Source: Candidatus Heimdallarchaeota archaeon (GTDB lineage Archaea; Asgardarchaeota; Heimdallarchaeia; Heimdallarchaeales; Heimdallarchaeaceae). From it: DNA of 30,960 nt. The position numbers and the translations under genes were made by a program. The notes under the pieces are model-generated. The model ran no database searches. It was not told the DNA's origin and saw nothing but the letters and a program-made list of their open reading frames with translations. Below, piece after piece: positions 1 through 30,960 of this stretch. The DNA is taken from the NCBI GenBank assembly GCA_019057375.1, contig DXJF01000123.1, positions 1 through 30,960 on the forward strand. Direction: 5' to 3'. How positions within the stretch are numbered: position 1 is the first letter of the stretch; each line of letters starts with the position of its first letter.

Positions 1-68
1 AAAATATTGCATAATTATTTTAATTTAGCTAATAATTATTAACTTAAGAAAGAAAGAATAAAAGGCTA

Positions 69-350
69 TTGAATGAACATATCATGTCGATTTTTATAAA
101 TAATTTGATTCTAACTGCTACAAGAGCCCTCTTAATGAATCCTGCAATTATTCTTGGTGATGAGCCAACTGGAGATTTAGACCAAGATACTTCAACAGAT
201 ATTATGAATTTATTTGTTTCAATTAATGAAAATTACGAACAAACATTTCTTGTTGTTACTCATTCAGAACATATAGCGAAATTTTGTCATAGAATTATCC
301 GCATTGTAGATGGGGAGATTGTTGATGATGGTAAGCTGGTGAAAAAATGA
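69..350 (+). pseudogene. N-terminally truncated LolD/MacB-type ABC ATPase fragment
   Basis: Keeps RALLMNP, Walker B/D-loop ILGDEPTGDLD and H-loop VVTH. No Walker A or LSGGQ signature is encoded in bases 1-120, and an in-frame TAA lies at 45-47. Stop overlaps the next start (ATGA, 347-350). Confidence 0.6.
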
Positions 351-2200
351 ACGAAATTGTAACTTTACCAACTTACGGCACTGTGGAACTTACTCTAGGT
401 GTTCTAATTAACAAATTAAATAGAGATTCACTTGATTTATTGACAAAAAGAGTACGTAGATATCTAAAACAAAAACTAAAAGCTATGTCAATAGATGTAC
501 TTGAGGTTAATACCTTTCTTATTTTTACGTGCAGTTTTCCTCTTGAAGAAGTTGAAAATGATGAACAAAGAAAAACTGTTGTCAGCCAAGTTGAAAAAAT
601 AATACAAGATTATTGTAAAAAAGAATGTGGCTTTTATGCAAAACAAATTCGCAATAATGTTGAGATTCGAGATATAACAAAAATGATTGTTCAATTAGTA
701 AAAAGCTCAACATCTGAAAAGGACAAATTTTTGTTAGAGAATATTGAGGAAATAGCTGCTGATATTGATGATCGAGTTATTTATCATGTAAGCGATGTAT
801 TGTTAAATAGCTTTATCGCTATTTGGGATTTTCCTGGTGATTATCCGGACATTATTATGTTTCCAGATTTAATCCTTAAGAGAGAAGTAAGTGATAAAAA
901 GCAAAATATTCCTCTCAGATTAATAGCTGAAAATTTGCTTATAATGCAATTTGGAAAAGCATGTTCAAACAATCTCAAACCTATATTGAAATCTGTAGAA
1001 GAAGCAATATTAATACTTGAGAACTTGTTACAGGATTCTAAAAAGATTAAGAATTTAGAAGAGAATATGAGTAATAAACTATGGAGAACCTTGAGAGTGA
1101 TTTTTGGTTTGCTTTCTTCAACACAACAAGTAATTTCAGTTCAATTAAAGCAAATCAACCGAATTGCTCAAGTAAGAAATGATCTAGTTGAAGAAGTTAA
1201 GAAACTAAACTATGCTCCATTATTAGATTATCTAATGCTTCTAGATACAATTATGCAGTGTTTTGATCATATTGAACGATTGAATAATCTTCAAACGAAA
1301 GTAAAACAAAATTATCAAACTTTACTTAATATCATAAATCATTTCAAAGATGTTCCTGAAAGAGAAGTTGAAGATGTTAAAGATGTATCTTTGATATTCA
1401 TAAAAACATTAGCAGAAATTCAGTTAATGAAATTCTTTTCAGATAAGTTTCGTGATTTAGCCTATTTCCAAACTATTCCAACTGAAGTTTCTCTAGAAAA
1501 AGTAGAAAAAATACATGTAGATGCAGATGTAATTCTAAAAGGAGTTGCACTTTTCAAAACTTATCGTTTGGTTGGGTCAACAGTTTATGCTTTACGTGGA
1601 ATAGATGTTGAACTTAAGAAAGGAGAAATGGCTGCTTTAGTTGGACCAAGTGGGAGTGGAAAGACTACCTTACTAAATCTTCTTTCAGGGTTAGATACTC
1701 CGAATAGAGGTGCGGTGTTCCTTTTAGGTAGAAACATAGATACAATGACTGATGCAGAAGTCTCGATGTTCAGACGAAGAAATATGGGATTCATTTTCCA
1801 ATATTATAATCTAATTCCCCAGTTAACAGTTCTTGAAAATGTTATGTTACCTGCTCTGATGATAAATCGACCAAAGAAAGAAGCTAGAGCAAAGGCAATC
1901 GAATTGATTAAAGAAGTTGATTTGGAAAGATTTCAGAATCAGTTTCCAATTAAGCTGTCTGGTGGTCAAATGCAAAGAGTTACTATTGCAAGAGCTATGA
2001 TAAATGATCCTGCGGTTCTTTTTGCAGATGAACCAACAGGTGATTTGGATTCAGAAACAGGTCAAGTAGTTATTGACTTGATAAGAAGATTTACTAAAGA
2101 AAAGAATACAGCAGTTATTTTAGTAACTCATGATTTAGAAATAGCAAAGGTTTGTGACCGAATAATCCAGATGGGAGACGGAAGAGTAGCTTCTGATTAA
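347..2200 (+). CDS. Fusion protein: ~390-aa soluble N-terminal domain plus C-terminal LolD/MacB-type ABC ATPase
   Basis: C-terminal Walker A GPSGSGKT, Q-loop FIFQYYNL, signature LSGGQMQR, Walker B/D-loop LFADEPTGDLD and H-loop VTHD. No transmembrane segment evident. Confidence 0.85.
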   Translation: MNEIVTLPTYGTVELTLGVLINKLNRDSLDLLTKRVRRYLKQKLKAMSIDVLEVNTFLIFTCSFPLEEVENDEQRKTVVSQVEKIIQDYCKKECGFYAKQIRNNVEIRDITKMIVQLVKSSTSEKDKFLLENIEEIAADIDDRVIYHVSDVLLNSFIAIWDFPGDYPDIIMFPDLILKREVSDKKQNIPLRLIAENLLIMQFGKACSNNLKPILKSVEEAILILENLLQDSKKIKNLEENMSNKLWRTLRVIFGLLSSTQQVISVQLKQINRIAQVRNDLVEEVKKLNYAPLLDYLMLLDTIMQCFDHIERLNNLQTKVKQNYQTLLNIINHFKDVPEREVEDVKDVSLIFIKTLAEIQLMKFFSDKFRDLAYFQTIPTEVSLEKVEKIHVDADVILKGVALFKTYRLVGSTVYALRGIDVELKKGEMAALVGPSGSGKTTLLNLLSGLDTPNRGAVFLLGRNIDTMTDAEVSMFRRRNMGFIFQYYNLIPQLTVLENVMLPALMINRPKKEARAKAIELIKEVDLERFQNQFPIKLSGGQMQRVTIARAMINDPAVLFADEPTGDLDSETGQVVIDLIRRFTKEKNTAVILVTHDLEIAKVCDRIIQMGDGRVASD

Positions 2201-3552
2201 ATTCGTTTTCTTTCAATTTTTTTAATTTTCTTAACCCATCTATCAAATTTTTCTGGTTTTTCTGGATAATTTTGAGACAGTTTCTTTATTTTCTCTGCAA
2301 GAAGTAAACCTTTGGCAACTTTAATGAGTAATTTGGGTTTTCTTAAACCTTTGAAAACTTTTTTCACTATTGGTAGCTTAACTGCCGTTGAATACATTAT
2401 GGAGTCAACATCTTCTTGAGAGATAATACCTTTCTCAAATAGAAATGAAAAATCGCTGAATGGGACTGAATTAAGTAGCTTGTGAACAGCAATACCTAAT
2501 CCTCCATCATAACCATATTCCTCCCATATTTTGATATTATATTTCCAGAGAAAACTCTCACTGAGATCTTGATTTCTTATTGCTAACTCAACAATTTCTG
2601 AAGCATAGTATGCACTTAATAATGCTGGTCCATGCCCTTCACCACTTATTGGATTAACAAGAGTTGCCGCATCTCCACAAGTGATAAAACCGTCACAAAC
2701 CATTGAATATAAAGGTAAACGACCAGGTAGAGTGTCTCCTGATCCGTCTAAAACTTTAGAATCTGGAAAGATTTTTTTCCGAAGTATTTCTAAAATGGTT
2801 TTGGTATTAGAATCTTTGTTATTATCATTCAGTAACCACCCAACTCCAATATTCAACTGCTTTTCTCCTTTAGAAAAAATCCAAAAATATCCCGGAGGAG
2901 GCATCTCATCATGATATTCTATTCTCATTTGCTTTTGATAATCATGTGGTTTGGAGGTTTCGATAATTTCTCTATAAGAAACAATGGTTTCTTCTTTAAG
3001 AAGTTTTTTTGAAAACTTATTGCATACTGAATCTGGGATGGTTCTTCTAACAATACCTGTGATACCAGAACAATCAGCAACTATCTTTGCATAGATACTG
3101 ATAATTTTGCCACTGGACTGTCGGATTTTACATCCCACTACTTTGTTATTTTCAATTATTGTTTCAATCGCTTTATGATTTGGTTTGAAGGTTACACTTG
3201 CATAATCTGTAAGAGATTTTAGCAGTCTTTGACCATATTTTAACCTATCGATGGTCTGTGAAGTAAAGTCAATAGATAATTCGAAATCCAGAACAGGACG
3301 AAAATGTGCAGAAGCAAGATTCTCTGCAACTTCTTCACCTCTTGGTTGCATTATCCCAGAGAGCTCAAATAATCTTCTTGTTGAATTTGGACTTAAAGCA
3401 TCTCCACAAGGCTTGTATCCCACATCTCTCTTTGGTTTTTGATCTATCACTATTGTTGAAATGTTTCTTTTTCCAAGATTAATAGCAAAGCTTACTCCTG
3501 CGGGTCCTGCACCAACAATTAGTACATCTGTATCTATGTGTTGCTTCAGCAT
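2197..3552 (-). CDS. Geranylgeranyl reductase family FAD-dependent oxidoreductase (digeranylgeranylglycerophospholipid reductase-like)
   Basis: GAGPAG dinucleotide motif, PCGDA, YFWIF (YxWxFP-like) and GDAATLVNPISGEG. Confidence 0.85.
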   Translation of the reverse strand: MLKQHIDTDVLIVGAGPAGVSFAINLGKRNISTIVIDQKPKRDVGYKPCGDALSPNSTRRLFELSGIMQPRGEEVAENLASAHFRPVLDFELSIDFTSQTIDRLKYGQRLLKSLTDYASVTFKPNHKAIETIIENNKVVGCKIRQSSGKIISIYAKIVADCSGITGIVRRTIPDSVCNKFSKKLLKEETIVSYREIIETSKPHDYQKQMRIEYHDEMPPPGYFWIFSKGEKQLNIGVGWLLNDNNKDSNTKTILEILRKKIFPDSKVLDGSGDTLPGRLPLYSMVCDGFITCGDAATLVNPISGEGHGPALLSAYYASEIVELAIRNQDLSESFLWKYNIKIWEEYGYDGGLGIAVHKLLNSVPFSDFSFLFEKGIISQEDVDSIMYSTAVKLPIVKKVFKGLRKPKLLIKVAKGLLLAEKIKKLSQNYPEKPEKFDRWVKKIKKIERKRI

Positions 3553-3633
3553 TGAAATGTTATTGAAATCATGAGATTAAAAATTTTTCATATTGTTTAA
3601 ATTTTTACAGATAAAATATCTTAAATATTCAAA

Positions 3634-4113
3634 GTGAATCCTAACACACCAATGCAACCCAATTCTAAAATACATTTTTACCAAGAAATAATTAAAAAAG
3701 CTCACGATTCATTCCGTGAATTTCTTGTTCATTTACCAGAAGACATTCTTGAATGGCAAATACATGAATCTTTGAATTCTGTTAGGTGGATAATAGAACA
3801 TGTAATACATGATCAGCTGTGGATAGCTAACGTAATAATGAATAATTATGAAGAAGGTTATCATTTTAAGGCTAGCATTGATCAATATGCTCTTGATGAA
3901 CTTGTAGAGAAGTATGATGATGTTTTTATAGCGATTGAAGAGAAATTTGTAGATCTCAAAGAAGAACATCTGAATGAAGCAAGAGTGTATAAAGAATTTA
4001 GTCTCTCTGTTGAAGATTGGCTCTACGAATACATTCATCATTTAAATCATCATAGCGGTGAAATTGGTTTAATACTAACAGCATGGAAGAGAAAGAAGAG
4101 ATCTTTAAAATAG
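3634..4113 (+). CDS. DinB/YfiT-like superfamily metal-binding four-helix protein
   Basis: SVRWIIEHV and HHLNHHSGEI give the typical His triad. Size fits. GTG start at 3634, or ATG at 3652. Confidence 0.7.
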   Translation: MNPNTPMQPNSKIHFYQEIIKKAHDSFREFLVHLPEDILEWQIHESLNSVRWIIEHVIHDQLWIANVIMNNYEEGYHFKASIDQYALDELVEKYDDVFIAIEEKFVDLKEEHLNEARVYKEFSLSVEDWLYEYIHHLNHHSGEIGLILTAWKRKKRSLK

Positions 4114-4121
4114 AGCAATTA

Positions 4122-5003
4122 TTATGACTCCAAAAACTCTTCAGGGAGAGCTGGTTCAATATGTATAATCAAATCCTTGAAATCATTATCTTGTTCTAAT
4201 TCAGCTTTAACTTTTTCAGAAATCTCGTGAGCTTCAATAATTGATAGCTTTGGATTTACTAAAATATGAAAGTCTCCTGTATAAGAACCCAAAACGGACC
4301 TTAATCTAATGATATGTACTTCCTCTACATGTTCAAAAGATAGCACTTTTTCCTTTAGTTTATCAATTATTTCTTGGGGTGGTCCTTTATCTAGTAACTC
4401 TGGAAGAGAACTCTTAGTTATTTCATAACCAGTGTACAAAATTAAACATACTATTACCAATGCAAAAGCAGGATCTAACCACCAAACATTATATTTGACA
4501 CCAAGATATGCAAACCCTACAAAAACAGATGAAATTGCATCTGTTCTATAGTTTTTGGCATTTGCTATGTACACAGCAGAGTTTAGCTTCTTTCCAATTG
4601 TCATCACACCAATGTAAAGAAGTATTTTACCTACGAAAGAAATAACTGCAGCGACAAGAACATATATTTCTAAATCATAAGGTGTCCCCTCTGTAAGTTT
4701 GGTTATTGCATTTTCTGCAATAAAATAAGAAGAAAGAAACATAGTAGAAGCAATAACTAAGCTTGATATCATCTGAAATTTATGGTGCCCAAAAGGGTGA
4801 TCCTGATCTGCAGGCTTTCTGCTTCGTCTTTCTCCAACTCCTGCTATTGATGCAGAAACAAGATCTAGAACTGAATCAAAACCATCAGCTATCAAACTAA
4901 TTGATCCAAAAATAGATCCAATTACCAATTTCAAAGTCATCAAAATTATATTCCCTCCGATTGAGAGAATATTTGCAATAGCTGCTAGTCTTACTTTTGC
5001 CAT
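4122..5003 (-). CDS. Cation diffusion facilitator (FieF/MntE-like) metal efflux transporter
   Basis: SISLIADGFDSVLD (TM2), DQDHPFGH loop, NYRTD (TM5) and C-terminal EAHEIS/IHIEP dimerization domain. ATG at 5003 preferred because the longer ORF overlaps pmbA. Confidence 0.92.
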   Translation of the reverse strand: MAKVRLAAIANILSIGGNIILMTLKLVIGSIFGSISLIADGFDSVLDLVSASIAGVGERRSRKPADQDHPFGHHKFQMISSLVIASTMFLSSYFIAENAITKLTEGTPYDLEIYVLVAAVISFVGKILLYIGVMTIGKKLNSAVYIANAKNYRTDAISSVFVGFAYLGVKYNVWWLDPAFALVIVCLILYTGYEITKSSLPELLDKGPPQEIIDKLKEKVLSFEHVEEVHIIRLRSVLGSYTGDFHILVNPKLSIIEAHEISEKVKAELEQDNDFKDLIIHIEPALPEEFLES

Positions 5004-5082
5004 TAGATGATAAACTCTTATGTATTCAATAAATTTTCTGTTTGAATAAAATTGCCTACTCAAACCAGAAAATGAAAAAAAA

Positions 5083-6432
5083 TTACTTCCCTCCACTTAC
5101 ACGAAGTGGAGAAAGCAACATCCAAGGAGCCTCATGTCCGCTACGATTTTCTGTTTCCTTGCTCATGTTTTCAATTTTCTCAAATATCTCAAAAATTGTA
5201 CATCCTATGACTGCATTTTTAACAGGATATTGTAGTTCTCCATCCTTTACATAAAAACCTTGATTGATTTGAGCTGAGACTTGTGGATTATCTCCTCGTG
5301 AATGAATAGAAGACGACATCAGATATATCCCTTCTTTCATATCTGCAAGTAAATCATCCTTTGAAACAGAACCAGCTTCTATATTCATAGTGTAAGGTGA
5401 TGGTCTTGGTCTTGAAGCAAATGAACTCCTTGATGCATGACCAGTGTTTTCTATACTAACCAAAGGAGCAGTATAAGAATCTGTAATGTAGGTTTGCAGA
5501 ATACCGTTTTCAACTAAAGAAAGTTTCTTAGGAACAACTCCTTCATCATCGAAACCTGCAGAATCGGTCCCTTCTGGAATAAATGGATCATCAGTTATTG
5601 TAAGCTTAGATGAAGCAATTGCATCACCAATTTTATCTACAAAAAAAGCTGTTTTATTAAAGACACTGAAAGCATTAATTCCACTAGAAAGTATGGGACT
5701 TATTGTTCCATAAGCACTATCAGGATCAAGTAGGATTGGCAATGAGGTTGTTTCGATTTTTTGAGAACCTAACATTTTTTGAGCTCGTAATCCAGCTTCT
5801 GTTCCAATTTTGATGTGATCAAAATTTTTCATTTGGGTTGCTGCATCATAATAATAAGCGTTACCTATGTCCTCGCCTTCTTGTATCTTGACACCTAGAT
5901 ACCCACTTACAGAAGTTTGTGATGCAAATCTGTCTATTCCTTCGGAATTTAAAATATATCTTTCTCCTATTCCTGCGTTGAAATTTCCGCTTATAATTGC
6001 ATCCTCTCTAACAGTTGCTTTTTGAATGGAATCAAGAATTAGATCTGTAAATTCTTCAACTGAAATATCTACTATTGTTTTATCAAATCGACCAGAAATT
6101 GTAGGAGCTGTTCTAGGATCATAAGGTAAAGATTTGAAATTTGGATCAGGAGGGCTAACTTCTGCAAGAGCGTAAGCATCCTTGATAGTTTTTTCTAGTG
6201 ATTCTTCTGTAAAAATGGTTGTAGATGCCATCCCTATTGCATTATTCTTTATAACTCGTATTCCTAAACCAGAATTGCTAGTATCTGTAAAGCGTCTAAT
6301 AGAACCACGTTCAATCTGAATACTTTTTACAGACCCAAATATGGTGTATGCTTCAATTTGATCAGCGCCAAGGGATGTACCATACTTAATGACATATTCT
6401 GCTAGATCGTGAAGATTTTCTTCAGTAGTCAT
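5083..6432 (-). CDS. pmbA: PmbA/TldE family protein
   Basis: GLGIRVI N-terminal motif, FDDEGV, LVENGILQTY, TGHASR. No HExxH. Translationally coupled to tldD (TAATG at 6430-6434). Confidence 0.88.
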   Translation of the reverse strand: MTTEENLHDLAEYVIKYGTSLGADQIEAYTIFGSVKSIQIERGSIRRFTDTSNSGLGIRVIKNNAIGMASTTIFTEESLEKTIKDAYALAEVSPPDPNFKSLPYDPRTAPTISGRFDKTIVDISVEEFTDLILDSIQKATVREDAIISGNFNAGIGERYILNSEGIDRFASQTSVSGYLGVKIQEGEDIGNAYYYDAATQMKNFDHIKIGTEAGLRAQKMLGSQKIETTSLPILLDPDSAYGTISPILSSGINAFSVFNKTAFFVDKIGDAIASSKLTITDDPFIPEGTDSAGFDDEGVVPKKLSLVENGILQTYITDSYTAPLVSIENTGHASRSSFASRPRPSPYTMNIEAGSVSKDDLLADMKEGIYLMSSSIHSRGDNPQVSAQINQGFYVKDGELQYPVKNAVIGCTIFEIFEKIENMSKETENRSGHEAPWMLLSPLRVSGGK

Positions 6433-7850
6433 TATTCAGTACCTCCTACAACAAGATTAGATACAGCCAGATTCGGACCTCCTCCAGTTACTGGAACCCA
6501 TTGGCCTCCTTTTCCGCAAGTGCCCTCGAACGCAGGTTCCCAAGGCTTTCCAATTGCAAAGGTGTTCTGTAATACTTCTAATGTCATTCCTGACATACCA
6601 ACATTCCCCATCATATCTGTTATTTCACCATTTTCAATGAAATATCCCATTTGGCAAGAGAAGTAGAACTGTCCTTTGGCAGGCATTACATATCCACCAT
6701 AGGAGTCCTTCAGATAGACTCCATCTTTAGTGATTTCAGCAATTTCTTCAATTTTCATATCTCCTCCACCAACATATGTGTTACCCATTCGAGCTTGAGG
6801 TGTCACATTAAAATTCATCGCTCGACCTGAACCATTTGGCTCCATTCCTAAAGCTGTTGCAGTTTCTAAAGTGTGGAAGTATTCTTTAAGAATACCACTC
6901 TCAACAAGAACTCGTTTTCGAGCTTTGGTTCCTTCTGAATCATAAGCAAAAGATCCCCTTAATCCTATGACAGTAGGATCATCATAAACATAAATTTCTT
7001 CAATTCCGACTCTCTCACCAATTCTTCCTTCAAGAACTGATGTTTTAGCTATAATGGCATCAGCTTCACATGCATGCCCAAAAGCTTCATGAATGAAAAC
7101 TCCAGTTAACGATGGGTCCATAACTACATTCATCTTTCCTGATGGAGGTTCCTTAGCTATTAATAGCTTTTCAGCCATAACTGCAGCTTTTAACCCTTCT
7201 TCTTCAGGGTCCCATTTCTCAATTAATTCCCATCCTCCAGCTCCACCAGCAGAATCAAAAACACTTTGCATTTTTGTTCCTTCTCTTCCTATGACGTTTT
7301 TCATAAGTCGTATTACATGAGTTTCATTTTCAACTTTGGTCCCTTTATTATTAATAATAATTTCATTTCCATGGGATTCTTGATAAGTTGATGAAGATTC
7401 AGCAATTGAATCAGAATACTCTCTAGCTGCTTTTTCTGTTTTAACAACTTTTTCAAACTTAACCTCTTTATCTACCGCTCGAGGATCTATCTCAATAGTT
7501 GTTGCTCCCTTTCCTTCAAATACCCAGCTATCACTAATACTTCTTTCCTGTTTAGTATATTTTGAACCAGTTCGTGCCATTCTCATAGCCTTTTCAGCAG
7601 CTTGGAATATAGATTCCTTATCTGTTTTGACAATTGTTGTAAAACCCCAAGCATTGTCAATCAAGGCTCTGATAGCAATACCACCTGTAGTTTGATTACT
7701 AACGCTATCAAATCGACCATTTCTGACTGTGAAAGATTCTCCCATCGCATAAGCATACCTTATGTCTAGAAAATCTTTCGAAGAGAGAGACACTTTGTTG
7801 ATTACATATTCTAAAATGTCTAACATACGTTTTTTCCGTTCTAATATCAT
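6432..7850 (-). CDS. tldD: TldD family metalloprotease
   Basis: HEAFGHACEAD zinc motif, YDSEG, GSGRA, RMGNTY and C-terminal CGKGGQWVPV. Confidence 0.93.
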   Translation of the reverse strand: MILERKKRMLDILEYVINKVSLSSKDFLDIRYAYAMGESFTVRNGRFDSVSNQTTGGIAIRALIDNAWGFTTIVKTDKESIFQAAEKAMRMARTGSKYTKQERSISDSWVFEGKGATTIEIDPRAVDKEVKFEKVVKTEKAAREYSDSIAESSSTYQESHGNEIIINNKGTKVENETHVIRLMKNVIGREGTKMQSVFDSAGGAGGWELIEKWDPEEEGLKAAVMAEKLLIAKEPPSGKMNVVMDPSLTGVFIHEAFGHACEADAIIAKTSVLEGRIGERVGIEEIYVYDDPTVIGLRGSFAYDSEGTKARKRVLVESGILKEYFHTLETATALGMEPNGSGRAMNFNVTPQARMGNTYVGGGDMKIEEIAEITKDGVYLKDSYGGYVMPAKGQFYFSCQMGYFIENGEITDMMGNVGMSGMTLEVLQNTFAIGKPWEPAFEGTCGKGGQWVPVTGGGPNLAVSNLVVGGTE

Positions 7851-7895
7851 AATATAAACTTAATTGTAAAACGATAAAGGGAAAACTAGCAAATA

Positions 7896-8921
7896 TTATA
7901 CTCTTATCGAAGTTTGTTCTCCGCAGTTTTTGCAATTTCCACCATTTGAGAGATGTTTGATTTTGACATTATAAGCTACCCTCTCAACCAAAGTTTTACC
8001 GCAATTTAAGCAAAATGTTGTATTTATTTCAGAGTAAGGAAGGTTTCCTGTATAGACGAAGTTAAGCCCTTCTTCTCCTGCTATTCTTCTGGCTTCAATC
8101 ACGGTATCAACTGGCGTTGGAGGAACATTTTGCATTTTGTAATGAGGGTAAAATCGACTAAAATGAACGGGAACATTTTCATCCATTTCATTGATTACCC
8201 ACCGTGAAAATTGCTTTATTTCTTCTGAAGAATCATTGTAATTTGGTATAAGTAACATAGTTAATTCAATATGAATGCCTTCTTTCCACATTCTGATTGC
8301 ATTTTGTTTGACGTATTTTAAAGCAGGAAAAGTTGTTACTTCTTTATAAAATTCCTCAGTAAAGGCTTTTATATCAATATTAATTGCATCAATAATTGTT
8401 AACAATTCTTCAAGTGGTTTTTCATTAATCATTCCATTAGAAACAAGAACATTTCCTATTTTATTTTCATGAGCTAACTTACCTGTATCTCGTATCCATT
8501 CCCAATTAATCAAAGGTTCATTGTAAGTATAAGCAATTGTTTCACATTTGTTTTTTCGAGTCATATCGATAGCATTCTGAGGTGTAATTTGAATCAAATT
8601 GTTGCTCTCAGCTGATATTTGACTGATACTCCAATTCTGACAATGAGCACAATGAAGGTTGCATCCTGCTGTTCCAAAACTCATTGTAGAAGAACCTGGT
8701 TTGTAATGATAAACTGGTTTCTTTTCTATAGGATCAGCATGAACTGAAGTAAATCTATTGTATCCAAGTGCATATAGTTTTCCATCAATATTTTTTCTTG
8801 CTTGACAGTTACCTAGTTCTCCAGATAGAATTATACAGTTTCTTGGACATAACAAACACTGAACTTTCTTTCCCTCTCTCTTCTCATAAAATTCTGCTTC
8901 AAACAATGCCAATTGAACCAC
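7896..8921 (-). CDS. amrS: AmmeMemoRadiSam-system-type radical SAM enzyme (PFL-activase-like)
   Basis: CLLCPRNC N-terminus, DPIEKKPVYH, GCNLHCAHCQNW (CxxxCxxC), YTYNEP, FHPxY-like FSRFYPHYKM and C-terminal TFCLNCG. GTG start. Confidence 0.88.
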   Translation of the reverse strand: MVQLALFEAEFYEKREGKKVQCLLCPRNCIILSGELGNCQARKNIDGKLYALGYNRFTSVHADPIEKKPVYHYKPGSSTMSFGTAGCNLHCAHCQNWSISQISAESNNLIQITPQNAIDMTRKNKCETIAYTYNEPLINWEWIRDTGKLAHENKIGNVLVSNGMINEKPLEELLTIIDAINIDIKAFTEEFYKEVTTFPALKYVKQNAIRMWKEGIHIELTMLLIPNYNDSSEEIKQFSRWVINEMDENVPVHFSRFYPHYKMQNVPPTPVDTVIEARRIAGEEGLNFVYTGNLPYSEINTTFCLNCGKTLVERVAYNVKIKHLSNGGNCKNCGEQTSIRV

Positions 8922-9123
8922 TTAAACATTATTCGCCGATAAGCGAGTTAAGTGAAGTAAGCTTAACTATAAATCTGTCGATTATTGATTTACAAATTTG
9001 TACATCTCCAAATTTTTGTAAAAGATTATTCTTAAAAAGAAGATTTTCACTTTTTCTACTGCTTGTTACTCATTTCTTAATGACTTATACCAAAAACTAA
9101 AAAAAGAAGAGAATGAATTCTTC

Positions 9124-9813
9124 ATGGTTACGTGTAATATGACAGAGGAAGAATCCGAGAGTAAAGATCTGAATATTATAAAGTTGAGAAAAGGAGAAAC
9201 TGTTGATATTAGTAAAGCTTTAGGGTCAAATAAGCGTATAACAATCCTGAAATACTTATCTGAAGAAGAGCTCAACTTATCTGAAATCGCTAAAAAAATT
9301 AACAGTACTCCTCAAGCTGTTTATCATCATTTACAGATTCTTGAGAAATCAAGATTGATCTATGTTGTCAGAGAAGAAAAAATCAAGAATATGGCTAAAA
9401 CCATAAAGTATTATCGCGCAAGTTATCAACCCGATGCAATAAATCTTCTTCTTTGGGCTCCTCTTGATGAATTGGAACTCACAGAATTAGAAGCAAGAGT
9501 TCCTTTACCTGAAAGACCTGTACAGAGAATTGTAAGAAAAATGGCAGATAAGGTTTTTACAGATTTGAATGAGTTTAAAATTGAAAATCTGACATCAGTA
9601 ATAAAGAATATGATTGATTTAACACATGAATCTATGAACTCCCTCAAGACTGACTATGGATTAGACATGGATGATAAACTCTGGAACTTAATTCTACTTT
9701 TTTCTAATCTTTCAGTTCTAAATGCAGTAAAAAAAATGGCTGAAGATAAACAACATAGGGATGAAGTTAATACCTTACTATCATTGCTTTATGAGGAATT
9801 AGAAGGAATATAA
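9124..9813 (+). CDS. ArsR-like winged-HTH transcriptional regulator with helical C-terminal domain
   Basis: KALGSNKRITILKYL...LSEIAKKINSTPQAVYHHLQILEKSRLI. Start at 9124 or 9139. Confidence 0.8.
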   Translation: MVTCNMTEEESESKDLNIIKLRKGETVDISKALGSNKRITILKYLSEEELNLSEIAKKINSTPQAVYHHLQILEKSRLIYVVREEKIKNMAKTIKYYRASYQPDAINLLLWAPLDELELTELEARVPLPERPVQRIVRKMADKVFTDLNEFKIENLTSVIKNMIDLTHESMNSLKTDYGLDMDDKLWNLILLFSNLSVLNAVKKMAEDKQHRDEVNTLLSLLYEELEGI

Positions 9814-9867
9814 TAATACACAATGAGAAAACTTACTTTTTCTTGCCTTGTTGTTGTTAGATATAGG

Positions 9868-12501
9868 TTAAGAGAAATCAAGAGTTTTCTGACTTGATGT
9901 TAGAATATCTTTGAGTTCCACTTTCACGCCAATCCGCTTTACATCCCGTAGGGCTTCTTCTAGATAATGTTCCTTGTCGATTTTTTGAACGTCAACGAGA
10001 GTTGGATGTTGAGCTCGTTTGTATAGGGATGAGCTTCCTTCAAGAATTATGAATGGAAATCTTTCAAAATCCTTCCATATTTCATCTAAATTTAGATCCA
10101 TTCTCATAGAATAATCTTCGAGAGCACCGATAGCAGGGGTTTTTGATTTGTAATCTTTTGGATTCCTTCTGATTGGACCAAAAATAGTTGTTTTTTGGAT
10201 AAGCTCTTCTCCAGAAATTTTCTTAAATTCAAGACATAATTCAATCACTTTTCTTCTAGCTTTTTCAAGATCCCCATCTTCTAGAACACATTGCAATGCA
10301 GCTACTTGAACTTCTTTTGCGAATGGTGAAGTATCACTGCGGATTGCTTCAAATCCAATAATTGTAAGGTCACCAGTTACAACGCTGATATAACTGTATC
10401 TTTTCTTCGTTTCAGGGGCAAAAACAATTCTTAAGGCTAGATCAACAAATTCTAATTCCATCTCTTTTGGTAGTTTAGACATGTAAAATTCCAATAATTC
10501 CTGAACCTCAGGAGCATCTGATAACTTAAAAGATTGACCTTCCTTAATTCTTTTTGCTAAGTTAAATACTGTATCTTTGTTGGCAAGTTTTACAAAAATA
10601 CTATCTGTATCTCCATATATCACCTGACATTTGTTATCAGATATTTCTTGCGTCCATTTGTCTACTTTCTTAATATATTCCTTTGCAATACTTGTGATTG
10701 CATTGGAGATTTCGGTATCATAAAAGCGACTTCCTACATAATTATGACTACCATAAAGTGAGTTAGCTGTGACTTTCAGAGCGCTAGATTTAGTCTTTAA
10801 TTTGTGGAGTTCTTTTTCTAATCCTATTTTTTTCTTGGAATCCGTATAAGTTCGTAGATATGTTTCAAGGTCAGAAATTTCTTTCTTTATTTCTTTTCTC
10901 TCCTCCAGAAGACCTCTCATCATCACTCGTATTCCTGTATCAGGTTCGTTACGAAACTTTTTCTCAGGTAATGCCATGGACCCCTCATAGCTTTCACCAC
11001 CAATGTTAAACGCAACCATGATTGATGGAAACATTGATCTAAAATCAGCTATCATGACAGCTTCATGTAAAGTACCTTTTGGAACGAGAACAAAACCTCC
11101 TATTGCCATTGATCTTGTACTCTTTCTGTAGGCTAATTCTTCTCTCGTTGGTTCAGGTGGTATTAATGTATCTTTATGTTTCAGAACTCTAAAAAGTTGA
11201 AATTCTCCTATGTGTCTTGGAGTTGAGTATATCCCCTCAGAAGGGCGAAGACCTACAAGTTTTATAACCTCAACCCATTCTAGCATACCCATTTCGAAGA
11301 ACAAGTGATAGATTATTTTTGAGTCTAGGGTGCAAGAATCAATAAGCTTTTTCTTATAATTCTTCTGATTCTTCAAGTAAACTTTAGACCAATATTGGTT
11401 AATTGCTTCATAATCGGCTTCTCTTTCAATATTCAGAAGTTCTCTGGAGAATTCAGTCAGATTTTTCTTACCAGATTTTGTTCTCAACCATCGGGTACTT
11501 TTAACAAGATCATAGGAAATATAACCTGGGATTCTATAGCCTAAATATCCTACTGGTGGTTTGATTTTAGCATCTTGAAATGGTCCCAGTCTCTCTGAAT
11601 CTAACCCTAGAATTTCCATGCGAGCAATAAGATAAGGTAAAGTTACTTGATTTCCATTAAAAGTAACAATTATTTCTGGTGAAATAGAATGTACTTCATT
11701 GATTAGATCATTAATAAGTTCTCTTTCACAATCATTGTCTTCTTTTTCAAGAAAGAAGTTTTTAGACTCTATATTGATCCCATCTCGACTCCAACTTATA
11801 GACGCTGTAATAATTCTTTGTTTGCTTTCTTCTAGAATACTGGAAAAATTCTTGATTTTTTTACCTTCTTTTGTCAAGGAGTTAATAACAATATTTAGAC
11901 TAAGAATAGTAAATTGAAAAGATTCTCTTTTTTCCATATTCTTAATATTATGAAAATCAGTTTCTATAACTCTCCCAAATTCATGTGATTCTTTCTCTTC
12001 ATAATTAGATATTTCAATCCAATTGAGACTTCTGATATTTGTATCTATAAGAAATCGTGAAACATAAGAAATATCGTTTTCATAGCTTTTAATCCCTTTT
12101 TCTTTTAGTTTATTGCTATATTTATGAATACGCCAAGGATTTCTACCAAGTATTTTGTAAAGAAAAGTTGGTTTATTTTGATAATATTTGTATTTAGTAA
12201 TTTGGTAGTGGTTCTGTATCCAATCCCCAAATTCCTTTTCAGTATAAAGAAGACTTTGAATAGCATTTGTAGTCTCAGCAAGGTCGTCAATATAGAAATA
12301 TGGATAAAAGCCAGTCACATGAATAATCAGAGTCTTATTATCTACTGTCTTCCCTCTTATTCTAACAATAGGTTCTTCAATTTCATTCTCCTTTTCGCGA
12401 ATAAAAAAGTCTAAATCTACTAATAAGAATTCCAAAGGAGAGGGAGTGTCATTCATCTCTCTAACACTTTTCACGAACTGTTGATGTACAATTAATCCCA
12501 C
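9868..12501 (-). CDS. polB: Family B DNA polymerase with degenerate 3'-5' exonuclease motifs
   Basis: Motif A DFRSMFPSI, motif B KVTANSLYG, motif C YGDTDS, KKRY, and C-terminal PIP-like QKTLDFS. Start is GTG 12501 or ATG 12456. Confidence 0.95.
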   Translation of the reverse strand: MGLIVHQQFVKSVREMNDTPSPLEFLLVDLDFFIREKENEIEEPIVRIRGKTVDNKTLIIHVTGFYPYFYIDDLAETTNAIQSLLYTEKEFGDWIQNHYQITKYKYYQNKPTFLYKILGRNPWRIHKYSNKLKEKGIKSYENDISYVSRFLIDTNIRSLNWIEISNYEEKESHEFGRVIETDFHNIKNMEKRESFQFTILSLNIVINSLTKEGKKIKNFSSILEESKQRIITASISWSRDGINIESKNFFLEKEDNDCERELINDLINEVHSISPEIIVTFNGNQVTLPYLIARMEILGLDSERLGPFQDAKIKPPVGYLGYRIPGYISYDLVKSTRWLRTKSGKKNLTEFSRELLNIEREADYEAINQYWSKVYLKNQKNYKKKLIDSCTLDSKIIYHLFFEMGMLEWVEVIKLVGLRPSEGIYSTPRHIGEFQLFRVLKHKDTLIPPEPTREELAYRKSTRSMAIGGFVLVPKGTLHEAVMIADFRSMFPSIMVAFNIGGESYEGSMALPEKKFRNEPDTGIRVMMRGLLEERKEIKKEISDLETYLRTYTDSKKKIGLEKELHKLKTKSSALKVTANSLYGSHNYVGSRFYDTEISNAITSIAKEYIKKVDKWTQEISDNKCQVIYGDTDSIFVKLANKDTVFNLAKRIKEGQSFKLSDAPEVQELLEFYMSKLPKEMELEFVDLALRIVFAPETKKRYSYISVVTGDLTIIGFEAIRSDTSPFAKEVQVAALQCVLEDGDLEKARRKVIELCLEFKKISGEELIQKTTIFGPIRRNPKDYKSKTPAIGALEDYSMRMDLNLDEIWKDFERFPFIILEGSSSLYKRAQHPTLVDVQKIDKEHYLEEALRDVKRIGVKVELKDILTSSQKTLDFS

Positions 12502-12639
12502 CGTGTTATTTAAACTCTTTTTAAATACTAAGGGGGATTTTACGAACCATTTGAAAAAATATCAAGTTTTCAGTATTTAAACCACATTTGTATACGTTAG
12601 ATTTTTAATCTATTAGGTTACATTTTATTATGTTGTTAT

Positions 12640-13017
12640 ATGTCTTCTAGAAGAACACCACCAGATGTGTATAAAAATAAGAAGAAGTTGGAACTATCAG
12701 CTCAGACTAAAAGTGGAACAATTGAAGAAACAATTACCCTAACTAAACCATCTGAAGATGATGATTCTAAGCCTCATTATTGGTTTATACTGATGTTATC
12801 ATTTGGCCAAAGATCAGGATATGTGTATGATCGATCAGGACTACATATACCCGAACCAGATGCCTATGTCTATAGTGTTGAACTATGGAAATTCCAGGGA
12901 GCTACACTTAAAGGAGTAGAAACAGTGTCAAATAGAGTGGACTTTGATTTAGCAGTTAAAACATTTCAGAGTTTACAAGGGGATTTAACTAAACAAAATT
13001 TTAAAATGATTGATTGA
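12640..13017 (+). CDS. Hypothetical protein (125 aa), divergent from polB
   Basis: ATG-start ORF fills the gap with no competing long ORF. No confident family. Confidence 0.6.
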   Translation: MSSRRTPPDVYKNKKKLELSAQTKSGTIEETITLTKPSEDDDSKPHYWFILMLSFGQRSGYVYDRSGLHIPEPDAYVYSVELWKFQGATLKGVETVSNRVDFDLAVKTFQSLQGDLTKQNFKMID

Positions 13018-13022
13018 ATTAG

Positions 13023-13589
13023 TTATATCAGACTTACAACTACTGTAGCTATTATTGGAATAAAAGAGTTCAGAACCATTATGACTATTTTCTTAGGTTG
13101 GTAGAAGAGTTTCTTTAAGTCTCCAAGCCTTGCTTCATCCTTTTGCATAATTTTTATATTGAAATATAGAATTGCTGCGAAAATTATCAAAATAGAAAGT
13201 GTTATACTCAAGATTTTCCATAAAGCGAGTGTTTTATCGAAATAAACAATACTGAAACCATATATTGGTAAAAATCCAATGTAGAAAAACATAATTTGAA
13301 GAGCAATTTGTGCAGAAATTGTTTTGGAAGATTCAATTTTAACTGTGAAAAGGGCTATTTTTGCAGATAAAGATACAGCTGCTAAGACAAAGACTATTGA
13401 TATGGTTACTAATATTACGCCTAAAACTCCCAAACCTACATGTATTCTATGTTTTACAAAACTATTGCGAATCAGTGCTTGTCCTCCTCCTAAAAGTGCA
13501 GCGAAAATAATAGCCCCCAATGGATTGAGTGTTTTTGGTTTTTTAATAATAGGAGCCTTAGTTAGTAGGTCTTTTTCAGAAATTACCAC
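13023..13589 (-). CDS. Hypothetical integral membrane protein (about 5 TM segments)
   Basis: Several hydrophobic stretches. GTG start directly abuts the Nudix gene stop. Confidence 0.7.
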   Translation of the reverse strand: MVISEKDLLTKAPIIKKPKTLNPLGAIIFAALLGGGQALIRNSFVKHRIHVGLGVLGVILVTISIVFVLAAVSLSAKIALFTVKIESSKTISAQIALQIMFFYIGFLPIYGFSIVYFDKTLALWKILSITLSILIIFAAILYFNIKIMQKDEARLGDLKKLFYQPKKIVIMVLNSFIPIIATVVVSLI

Positions 13590-14039
13590 TTAATTCCCCT
13601 CTGAAGGTTCTTTTGCAAGTTCATTTTCGCGTAAATACCTTTCAGCTGCCCTTATAACTCTTCTTGTGTTTTCAAAAGTTAACGTTTTCAAAGCTTCTTC
13701 ATAAGTACACCATCGGAATCCTATATGTTCCTTCGAGATTTTTACTTCAGACGTTGATGATATCCCTATTAGATAAATGACTGTTTTTTTGATTTTCTGA
13801 GAACCTCTTGTGAAATAATAAGTAATTTTATGTTGAAACTCTTCCAAAATGGATATATCTTCTATCCCTGTCTCCTCGAATGCTTCTCTGAGAGCAGCTT
13901 GAATAACAGTTTCCTTCCCCTCTATCCTGCCTTTGGTCAACCCATATCTGTTCTCTGTTATCCTACTTCGTCCATAGTTGAGCAGCAGATAGCGGCCAGA
14001 ATTGTAAATTACAATGCCTGCAGAGGTTTCAAGTTGCAT
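13590..14039 (-). CDS. Nudix hydrolase, asymmetric Ap4A hydrolase (NUDT2-like) type
   Basis: Nudix box GRIEGKETVIQAALREAFEETG, N-terminal SAGIVIY and C-terminal SKEH...WCTYEEA. Confidence 0.85.
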   Translation of the reverse strand: MQLETSAGIVIYNSGRYLLLNYGRSRITENRYGLTKGRIEGKETVIQAALREAFEETGIEDISILEEFQHKITYYFTRGSQKIKKTVIYLIGISSTSEVKISKEHIGFRWCTYEEALKTLTFENTRRVIRAAERYLRENELAKEPSEGN

Positions 14040-14148
14040 AGTATCATCGGCGTTTTTATTAAAGTATTTGACTTTTTGTTAATAAGCTTATTGTAATTGT
14101 CTAAAAGTAGAGATAGTTTTATGAACAATTAAATTGATAGAAAAAATA

Positions 14149-14994
14149 ATGATTCATTTAGTTGCTTTCATGGATATTGAGATAGGTCTAGGACGAACTA
14201 TTTATCAAGATAACACTCTTCAAGTCAGTGGAGACCTAATCTGGCCAATGATAAGTGCTCTCAATAATTTTGTTATTGAGTGTACTTCAAGTGATAGAGG
14301 ACTAGTCAATGCAGCTTTAGAAGACATAAAGATATACCTATATTCACCTTTGGGAGAATCGAATCCACTTAGAATAGTTTTTTTCACAGATTTGTTTGAT
14401 AATAACGAGTACTTGGAGATGAAAGGACAGGCTATCTTCAGTGTTCTATCAAAGTATATCTCATTTGAAACTTTTGATCCTCCAACTGAAATTATCGGAA
14501 GAGCAAGAGCAATAGCAAAGTACACCCAAAATTTTCCAACAGACATTTTAGCTCCTCAATTCTTGGATGAATTAAGAAGAAAGTTGATGAACCTTGAAGA
14601 ATCTGAAAACATATATGTTGCAGACTTCTTCATTGGTGATATAGATCAAGGGAAAGTATTCACATTTTTGGAGAGTTCTGAATTACAAGAAAAAGATAGT
14701 GTTTTATTGTTTTCAGAATTATTAACTGCATTCTCAATAGACAGTGAAATATTCGTTAAATCGACTCTATCAAAAAAGGAAAGAGACAGGTTAGAAAACC
14801 TAGATATCGATACAAATGAGTTAGTAGAAGGATGGTTCTTGAGACAACTATCTGAACAAGAAAGTGATTTTTGGTTAGTAGGCTACTTTTATTACAATGA
14901 AAGAAAAGAGGAAGAAATTAAACAGAATCTAAATTGGGCAGCTGTTAAAATGAAAGAAGAATTAAATGTACTTAACCTTCATAGGCCTTTTTGA
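14149..14994 (+). CDS. Longin-like domain protein with a second longin/roadblock-like domain
   Basis: N-terminal beta-beta-alpha-beta-beta-beta-alpha pattern (LVAFMD..GLGRTIY / DLIWPMISALNNFV / IKIYLYS / LRIVFFTD). Fold call is pattern-based. ATG 14149 preferred over TTG 14134. Confidence 0.55.
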   Translation: MIHLVAFMDIEIGLGRTIYQDNTLQVSGDLIWPMISALNNFVIECTSSDRGLVNAALEDIKIYLYSPLGESNPLRIVFFTDLFDNNEYLEMKGQAIFSVLSKYISFETFDPPTEIIGRARAIAKYTQNFPTDILAPQFLDELRRKLMNLEESENIYVADFFIGDIDQGKVFTFLESSELQEKDSVLLFSELLTAFSIDSEIFVKSTLSKKERDRLENLDIDTNELVEGWFLRQLSEQESDFWLVGYFYYNERKEEEIKQNLNWAAVKMKEELNVLNLHRPF

Positions 14995-14999
14995 AGTTA

Positions 15000-16511
15000 T
15001 TAATCTTCAACTACTTTGTCTTTCTCCTCCTCCTCTTCCTTGACTGGAAACTTCCAAGCCATTAGAAGGTTGAATGGAAGAAGAACCATACTGATAACAA
15101 AAACAGCTAGAAAATTGACTCTCGAAATGATTATACCAGCAAGAAAAGCTGTTGGAAACCAACCTAATTGATGAAGTCCTTGAACCATGCCATAAGTTTC
15201 AGCTCTTCGCTTTCTATCAAAATTGGTTAAAATTGACATTATTCCAGGCATCCAGAATGCAACACTTGCACCCATTCCTACCCACCCAATCATTATTATG
15301 TACAATCTATACTGTGGAAGAGTGAAATACGCTATAATATTAGTAGTGAAGAATAAACATCCTGTAAGTTGACTTAGAAGTAAAAGTTCTGTTTTTTTCA
15401 ACTTATCTGATATTTTAGTAACTGGGATAAAGATTATTAATGTACTAACACTGAAAGCAAGTTGAAGAACAGCTATATTGCCTTCATTAAAATCATATTG
15501 AGTAACCAAACTTCCCCAAAAGATGCTAATGCTTAACCCCCATGTTAAAGCATCTAAGATGAAAAAGCCAATTGCATAAGGAACTCCTGGATTACGAAAT
15601 ATATCTCTAAATAGAGTTAGGTTTGTTTCAACTTCATTATAGTAATCACTTCTTACTGATTGTTTTTTTCTTCTCTTTATGAAATAATAGGGAATAGAGA
15701 GATAGAGAAACATTGATTTGAACATTTGTAGAAACATTTGATAAACTGCTATCAACGATTGTACGAACTGTTTGGATATGCTTGAAGTATAATCTTTAAT
15801 TACGTGGGGTTCTTTCAAAGCGAACAGCTGATAAAGAAACATGATAAGTCGTAGTACCGCTAGAACATAGAAATATACCCACATTTCAATTCTATCAGTT
15901 AGAACACGAATAACTAAAGGTCCTATTAAACCAGTTGCGTAAAATGCTAAATTGATAATGCTGAACGAGGATGCTGTTTTCTTTTTCTCTGCACTTTCAG
16001 CCACTAAAGCGCTCCCAGCTGGATCACCAAAGCCAAATGAGATAGATACACAAGATAATCCCAAAAATGCTACAGCAAGTGCGTAAGTTACAGGAAAACT
16101 AGTTGTTGCGATTTCAGAAAAATTAGCTATTTTTAGAGGAAAGTTTGCTCCAAAGGAATAGTAGGAAAATGGATATTTTATGGAAAGAAGCCCCGAAGTA
16201 CCAAATAATATCATTGAGACTGGAAGAAAGATAAAACTTCCAAGAACTACTCTTTTTCTGCCTATTTTATCACTTATCTTTGATGCAAAAATCATCGGTA
16301 TAATTTGGATAAGAGATGCTGCAGTCATGATTAAACCAAGAGTTTCTTCAGGATTAACATTTTTTCCAGTTGACTCAATTAAATTAACAATAAATGGTTG
16401 TAAAATTACATTGTAGAAGCCATGAATCAATCCTGAAATAAGATTAGCTACAACTAGAACGCGTATATTTACTCTTCTAGATGGATGCAAATTTACTTCT
16501 TGGATTGCCAT
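15000..16511 (-). CDS. Major facilitator superfamily transporter
   Basis: About 12 hydrophobic segments, MFS motif A SKISDKIGRKRV, repeated in the second half as KISDKLKK. Confidence 0.9.
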   Translation of the reverse strand: MAIQEVNLHPSRRVNIRVLVVANLISGLIHGFYNVILQPFIVNLIESTGKNVNPEETLGLIMTAASLIQIIPMIFASKISDKIGRKRVVLGSFIFLPVSMILFGTSGLLSIKYPFSYYSFGANFPLKIANFSEIATTSFPVTYALAVAFLGLSCVSISFGFGDPAGSALVAESAEKKKTASSFSIINLAFYATGLIGPLVIRVLTDRIEMWVYFYVLAVLRLIMFLYQLFALKEPHVIKDYTSSISKQFVQSLIAVYQMFLQMFKSMFLYLSIPYYFIKRRKKQSVRSDYYNEVETNLTLFRDIFRNPGVPYAIGFFILDALTWGLSISIFWGSLVTQYDFNEGNIAVLQLAFSVSTLIIFIPVTKISDKLKKTELLLLSQLTGCLFFTTNIIAYFTLPQYRLYIIMIGWVGMGASVAFWMPGIMSILTNFDRKRRAETYGMVQGLHQLGWFPTAFLAGIIISRVNFLAVFVISMVLLPFNLLMAWKFPVKEEEEEKDKVVED

Positions 16512-16578
16512 AAAGTTTGAATAACTAAGATAGTTAAAAAGTAATTGTTGAACACCATATTTTTGTCCAAAGGATAGA

Positions 16579-16587
16579 TTTTATATA
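16579..16587 (+). promoter_or_regulatory. Archaeal TATA box of the larA-like gene
   Basis: TTTTATATA 22-30 nt upstream of ATG 16609. GGTG at 16597-16600 may be an SD-like element. Confidence 0.5.
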
Positions 16588-16608
16588 CACTTTGTAGGTG
16601 GGAAGCTT

Positions 16609-17991
16609 ATGACAGATTATTTGGATACTCCAATATCGTGGGGTTCAGAAATCATTAATGGATTTGTGCCAAGTCAATATAAAGATCAAACTAAGTTTTT
16701 ACATCCACCAGAATTTTCCAAAACCCCAATGTTTGAAGGAACAGTTAAGGAAGCTTTACTGAGAAAATTATCCGATCCATTGGGATATAACCTCTCCTTT
16801 GATAAGCTTGTTGAACAGAAATATCAAAAAGGTAAACCTATTGTTTTTGTAGTTGATGATTACACAAGACCGAATAATCATACTAAAATAATTTTACCCA
16901 TAATGATTGAAAGAGTATTGTCTCTAAATGTTTTGAAAGAAGATATCAGAATTCTAATAGCTACAGGCACGCACAGACTTCCAAAGGAGTCGGAATATTC
17001 AAAGATACTTGGAGAGCAAATCTCTGAAGAATATAGATCACAAATAGTTTCACATGATTGTGATATTGAAGGAGTCTATGTTGGTGAAAGTGAAGCTGGA
17101 ACTCCCATGGAATTCGATAAATTAGCTTTTGAAGCATCGATATTAGTTCCAATAACTGATAGTGAATTACACTATTTCGCCGGTGTAGCGGGAACTATTA
17201 AAGAAATATGCCCTGGAATTGCCAGTAGGGGTACTGTAAGGCAAAACCATCCTAAAATGTTTGACAGAAAATTAGGTTTCCATCCTGGTTGTAAACTAGG
17301 AGGAACAAAAGAAAACCCAGTAATTACTGATATTAAAAACATGGTCAACATTCTAAAAGCGAAAGTAACTATTTTTGGTATTGATACAATAGTTACTGAA
17401 GGCAAAGTAGTCTATATCGGTGTAGGTGATTTAGTGGAATTACATGATGAAGCTAAAAAACATATTGTTGATATGAGAACTATAAAACTACCCAAGGCTG
17501 CAGGAATTGTTGTTAGCGGAATGCAAAGCTGGGGTATAAATCTCTATCAAGCTGGTAAAGGAATACACGCTGCTTGGAATGCGGTTAAGCAAGATGGCAA
17601 GGGAGAAATTCTAGCGGTAGCACCTCTTCCAGATGGTATAGGCAACGCCAATTACGAAAAAGTAATGAAAGAAACAGGTGATATGCCTCTCAAAGAAGCT
17701 CTCGAGTATATTTTAGATAATTACTGTACAACTGAGACATTCAAAATAGGAAACCAAAAACCCGTAGATACCATGAGAATAGTAAAGATGATTGGAGAAG
17801 GAAATCTGAAAATGATCTCAGATTGGGATGCTGAACAATTAAGAAAGTACTATCGAGTTGATCCAATAAAAAACCCTGAAGAATCTCCTGTAGATACGCT
17901 AAGAAGAGCAATTTCAAAATATATGTCTAAAAATCCAGAAGAACTAATTTACATAATGGATGATCCTGGTTTATATGTTATCATCGAGTAG
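16609..17991 (+). CDS. larA: LarA-family nickel-pincer-dependent alpha-hydroxy acid racemase/epimerase
   Basis: DDYTRP, ATGTHR, HYFAGVAGTIKEICPG, QNH and NLYQAGKG match the LarA catalytic His/Lys positions. Substrate not determinable from sequence. Confidence 0.85.
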   Translation: MTDYLDTPISWGSEIINGFVPSQYKDQTKFLHPPEFSKTPMFEGTVKEALLRKLSDPLGYNLSFDKLVEQKYQKGKPIVFVVDDYTRPNNHTKIILPIMIERVLSLNVLKEDIRILIATGTHRLPKESEYSKILGEQISEEYRSQIVSHDCDIEGVYVGESEAGTPMEFDKLAFEASILVPITDSELHYFAGVAGTIKEICPGIASRGTVRQNHPKMFDRKLGFHPGCKLGGTKENPVITDIKNMVNILKAKVTIFGIDTIVTEGKVVYIGVGDLVELHDEAKKHIVDMRTIKLPKAAGIVVSGMQSWGINLYQAGKGIHAAWNAVKQDGKGEILAVAPLPDGIGNANYEKVMKETGDMPLKEALEYILDNYCTTETFKIGNQKPVDTMRIVKMIGEGNLKMISDWDAEQLRKYYRVDPIKNPEESPVDTLRRAISKYMSKNPEELIYIMDDPGLYVIIE

Positions 17992-18013
17992 GATCATTTT
18001 TCTTTTATTCTTT

Positions 18014-18271
18014 TTATAATTCTAAAGCTTCTTCAGGCCAGATTTTCTCCACAACTTCGCTGTTGCATTTCATACAGAGATTTTTCTTTTGGATAATCCC
18101 ATCTCTGTCTGTAGAGAAGTTTTGAATTAAACCACGGTCACAGAGAATATCAGATTTACAATCTGTGCAATAGAAATATCTTCCTGTTTGTTTGGGTGAC
18201 CATAGATATTTACTACAGGAGGCACAGCGATCTCTAAAATCACATTTCATGTGTTGAGCAATAATAGTCAA
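18014..18271 (-). CDS. Small Cys-rich zinc-finger protein (8 Cys)
   Basis: Cys at residues 10, 16, 19, 35, 38, 44, 66, 69. TTG start abuts upstream TAA; alternative ATG at 18250. Confidence 0.65.
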   Translation of the reverse strand: MTIIAQHMKCDFRDRCASCSKYLWSPKQTGRYFYCTDCKSDILCDRGLIQNFSTDRDGIIQKKNLCMKCNSEVVEKIWPEEALEL

Positions 18272-18499
18272 TTATTTTTCCTCCTTTTTCATATACCAGT
18301 CATGATATGCTCTTTTACGTTCTCTATCTTTTCTTTCTGTTTCCTCAGTAGATTCCCCAACAATTTTTTTCTGTTCATCACGAACTGTAGTTTTAACTTT
18401 ATCAAGCTCTCCTCGCTTAAAAGAAAGACCACAATCTAAGCAGACCATAAAAGGAGCTTTATATTTTACTTCGCCACCGCAATCAGGGCATCTTGCCAT
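18272..18499 (-). CDS. Small zinc-ribbon protein with charged C-terminal helix
   Basis: CPDCGG...CLDCG zinc ribbon. AAGGTG SD-like motif just upstream of the ATG. Confidence 0.8.
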   Translation of the reverse strand: MARCPDCGGEVKYKAPFMVCLDCGLSFKRGELDKVKTTVRDEQKKIVGESTEETERKDRERKRAYHDWYMKKEEK

Positions 18500-18601
18500 A
18501 TTTACACCTTCTGTTCAATCAATAATAGTAAATTGTCTTTTAAAAGTTAGTCTATTGTGTCAAAATTAACCATAATAAATCCACACTTTTTAAAGAAGTC
18601 A

Positions 18602-18675
18602 TGGTGCACGCACCGGGATTCGAACTCGGGTTTCAGCCGTGGGAGGGCTGAGTCCTACCACTAGACTATGCGTGC
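18602..18675 (-). tRNA. tRNA-Gly (anticodon CCC), 74 nt, CCA encoded
   Basis: Cloverleaf read by hand: acceptor GCACGCA/TGCGTGC, D-stem GTCT/GGAC, anticodon stem CAGCC/GGCTG with loop CTCCCAC, T-loop TTCGAAT, discriminator A73. No intron. Confidence 0.95.
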
Positions 18676-18703
18676 CAGAGTTAGATAAAAACAATCTAAC
18701 TTT

Positions 18704-18710
18704 CTTTTAA
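18704..18710 (-). promoter_or_regulatory. Putative TATA box of tRNA-Gly
   Basis: Minus strand GAAAGAA-TTAAAAG (BRE-like plus TATA-like) 29-35 nt upstream of the mature 5' end. Confidence 0.4.
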
Positions 18711-18746
18711 TTCTTTCCATGTAATCTTTTTTAATGTATCCACAAA

Positions 18747-19934
18747 CTATGTTCTTATTAAGGAATCAACTGTTTCCAGAAAAATTATTATCTCATCCTC
18801 AGTATTGTAAAGATGAGTCGATACTCTTACTATGTCATTGAATTTAAGTTCATACATATACAGATGAGAACATAAAGCCCCACTTCTTACTTGTATATTT
18901 TTCATATCATCTAGAACCATAGCCAAATCGTGTGCTTCTATTTTTTCACTGCCAAATGACAAAATTGGTCCATATTCAGCTCCCTCAATTTTGCTTATCT
19001 TAAGAGAAGGAATGCTTTCTAATCCAGTTCTTAGCTTGGAATGTAATTTTTTCTCATACTCCTGAATCTTTGATAACCCAAAATTCGATAATAGTTCTAG
19101 ACTATTAGTCATTGCAGTTATATTGGCAACATTAACTATACCTGTTTCAAACTTCGAACCTGAAGAATTGAGGAGATAGGAATATTCTTCAAGTGCAATT
19201 ATTGATCCTCCTCCGACAATTAGAGGCTCCATTGCATTATAGGTTTCCTTATTAGTAATCTGGAATGCTGTACCTGTAGGGCCTAAAGCACCTATACACC
19301 CTGAAGATACAACTATATCTGGTGATTCATTATCAAACTTAATCTCTTCATGTCCCACTGAATAACTAATATCTAGAATGAAAGTGGCATCCACTTCTTT
19401 ACAGATTTTAGCTATTTTGTTCCATTCTCTCTTAACACCATTAGTAGCTGTTAAAGAAGAAAGAAGCACAATGTCTTTTGGAGAATGTATTTTTTCACTA
19501 ATTTTCTCAATAAGGGTTGTTTCATCTTCGATATTTAGATATTCGATATCTGTACCAAAAGAATTGTTCACTCTTATTGCTGGAGCTAAAATAGAATGCT
19601 CCTCTAGAATACTAGTAACAACTCTTTTTTCACCTATATTCGGTATTGAATAAAAGGCACTTGTTAGAACCGTTTCCCTTGATGGAAAAAATGAAATTTG
19701 GGATGATTCTACATTGAATATTCTTGAAAGTGATTGCCTGTTTTTTTCCAGAAGTCGATTGCTAGAAGAAATTTCTCTGTGCACCCCTCTAACAGGCGCT
19801 CCTCCTCCATTTCTGTAATATTCCTGTATTTTTCTCATAGAAGAAATAGGAATTTTCCCAATTGTAGCTGAATCTAGATAAATTTGGTCAGGCTTTAGAT
19901 TAAATTCAATTCCAAATCTTGTAGTGGTAGTCAT
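18747..19934 (-). CDS. SufS/class-V aminotransferase-like protein, paralog 1 (PLP lysine absent)
   Basis: YLDSAT, EEHS, LDISY, SSGCIGALGPTG in place of SGHK, FETG, RSGALCSH and RVSTHLYN. Confidence 0.85.
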   Translation of the reverse strand: MTTTTRFGIEFNLKPDQIYLDSATIGKIPISSMRKIQEYYRNGGGAPVRGVHREISSSNRLLEKNRQSLSRIFNVESSQISFFPSRETVLTSAFYSIPNIGEKRVVTSILEEHSILAPAIRVNNSFGTDIEYLNIEDETTLIEKISEKIHSPKDIVLLSSLTATNGVKREWNKIAKICKEVDATFILDISYSVGHEEIKFDNESPDIVVSSGCIGALGPTGTAFQITNKETYNAMEPLIVGGGSIIALEEYSYLLNSSGSKFETGIVNVANITAMTNSLELLSNFGLSKIQEYEKKLHSKLRTGLESIPSLKISKIEGAEYGPILSFGSEKIEAHDLAMVLDDMKNIQVRSGALCSHLYMYELKFNDIVRVSTHLYNTEDEIIIFLETVDSLIRT

Positions 19935-20111
19935 GGTTCCTGTTAGGTTTATTAATAGTAGATTTTAAAATCTTCCTTGCTATGAAATCAAAAAGTTTGA
20001 ATACTACTAAGAATATAAGAAATTAGGGAAAATCTAGAGGATGATCGTAAGGCATTTGGTTAAGCATTAGCGATGCCAGAAAGAAGCTAAGGTGACCTAT
20101 GATTTTCTCTT

Positions 20112-21302
20112 TCATATTTCTACCATTATTGATTCTAATGTTTCTATAAAAGTAACAATGTCCTTTTTTGTGTTATATAGATGAGTAGAAACTTGAACTA
20201 TTGATTCTCGCTTTAATTCATCCATAAAAAGATGAGAACACAGTGCTCCACTTCTAACATAAATGTTTGCCAGATCTTCTAGAATAATCGCTATATCATG
20301 AGAATCAATATCTTCGCTAAAGAAGGAAATAACAGGACCATATGATAAACCATCTTTCTCAACAATATCTATCTTGTTAATATTTTTGAGACCGTCATAA
20401 AGGATTTTTCTTAATTCTTGTTCATGTTTTCTGATTTTTTCAAAACCAATATTTGATAATAGTTGCAGACTATTTGCTAAACCAGAAATAGAGGCTATAT
20501 TCAATGATCCTGGCTCATATTTATTTGGAGCTGATGATAATCTATAGTCAGATTTATTTACGGAAACAACAGCTCCTCCACCTATTAAAACTGGATTGAA
20601 TTCTTTCTCAATTCCACCTGAAATAATTTGAAATGCTGATCCATGAGGGCCAAGAGCTCCTATATCACCAGATGAAATGATGATGTGGGGAGAAATCTTA
20701 TCAAAATTATAGGATGCATGGCCTACACCATTGGACATGTCTAAGATAAACAATAATTCATTGTCAATTGCTAATTGAGATAAACTTTTCCAATCTCTTT
20801 GAACCCCCATTCCAAGAGTTAGTGATGACAGAACGATTGCTTTTGTTTTTGAATTAATCTTTGCTTGAATAGAAGAAACTAAATCGATTTCTTCTTCAAT
20901 TCCTGTAAAGTTGAGATGTGTTCCAAAGAATTTATTTACATTCAATAGTGGTGTTATTACTGAATGATCATCAAGAGAACTAGTTATAATTTCACTTTCC
21001 CTATCGAAACTTTGAGAAAAAAGTGCATTAAGCAACGCAGTTTCTCTTGATGGTAGGAAAGATATACGTGACTGGTCAACAGAGAAGATATCTCCGATAA
21101 TTGAACGAGATTTTTCTAGTGAACGACTAGCATTGATTGCAATTTTATGTGTGCCCCTGCTAATCCCTCCTCCATGTTTGGAATAAAAATCATCCATAAC
21201 TGATACTGAGGACTGAGGCAGTCTTCCTACGGTTGCAGAATCTAGATAAATTTCATCTTCATTGATGATGAAATCTATACCAAAATGATTTTGGACTGTC
21301 AT
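20112..21302 (-). CDS. SufS/class-V aminotransferase-like protein, paralog 2 (PLP lysine absent)
   Basis: YLDSAT, DDHS, LDMSN, SSGDIGALGPHG, YEPG, RSGALCSH and QVSTHLYN. ATG 21302 preferred over TTG 21305. Confidence 0.85.
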   Translation of the reverse strand: MTVQNHFGIDFIINEDEIYLDSATVGRLPQSSVSVMDDFYSKHGGGISRGTHKIAINASRSLEKSRSIIGDIFSVDQSRISFLPSRETALLNALFSQSFDRESEIITSSLDDHSVITPLLNVNKFFGTHLNFTGIEEEIDLVSSIQAKINSKTKAIVLSSLTLGMGVQRDWKSLSQLAIDNELLFILDMSNGVGHASYNFDKISPHIIISSGDIGALGPHGSAFQIISGGIEKEFNPVLIGGGAVVSVNKSDYRLSSAPNKYEPGSLNIASISGLANSLQLLSNIGFEKIRKHEQELRKILYDGLKNINKIDIVEKDGLSYGPVISFFSEDIDSHDIAIILEDLANIYVRSGALCSHLFMDELKRESIVQVSTHLYNTKKDIVTFIETLESIMVEI

Positions 21303-21328
21303 CAATGAATTGATTGAAATTAAGTTGA

Positions 21329-21334
21329 TTTAAA
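21329..21334 (-). promoter_or_regulatory. Putative TATA box of SufS-like paralog 2
   Basis: TTTAAA 27-32 nt upstream of ATG 21302. Confidence 0.4.
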
Positions 21335-21387
21335 CGTTTGTTTCCAAACACCATTTTTTTATATGTAATTCAAATTTCAAGCATGCT

Positions 21388-21843
21388 ATGGTAAATAATC
21401 TAGATAAATTGGAAATAAATTTGGAAGAGGATATTAACAATTATATAAACAAATTTAACGATTTACTGGACAATTTATCAAGTTTATCTAGTAGTAAAAT
21501 TAATGACATACTTTGGAAACTGAGGGCTGATTTAGAACTTCTGATAATAGAGCTTAAATTTGTTTTAGAGAAGGAAAATAAAACTGAGAGATGGCAATCT
21601 TTGTTCAAAGAGGAACTTAAGGGGACAAGTTCAAAACAAAAAGCTATGAAGATGTTGGAAAGTTATAGGAAGGGCAATCAAGAAATACAAACAATTTTTA
21701 AGAAAAAACCTGAACAAAGTTTCCGATATTTTTGGAAATTGAAAGAGACTATTTCCTCAATTCTTTCGGCATTCGCTGTAGAGAAAATTGAGTGGTCTAA
21801 TGGTGAGATGAAGAAGGTTTCTGAAGATGTTTTTGAAATTTGA
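21388..21843 (+). CDS. Hypothetical all-helical protein (151 aa)
   Basis: ATG start with TTTTTTATAT 24-33 nt upstream. Amphipathic helices. No recognised family. Confidence 0.7.
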   Translation: MVNNLDKLEINLEEDINNYINKFNDLLDNLSSLSSSKINDILWKLRADLELLIIELKFVLEKENKTERWQSLFKEELKGTSSKQKAMKMLESYRKGNQEIQTIFKKKPEQSFRYFWKLKETISSILSAFAVEKIEWSNGEMKKVSEDVFEI

Positions 21844-21860
21844 TTACATCTAACAGTAAA

Positions 21861-21867
21861 TATAAAA
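21861..21867 (+). promoter_or_regulatory. TATA box of the ARPC4-like gene
   Basis: TATAAAA 26-32 nt upstream of ATG 21893. Confidence 0.5.
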
Positions 21868-21892
21868 CAGTAAAACACTTTTGATTACTTGT

Positions 21893-22381
21893 ATGAGTTC
21901 TCATTCACCTGAGTTTTTAGAAGATAAGGAAAAAATCAGGCAAGCTATGAAACTTGAAAAGTATATCTGCCCCCATAGAGAAATTAACTATCCTTGTGTT
22001 ATCTGTAAAGATTGTAGAGATATGGATTTGAAGCAATTTCCACTTAAAAATGGGTTTATCGAGAAAACTAGAAATTCAAGTCTGATTTCGATGATTTTTG
22101 AACTTAGAGATCCTTTCGATGATATGTTACTTAAACGACTAAGTGTAGCACTTTATGAAGCTACAGGAATTGTTCAAAAGGAACCAGAACCAGGATTTTC
22201 TATCACATTTTATATATCTGAAGCATTACTTGACAAAATAACTGAAATTGAGAAATTCATATCTTTTATAGCTGATTTCCAACATAAATTCCTCTCTGAA
22301 ACAATAGCAGCAAGAAGTGCTCTAAATAAATGGGAAAGATCAACAACAAAGCGGTTATTGTGGGATATGAGTATCCAATAA
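21893..22381 (+). CDS. Arp2/3 complex subunit 4 (ARPC4/p20-Arc)-like protein
   Basis: End-to-end colinear resemblance to eukaryotic ARPC4 as recalled: LEKY/LENF, NYP/NKP, IEKTRNS/IEGSINS, IVQKEPEPGFSITFYIS/ILRRKPVEGYDISFLIT, ALNKWER/SVNARAR. Similar length (162 vs about 168 aa). Confidence 0.75.
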   Translation: MSSHSPEFLEDKEKIRQAMKLEKYICPHREINYPCVICKDCRDMDLKQFPLKNGFIEKTRNSSLISMIFELRDPFDDMLLKRLSVALYEATGIVQKEPEPGFSITFYISEALLDKITEIEKFISFIADFQHKFLSETIAARSALNKWERSTTKRLLWDMSIQ

Positions 22382-22389
22382 AAAGAAGA

Positions 22390-23535
22390 TTAAGAAACAC
22401 TCTTCCAGTATATACCTATTTTATCGGCGTGATTTCGAACTTCATACATTTCTGTAGTTGAAATTCTTCTCTTAATCTCAGGAAATCTATCCGTTTGAAG
22501 AACAATGTAATCGGGATGATATTGACCCATAATGTTCACAAGTGGTGTATTAAGATTTTCTTTGATCCAATCCAAAAGGGGAATAGAACAACACTTTGTG
22601 TGGTTTGGCATAACTAGGTGACGAATTATATACTCGCCGGATCCTCTGTCTTCAATCATTCTCATATTTCTTTGAAGAGCTTCCCAATATTTTGGTGCTT
22701 TGGAGTACTTGGTTGCACATTCTTTGTTGGAATATTTCATATCTGGAAGCCAAATATCAAAAAGATCTGCAATCAGTTTCATGCTCATATCGGTAAGATA
22801 CATGTTACTATTCCACAACATTGGGACATCAACTTGTGCATGTTTGAAAGATTCAAGAATCACATGTAAGTTTGGTGTAGGTTCTCCTCCAACAAAATTG
22901 ATATTCCTCGCATTCTGTTTAACCATAGTGAAATAATGCTGTGCAAGCTGAATAGCTGATGTTCCTCTCCCCTTAATTCTCTCAAATCCAAATTCGTGAC
23001 TTATATCCCAGTTTTGACAAAACTGACAATCCATAGTACAACCCAAAAAGAATATTGTTCCACTAGGAACAATAGGGCTTTCTTCCCCCATATGAATGAA
23101 AGCTGAGCTAACGTATGCTTTATCATCAACTCCACATTTCCCAACCTCTCCTTCATCACGATTAGCTCTACATCTATTCTCACAGAATTCACATGAAGAA
23201 AGAACATCTTTTAAAATAGTTAGTTTCAGCTCCAGATAATTATTGCTCTCGATATCCTCATCTTTGTGTAGTTCTTCAATTTCTTTCTCGATTTCTTCAA
23301 GAGGAAGATGCTGTTTCTCTACTATCCACTTCTTGAATTTTGGATAGTAATGTTCATGAATATTCATTAGTTCATCTTTATCCTTGTAACCATTAAAAGG
23401 AACATAGAATAATCGAGCCAGTTTATATCGGGGAATACGTTTTCCCTGAAATATTTCTCTGTAATGTACTAGACGATTTTCTAATTCAACTTGTTGCCAA
23501 ACAGTCATTGTATCTCTTTTCAAAAGAGTCCACAT
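22390..23535 (-). CDS. PflX-family radical SAM protein (PFL-activating-enzyme related)
   Basis: CEFCENRC...GKCGV, GEESPIVPSGTIFFLGCTMDCQFCQNWDIS, GGEPTPNL, WNSNMY, LPDMKY and IIRHLVMPNH. Confidence 0.88.
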   Translation of the reverse strand: MWTLLKRDTMTVWQQVELENRLVHYREIFQGKRIPRYKLARLFYVPFNGYKDKDELMNIHEHYYPKFKKWIVEKQHLPLEEIEKEIEELHKDEDIESNNYLELKLTILKDVLSSCEFCENRCRANRDEGEVGKCGVDDKAYVSSAFIHMGEESPIVPSGTIFFLGCTMDCQFCQNWDISHEFGFERIKGRGTSAIQLAQHYFTMVKQNARNINFVGGEPTPNLHVILESFKHAQVDVPMLWNSNMYLTDMSMKLIADLFDIWLPDMKYSNKECATKYSKAPKYWEALQRNMRMIEDRGSGEYIIRHLVMPNHTKCCSIPLLDWIKENLNTPLVNIMGQYHPDYIVLQTDRFPEIKRRISTTEMYEVRNHADKIGIYWKSVS

Positions 23536-23691
23536 TAATAGAAAATTAGTGAAGTATCTGAAATACTTTGTGCTGGAATAATATTAAAAGAAATAGACCG
23601 AACATCAACTTATAGATAAATGTTAAGGAGGAAATTCTCAAAATAAAGATGTTAGTTTAATAAGATTTAATAATGAAGTTCAAAAAATATC

Positions 23692-24732
23692 ATGAAATTA
23701 ATGTCACAGTCTCCACTGCACGAAGCTGAATATTACGATGTACTTGATGAAGAAAATCAAGTAATCCTATGTCGCTTATGCCCCATAGAATGTACTTTGC
23801 TAGTTGGAGAGAAAGGTAAATGTTCTTCGCGTATAAATCTTGAAGGGAAAATGCATTCTCTAACTTATGGATATACAGATATGAAGATAGATATGATTGA
23901 AAAACAACATGTTTTTCATTTTCATCCAAATTCAAGAGCACAAACATTTTCTACTTACAATTGTAATCTTGATTGTGATTATTGTGTAATGCCTGATAAG
24001 ATTGGGGTTGATCCAGCTCAAACTAGTGCAAAAAAACTAGCTCCTGATCAAGCTGCAATGTTTGGGGTGGCATCAGGTTCTAAAGTTATGGCTTTTGGTG
24101 AAGCTGAACCACTAATATCTTTTGAATGGGTTCGTGATACAGCGATTCTTGCTCAACAGAGAAATCTGAAAGTGTTATTGAGAACCAATGCATATTTCAA
24201 TGAAGAACCTGTTAAGGAGATTCTTGAGTATGTTGATGCGGTTATTATTGACATAAAGTCAGTTACTGATACCGGGTATCAACAAAAGTGTCATGCAGGT
24301 ACTTTCAAAGAAATTAAGAAGATTATCAAGTTGATTTATGAAGAGGAAAAGCTTCTCGAACTAAATTTCGTTATCCATGGAGCACTTGAGAATACTGAAG
24401 AACAAACTAGAGAACTAGCCGAATGGATAAAAGAAGAACTTTCAGTATCTGTTCCGCTACACTTAGATAGATTGCTCCCTGCTCATAGACTTAAAGAAGT
24501 ACAACCTACAACTACAGAATTATTAGAGAAATGTTATCAAATAGCTAAGGACGTAGGCTTAGAGTTTGTTTATTTAAACAATGTACCTGATCATGAAGCA
24601 TCACATACTTATTGTCCAAAATGTGGAGAATTGCTTATTCATAGAGGAGCTTCAGCAACAGAAGTAAGGAGAATCTCTTTACAAGGAAATTGTAATAAAT
24701 GTGAAACTAAGCTCAATATAGTTTTCAAATAA
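23692..24732 (+). CDS. Second AmrS-like radical SAM protein (divergent paralog)
   Basis: CRLCPIEC N-terminus, IEKQHVFHFHP, CNLDCDYC, AEPLISFEW and TYCPKCG. Colinear with 7896-8921. Confidence 0.82.
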   Translation: MKLMSQSPLHEAEYYDVLDEENQVILCRLCPIECTLLVGEKGKCSSRINLEGKMHSLTYGYTDMKIDMIEKQHVFHFHPNSRAQTFSTYNCNLDCDYCVMPDKIGVDPAQTSAKKLAPDQAAMFGVASGSKVMAFGEAEPLISFEWVRDTAILAQQRNLKVLLRTNAYFNEEPVKEILEYVDAVIIDIKSVTDTGYQQKCHAGTFKEIKKIIKLIYEEEKLLELNFVIHGALENTEEQTRELAEWIKEELSVSVPLHLDRLLPAHRLKEVQPTTTELLEKCYQIAKDVGLEFVYLNNVPDHEASHTYCPKCGELLIHRGASATEVRRISLQGNCNKCETKLNIVFK

Positions 24733-24745
24733 AAGATTGAATTTT

Positions 24746-25066
24746 TTAAGCAATTGATTCAATAGTAAAATCTACAATCAATATGTTTAATTGTCCTTCC
24801 AGTTCCTCTTTTACCAAATCAATGAATCTGTGAATATCCTCAGTTCCATCCCTGTAAGAAGCTCTGAAAAGAAATTGAATTTCTATCCAATCTTCGTAAA
24901 AAAAGGTTGTTTCTAATCGAGGTCGTCTTTTAGGTTCTTTCTCTGCAATTTCTTTTTGTACCATGTTTAGATGAAGATCGAATTCTCCTAAGTCTTCATA
25001 CTGACCTTCATCATTTGGTTGTGCAGTAATCCCACAATAATAATGGTAAAAACCTGAAGTTGTCAT
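24746..25066 (-). CDS. Hypothetical protein (106 aa) immediately downstream of lon
   Basis: ATG 6 nt after the lon stop; alpha/beta pattern. Confidence 0.65.
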   Translation of the reverse strand: MTTSGFYHYYCGITAQPNDEGQYEDLGEFDLHLNMVQKEIAEKEPKRRPRLETTFFYEDWIEIQFLFRASYRDGTEDIHRFIDLVKEELEGQLNILIVDFTIESIA

Positions 25067-25072
25067 TTCGGC

Positions 25073-27016
25073 TCATTTCTTCTTATCAGTGTTAAGTGCT
25101 GAATGTTCTAAAGCTAAGTCTTCATACTTCTTAGCAATATAGCTAAATTCCTTTGGAAGGGCATTTCGAAGTACTTCGTGAAAGTTTGTTACTGGGATGA
25201 TTTCCACCATTCCTTTATACCTTTCTTCTAACTTAACATCATCTATATTTTGAATTGGTACAATGACTCGCTTTATTCCAGCTTCAGTTGCAGCTTCAAT
25301 TTTTGCAGTAACTCCACCAACTGGAATAACTATTCCTCTAACTGTTAAACTACCAGTCATAGCAGTATCCTGCCTAATTGGTGCTTTCTCTAGAGCTGAT
25401 ATGATAGAAACAGCTATTGAAATAGAAGCTGAATCTCCTTCGACACCAGAATAAGAACCAACAAATTGAATGTGGTAATCAAAGTCTGAAATATCTTTAC
25501 CGACATACTTCTTTACAATTGCTGAAACATTCTGTACAGCTTCTCTAGCAATAATTCGTAATTGACCTGTCGCAATGATTTTTCCTTCTCTTCTACTGAA
25601 AGCTGGAACAACTTCTGCTTCTATAGGCATAACAATACCTGATCTTTGATTGATGACAGCAAGGCCATTTACTCTTCCAACTTTGGCATCATCAGTTTCA
25701 AAGATTTTGTAGAGTTTTCTTGAATCGGCATAAGAATCACTCATTTGATTTTCCAAAGTTCTTGCAATAACCTTGGCATTTCTAAGTGTCTCAGCAGATA
25801 CTAAATCCTCTCCATTTTCTTTGGCTAAGTCGCCTGCAGCTCTAATTAATCCTCCTAATTCTCGTAATCGTAAAGTAAGATGGTCTTTCTTGTCAGCTCT
25901 TCGTTGAGCTTCATAGATTATTTCTTCAACTGCCTCATGTTTGAAGTGAGGAATTCTTCGATCTTTTACAATCTCCTGCGCACAAAAACGAGCTAGCTTC
26001 CGTCTGTTTTCAGGAGTATCTTTCATAGTATCAGTCATATAAACCTCATAGCCAGATCCTTGAATCCTTGATCTCAACGCAGGATGCATGTTACGAGTAG
26101 TTTCGATATTACCAGCAGCAATTAAAACAAAATTACACGGAACAGGGTCGCTTCTAACCATTGCCCCACTACTAAGTTCTGATTGACCAGTAATTTGCAG
26201 CTTACCCTCTTGCATGGCTGTAAGTAGTTTTTGCTGAGTTCTCATTTCAAGAGTCCCTATCTCATCACTGTAGAGAACACCAAGATTAGATTTGTGAATT
26301 AAACCACTTTCTACACGTTCGTGAGGTGGAGTTCCTAATCCTCCAGATTGGAAAGGATCATGTCTAACATCACCAAGGAGAGCTCCAGCATGTGATCCAG
26401 TAGCATCATTAAAGGGTGCTTTATCCTTTTTACTATTATCTACCAATAATTTTGGTACAAGCATTTCGCTTTTAGATCTGGATTGATTAAGCATAAAGAA
26501 AATGAAAAATCCTACAAACATAGCCATCAAAAGAGTCTGGGGTTGACTAGCAGGATTACCAGCAGTAGCTATCAAAGCATAACCAATTATTGCAAGTAAT
26601 ATTGCAATAGAAATAATGAATCTCTTATTTCCGCTCTTTCTAGCAAGCTCAGCATCCATTTCAACTTTTCTCGCACCATGACCTGCTGGAAGAGTAGCAA
26701 CACGTGGTTGGTTTGGATATTTAGGGTTAGCTATACATAAAACATCAACAAGCTCCTCTTTAGGAAGAAGCTCTGCCATTGCTTGACCAAGCATGCTTTT
26801 ACCTGTACCTGGTTCTCCAATCAGAAGAACATGTCTTCTTTGTAAGGCAGCTTTTTTGATAATTTCAGTTGCATTTTCTTGACCAATTACTTGATCAATT
26901 AAACGAGGAGGTACAGAAATTTCACTAGTATCACTAAATTCAATGTCCAATAGTGCATCTTTTTTAGCTTTAGGCTTGGCCTTTTTCTTGGCTTTAGGTT
27001 GAGTTCCAGACCCCAT
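25073..27016 (-). CDS. lonB: Archaeal membrane-anchored ATP-dependent Lon protease (LonB)
   Basis: Walker A GEPGTGKS, two TM segments inside the AAA+ domain, catalytic Ser in EGDSAS and Lys in GGVTAKIEAA. ATG 27016 preferred over GTG 27025. Confidence 0.95.
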   Translation of the reverse strand: MGSGTQPKAKKKAKPKAKKDALLDIEFSDTSEISVPPRLIDQVIGQENATEIIKKAALQRRHVLLIGEPGTGKSMLGQAMAELLPKEELVDVLCIANPKYPNQPRVATLPAGHGARKVEMDAELARKSGNKRFIISIAILLAIIGYALIATAGNPASQPQTLLMAMFVGFFIFFMLNQSRSKSEMLVPKLLVDNSKKDKAPFNDATGSHAGALLGDVRHDPFQSGGLGTPPHERVESGLIHKSNLGVLYSDEIGTLEMRTQQKLLTAMQEGKLQITGQSELSSGAMVRSDPVPCNFVLIAAGNIETTRNMHPALRSRIQGSGYEVYMTDTMKDTPENRRKLARFCAQEIVKDRRIPHFKHEAVEEIIYEAQRRADKKDHLTLRLRELGGLIRAAGDLAKENGEDLVSAETLRNAKVIARTLENQMSDSYADSRKLYKIFETDDAKVGRVNGLAVINQRSGIVMPIEAEVVPAFSRREGKIIATGQLRIIAREAVQNVSAIVKKYVGKDISDFDYHIQFVGSYSGVEGDSASISIAVSIISALEKAPIRQDTAMTGSLTVRGIVIPVGGVTAKIEAATEAGIKRVIVPIQNIDDVKLEERYKGMVEIIPVTNFHEVLRNALPKEFSYIAKKYEDLALEHSALNTDKKK

Positions 27017-27170
27017 AAATATCACAAATTATAGATAAGAGTATTTTCAATTGATAAGGTTTACTGACGTTAATAAAGATATGTTTTTGGTCAAACTTTC
27101 TGTGCGACACTCACAAATTCTACATTTAATTAAAATGAAAAGGCTTTAATTTCCAACTGATTATAATTGC

Positions 27171-28070
27171 ATGGGTAATATGAAAATACTTGCAGGTCCC
27201 AAATCAGAACAACTTGCTCAAAAGATATCTGAACAATTGAATCTGAAACTGTTAGATATATCTTACAAATACTTTACAGATGGTGAAACCTATTTTAAAA
27301 TTGAGGGGAATCTTGAGAAGGAAGATGTAATTATTGTCCAAACAACCTACCCTAATCAAGAAAAAAGGTTACTTGAACTAATTTTTTTAACTAATACATT
27401 AAAAGAACTGGGAGCTGACAAAGTAATTGCAGTAGTTCCTTATCTCTGTTATGCTAGAGCTGATAGAAGAAGATTAGATGGAGAAGTTGTGTCACATACT
27501 ATAACAATGGATTTACTTCAGCAAGCAGGACTAGATTCACTTATTACAATTAACGTTCATAATCGTGAAGTATTTCATAAAACAACAGAAACTTTGGAGA
27601 AGTATAATCTTAGTGCTCTTCCAGCAATTTCTGATTTCTTAAAGGATAAAATTAACGAAGAATGGATTATCGTTGGACCTGATAAAGGTAGTCAAGAAGA
27701 CATTAATACGTTATCCAAGGAACTTTCATTATCGAGTTTCATATTGGAAAAATATAGAGATCCCCAAAGTCATGAAGTTCAGTTCAATGAAGCTGATTTT
27801 GATTGTGAATCAAAAACTATCATTCTTTTTGATGATGTAATCACTTCTGGGGGCACAGCCATCAAAGCAAGTAAGCTTCTACTTGATAAAAAACCTTCTA
27901 GTCTTAAGTTCATAGTTGTTCATGGGCTCTCCGATTCTGAGGTTTTCAAGAAAATGTATGATATTGGTGTCGATACTATTCTATCGACAAACACTGTACC
28001 AAGAAAAGATATAGAGCAAATTGATATTAGTTCTCTGATTAGTAACTTTATTGGAGAAAAATTTCTATGA
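27171..28070 (+). CDS. prs: Ribose-phosphate pyrophosphokinase
   Basis: FTDGE, PYLCYARADR, GPDKG and PRPP-binding DDVITSGGT. Confidence 0.95.
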   Translation: MGNMKILAGPKSEQLAQKISEQLNLKLLDISYKYFTDGETYFKIEGNLEKEDVIIVQTTYPNQEKRLLELIFLTNTLKELGADKVIAVVPYLCYARADRRRLDGEVVSHTITMDLLQQAGLDSLITINVHNREVFHKTTETLEKYNLSALPAISDFLKDKINEEWIIVGPDKGSQEDINTLSKELSLSSFILEKYRDPQSHEVQFNEADFDCESKTIILFDDVITSGGTAIKASKLLLDKKPSSLKFIVVHGLSDSEVFKKMYDIGVDTILSTNTVPRKDIEQIDISSLISNFIGEKFL

Positions 28071-29095
28071 AAAAATATCTAGCACATATCTGTGGTCATT
28101 TTCAACCTATAGGGTATGAAGAGCTATATGCAGTATTAGAAGCAGAAAATGTGGTATATAAGGTAGTGGAAGTAAACTCTCAAGCAGTTATTTTTGAAAC
28201 AAACGATAATCCTATCTATGCAGTAAGTAGATGTGCTTTTGTTCATTCACTTCTTGAGTTAACAGATGTTGGAGAGATTGATGATGACAAAATAGTCTTT
28301 CAAAACTCATATGAAATATCAGAACCAAAAACTGGATCTACTTTTTGTTCAAGAGTAACAAGAATTGGTAAAAAGGAAATTAGACTTAAAACAATGGATC
28401 TAGAAAGAGATTTGGGAAATCATATCTACAAGAAGTTTGAAGAAAATAAACTTGAGGTTGATTTGAAATCCCCAGATTATACTTTTCGGACAATTCTAAT
28501 AAAAAACCGATTCTTCTTAGGTTTAGAAATATGGTCAATTAATCGCAAGAAATATTCGATTAGAGAGCCTGGCAAGAGAGATTTTTTCAGACCAGGAGCA
28601 ATGAGAACTGATTATGCTAGAGCTTTAGTAAATCTGTCTAGAATAAGAAGAGGTGAAATCTTTTTTGACCCTTTCTGTGGAGGTGGAGGTTTCCTTTTAG
28701 AAGCGTCATTTTTGGGCGCTTATGCAATAGGTACAGATTTGGATTCTAATGCTGTCAAGGGGTCAGTTAGAAACATGAAACAATTCAAACAATCAAATTA
28801 TGAACTTCTTCAAGGAGATTCTCGAAACATCCCCATAAAATTCTTTCATGCAGTTGCAACTGATCCTCCATATTCGTTGCAGTCATCTACTCATGGAGAA
28901 AAAGTTACACAATTAACCTATGACTTTCTAATTGAGTCAAAAGAGTATTTGAAGAAAAACAGACATCTTGTCTATTGTACCCCTTCTTCTCTCGAACCTG
29001 AAACAATTGTCGAAAAAACTGATTATCAGATAGTAACACTAATAGATACATTCATACATAAATCGTTAACTAGAAGAATTCTTGTCTTAAAGTGA
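28067..29095 (+). CDS. trm11: tRNA (guanine-10-N2) methyltransferase, THUMP plus Rossmann MTase
   Basis: THUMP-like region (VDLKSPD), RPGAM, DPFCGGGGFLLEA, TDPPY and HKSLTR. ATGA overlap with prs. Confidence 0.88.
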   Translation: MKKYLAHICGHFQPIGYEELYAVLEAENVVYKVVEVNSQAVIFETNDNPIYAVSRCAFVHSLLELTDVGEIDDDKIVFQNSYEISEPKTGSTFCSRVTRIGKKEIRLKTMDLERDLGNHIYKKFEENKLEVDLKSPDYTFRTILIKNRFFLGLEIWSINRKKYSIREPGKRDFFRPGAMRTDYARALVNLSRIRRGEIFFDPFCGGGGFLLEASFLGAYAIGTDLDSNAVKGSVRNMKQFKQSNYELLQGDSRNIPIKFFHAVATDPPYSLQSSTHGEKVTQLTYDFLIESKEYLKKNRHLVYCTPSSLEPETIVEKTDYQIVTLIDTFIHKSLTRRILVLK

Positions 29096-29099
29096 TCGA

Positions 29100-30020
29100 A
29101 TGTCAAATGAGATGTCCATAATTTTTCTAGGAACCTCTTCGGCTCCTCCTCAATCGACCAGAAAACAGAGTGCAATAGTTGTAAAATACAAGAGTCATAC
29201 TCTTCTCTTTGACGTAGGGGAAGCAACACAATACCAGATGATTGATCAAAAAATTAAGTTTACTAAATTAACAATAATTCTTACTCATCTCCATTCTGAT
29301 CATACACTAGGACTTATGGGATTACTTACAACAAGGAATTTTCGCAATATTAAAACACCAATCACTATTATAGGACCAGCTTGGACTTCAACTTTTGTTT
29401 CTCTTCTATTTTTAGCCTATAGATTTAAGCCAGATTATGAAGTTAAAATAATAGAAACTTCTGGTGGAAATGTTTTAGAGAATAAGGATTTTATTTTAGA
29501 TTCGTTTCCTATTACTCATTCAGATACTAGTTTTGGTTATAGGTTAGTTACTAAGCCAAAACGGAGTAAATTTAATGTTAAAAAAGCAACAGAAATGAAT
29601 GTTCCACGTGGAGAAATGTGGAAAAAGCTTCAGAATGGTATTTCTGTTGAAATAGATGGAAAGATTATTTCTCCCTCTGATGTTCTAGACAAAGTAGAGG
29701 AAAAAAACCTTAAAATTGTCATTACAGGTGATACTCCTTTTGATGAGAAAGTAATTGAATTTGCAAAAAATGCCGATCTCTTGATTCATGATGCAACCTA
29801 CCCCCGTTATGAAGAAGAAAGAGCAAGGAAACATCTTCATTCTACTTGTATTGATGCGGCTCAAGTTGCAAAAAAAGCAAAAGCAAGACGATTGATAATG
29901 ACGCATATCTCTGAACTTCACAAGAATTTGGAGGAATCTTTGAATGATTCTAGAGAAATATTCACAAACTGTGAGTTTGCGGAGGATGGATTAAGAATTA
30001 GATTAAAACCTAAAGAGTAG
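29100..30020 (+). CDS. rnz: Ribonuclease Z
   Basis: FLGTSS, FDVGE, THLHSDH, exosite, TGDT, HDATY, HST and THIS. Confidence 0.93.
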   Translation: MSNEMSIIFLGTSSAPPQSTRKQSAIVVKYKSHTLLFDVGEATQYQMIDQKIKFTKLTIILTHLHSDHTLGLMGLLTTRNFRNIKTPITIIGPAWTSTFVSLLFLAYRFKPDYEVKIIETSGGNVLENKDFILDSFPITHSDTSFGYRLVTKPKRSKFNVKKATEMNVPRGEMWKKLQNGISVEIDGKIISPSDVLDKVEEKNLKIVITGDTPFDEKVIEFAKNADLLIHDATYPRYEEERARKHLHSTCIDAAQVAKKAKARRLIMTHISELHKNLEESLNDSREIFTNCEFAEDGLRIRLKPKE

Positions 30021-30459
30021 AGATTTCTGAAAATTTTCTGGGGGACAATTCTTTCCCATCTTCTGTTTTAGGTACAAACCAGTCCAAGAATTTATCACAA
30101 TTATCAGGTTGAATAATTAATTCAACATTTCCTAAAGGTGACGATGTACCTTCAGTAGTAAAAGCAATTTTATTAGTAAAAAGTGCTTGTTTGTGTAGAG
30201 GGACAACTAAAGAATTAGAGTAATAATCACGTTTCATACATTGCCTGACAGAATCTAGTATAAAATTTTGCCTTATGTGATTGAACAATCTTTTCAAAAC
30301 ATCAATTGGAAGGTTTTCAGCAATAAGATAAGTGATTTCTGCATCATCAATACGCTTGAGTTCAGGTTGAACACCAAGTAAATTCTCGATACATATCATA
30401 ACTTTGCTTTCATTTTCAGTGGAATAAAGAGGAACTCGCAAACTTAACTTAATTTGCAT
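30010..30459 (-). CDS. UPF0201/DUF54 family putative RNA-binding protein
   Basis: YSTENESKVMICIENL, ILDSVR, LHKQA and SPLGNVEL. Coupled to the upstream kinase as in many archaea. Confidence 0.8.
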   Translation of the reverse strand: MQIKLSLRVPLYSTENESKVMICIENLLGVQPELKRIDDAEITYLIAENLPIDVLKRLFNHIRQNFILDSVRQCMKRDYYSNSLVVPLHKQALFTNKIAFTTEGTSSPLGNVELIIQPDNCDKFLDWFVPKTEDGKELSPRKFSEISTL

Positions 30460-30960
30460 TATTTCACCCTTTTGTTCAATTCTTCAAGAAGACTTAATGA
30501 CTGTTCTCTAAAAGATTCTAGAGCATTATTATTTGGAATTACATAATTTGAAAAAGCGATAGTTTCTCCTAATCCAAGTTTTAATTCGTCTTCATCTCTT
30601 AACCTAAAATCTTTTTCAGTTTGGGGAGCATCTTTCCTCCCTCTCAATTTAAGTCGACCATATCTTAGTCTTGGATCTACATGTATTGCAACAATCAGGA
30701 AATCATTATTAAGCTGATTCTTGAAATGCGTAACTTCGGCTTGACTTCTGATCCCATCAATGATTATATTGTGAATACCTTGTTGTTTCAAATCTTCGAT
30801 AGCTATACAAGTAAGATGGGCTACAGCTGTCTCTCCATGATCTTCTCTTAGCTTGATCATGTATTTTCTGCTCATCTCAGGAGTAAGTTCAAATCCTTCC
30901 TCTACTACTTTTGCTCTGACTACATCACCCATTACAACAGTTTGATAACTGAGTTCCTCT
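30459..30960 (-). CDS. Archaeal dephospho-CoA kinase/AAA-family kinase, 5' end beyond window
   Basis: MGDVVR, IDGIRS, RGRKDAP and RDEDELKLGLG. The frame stays open to the window edge (EELSYQTVV-MGD), so Walker A lies outside the window. Confidence 0.8.
   Translation of the reverse strand, partial: EELSYQTVVMGDVVRAKVVEEGFELTPEMSRKYMIKLREDHGETAVAHLTCIAIEDLKQQGIHNIIIDGIRSQAEVTHFKNQLNNDFLIVAIHVDPRLRYGRLKLRGRKDAPQTEKDFRLRDEDELKLGLGETIAFSNYVIPNNNALESFREQSLSLLEELNKRVK

Follow-up and report, generated by a model that had tools for sequence, protein, structure and literature searches.

An exonuclease-site-degenerate B3-lineage DNA polymerase of Heimdallarchaeaceae and its WGR-fold neighbour

Results

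The polB locus

We analysed a window of 30,960 nucleotides from Candidatus Heimdallarchaeota archaeon (assembly GCA_019057375.1, contig DXJF01000123.1, forward strand), in which a gene for a family B DNA polymerase, polB, lies divergent from a small gene for a predicted WGR-fold protein. The features of the locus are given below; residue numbers, here and throughout, are those of the 877-amino-acid frame of the polB open reading frame.

9868..12456, minus strand: polB, a B3-lineage family B DNA polymerase with a predicted dead exonuclease site, 862 amino acids from ATG 12456
9871..9891, minus strand: C-terminal PIP-like tail, QKTLDFS; SSQKTLDF is conserved through the clade
10600..10617, minus strand: motif C, YGDTDS, with both Asp intact; D631 and D633 invariant
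10750..10776, minus strand: motif B, KVTANSLYG, intact; K576, N580 and G584 invariant, Y583 nearly so
11023..11049, minus strand: motif A, ADFRSMFPS; catalytic D486 intact, steric-gate Tyr replaced by Phe491
11320..11337, minus strand: ExoIII, partly degenerate, SCTLDS (residues 389–394); Tyr is Ser389, Asp393 is kept
11629..11658, minus strand: ExoII, degenerate by alignment, NGNQVTLPYL (residues 282–291); the catalytic Asp is Thr287
11884..11904, minus strand: ExoI, degenerate by alignment, LSLNIVI (residues 200–206); Asp is Asn203 and Glu is Val205
12457..12639, no strand: intergenic region shared by polB and the WGR-fold gene, A+T-rich, with TTTAAA-type boxes; presumed divergent promoter region
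12640..13017, plus strand: gene for a stand-alone WGR-fold protein of 125 amino acids, divergent from polB, assigned from predicted structure and synteny

The mechanically called reading frame covers 9868–12501 on the minus strand and is translated from GTG 12501 into 877 residues. The true start is probably ATG 12456 and not this GTG, because the orthologues open with MNDTPSP and residues 1–17 fall below a pLDDT of 50 in the AlphaFold2 model, which otherwise scores well (85.8 overall). The frame contains every string that had been quoted from it in an earlier note on this DNA and ends in QKTLDFS followed by a stop; the enzyme is full-length, as that note had claimed. Its product matches PF00136 (E 1.3e-35, 123.5 bits) and PF03104 (E 5.2e-15, 55.9 bits), both above the Pfam cut-off; with DNA_pol_B and DNA_pol_B_exo1 domains and motifs A, B and C, it is a family B DNA polymerase.

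An intact polymerase site and a degenerate exonuclease site

Polymerase motifs were defined as DxxSLYPS (motif A), KxxxNSxYG (motif B) and YGDTDS (motif C). In the clade alignment D486, R535, K576, N580, D631 and D633 do not vary at all and K539 and Y583 hardly vary; every catalytic and dNTP-binding residue of the polymerase is intact, which bears out the earlier observation that the catalytic aspartates of the polymerase are in place. Of 84 aligned PolBs, only those of the crown Heimdallarchaeaceae have the steric-gate Phe, and this clade-specific change from Tyr may tune sugar or base selectivity.

The residues of the exonuclease site were assigned from a HMMER alignment to the Thermococcus kodakarensis (KOD) polymerase and from MAFFT alignments with exo-intact relatives. 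In the HMMER alignment, ExoII NGNQVTLPYL pairs with KOD NGDNFDFAYL and ExoIII SCTLDS pairs with KOD YSMEDA. Three of the four exonuclease carboxylates and the ExoIII Tyr are lost (N203, V205, T287 and S389), and the set of residues that marks an active 3′–5′ exonuclease in the PolB3 group (ExoI DxE, ExoII D, ExoIII YxxxD) is thus incomplete. The ExoIII Asp, D393, is retained and invariant in 20 of 20 sequences aligned. The claim that all three Exo sites are degenerate is therefore slightly overstated, holding for ExoI, ExoII and the ExoIII Tyr but not for this residue; the broader proposal of a polymerase-intact enzyme with a dead exonuclease site stands as a prediction from the replaced Exo residues and the retained motifs A, B and C. 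The substitutions are not due to chance or to a sequencing artefact, because columns 203, 205 and 287 are Asp or Glu in 100% of 58 exo-intact relatives and acidic in 0%, 0% and 9%, respectively, of the 11 clade members compared. The residues that have taken their place vary within the clade (N/S/G/K at 203, V/A/T/F at 205 and T/V/L at 287), as expected for sites freed of constraint. Changes at the positions equivalent to those of ExoI, D141A/E143A, have been used to compromise the exonuclease of PolB in T. kodakarensis, which tolerates the variant at its native locus (PMC13136892).

The gene is single-copy and syntenic in 26 of 28 sampled Heimdallarchaeaceae genomes, and its synteny is kept down to orthologues with 47% identity. 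The AB_125 orthologue is OLS31778.1. Measured against orthologues that are 94–95% identical, dN/dS is 0.08–0.11 overall, 0.09–0.16 in the Exo domain and 0.08–0.09 in the Pol domain; purifying selection acts on the protein throughout, its exonuclease fold included. The rate of evolution of the Exo domain relative to the Pol domain is 1.42 in the clade, only modestly above the 1.05–1.31 of exo-intact clades.

Selection on the Exo domain is what might be expected if PolB still proofread, through alternative carboxylates of that domain or through an exonuclease acting in trans. The retention of D393 and the presence of clade-conserved acidic residues (E180, E212, E225, E252 and E296, with E212 and E225 conserved at 82–91%) would also leave room, from the sequence, for residual or alternative nuclease chemistry. 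Against this, the positions of the lost carboxylates vary within the clade, and a column comparison of 11 clade members found no new acidic residue that is invariant in the Exo domain. A search of the genome, which is 89% complete, for a stand-alone PolB-type exonuclease (PF10108) matched only polB itself, below the cut-off. We consider continued proofreading by either route very improbable.

PolB belongs to the B3 lineage

In a maximum-likelihood tree of 84 rows, built by a quick search, with B1 and B2 of the same genome as outgroup and without eukaryotic or B4–B10 reference sequences, the clade is monophyletic with 100% support. It is nested in an Asgard clade, also at 100%, which is sister (97%) to a Euryarchaeota/Aenigmatarchaeota B3 group, and its nearest surroundings are exo-intact Asgard PolBs within archaeal B3. 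The phylogenetic check with B1, B2 and B3 that had been proposed thus places the clade inside the B3 ingroup at supports of 97–100 in this tree without eukaryotic sequences, apart from B1 and B2. Comparison with solved structures gives the same answer: the full-length protein scores 147 bits with B3 chains, 70 with Pol alpha and 57 with Pol delta, while neither a Pol zeta chain nor Sulfolobus B1 (1s5j) is among the 60 PDB matches listed. The best Foldseek match of the PolB model is KOD (E 2.5e-47, TM 0.81 on the target).

The earlier note had left room for an unusual derivative of B2 or B3. The B3 half of this proposal agrees with the tree, the PDB scores and the Foldseek ranking. The B2 half does not: we rejected a PolB2 identity on the grounds that both Asp of motif C (YGDTDS) are kept and that the ExoIII Asp is present. 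Judged from these sequences, PolB is a single-copy B3-lineage enzyme of Heimdallarchaeaceae whose exonuclease site was lost early in the family.

The same note had also seen eukaryotic Pol delta or Pol zeta in the N-terminus. This impression, together with the appearance of Pol delta in the Foldseek list (rank 49, TM 0.74), would speak for a eukaryote-like polymerase related to delta or zeta, or for a catalytically silent scaffold resembling the C-terminal half of Pol epsilon. The N-terminal 185 residues, however, score 18.2 and 15.9 bits with Pol delta and 18.8 and 17.2 bits with archaeal B3, no better for the one than for the other, and the likeness appears generic. By bit scores among the 60 matches listed, the whole protein is likewise not closer to delta or zeta than to B3, and the tree places it in B3. 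PolB terminates at its PIP-like tail and consequently has no C-terminal Cys module, as the earlier note had said, so that the CysA/CysB metal-binding domain of the delta-like clade is missing. A silent scaffold is disfavoured because the polymerase motifs are, without exception, intact and conserved. Both forms of this explanation seem to us scarcely credible.

A probable C-terminal tail for PCNA

The tail QKTLDFS, followed directly by the stop, is intact and conserved in the clade, as had been noted. Compared with the canonical Qxx[LIM]xx[FY][FY], the aromatic residue comes one position sooner, so that the tail is PIP-like and not a canonical PIP; deeper members of the clade end in QLTLSSF or QRTLSFF. 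We modelled the tail in complex with PCNA from the same genome. PolB residues 868–876 settle in the PCNA pocket, and the contacted PCNA residues (42–49, 126–131, 233 and 249–256) are those of the expected site. The complex scores 0.66 against 0.00 for the best control; of 78 solved complexes 51 attain this mark, as do 2 of 108 mismatched pairs. The runs share at least 81% of their contacts, with partner pLDDT of at least 45. Since PIP and PCNA are a textbook pair, the good score may stem from resemblance to complexes already solved. The model lends support to the tethering that had been suggested, and PolB is probably held on PCNA by its QKTLDF tail.

A stand-alone WGR-fold protein beside polB

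The AlphaFold2 model of the 125-residue protein encoded by the divergent gene has a pLDDT of 81. In VIA-align its 16 best matches are all WGR domains of PARP1, PARP2 or PARP3 (Z 8.3–9.4), the best at Z 9.4 with an rmsd of 3.0 over 92 residues; they are followed by 2ra8 (Z 8.2), another PARP2 entry (Z 7.3) and then the next unrelated fold at 6.5. Across the 16 entries the rmsd is 2.5–3.1 over about 90 of the 125 residues. Foldseek returned PARP1/2/3 WGR domains as top matches, and the nearest protein-language-model clusters are WGR clusters. WGR is the domain by which PARP1–3 bind DNA nicks and 5′-phosphates. The archaeal protein differs from these enzymes in standing alone, lacking a catalytic ADP-ribosyltransferase domain, and in lying outside the Pfam WGR model (PF05406), by which it is unmatched even at E 1; a search of the whole genome with that model was empty.

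At all orthologous loci the WGR-fold gene adjoins polB. Of the 28 family genomes 26 carry it, in the same phyletic pattern as polB, with at most one marginal match in 52 other Heimdallarchaeia genomes. This co-occurrence is not statistical evidence, because one clade counts as one evolutionary event. A WGR-profile search of other exo-degenerate Asgard loci (L015, L020 and L062, with 3-kb flanks) found nothing. Among the remaining neighbours a NUDIX hydrolase operon is conserved, and genes for an ArsR-type regulator, a radical SAM protein, TldD/PmbA, an MFS transporter and a LarA-like protein also lie near polB; beyond the WGR-fold gene and the NUDIX hydrolase, no repair or replication operon was found there.

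Other polymerases of the genome

The genome also encodes a PolB1, which scores 612 bits with its Sulfolobus counterpart and has both intact exo motifs and a canonical PIP. Beside it there are a B2-like PolB whose motif C reads HGIVDS, the PolD subunits DP1 and DP2, and a Y-family polymerase (PolY). The palm of family X polymerases (PF14792) was not found in the genome by a search that is insensitive, the control genomes having matched only below the cut-off.

Discussion

Relation to known polymerases

PolB has the domain order and fold of archaeal PolB3 enzymes (KOD, 9°N, Tgo and Pfu polymerases; PolB3 of Pyrobaculum calidifontis), and shares with them motifs A, B and C, a C-terminal PCNA-binding tail (predicted here) and coexistence with PolD. 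The Thermococcus enzymes are its best sequence matches among the solved structures listed, at an identity of only about 23–29%. Sequence alignment suggests that much of the N-terminal uracil pocket has been kept: the KOD residues P36/Y37, P90, E111, I114 and R119 correspond to P67-Y68, P122, E141, I144 and R149, while V93 has become Ile and F116 Tyr. Unlike these enzymes, PolB has lost both ExoI carboxylates, the ExoII Asp and the ExoIII Tyr, carries a steric-gate Phe and a conserved six-residue insertion after ExoI (GKKIxNFSSIL), has longer fingers, a trait common to the wider Asgard clade, and is encoded beside a WGR-fold gene.

To our knowledge, B2 is the only recognised exo-degenerate PolB group in archaea. 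Like PolB2, of which the translesion enzyme Dpo2 of Sulfolobus is an example, the polymerase described here is archaeal, has a degenerate exo site and coexists with other PolBs. In PolB2 enzymes motif C has only one Asp, together with a conserved His, ExoIII is absent and there is a D(K/R) motif (PMC7544198), whereas PolB keeps YGDTDS and the ExoIII Asp. Functional parallels are the catalytic subunits of Pol alpha and Pol zeta, in which an inactivated Exo domain is likewise kept as a fold and the polymerase domain is active, as predicted here. Exonuclease inactivation is the route by which eukaryotes made these two specialised polymerases. PolB, however, has neither a CysA/CysB C-terminal domain nor a B-subunit interface and is far less similar in sequence to Pol alpha and Pol zeta than to B3. 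Its loss of the exo site is independent and lineage-specific.

A candidate gap and nick polymerase

The polymerase is kept, the proofreading site is lost and a WGR-fold gene is adjacent, which together suggest a specialised non-proofreading polymerase for gaps and repair. We think it reasonably likely that PolB is an exo-dead, polymerase-competent B3 enzyme of Heimdallarchaeaceae that is held on PCNA and carries out synthesis at nicks and gaps with its WGR partner. It would make DNA without correcting itself while riding on PCNA through the QKTLDF tail. PolD and PolB1 would cover replication and proofreading, leaving PolB probably to short-tract synthesis at nicks and gaps, such as strand-displacement synthesis in Okazaki-fragment maturation and the filling of repair patches or gaps. 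Okazaki-fragment maturation and gap filling are B3 jobs in archaea that contain PolD. Without its exonuclease the enzyme would be inclined to displace strands rather than to idle, and the WGR-fold protein would recognise the nick or gap for the polymerase. We infer this cellular role by analogy with distant B3 enzymes of thermophiles, and PolB1, with its intact exo motifs and canonical PIP, could equally be the Okazaki-maturation enzyme.

A more specific form of this proposal, which we put forward tentatively as possible and no further, is a two-gene module in which a proofreading-dead, PCNA-tethered PolB is recruited or positioned by a stand-alone WGR sensor of nicks and 5′-phosphates. If true, the module would be the archaeal, B-family counterpart of a polymerase dedicated to gap filling or Okazaki maturation, arising as in the eukaryotic division of labour by exonuclease inactivation (Pol alpha, Pol zeta), and in archaea closely related to eukaryotes a PARP-type WGR break sensor would act together with a polymerase.

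The translesion role in parallel with Pol zeta that the earlier note had raised is possible but not favoured. On this account the exo-dead B3 would serve damage tolerance: once a Y-family or B2 enzyme had made the insertion, it would extend the mismatched or lesion-paired terminus. A dead exonuclease beside an intact polymerase is shared with Pol zeta and Pol alpha, the steric gate and neighbouring residues are altered, tethering to PCNA is probable and a NUDIX hydrolase operon is among the conserved neighbours; moreover, DNA damage sensitivity is seen in T. kodakarensis strains without PolB (PMC13136892). The genome already encodes two candidate translesion enzymes, the B2-like PolB and PolY, and the WGR fold next door points to nick or gap work instead. 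In other respects the polymerase site is a high-fidelity B3 site, the gene context is not one of damage response, and PolB has no specific relationship to Pol zeta, so that we hold this role to be rather unlikely.

Pol alpha invites a further comparison, as the classic exo-dead B-family polymerase (PMC7544198) and, at 70 bits, the next-best solved relative after B3 among the matches listed. Primases of eukaryotic type are encoded by the Heimdall clan (PMC12680538), and PolB might take over from such a primase, lay down short DNA and hand off to PolD or PolB1. PolB nevertheless lacks a C-terminal Zn or primase-binding module, groups with B3 in the phylogeny and has no primase gene near it. It also bears a tail of the PCNA type, of which Pol alpha is not known to make use. 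Primer extension of this kind is improbable, and synthesis at nicks and gaps remains the role that we prefer for PolB.

Probable loss of proofreading across a family

We found no earlier description of this exo-dead B3 clade or of its WGR partner in the searchable, and incomplete, literature. What is new here is the WGR-fold gene that adjoins the polymerase of this exo-dead B3 clade and matches its phyletic pattern; as a strictly co-occurring neighbour, it is a concrete lead on how PolB is used. A whole Asgard family would appear to have converted the otherwise universal B3 into a non-proofreading enzyme, with PolD and an exo-intact PolB1 retained beside it. In the sample of B3-like PolBs the exo site has been lost on at least six occasions, with independent losses in other Heimdallarchaeia and in B3 genes of Bathyarchaeia/Methanomethylicia, and this recurrence points to repeated division of labour among the replicative and repair polymerases of archaea.

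A family B polymerase with a degenerate exonuclease site

The polB product is very probably a polymerase-active enzyme of B3 derivation that has lost its proofreading site. A single long frame holds the finding, and Pfam matches within it the family B exonuclease domain (PF03104, residues 138-300, E 5.2e-15) and polymerase domain (PF00136, residues 433-857, E 1.3e-35).

9868-12501 (-): polB open reading frame, 877 aa
11884-11904 (-): ExoI, LSLNIVI, residues 200-206
11629-11658 (-): ExoII, NGNQVTLPYL, residues 282-291
11320-11337 (-): ExoIII, SCTLDS, residues 389-394
11023-11049 (-): motif A, ADFRSMFPS, residues 485-493
10750-10776 (-): motif B, KVTANSLYG, residues 576-584
10600-10617 (-): motif C, YGDTDS, residues 629-634
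9871-9891 (-): C-terminal tail, QKTLDFS followed by the stop, residues 871-877

All the motif strings quoted in an earlier note on this DNA were found in the translation. That note had called the protein degenerate at all three Exo sites. Alignment to KOD polymerase with HMMER, and to exo-intact relatives with MAFFT, places N203 and V205 at the ExoI Asp and Glu, T287 at the ExoII Asp and S389 at the ExoIII Tyr, so each site has suffered replacement; the ExoIII Asp (D393), however, is retained and is invariant in alignments with relatives. By the usual criteria the exonuclease site is therefore predicted to be dead, though not every motif residue has been lost. The polymerase aspartates, which the note had described as intact, are indeed invariant among orthologues (D486, D631 and D633), as are R535, K576 and N580, with K539 and Y583 nearly so. 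The AlphaFold model of the product has a pLDDT of 85.8 and a pTM of 0.81. Translation probably begins at ATG 12456 rather than at GTG 12501 of the mechanical ORF, because orthologues open with MNDTPSP, ORF residues 1-17 have pLDDT below 50, and A+T-rich TTTAAA-type boxes upstream of polB would overlap the GTG start.

polB belongs to the B3 lineage

Among solved structures, the best matches were the Thermococcus and Pyrococcus B3 enzymes (147 bits), with Pyrobaculum B3 matching over its full length at 123 bits; Pol alpha (70 bits), Pol delta (57) and E. coli Pol II (52) scored lower, and no Pol zeta chain appeared among the 60 matches listed. Foldseek gave the same order (KOD E 2.5e-47, Pol delta at rank 49). 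The N-terminus had been likened to that of Pol delta and zeta, a comparison that did not hold: the first 185 residues alone score alike against B3 enzymes (18.8 and 17.2 bits) and Pol delta (18.2 and 15.9), and for this reason the region reads as a generic PolB N-terminal domain.

Exhaustive HMMER scores fall in steps, from the Heimdallarchaeaceae clade through some 20 clusters (30-38% identity, 287-515 bits) to ordinary B3 enzymes (at most 175 bits). Named genome loci place the middle tier in Asgard archaea (Heimdallarchaeota, Borrarchaeum, Sifarchaeum and "Promethearchaeati" MAGs). In a maximum-likelihood tree of 84 rows (LG+C20 PMSF, quick search, SH-aLRT support), the Heimdallarchaeaceae clade (support 100) nests in an Asgard clade (100) that is sister (97) to a B3 group from Euryarchaeota, Aenigmatarchaeota and Hadarchaeota, all of it falling inside B3 when the B1 and B2 of the genome itself serve as outgroup. 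Of the B2 or B3 derivation that had been proposed, with phylogeny as its check, the B3 alternative is thus upheld, in a tree that has long outgroup branches and leaves out eukaryotic and B4-B10 references.

Exonuclease-site loss is a lineage trait

Database searching recovered orthologues of 47-95% identity, every one from Heimdallarchaeota or Heimdallarchaeaceae MAGs; AB_125 (OLS31778.1) is among them, as is Ca. Heimdallarchaeum endolithica PR6, whose genome is complete. Of 81 Heimdallarchaeia genomes sampled, 28 belong to this family and 26 of these carry polB, almost always as one copy; the two genomes lacking it are 72-76% complete. Its neighbourhood is kept in orthologous loci down to 47% identity: LarA-like, MFS transporter, unknown protein, NUDIX hydrolase, unknown protein, small divergent gene and polB, followed by an ArsR-type regulator, a radical SAM protein and two TldD/PmbA genes.

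Loss of the exonuclease site is a trait of this lineage rather than the mark of a broken gene. The columns of the three lost carboxylates are 100% Asp/Glu in 58 exo-intact relatives; within the clade their occupants differ (N/S/G/K, V/A/T/F and T/V/L), and the ExoII Asp is still present in the PR6 branch. Comparison with five orthologues (94-95% identical) gave a dN/dS of 0.08-0.11 for the whole protein, 0.09-0.16 for the exonuclease domain and 0.08-0.09 for the polymerase domain, and the ratio of exonuclease to polymerase domain divergence was 1.42 across the clade versus 1.05-1.31 in exo-intact clades. On these values the exonuclease domain is a retained, folded and constrained domain without its catalytic residues. 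MAFFT alignment also revealed an insertion conserved in the clade, GKKIxNFSSIL, immediately after ExoI, and among the 84 aligned PolBs a steric-gate Tyr to Phe change was found only in the crown Heimdallarchaeaceae clade.

Exonuclease-site degeneration has recurred

Across the same 84 PolBs, the exonuclease state switches between intact and degenerate at least six times. A second exo-degenerate Asgard clade (L015, L020, L062, P0045 and P0058; 958-999 aa) has NIKIA or KVEIT at ExoI and Arg, Thr or Lys for the ExoIII Tyr; one other Heimdallarchaeia family carries it together with a paralogue that is exo-intact, and the 3 kb on either side showed no WGR gene. This clade is independent of that in Heimdallarchaeaceae. 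A single group joining the two, defined with the tree already in view, was rejected by the AU test (42 rows, LG+G4; log-likelihood difference 93.3, p-AU 0.00037). The carboxylates are also absent from a Bathyarchaeia/Methanomethylicia B3 group (L047, L054, L060, L089 and P0068) with FSMICYS or LWITCMG at ExoI, Asn for the ExoIII Asp and intact polymerase motifs. Two placements could reflect binning errors or gene transfers: L015, an Asgard-type PolB in a MAG labelled Bathyarchaeia, and L084, an archaeal B3-like PolB in a MAG labelled Nitrospirae bacterium.

A derived, putative PCNA-interacting tail

The PIP-like tail that had been pointed out is conserved through the clade as SSQKTLDF. Its spacing is non-canonical; deeper members keep the canonical form (QLTLSSF, QRTLSFF), so QKTLDF is a derived PIP whose aromatic residue comes one position early. 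Close orthologues (94-95% identical) continue into a 12-residue Ser/Asn/Lys tail, DFSSSTSNNNKVSKK, which in the window is truncated by TAA (9868-9870) directly after DFS. Since the frame downstream, to about 9830, still resembles this tail, the stop codon was probably made by a recent point change.

Modelled with the genome's own PCNA, residues 828-877 scored 0.66, versus 0.00 for the best of three controls. Of solved complexes, 51 of 78 reach this mark; of mismatched pairs, 2 of 108 do. Between runs, at least 81% of contacts agree, partner pLDDT is at least 45, and residues 868-876 lie in the classic PCNA pocket (PCNA 42-49, 126-131, 233 and 249-256). PIP-PCNA complexes are textbook structures, and the predicted binding therefore shows likeness to solved complexes, short of proof.

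A WGR-fold protein is encoded beside polB

12640-13017 (+): gene for a stand-alone WGR-fold protein, 125 aa, divergent from polB
13023-14039 (-): abutting pair with adjacent stop and start, a 188-aa protein (13023-13589) and a NUDIX hydrolase (13590-14039)

The 125-residue protein has no Pfam match. Its nearest clusters in a protein language model are WGR-domain clusters (0.80-0.81, a lead only), and Foldseek ranks PARP2 and PARP1 WGR domains as the best matches to its AlphaFold model (pLDDT 81). VIA-align recovered 16 PARP1/2/3 WGR entries (Z 8.3-9.4, rmsd 2.5-3.1 over about 90 residues), led by PARP2 WGR at Z 9.4, with the next unrelated fold at Z 6.5. According to the titles of the matched structure entries, the WGR domain of PARP1-3 binds to DNA breaks and, at nicks, to the 5'-phosphate.

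The gene holds the same position in all orthologous loci examined, with 62-73% protein identity where PolB identity is 47-73%. A profile built from it matched 26 of 28 family genomes, the same ones that carry the exo-dead polB and always adjoining it; 52 other Heimdallarchaeia genomes yielded one marginal match (E 9.8e-4) inside an 861-aa frame, and the 60 database homologues all come from Heimdallarchaeota and are annotated as "hypothetical proteins". As one clade represents one evolutionary event, this co-occurrence is without statistical weight; the lasting divergent adjacency suggests a functional link. Almost every orthologous locus examined keeps the NUDIX pair upstream of polB, and the 188-aa member of the pair has no Pfam match.

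Polymerase complement and possible role

The genome assembly (3.47 Mb, 89% complete) encodes a PolB1 (612 bits against Sulfolobus PolB1, 1s5j) with intact exonuclease motifs (DIEVE, FNGDSFDF, YNGRD) and a canonical C-terminal PIP, QKSLDSWF. It also encodes both PolD subunits, DP1 and DP2, a Y-family polymerase and a B2-like PolB with HGIVDS at motif C, matching the B2 pattern of a single Asp plus His (PMC7544198). The congener AB_125 is reported to have active DP1 and DP2 (PMC7544198). With this complement, proofread replication is covered by other polymerases, as in principle is translesion synthesis. The PolB1 (contig C102, L001 28-2721) has an N-terminal extension of about 50 residues, a low-complexity stretch rich in Lys, Asn and Ser.

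Archaea that have PolD can do without B3 for bulk replication. The polB enzyme would synthesize DNA on PCNA without self-correction. For sediment-dwelling mesophiles that also carry PolD and an exo-intact PolB1, we tentatively favour short tracts as its work: strand displacement at Okazaki junctions and the filling of gaps or repair patches, to which the WGR protein might direct the polymerase. Pol alpha and Pol zeta likewise keep an exonuclease domain without catalytic residues. Extension of mismatches or lesions in the manner of Pol zeta is unlikely, and primer extension in the manner of Pol alpha more doubtful still. Proofreading retained through alternative residues is very improbable, as column comparison with the 58 exo-intact relatives found no new invariant acidic residue in the exonuclease domain across the clade. 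We give least credence to a delta/zeta relative or a silent scaffold: the B3 score far exceeds that of Pol delta, the N-terminus does not distinguish them, and the intact, conserved polymerase motifs speak against a scaffold.

Exo-inactivated family B polymerases are well known, including Pol alpha, Pol zeta, the C-terminal half of Pol epsilon and archaeal B2 (PMC7544198, PMC4104785). Neither an exo-dead B3 clade in Heimdallarchaeaceae nor its WGR neighbour is mentioned in the archaeal and Asgard PolB surveys consulted (PMC7544198, PMC4104785, PMC12680538, PMC12198294).

A PF00136 search of the complete PR6 genome found no B2-type gene. The sole other PolB found there (L092/L093, C1:1893508-1895910) lies in a 1343-aa open frame with its polymerase match in two pieces, and may contain an intein.

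Follow-up and report, generated by a model that had tools for sequence, protein, structure and literature searches.

Two adjacent genes in a 30,960-nucleotide stretch of DNA from Candidatus Heimdallarchaeota archaeon (contig DXJF01000123.1; hereafter the window) encode SufS-like proteins, A and B, that lack the Schiff-base lysine of cysteine desulfurases and keep the cysteine on which SufS holds a persulfide. They belong to an Asgard-wide clade in which this lysine was lost once. We give about even odds to the idea that A and B carry persulfide on a Cys without any PLP and retain only the second half-reaction of SufS, likely as an A/B dimer.

Copy A (P0001) has 395 residues and is encoded by the ORF at positions 18747-19934 of the minus strand. 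Copy B (P0002), the ORF at 20112-21305 on the same strand, has 397 residues if it starts at the TTG at 21305 and 396 if it starts at the ATG at 21302. The two proteins are colinear and 45% identical over 393 residues without a gap. In the 177 bp spacer between B and A (19935-20111, minus strand) a TTTTAAA box begins 36 nt before the start codon (ATG) of A, and to judge from this box A may have an archaeal promoter of its own. Next to B there is a divergent gene pair (21388-22381, plus strand), defined by Pfam and synteny. Its first gene (21388-21843) encodes a 151-aa protein that matches no known Pfam family, and its second (21881-22381) an ARPC4-like protein, also according to Pfam.

Sequence and predicted structure agree that A and B are full-length SufS-fold proteins, that is, of the type II cysteine desulfurase kind. 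Both match PF00266 over their full length (E 2e-58 for A and 3.5e-57 for B), which is the architecture of class V aminotransferases of fold type I. An AF2 model of A has a pLDDT of 92.5, and with this model as a Foldseek query SufS structures rank at the top (TM 0.89), the TM to SufS structures being about 0.86-0.90. SufS structures are the closest PDB entries by sequence as well as by structure. The two copies nevertheless score only 192.3 and 193.9 bits with TIGR01979, the NCBIfam model of SufS, below its cut-off of 475.1. Database labels on genes of this type read 'aminotransferase class V-fold PLP-dependent enzyme' or 'cysteine desulfurase/selenocysteine lyase'.

We mapped individual residues by aligning both copies to T. 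onnurineus 5b7s and to E. coli SufS, the numbering of which is used below unless A or B is named. Lys226 is replaced by Ile214 in both copies (that of B being counted from the ATG at 21302), and the SGHK motif reads SGCI in A and SGDI in B. The codons are ATA at 19293-19295 and at 20661-20663, both on the minus strand, exactly where the original prediction had placed this substitution. It had also been right that the pyridine-binding Asp (Asp200) and an identical RSGALCSH loop with its Cys are present in both copies. The loop lies at 18864-18887 in A, where Arg350 and Cys355 are the counterparts of Arg359 and Cys364, and with the same residues at 20232-20255 in B, again on the minus strand. 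The claim that the PLP-stacking His is kept has to be given up. The stretch M121-E122-H123-H124 of the E. coli protein aligns with L-E-E-H in A and with L-D-D-H in B. The position of His123 is thus held by Glu112 in the EEHS of A (19593-19604, minus strand) and by Asp112 in the DDHS of B (20961-20972, minus strand), and the His that is still there, His113 of either copy, aligns with His124.

Other positions of the active site have changed as well. Thr95 is Glu in both copies, and in the two copies Asn175 has become Ala/Leu, Gln203 Tyr/Asn, His225 Cys/Asp (Cys213 is the residue of A) and Thr278 Ile/Ser. Where SufS has Arg379, A has Arg (Arg370) and B has Gln (Gln370). Among the PLP-contact and catalytic residues His123, Thr95, Asn175, Asp200, Gln203, His225 and Thr278, only Asp200 is present. 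What A and B retain besides is Ser223, Arg56 and, in the short RxGxxC loop, both Arg359 and Cys364. The counterpart of SufS His123 in IscS is His104, which is placed over the pyridoxal ring (PMC9978102). His123 has been proposed to deprotonate Cys364, both it and Lys226 have roles in the PLP chemistry, and persulfide transfer depends most on Arg56 and Arg359 (PMC11507941). Judged from these residues, A and B are unable to run Lys-dependent PLP chemistry, their PLP and substrate site having been dismantled, with nearly all contacts to PLP and to the substrate carboxylate lost, and PLP is presumably absent from both.

One may object that A and B are still PLP enzymes, which hold PLP non-covalently or run their chemistry through another Lys, or else that they are pseudogenes in decay. 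Asp200 and Ser223 are indeed present, and the K206A mutant of IscS retains traces of chemistry in vitro (PMC9978102). However, at least six PLP or substrate contacts are gone together. A different Lys reaching the PLP site, named in the original prediction as something that would speak against it, does not appear either, as no Lys is invariant across both paralogues in the alignments of homologues from the window's family. We regard this explanation, in both of its versions, as very improbable. Lys27 is invariant among the orthologues of A only; those of B have K or R there.

The loss of Lys226 is much older than the two genes. Our tree gathers all 56 Lys-less proteins into a single clade (SH-aLRT 99), which is nested within the Lys-bearing proteins of type II, and therefore the lysine was lost once. 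This single ancient event stands at the origin of an Asgard-wide clade, well before the duplication that produced A and B, which happened later and within the window's own family. The tree rules out two independent losses in A and B. The common lack of the lysine, which had been read as an argument for selection, was inherited by both copies from the one ancient loss. The clade spans at least nine Asgard families, and every named member is Asgard. A and B have its distinguishing features, namely the loss of Lys226, Asn175, Thr95 and His225 with Arg359 and Cys364 held, and they fall within the monophyletic group. Our homologue search of Asgard genomes, with a cut-off of E 1e-55, was too strict for divergent Lys-bearing SufS such as the C22 protein considered below. 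The Lys-less and Lys-bearing kinds are both present in one genome (G043).

A table of residues in 51 Lys-less and 60 Lys-bearing sequences separates what the clade has kept from what it has let go. Arg359 and Cys364 are found in 100% of the 51 Lys-less sequences, and Arg56, which A and B also have, in about 71% of all clade members. In place of Lys226 the clade has I/L/V/T/R, in place of Asn175 L/P/V/M and in place of Thr278 I/T/L/F/V; the Arg379 position is Gln in 84%. One speculation about the former pocket is that it was remodelled for a new catalysis, in which Glu/Asp112, His113, Asp188, His195, Cys355 and His374 would bind a metal or some other cofactor. Within the window's family several residues that could act as ligands are conserved (E87, H113, D188, H195, C355 and H374). 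The last of these stands at the Ala383 position, where a His is specific to the Lys-less clade and found in 90% of it, and an acidic residue has taken the place of His123 in f1 and in f31, two subclades that are separate. Across the whole clade, however, the former pocket positions are mostly variable and hydrophobic, which looks more like a pocket that was filled in than like a new polar site. Moreover, the proposed ligands match no known motif, and no neighbouring gene is related to a cofactor. We think a new catalytic role quite unlikely.

Both genes are maintained. Median dN/dS is 0.18 for A (18 pairs) and 0.17 for B (25 pairs), so A and B are under purifying selection, with a constraint that is moderate rather than strong. 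Intact reading frames, present in A and B and in almost every one of about 100 homologues, together with the dN/dS of 0.17-0.18 rule out the pseudogene version of the objection above. Here the original prediction, selection rather than decay, is borne out. Orthologues that retain the lysine, which would have pointed to a recent loss, do not occur among about 95 close homologues, all of which lack it, and Cys364 is universal in the clade. The A/B pair is present in 21 of the 24 genomes of the window's genus, and in most of these the two copies lie side by side on a single contig.

SufS-fold proteins are obligate dimers in which both subunits contribute to each site. A model of the A and B complex has an ipSAE of 0.90, where the best control reached 0.00. 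Among 80 solved complexes 58 attain that mark, and among 110 mismatched pairs 2 do. The score expresses likeness to solved SufS dimers and is no proof of A/B over A/A or B/B. At least 94% of the contacts agree between runs, partner pLDDT is at least 89, and the interface in the model is the canonical one of SufS dimers. A and B probably form a heterodimer. This heterodimer would use the normal SufS dimer interface and would have two unlike sites, one with Arg370 of A and the other with Gln370 of B.

A and B could also be non-catalytic proteins that act on an active relative. Many pseudoenzymes do act on active paralogues, and A and/or B could form heterodimers with, or otherwise modulate and stabilise, a true desulfurase. 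A candidate is available in the genome, a SufS-like gene at C22:2937-4211 with both the Lys and the Cys; obligate dimers with shared sites would suit such a role, and the A/B model uses the same interface. Yet a pure regulator would not need absolute conservation of Cys364 and Arg359 across a phylum-wide clade, and the C22 protein is only a distant relative of A and B (phmmer E 1.6e-24). We consider regulation as the sole function improbable.

We return to persulfide carriage. On this reading A and B descend from a type II cysteine desulfurase of the SufS/CsdA type and are no longer able to cleave cysteine. What survives, the Cys364 loop with Arg359 and Arg56, serves in a real SufS the second half-reaction, in which the persulfide is held on Cys364 and then passed on. 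A and B would then be a dimeric sulfur carrier or trans-persulfidase, with sulfane sulfur taken up by Cys355. The sulfur could come from a true desulfurase, for which the C22 protein is the only candidate in this genome, or from sulfide or polysulfide in an anoxic habitat; the acceptor would be encoded away from A and B. Candidate acceptors in the genome are two TusA-like proteins (C150), rhodaneses (C69 and C90), an Ncs6/TtuA-like protein (C145) and the IscU on C106. Several points count against this reading. No gene for sulfur handling adjoins A and B in the window's family, and the genome search described below gave neither SufE nor SufB/D. Asp200 is conserved, and a pyridine-like ligand could still be bound; also, a role as metal or Fe-S ligand would fit an invariant Cys equally well.

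The other desulfurase-like genes of the genome, which is 89% complete, bear on this last point. Four such genes keep the Cys (A, B, the C22 gene and an IscS-like gene), and only one of the four, the C22 gene, has the Lys as well. The IscS-like gene (C106:2120-3331) codes for an Arg where the Lys would be and matches the A. fulgidus enzyme AfIscS best (4eb5/4r5f, E 1e-78); the genome's own IscS-like gene is thus Lys-less too. The one NifU_N/IscU gene of the genome adjoins it, not A and B. A profile search of the genome gave no match to SufE (PF02657) or to SufBD (PF01458).

A and B could be imagined as Fe-S assembly partners in the manner of AfIscS, which would dock onto an IscU- or SufU-like scaffold and let Cys355 ligate the cluster; the sulfur would then come from sulfide, and there would be no carrier role. 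There is a precedent, as AfIscS, with its Lys changed to Asp, is inactive and ligates a [2Fe-2S] cluster on IscU with its own Cys (PMC7585200, PMC8918507). The same logic is visible in the window's genome, where the Lys-less IscS-like gene stands beside IscU, and Cys364 is invariant across the clade of A and B. But A and B are type II proteins with a short, rigid Cys loop. No scaffold gene adjoins A/B-type genes in any lineage examined, the sole IscU is already paired with its own Lys-less IscS, and SufB/D and SufE were not found in the 89% complete genome. The gene context of a related subclade, described below, also favours sulfur donation to a DndC-like enzyme over cluster assembly. On balance we find this role unlikely, though it deserves to be kept in mind.

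The neighbourhood of A and B says little about their partners. The 30-kb region is syntenic throughout the window's family, with the order LonB, two radical SAM genes, the ARPC4-like gene, the 151-aa gene, B, A, tRNA-Gly, a Zn-ribbon gene, LarA-like, MFS and PolB. Because the whole region is syntenic, adjacency to A and B carries little information. No neighbour in the window's family handles sulfur. A LarA-like protein was considered as a partner, its cofactor needing sulfur, and was dropped when the link proved absent outside the family. The 151-aa and ARPC4-like genes adjoin the SufS-like gene or genes across the family, in lineages with a single copy too; their functional link to A and B is unproven. 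In other Asgard lineages the neighbours vary (GlmS, saccharopine dehydrogenase, endonuclease V, a Ras-like GTPase, Roadblock, PheRS and CCA-adding enzyme), and no universal partner gene of Lys-less members emerged.

One context is more suggestive. In genome G074 a Lys-less member (L060) comes third in an operon of co-directional genes, after a gene for a PAPS-reductase with a 4Fe-4S domain (DndC/BrxP-like) and a methyltransferase-like gene, with a PLD-helicase alongside. In G061 the homologue (L059) abuts BrxL. The L060 member thus occupies the sulfur-donor slot of a DndC/BREX-4-like operon, as the desulfurase DndA does in dnd systems. This context belongs to a different subclade from that of A and B and to 2 of the 22 genomes of its genus, and it may not transfer to A and B. 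We offer a wider version of the carrier idea only tentatively, as it may well prove wrong: that the Asgard-wide clade is a PLP-free branch of SufS which retains only the half of the enzyme that carries persulfide, takes sulfur from sulfide, polysulfide or another desulfurase with no cleavage of cysteine of its own, and feeds thiolation, including DNA phosphorothioation of the DndC/BREX-4 type, with an obligate A/B heterodimer and two non-equivalent sites in Heimdallarchaeaceae.

A SufS derivative that lacks the lysine, is maintained across a phylum and keeps the persulfide loop with the two transfer arginines is a candidate for a cysteine-independent sulfur relay, and it bears on the question of how sulfur reaches cofactors, tRNA and Fe-S clusters in anaerobic archaea that lack the classic cysteine desulfurases. 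Taken up into metabolic reconstructions, current labels would wrongly ascribe additional desulfurase activity to Asgard archaea, the nearest relatives of eukaryotes. No paper among those searched describes these Asgard proteins or any type II (SufS-like) family without the Lys, and the clade is without a name in the libraries and papers searched.

The desulfurases of DNA phosphorothioation, DndA and SspA, are IscS-type enzymes that have the Lys and are active. The Lys-less L060 member stands in the slot of such a desulfurase, beside the DndC/BrxP-like PAPS-reductase with its 4Fe-4S domain; A and B lie outside any such operon.

With SufS and CsdA (T. onnurineus CDS 5b7s; B. subtilis 7e6d and 5j8q; E. 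coli 6mr2 and 1jf9) A and B share the fold (TM about 0.86-0.90), the length, the short RxGxxC loop (Arg359, Cys364), Arg56, Asp200, the beta-hairpin region and, in the prediction, the dimer interface. With the archaeal 5b7s type they also share a one-residue insertion after the Lys position (SGHKGPMGP compared to SGCIGALGP). They differ in having none of Lys226, His123, Thr95, Asn175, Gln203, His225 and Thr278, in the change of Arg379 to Gln in B and 84% of the clade, in a score of 192 bits against a cut-off of 475, and in that no SufE, SufU or SufBCD gene adjoins them.

The only Lys-less desulfurases that we found in the literature are of type I, the IscS of A. fulgidus (4eb5, 4hvk; D199K mutant 4r5f) and the IscS1 of M. 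acetivorans, which have naturally lost the Schiff-base lysine and kept the Cys (PMC7585200, PMC8918507). A PLP-independent persulfide carrier, possibly a heterodimer, remains the best reading of A and B, as originally predicted, although paralogues without the Lys and with the Cys were already known in type I. Common to both cases are the loss of the Lys, the retention of the Cys, a maintained gene and an anaerobic archaeon. The type I proteins are encoded beside IscU and ligate its cluster, while A and B are duplicated type II proteins with no scaffold neighbour, and the AfIscS-type gene of the window's genome (C106:2120-3331) is apart from them. In our tree the loss in A and B is an independent one, which took place within SufS-like proteins. 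Their closest precedent is the inactive type I IscS of Archaeoglobus fulgidus.

Copy A (18747-19934, minus strand, an ORF of 395 aa) and copy B (20112-21305, minus strand, with a TTG start and an ATG one codon in, at 21302) are co-directional SufS-like genes separated by a spacer of 177 bp. Their products align without gaps over 393 residues at 45% identity. Pfam Aminotran_5 covers both end to end (E about 1e-58), SufS is the top NCBIfam model for each (192-194 bits, where the curated cut-off is 475), and among solved structures the nearest in sequence is 5b7s, a cysteine desulfurase of Thermococcus onnurineus (E 6e-42). The AlphaFold2 model of A, from an alignment of 39 homologues, is confident (pLDDT 92.5), and SufS-type enzymes account for all of its top structural matches (TM 0.86-0.90). 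By the source names of its close homologues, the genome belongs to a Heimdall-group Asgard archaeon.

We number residues as in E. coli SufS, translated from the sufS gene of MG1655. The original prediction held that both proteins had lost the Schiff-base lysine and kept the persulfide cysteine, and apart from one histidine the observation is real. An ATA codon for isoleucine (Ile214 in each protein) is aligned with Lys226 in A (19293-19295, minus strand) and in B (20661-20663, minus strand). Both retain the pyridine-binding Asp200 and share the same RSGALCSH loop with Arg359 and Cys364. The PLP-stacking histidine, also thought to be kept, is not: E. coli has E122-H123-H124 whereas A has E-E-H and B has D-D-H, so that His123 is the lost residue and the surviving histidine is His124. 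His104 of IscS, which lies over the pyridoxal ring, is the homologue of His123 (PMC9978102), and deprotonation of Cys364 has been proposed for His123 (PMC11507941). Further changes in the PLP site of A and B affect Thr95 (Glu), Asn175 (Ala in A, Leu in B), Gln203 (Tyr, Asn), His225 (Cys, Asp) and Thr278 (Ile, Ser); Arg379, a ligand of the substrate carboxylate, is retained in A and is Gln in B. No lysine is invariant in both paralogues, hence there is no hidden replacement of the kind that might have compensated for the loss. A and B cannot be PLP-dependent desulfurases.

Nor are they decaying. A word-indexed search gave about 95 homologues with identities of 39-90%, almost all of them in MAGs of the Heimdall group; in agreement with the prediction, the lysine is found in none of them and the cysteine in every full-length one. 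The genes occur in 21 of the 24 genomes of the window's genus, mostly as a pair of neighbours on a single contig, and other genera of the family have a single copy or two unlinked copies. Judged by pairwise Nei-Gojobori dN/dS (orthologues at 80% identity or more, dS 0.1-0.4), which has medians of 0.18 over 18 pairs of A and 0.17 over 25 pairs of B, both are under purifying selection of moderate strength. In one relative (L014:2533-7504, a contig of GCA_030603365.1) an insertion of roughly 5.5 kb, with a TnpB/Cas12f-like gene (PF07282) and several small ORFs, lies between B and A, meaning that strict adjacency is not required. On one metagenome contig (L012:6621-7807) gene calling splits the B orthologue into two ORFs of 215 and 193 aa; it is whole in the near-identical contig L013, and the split is either an assembly frameshift or a recent break.

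The Lys-less proteins extend well beyond this family. When 1.8 billion representative proteins were searched with a profile, a graded series of further Lys-less relatives came ahead of the flood of canonical SufS, and all of those with a named source are Asgard (Heimdallarchaeaceae, Kariarchaeaceae, Promethearchaeota/Lokiarchaeia, Ranarchaeia and Odinarchaeota). With 40 loci fetched from other Asgard families, Lys-less proteins were found in at least nine families; the loci sampled from seven more encode SufS-like proteins of the Lys-bearing kind only, and in genome G043 (family f3) the two kinds occur together. Maximum-likelihood analysis of 82 sequences places all 56 Lys-less rows in a single clade (SH-aLRT 99) that lies within Lys-bearing type II proteins, and the split between A and B falls within the window's own family. 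The lysine was therefore lost a single time, at an early stage of Asgard evolution, and A and B inherited the loss. The argument that a loss shared by two copies speaks for selection rather than decay thus stands only in part: there is no decay, but the shared loss is the legacy of a single event.

What has the clade kept? Ten positions invariant in Lys-bearing relatives are relaxed in it: Thr95, Asn99, His123, Asn175, Gln203, His225, Lys226, Gly234, Thr278 and Arg379. Position 123 is His in 39% and Glu or Asp in 53%, position 203 is Arg in half, and position 379 is Gln in 84%. Because the substitutes at 226 (Ile/Leu/Val), 175 (Leu/Pro/Val/Met) and 278 (Ile/Leu/Phe/Val) are mostly hydrophobic, the former pocket looks like one that has been filled in, not like a new polar site. 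By contrast with these relaxed positions, Asp28, Asp200, Glu275, Arg359, Gly361, Cys364, Ser381 and Asn386 are 96-100% conserved, Arg56 is retained in 71% of the clade, A and B included, and a clade-specific histidine (His374 in A and B) occupies the position of Ala383. In SufS the PLP chemistry is run by Lys226 and His123, and for persulfide hand-over Arg56 and Arg359 are the most important residues (PMC11507941). The clade has dropped the residues of PLP chemistry and kept those of persulfide transfer, which is the core of our mechanistic reading. A and B are most likely Cys-dependent persulfide carriers.

The main rival is a cluster-ligand role, as in Archaeoglobus fulgidus IscS, an inactive paralogue whose cysteine ligates the cluster on IscU (PMC7585200, PMC8918507). 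The window's genome has such a protein outside the window: its one IscU adjoins an IscS-like gene (C106:2120-3331, within C106:1593-3331) with Arg at the lysine position (NSNR vs SSND in A. fulgidus IscS) and A. fulgidus IscS as top PDB matches (4eb5/4r5f, E about 1e-78). No match to SufE (PF02657) or SufB/D (PF01458) was found in this genome, which is 89% complete; the SufBD model matched 14 of 14 control genomes. Fe-S assembly there may depend on IscU and a Lys-less IscS alone. Three of the four desulfurase-like genes retaining the catalytic cysteine are Lys-less, and only the protein of C22:2937-4211 has both residues. For persulfide carriers, candidate acceptors are encoded elsewhere in the genome by TusA-like, rhodanese and Ncs6/TtuA-like genes.

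A and B might also act together. Modelled as a dimer, with a separate orthologue alignment for each, they score an ipSAE of 0.90 (best control 0.00; among solved complexes 58 of 80 reach that mark, among mismatched pairs 2 of 110), which, since SufS homodimers have been solved, shows likeness to them and not a preference of A for B over itself. At least 94% of contacts agree between runs, and partner pLDDT is at least 89. The predicted interface is symmetrical and is that of a normal SufS dimer; the Thr278 loop and the Cys loop take part in it, as does the segment that was once SGHK. A and B occur together almost universally in the genus and are asymmetric at position 370 (Arg in A, Gln in B), which makes a heterodimer plausible but unproven.

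The whole region is syntenic within the window's family, so adjacency to A and B says little, and no sulfur-handling gene is among their neighbours there. A tRNA-Gly(CCC) gene (18602-18675, minus strand) lies 71 nt downstream of A and is followed by an ORF for an 85-aa Cys-rich, zinc-ribbon-like protein (18014-18271, minus strand), conserved in syntenic relatives. LonB (25073-27025) is intein-free in the window, and its orthologue in a divergent relative is interrupted by an intein (PF14890; L017:302-3804). Two genes are transcribed divergently from B (21388-22381, plus strand): one encodes a 151-aa helical protein that belongs to no Pfam family, the other an ARPC4-like protein (PF05856, E 1.5e-6). 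This pair is the only association that persists into more distant single-copy lineages, the trio with one SufS-like copy being still together in family members L016, L043, L047 and L049. Elsewhere in Asgard, neighbours vary by lineage. The divergent upstream neighbour is a Ras-family small GTPase in families f3 and f4 (L053, L054, L056) and a Roadblock/LC7-domain protein in f27 (L074, L075), as it is ARPC4-like in the window's family; three different eukaryote-signature proteins at the same relative position may be a coincidence.

One subclade has a more telling context. In genome G074 (L060:130-7389) a Lys-less member with the motif QSHVG and a retained cysteine comes third in a tightly spaced operon, after a PAPS-reductase with 4Fe-4S (DndC/BrxP-like) and a methyltransferase-like gene, with a PLD-ResIII helicase alongside; in G061 (L059:103-2615) its homologue abuts BrxL. 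In dnd systems this position in the operon is taken by the cysteine desulfurase DndA; at least one subclade thus sits where one would look for a sulfur donor. These loci look like a BREX type 4 or dnd-like defence island in which a cofactor-less protein would stand in for DndA. Our literature searches found no description of a type II, Asgard-wide, duplicated Lys-less version. Lys-less, Cys-retaining desulfurase paralogues are already known among type I IscS proteins; A and B differ from those in being type II, Asgard-wide and duplicated.

Follow-up and report, generated by a model that had tools for sequence, protein, structure and literature searches.

A stand-alone ARPC4-family protein of a Heimdallarchaeaceae archaeon and its possible role on the side of actin filaments

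To our knowledge, no Arp2/3-specific subunit other than ARPC4 has a detectable homologue in Asgard archaea, and the locus described here raises the question of what such a protein might do on its own. The window (the whole stretch of 30,960 nucleotides that was analysed) comes from a Heimdallarchaeaceae archaeon of the Heimdall group of Asgards, whose genome (3.47 Mb in 159 contigs, 89% complete) carries a single copy of the ARPC4-like gene, on contig C74; a Pfam search of the whole genome and the protein match gave the same coordinates. The gene is an uninterrupted ORF on the forward strand that runs from an ATG at 21893 to a TAA at 22379-22381 (CDS 21893..22381, stop included) and encodes a protein of 162 aa, P0001. 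An alternative in-frame TTG lies upstream at 21881; 50 homologues of P0001 begin at the equivalent of the ATG and not at the TTG, and the close homologues are 161 to 166 aa long. The 50 homologues are strongly conserved (55 to 98% identity) and all carry PF05856; those among named Heimdallarchaeota or Heimdallarchaeaceae metagenome-assembled genomes, annotated as “hypothetical,” are 87 to 94% identical to P0001 (AB_125, 87%). The G+C content of the window is 29 to 39%, and the composition is unbroken at the ARPC4-like gene.

A preliminary description, made from the letters alone, had read this gene as ARPC4-like and had named a search with the ARPC4 Pfam model and an AlphaFold monomer as ways to check that reading. 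Both bore it out, as did the profile searches. The Pfam model PF05856 aligned with residues 55-156 of P0001 (22055..22360, forward strand) over profile positions 62-165 of 167, with an E value of 1.3e-6 and a score of 28.5 bits, above the gathering cut-off of 22.2 bits, which the model never exceeded in 14 control prokaryote genomes. As placed by PF05856 and the PDB profile alignment, this region takes in the beta-sheet, the helix at 74-91, the strand at 104-109, and most of the C-terminal helix. We also used a profile of 19 homologues (A1), which, against all PDB sequences, matched three ARPC4 entries, whose chains are from S. pombe or of the bovine/human type, with E values of 1e-5 to 4e-5, the best non-ARPC4 match having an E value of 0.3. 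Run without a word index against 1.8 billion representative proteins, the same profile gave 31 matches, including eukaryotic ARPC4 at E values of 1.5e-6 to 9e-4; five of the 31 are canonical eukaryotic ARPC4 proteins, scoring 183 to 257 bits on Pfam. The motifs named in the preliminary description (the IE..NS strand, the D..(D/E)..L helix, the P..G(F/Y).I(S/T)F strand, and the C-terminal N...R) proved to be real and collinear with ARPC4 in the PDB profile alignment. The Pfam model for ARPC2 (P34-Arc, PF04045) did not match P0001. The N-terminal ~60 residues have no ARPC4 profile match, the Pfam and PDB profile alignments beginning at residue 52-55, and this segment aligns structurally to ARPC4 from residue 7-9.

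The prediction of the fold gave the same answer. The best of five AF2 models of P0001 has a pLDDT of 87 and a pTM of 0.83 and is the only confident one, the other four having pLDDT values of 73, 72, 59, and 55. Foldseek matched it to ARPC4 chain F (E value of 2e-8, TM of 0.65, 156-157 of 162 columns) and, second, to ARPC2 chain D (E value of 0.03); eukaryotic ARPC2 (p34-Arc, PF04045) has two globular domains and ~300 aa compared with the 162 aa of P0001. It could be argued from the pairwise identity to eukaryotic ARPC4 of only 16 to 19%, and from a single-sequence PDB search that returned nothing but a chance match (E value of 1.8) and made a profile necessary, that the resemblance is accidental or that there is no real gene. 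Such a reading, to which we assign a negligible probability, is ruled out by the Pfam score above the gathering cut-off, the ARPC4-specific profile and fold matches, the 50 conserved homologues, and the presence of the gene in 95 genomes. Since the Pfam, PDB profile, 1.8-billion-protein profile, and fold tests all agree, we concluded that P0001 is almost certainly a genuine member of the ARPC4 (p20-Arc, PF05856) family.

The class itself is not new, as the preliminary description had said. An Asgard homologue of ARP2/3 subunit 4 has been a signature protein since Zaremba-Niedzwiedzka et al. 2017, as cited in passages of PMC7444086 and PMC7522288, and Asgard ARPC4-like proteins are among the catalogue-matched clusters of a 2026 structural-clustering preprint (bioRxiv 10.64898/2026.10.28.762692). 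P0001 is a member of this “ARP2/3 complex subunit 4-like” group and differs from it in nothing essential.

According to DSSP, the model consists of the ARPC4 alpha/beta globular domain followed by a C-terminal helical segment. Its elements are a helix at 11-19, a Cys loop with a short helix, three strands within 47-67, a helix at 74-91, a strand at 104-109, and the helical segment at residues 119-158 (22247..22366, forward strand), which is the equivalent of the long ARPC4 helix and is broken in the model at 128 and 141-143. Conserved within this segment are F125, I126, F129, F133, N145, W147, R149, and R154. In the eukaryotic complex, the ARPC4 C-terminal helix is straight and packs antiparallel on an ARPC2 helix, the two together forming the core of the complex, and ARPC2 and ARPC4 have homologous globular domains (PMC9894260). 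The superposition of the P0001 model on ARPC4 ends at residue 146, and the last helix (147-162) folds back in the monomer model; we infer that the model may in this way be burying a surface that normally meets a partner.

Which partner could that be? Eukaryotic ARPC4 works with ARPC2, ARPC3, and ARPC5, whereas the genome that encodes P0001 has no detectable copies of them. Credible ARPC2 and ARPC3 matches were absent from the 89%-complete assembly. The ARPC5 model likewise gave no match, in a weak search in which it was silent in the control genomes too, and the failure of the profilin Pfam model to match either this genome or the controls carries little weight. A P34-Arc (ARPC2) match of 13-14 bits on contig C12 was rejected as noise; it falls in a membrane-anchored, beta-rich ORF, to which hhalign gave a probability of 0.1% against the ARPC4-like profile. 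The genome does encode a single canonical actin on contig C132 (447 bits), a single ARP on C14 (201 bits), and two gelsolin genes with two domains each, on C158 and C151. With no detectable ARPC2, ARPC3, or ARPC5, P0001 is not a subunit of a canonical seven-subunit Arp2/3 complex, whose remaining members are Arp2, Arp3, and ARPC1, and because ARPC2 is missing, the C-terminal helix, if it pairs at all, would need either a second copy of itself or a noncanonical partner.

Pairing with itself, the proposal of the preliminary description, would make P0001 a homodimeric ancestral clamp, in which two antiparallel C-terminal helices mimic ARPC2/ARPC4 and the dimer clamps the side of an Asgard actin filament. 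The eukaryotic precedent of homologous globular domains and an antiparallel helical core (PMC9894260), the second rank of ARPC2 among the structural matches, the single ARPC4-like copy in a genome without ARPC2, and a last helix that is misplaced relative to ARPC4, as if a partner were missing, all speak for such a dimer, but no tandem or duplicated ARPC4-like architecture was found in a weak search among longer proteins, and a second copy was clear in only 2 of the 95 genomes with a match. We regard the homodimer as possible, though doubtful.

A separate matter is whether P0001 touches actin. On the mother filament, 60% of the buried surface comes from ARPC2 and ARPC4, which as an isolated pair bind filaments with micromolar affinity (PMC9894260). 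In S. pombe, N154 and R158 of the ARPC4 C-terminal helix bond D80, E83, and T126 of mother-filament actin, with N154 taking part in a hydrogen-bond network with E83 and T126, and ARPC4 R55 pairs with actin E99 (PMC10918085). In the PDB profile HMM alignment, N145 and R149 of P0001 (codons N145 to R149, 22325..22339, forward strand) align with N154 and R158, the residues whose contacts are described in PMC10918085. Both are invariant in 19 of 19 Heimdallarchaeaceae sequences, and in a wider set that includes eukaryotes N145 is kept in 16 of 24 and R149 in 17 of 24. At the matching positions the actin of the same genome has WDAME and FDTF and thus keeps D80, E83, and T126. The R55-E99 salt bridge is without a counterpart, R55 of eukaryotic ARPC4 being Q48 in P0001 and position 99 of the genome's actin being N99; this may be a polar pair in place of the salt bridge, or the contact may have been lost. 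That actin is encoded at L002 1474-2619 (contig C132), with Asn replacing the eukaryotic E99.

These residues can be read in two ways. N145/R149 and the matching actin residues are the best evidence, correlative in kind, that P0001 may have kept the ability to bind an actin filament from the side, a claim to which we give slightly less than even odds. Counting against it is the lack of the R55-E99 salt bridge, in whose place stand Q48 and N99. N145 and R149 are conserved in only about two-thirds of the wider set and could serve helix-helix packing instead of actin. The genomic setting is a further point against actin binding, because the ARPC4-like gene is never near actin or ARP genes. The preliminary description was right to place the gene outside any actin locus: there is no actin gene in the window, and the actin, ARP, and gelsolin genes lie on contigs other than C74. 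Nor were actin or ARP genes found within ~2.5 kb of the ARPC4-like gene in ~30 loci of other Asgard genomes, and a location away from actin genes is the rule for the family.

We looked at the distribution of the family with a profile of diverse members (A2) in 400 genomes of the phylum and found it in 95 of them, representing 26 of 85 genera. Heimdallarchaeaceae (26/30) and three further families of the same class (3/3, 10/12, and 21/22) have it almost universally, and the same profile found it in 0/12, 0/19, 0/14, and 0/135 genomes of several large Asgard groups. In a tree of 35 domains, the eukaryotic sequences stand on a very long branch and group weakly (support 66/58) with the order to which the source archaeon belongs; given the long branch and the weak support, we make no claim about the closest archaeal relatives of eukaryotic ARPC4.

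Other Asgard lineages encode fused ARPC4-like proteins of 360-410 aa (P0061, 383 aa; L011, 408 aa; P0069, 361 aa) that share the domain, P0001 being the bare domain. They take two forms, one with an ATC-hydrolase/V4R-like domain, then the ARPC4-like domain, and then a Zn-ribbon-like CPxC...H.H tail, and the other with the ARPC4-like domain followed by a low-complexity linker of ~200 aa and a helical C terminus. Fused ORFs were recorded at L011 944-2170 and L012 477-1598. Among 5.8 billion proteins, the only longer form found was the vertebrate ARPC4-TTLL3 read-through (P0114), which has no bearing on the archaeal proteins. Because the domain is joined to unrelated modules, the function of a general adaptor fits it as well as that of an actin factor. 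P0001 would then be a metal-dependent adaptor or sensor with a general role in Asgard archaea, and the family would have been recruited to actin branching on the eukaryotic stem only. Yet N145 and R149 belong to the small number of positions that P0001 has in common with eukaryotic ARPC4, and their actin counterparts are kept; the absence of the family from large actin-bearing Asgard groups would suit an accessory cytoskeletal factor equally well. All in all, we consider it unlikely that P0001 has nothing to do with actin.

The metal in that proposal refers to four cysteines in the segment that the ARPC4 profiles do not reach. C26, C35, C38, and C41, arranged as C26-x8-C35-x2-C38-x2-C41 (21968..22015, forward strand), form a putative metal site, recognized by its conservation, that occurs in archaeal members only. 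They are invariant in 19 of 19 Heimdallarchaeaceae sequences, and the Cys4 motif is present in 30 of 33 ARPC4-like ORFs of the sampled loci (a few of which repeat one sequence), in most full-length archaeal representatives, and in most of the fused proteins, L011 being one that has lost it. Unlike P0001, eukaryotic ARPC4 (chain F of 1K8K, 1TYQ, 2P9P, 3DWL, and 6W17) has no Cys4, and the motif is absent from five of five eukaryotic representatives, where Ser or other residues take the place of the cysteines. Judging from this pattern of conservation, the cysteines probably bind a metal. Across the wider family, 2 to 5 residues separate the third and fourth cysteines, a variability that fits structural Zn better than a strict ferredoxin-type motif, and Zn would be the most likely metal; the C-P...CxxCxxC pattern is also reminiscent of 4Fe-4S ligands, and the site may instead hold an Fe-S cluster.

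A noncanonical partner could be sought next door. Directly upstream of the ARPC4-like gene, at 21388..21843 on the same strand, lies a conserved neighbor, a gene for a helical orphan protein of 151 aa (P0082). It has no relative in Pfam, the PDB, or the Atlas. Its AF2 model (pLDDT of 86) is confident and combines a bundle of helices with a beta-hairpin and a disordered tail that has a conserved VFEI at its end, and a fold search with this model found generic helix bundles only. The helical gene is present in 25 of 30 other Heimdallarchaeaceae genomes (in one of them, the match covers only the first 59 residues) and in every case immediately precedes the ARPC4-like gene on the same strand, at a distance of 37-165 bp, while the other flanking genes differ. 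The helical protein diverges down to ~33% identity, and the ARPC4-like protein holds 55-60%. A second family of the order has a divergent helical homologue of 245-298 aa, which adjoins the ARPC4-like gene in seven loci, where it stands divergently, upstream, or downstream. The helical proteins of the two families are related by hhalign with a probability of 81% (E value of 1.2e-5 over 99 columns) and have the motifs LW..RA.LEL and Y..L...(K/R)E..T in common. This adjacency, surviving rearrangement, suggests that the helical and ARPC4-like genes are functionally linked. In the papers that we searched on the Asgard ARP2/3 subunit 4 homologue, we found no functional test and neither a Cys4 motif nor a linked helical gene.

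The linkage is not obligatory. In one family of the class, the helical gene occurs in 11 of 12 genomes and the ARPC4-like gene in none of the 12, and the persistence of the helical family without the ARPC4-like gene implies that it has a role of its own. Loci from that family (L036-L039, in genomes G081, G090, G087, and G084) encode helical homologues of 140-143 aa, with E values of 1e-15 to 1e-21. In another family, 21 of 22 genomes carry the ARPC4-like gene while the helical gene goes undetected, and in two further families the two genes are on different contigs; in one such genome, the ARPC4-like gene goes with the radical-SAM and LonB side of the neighborhood and the helical gene goes with the aminotransferase side.

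The two genes may be transcribed either together or separately. They are separated by an AT-rich spacer of 49 bp (21844..21892, forward strand), in which a TATA-like run occupies 21857-21867 (TAAATATAAAA), ~31 nt ahead of the start codon, and this spacer may contain the ARPC4-like gene's own promoter. The spacers of L005 and L007 are also AT rich, poorly alignable, and too divergent to separate an operon from an own promoter. A complex prediction with alignments A1 for P0001 and A4 for P0082 gave ipSAE values of 0.00 and 0.00, which speak neither for nor against binding, and no fusion of ARPC4-like and helical proteins was found in the 5.8-billion-protein set. P0001 and P0082 might nevertheless form a two-gene module in which the helical protein replaces ARPC2 or acts as a regulator. 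The constant close spacing on one strand in all Heimdallarchaeaceae genomes with the helical gene (the 25 others and the source) and the seven loci of the second family, with their three arrangements, favor a module of this kind, but its genes also occur apart, the spacer may carry its own promoter, and the helical protein lacks an informative fold match; a physical partnership seems to us improbable.

The rest of the neighborhood contains two tandem class V aminotransferase (cysteine desulfurase-like) genes, at 18747-19934 and 20112-21305 on the reverse strand, with strong Pfam Aminotran_5 matches; in the second, SSGDIG takes the place of the expected PLP-lysine motif SGHK. One aminotransferase gene is kept beside the helical/ARPC4-like pair in L005 and L007 and, in another family, beside the helical gene (L040). 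Farther away, at 16609-17991 on the forward strand, is a LarA-like gene with a strong match to the lactate racemase N-terminal domain and a match to the C-terminal domain that is below the cut-off. On the 3′ side of the ARPC4-like gene are two radical-SAM genes, at 22390-23535 (reverse strand) and 23692-24732 (forward strand). In L035, a locus of another family, the first of these also adjoins the ARPC4-like gene on its upstream side, and the second ends in a small Zn-finger-like segment with a weak HVO_2753_ZBP match. An archaeal LonB protease gene lies at 25073-27025 on the reverse strand, 2.7 kb from the ARPC4-like gene, and in two distant families LonB is directly beside the ARPC4-like gene (L035 2813-4738 and L030 302-2350); this proximity is probably old synteny without obvious functional meaning.

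Taken together, these observations are best explained, with a probability of roughly 55%, by an ARPC4 family member that acts as a stand-alone scaffold on the actin side. On this account, P0001 would be a small scaffold that lies on the side of actin filaments (or on the ARP) by means of its conserved C-terminal helix, using N145 and R149 against actin D80, E83, and T126, as eukaryotic ARPC4 uses N154 and R158. A second copy of P0001, or else a partner specific to the lineage, would take the role of ARPC2 and cover the hydrophobic face of the helix. The four invariant cysteines, most likely with structural Zn, would hold the N-terminal segment, which in eukaryotes lacks cysteines, and the upstream helical orphan P0082 would be a candidate partner or regulator. 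A bolder proposal is that P0001 and the helical family constitute an undescribed two-component, metal-dependent module for binding actin filaments in the order of the Heimdallarchaeaceae, a pre-eukaryotic stand-in for the ARPC2/ARPC4 core whose Cys4 site was a structural or redox switch later lost by eukaryotes; we think it very unlikely that all of this holds.

P0001 adds no new class of protein. What it adds is the N/R pair with a matching actin in the same genome, the archaeal Cys4 motif, and the linkage with a helical gene in two families. As the sole Arp2/3-specific subunit with an Asgard homologue, ARPC4 offers the only handle on the pre-eukaryotic origin of the actin branching machinery. 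If P0001 does not bind actin filaments, the ARPC4 fold would have been recruited to actin later, and if it binds Asgard actin filaments, alone or in dimeric form, the core of Arp2/3 that binds the mother filament would be older than the complex itself.
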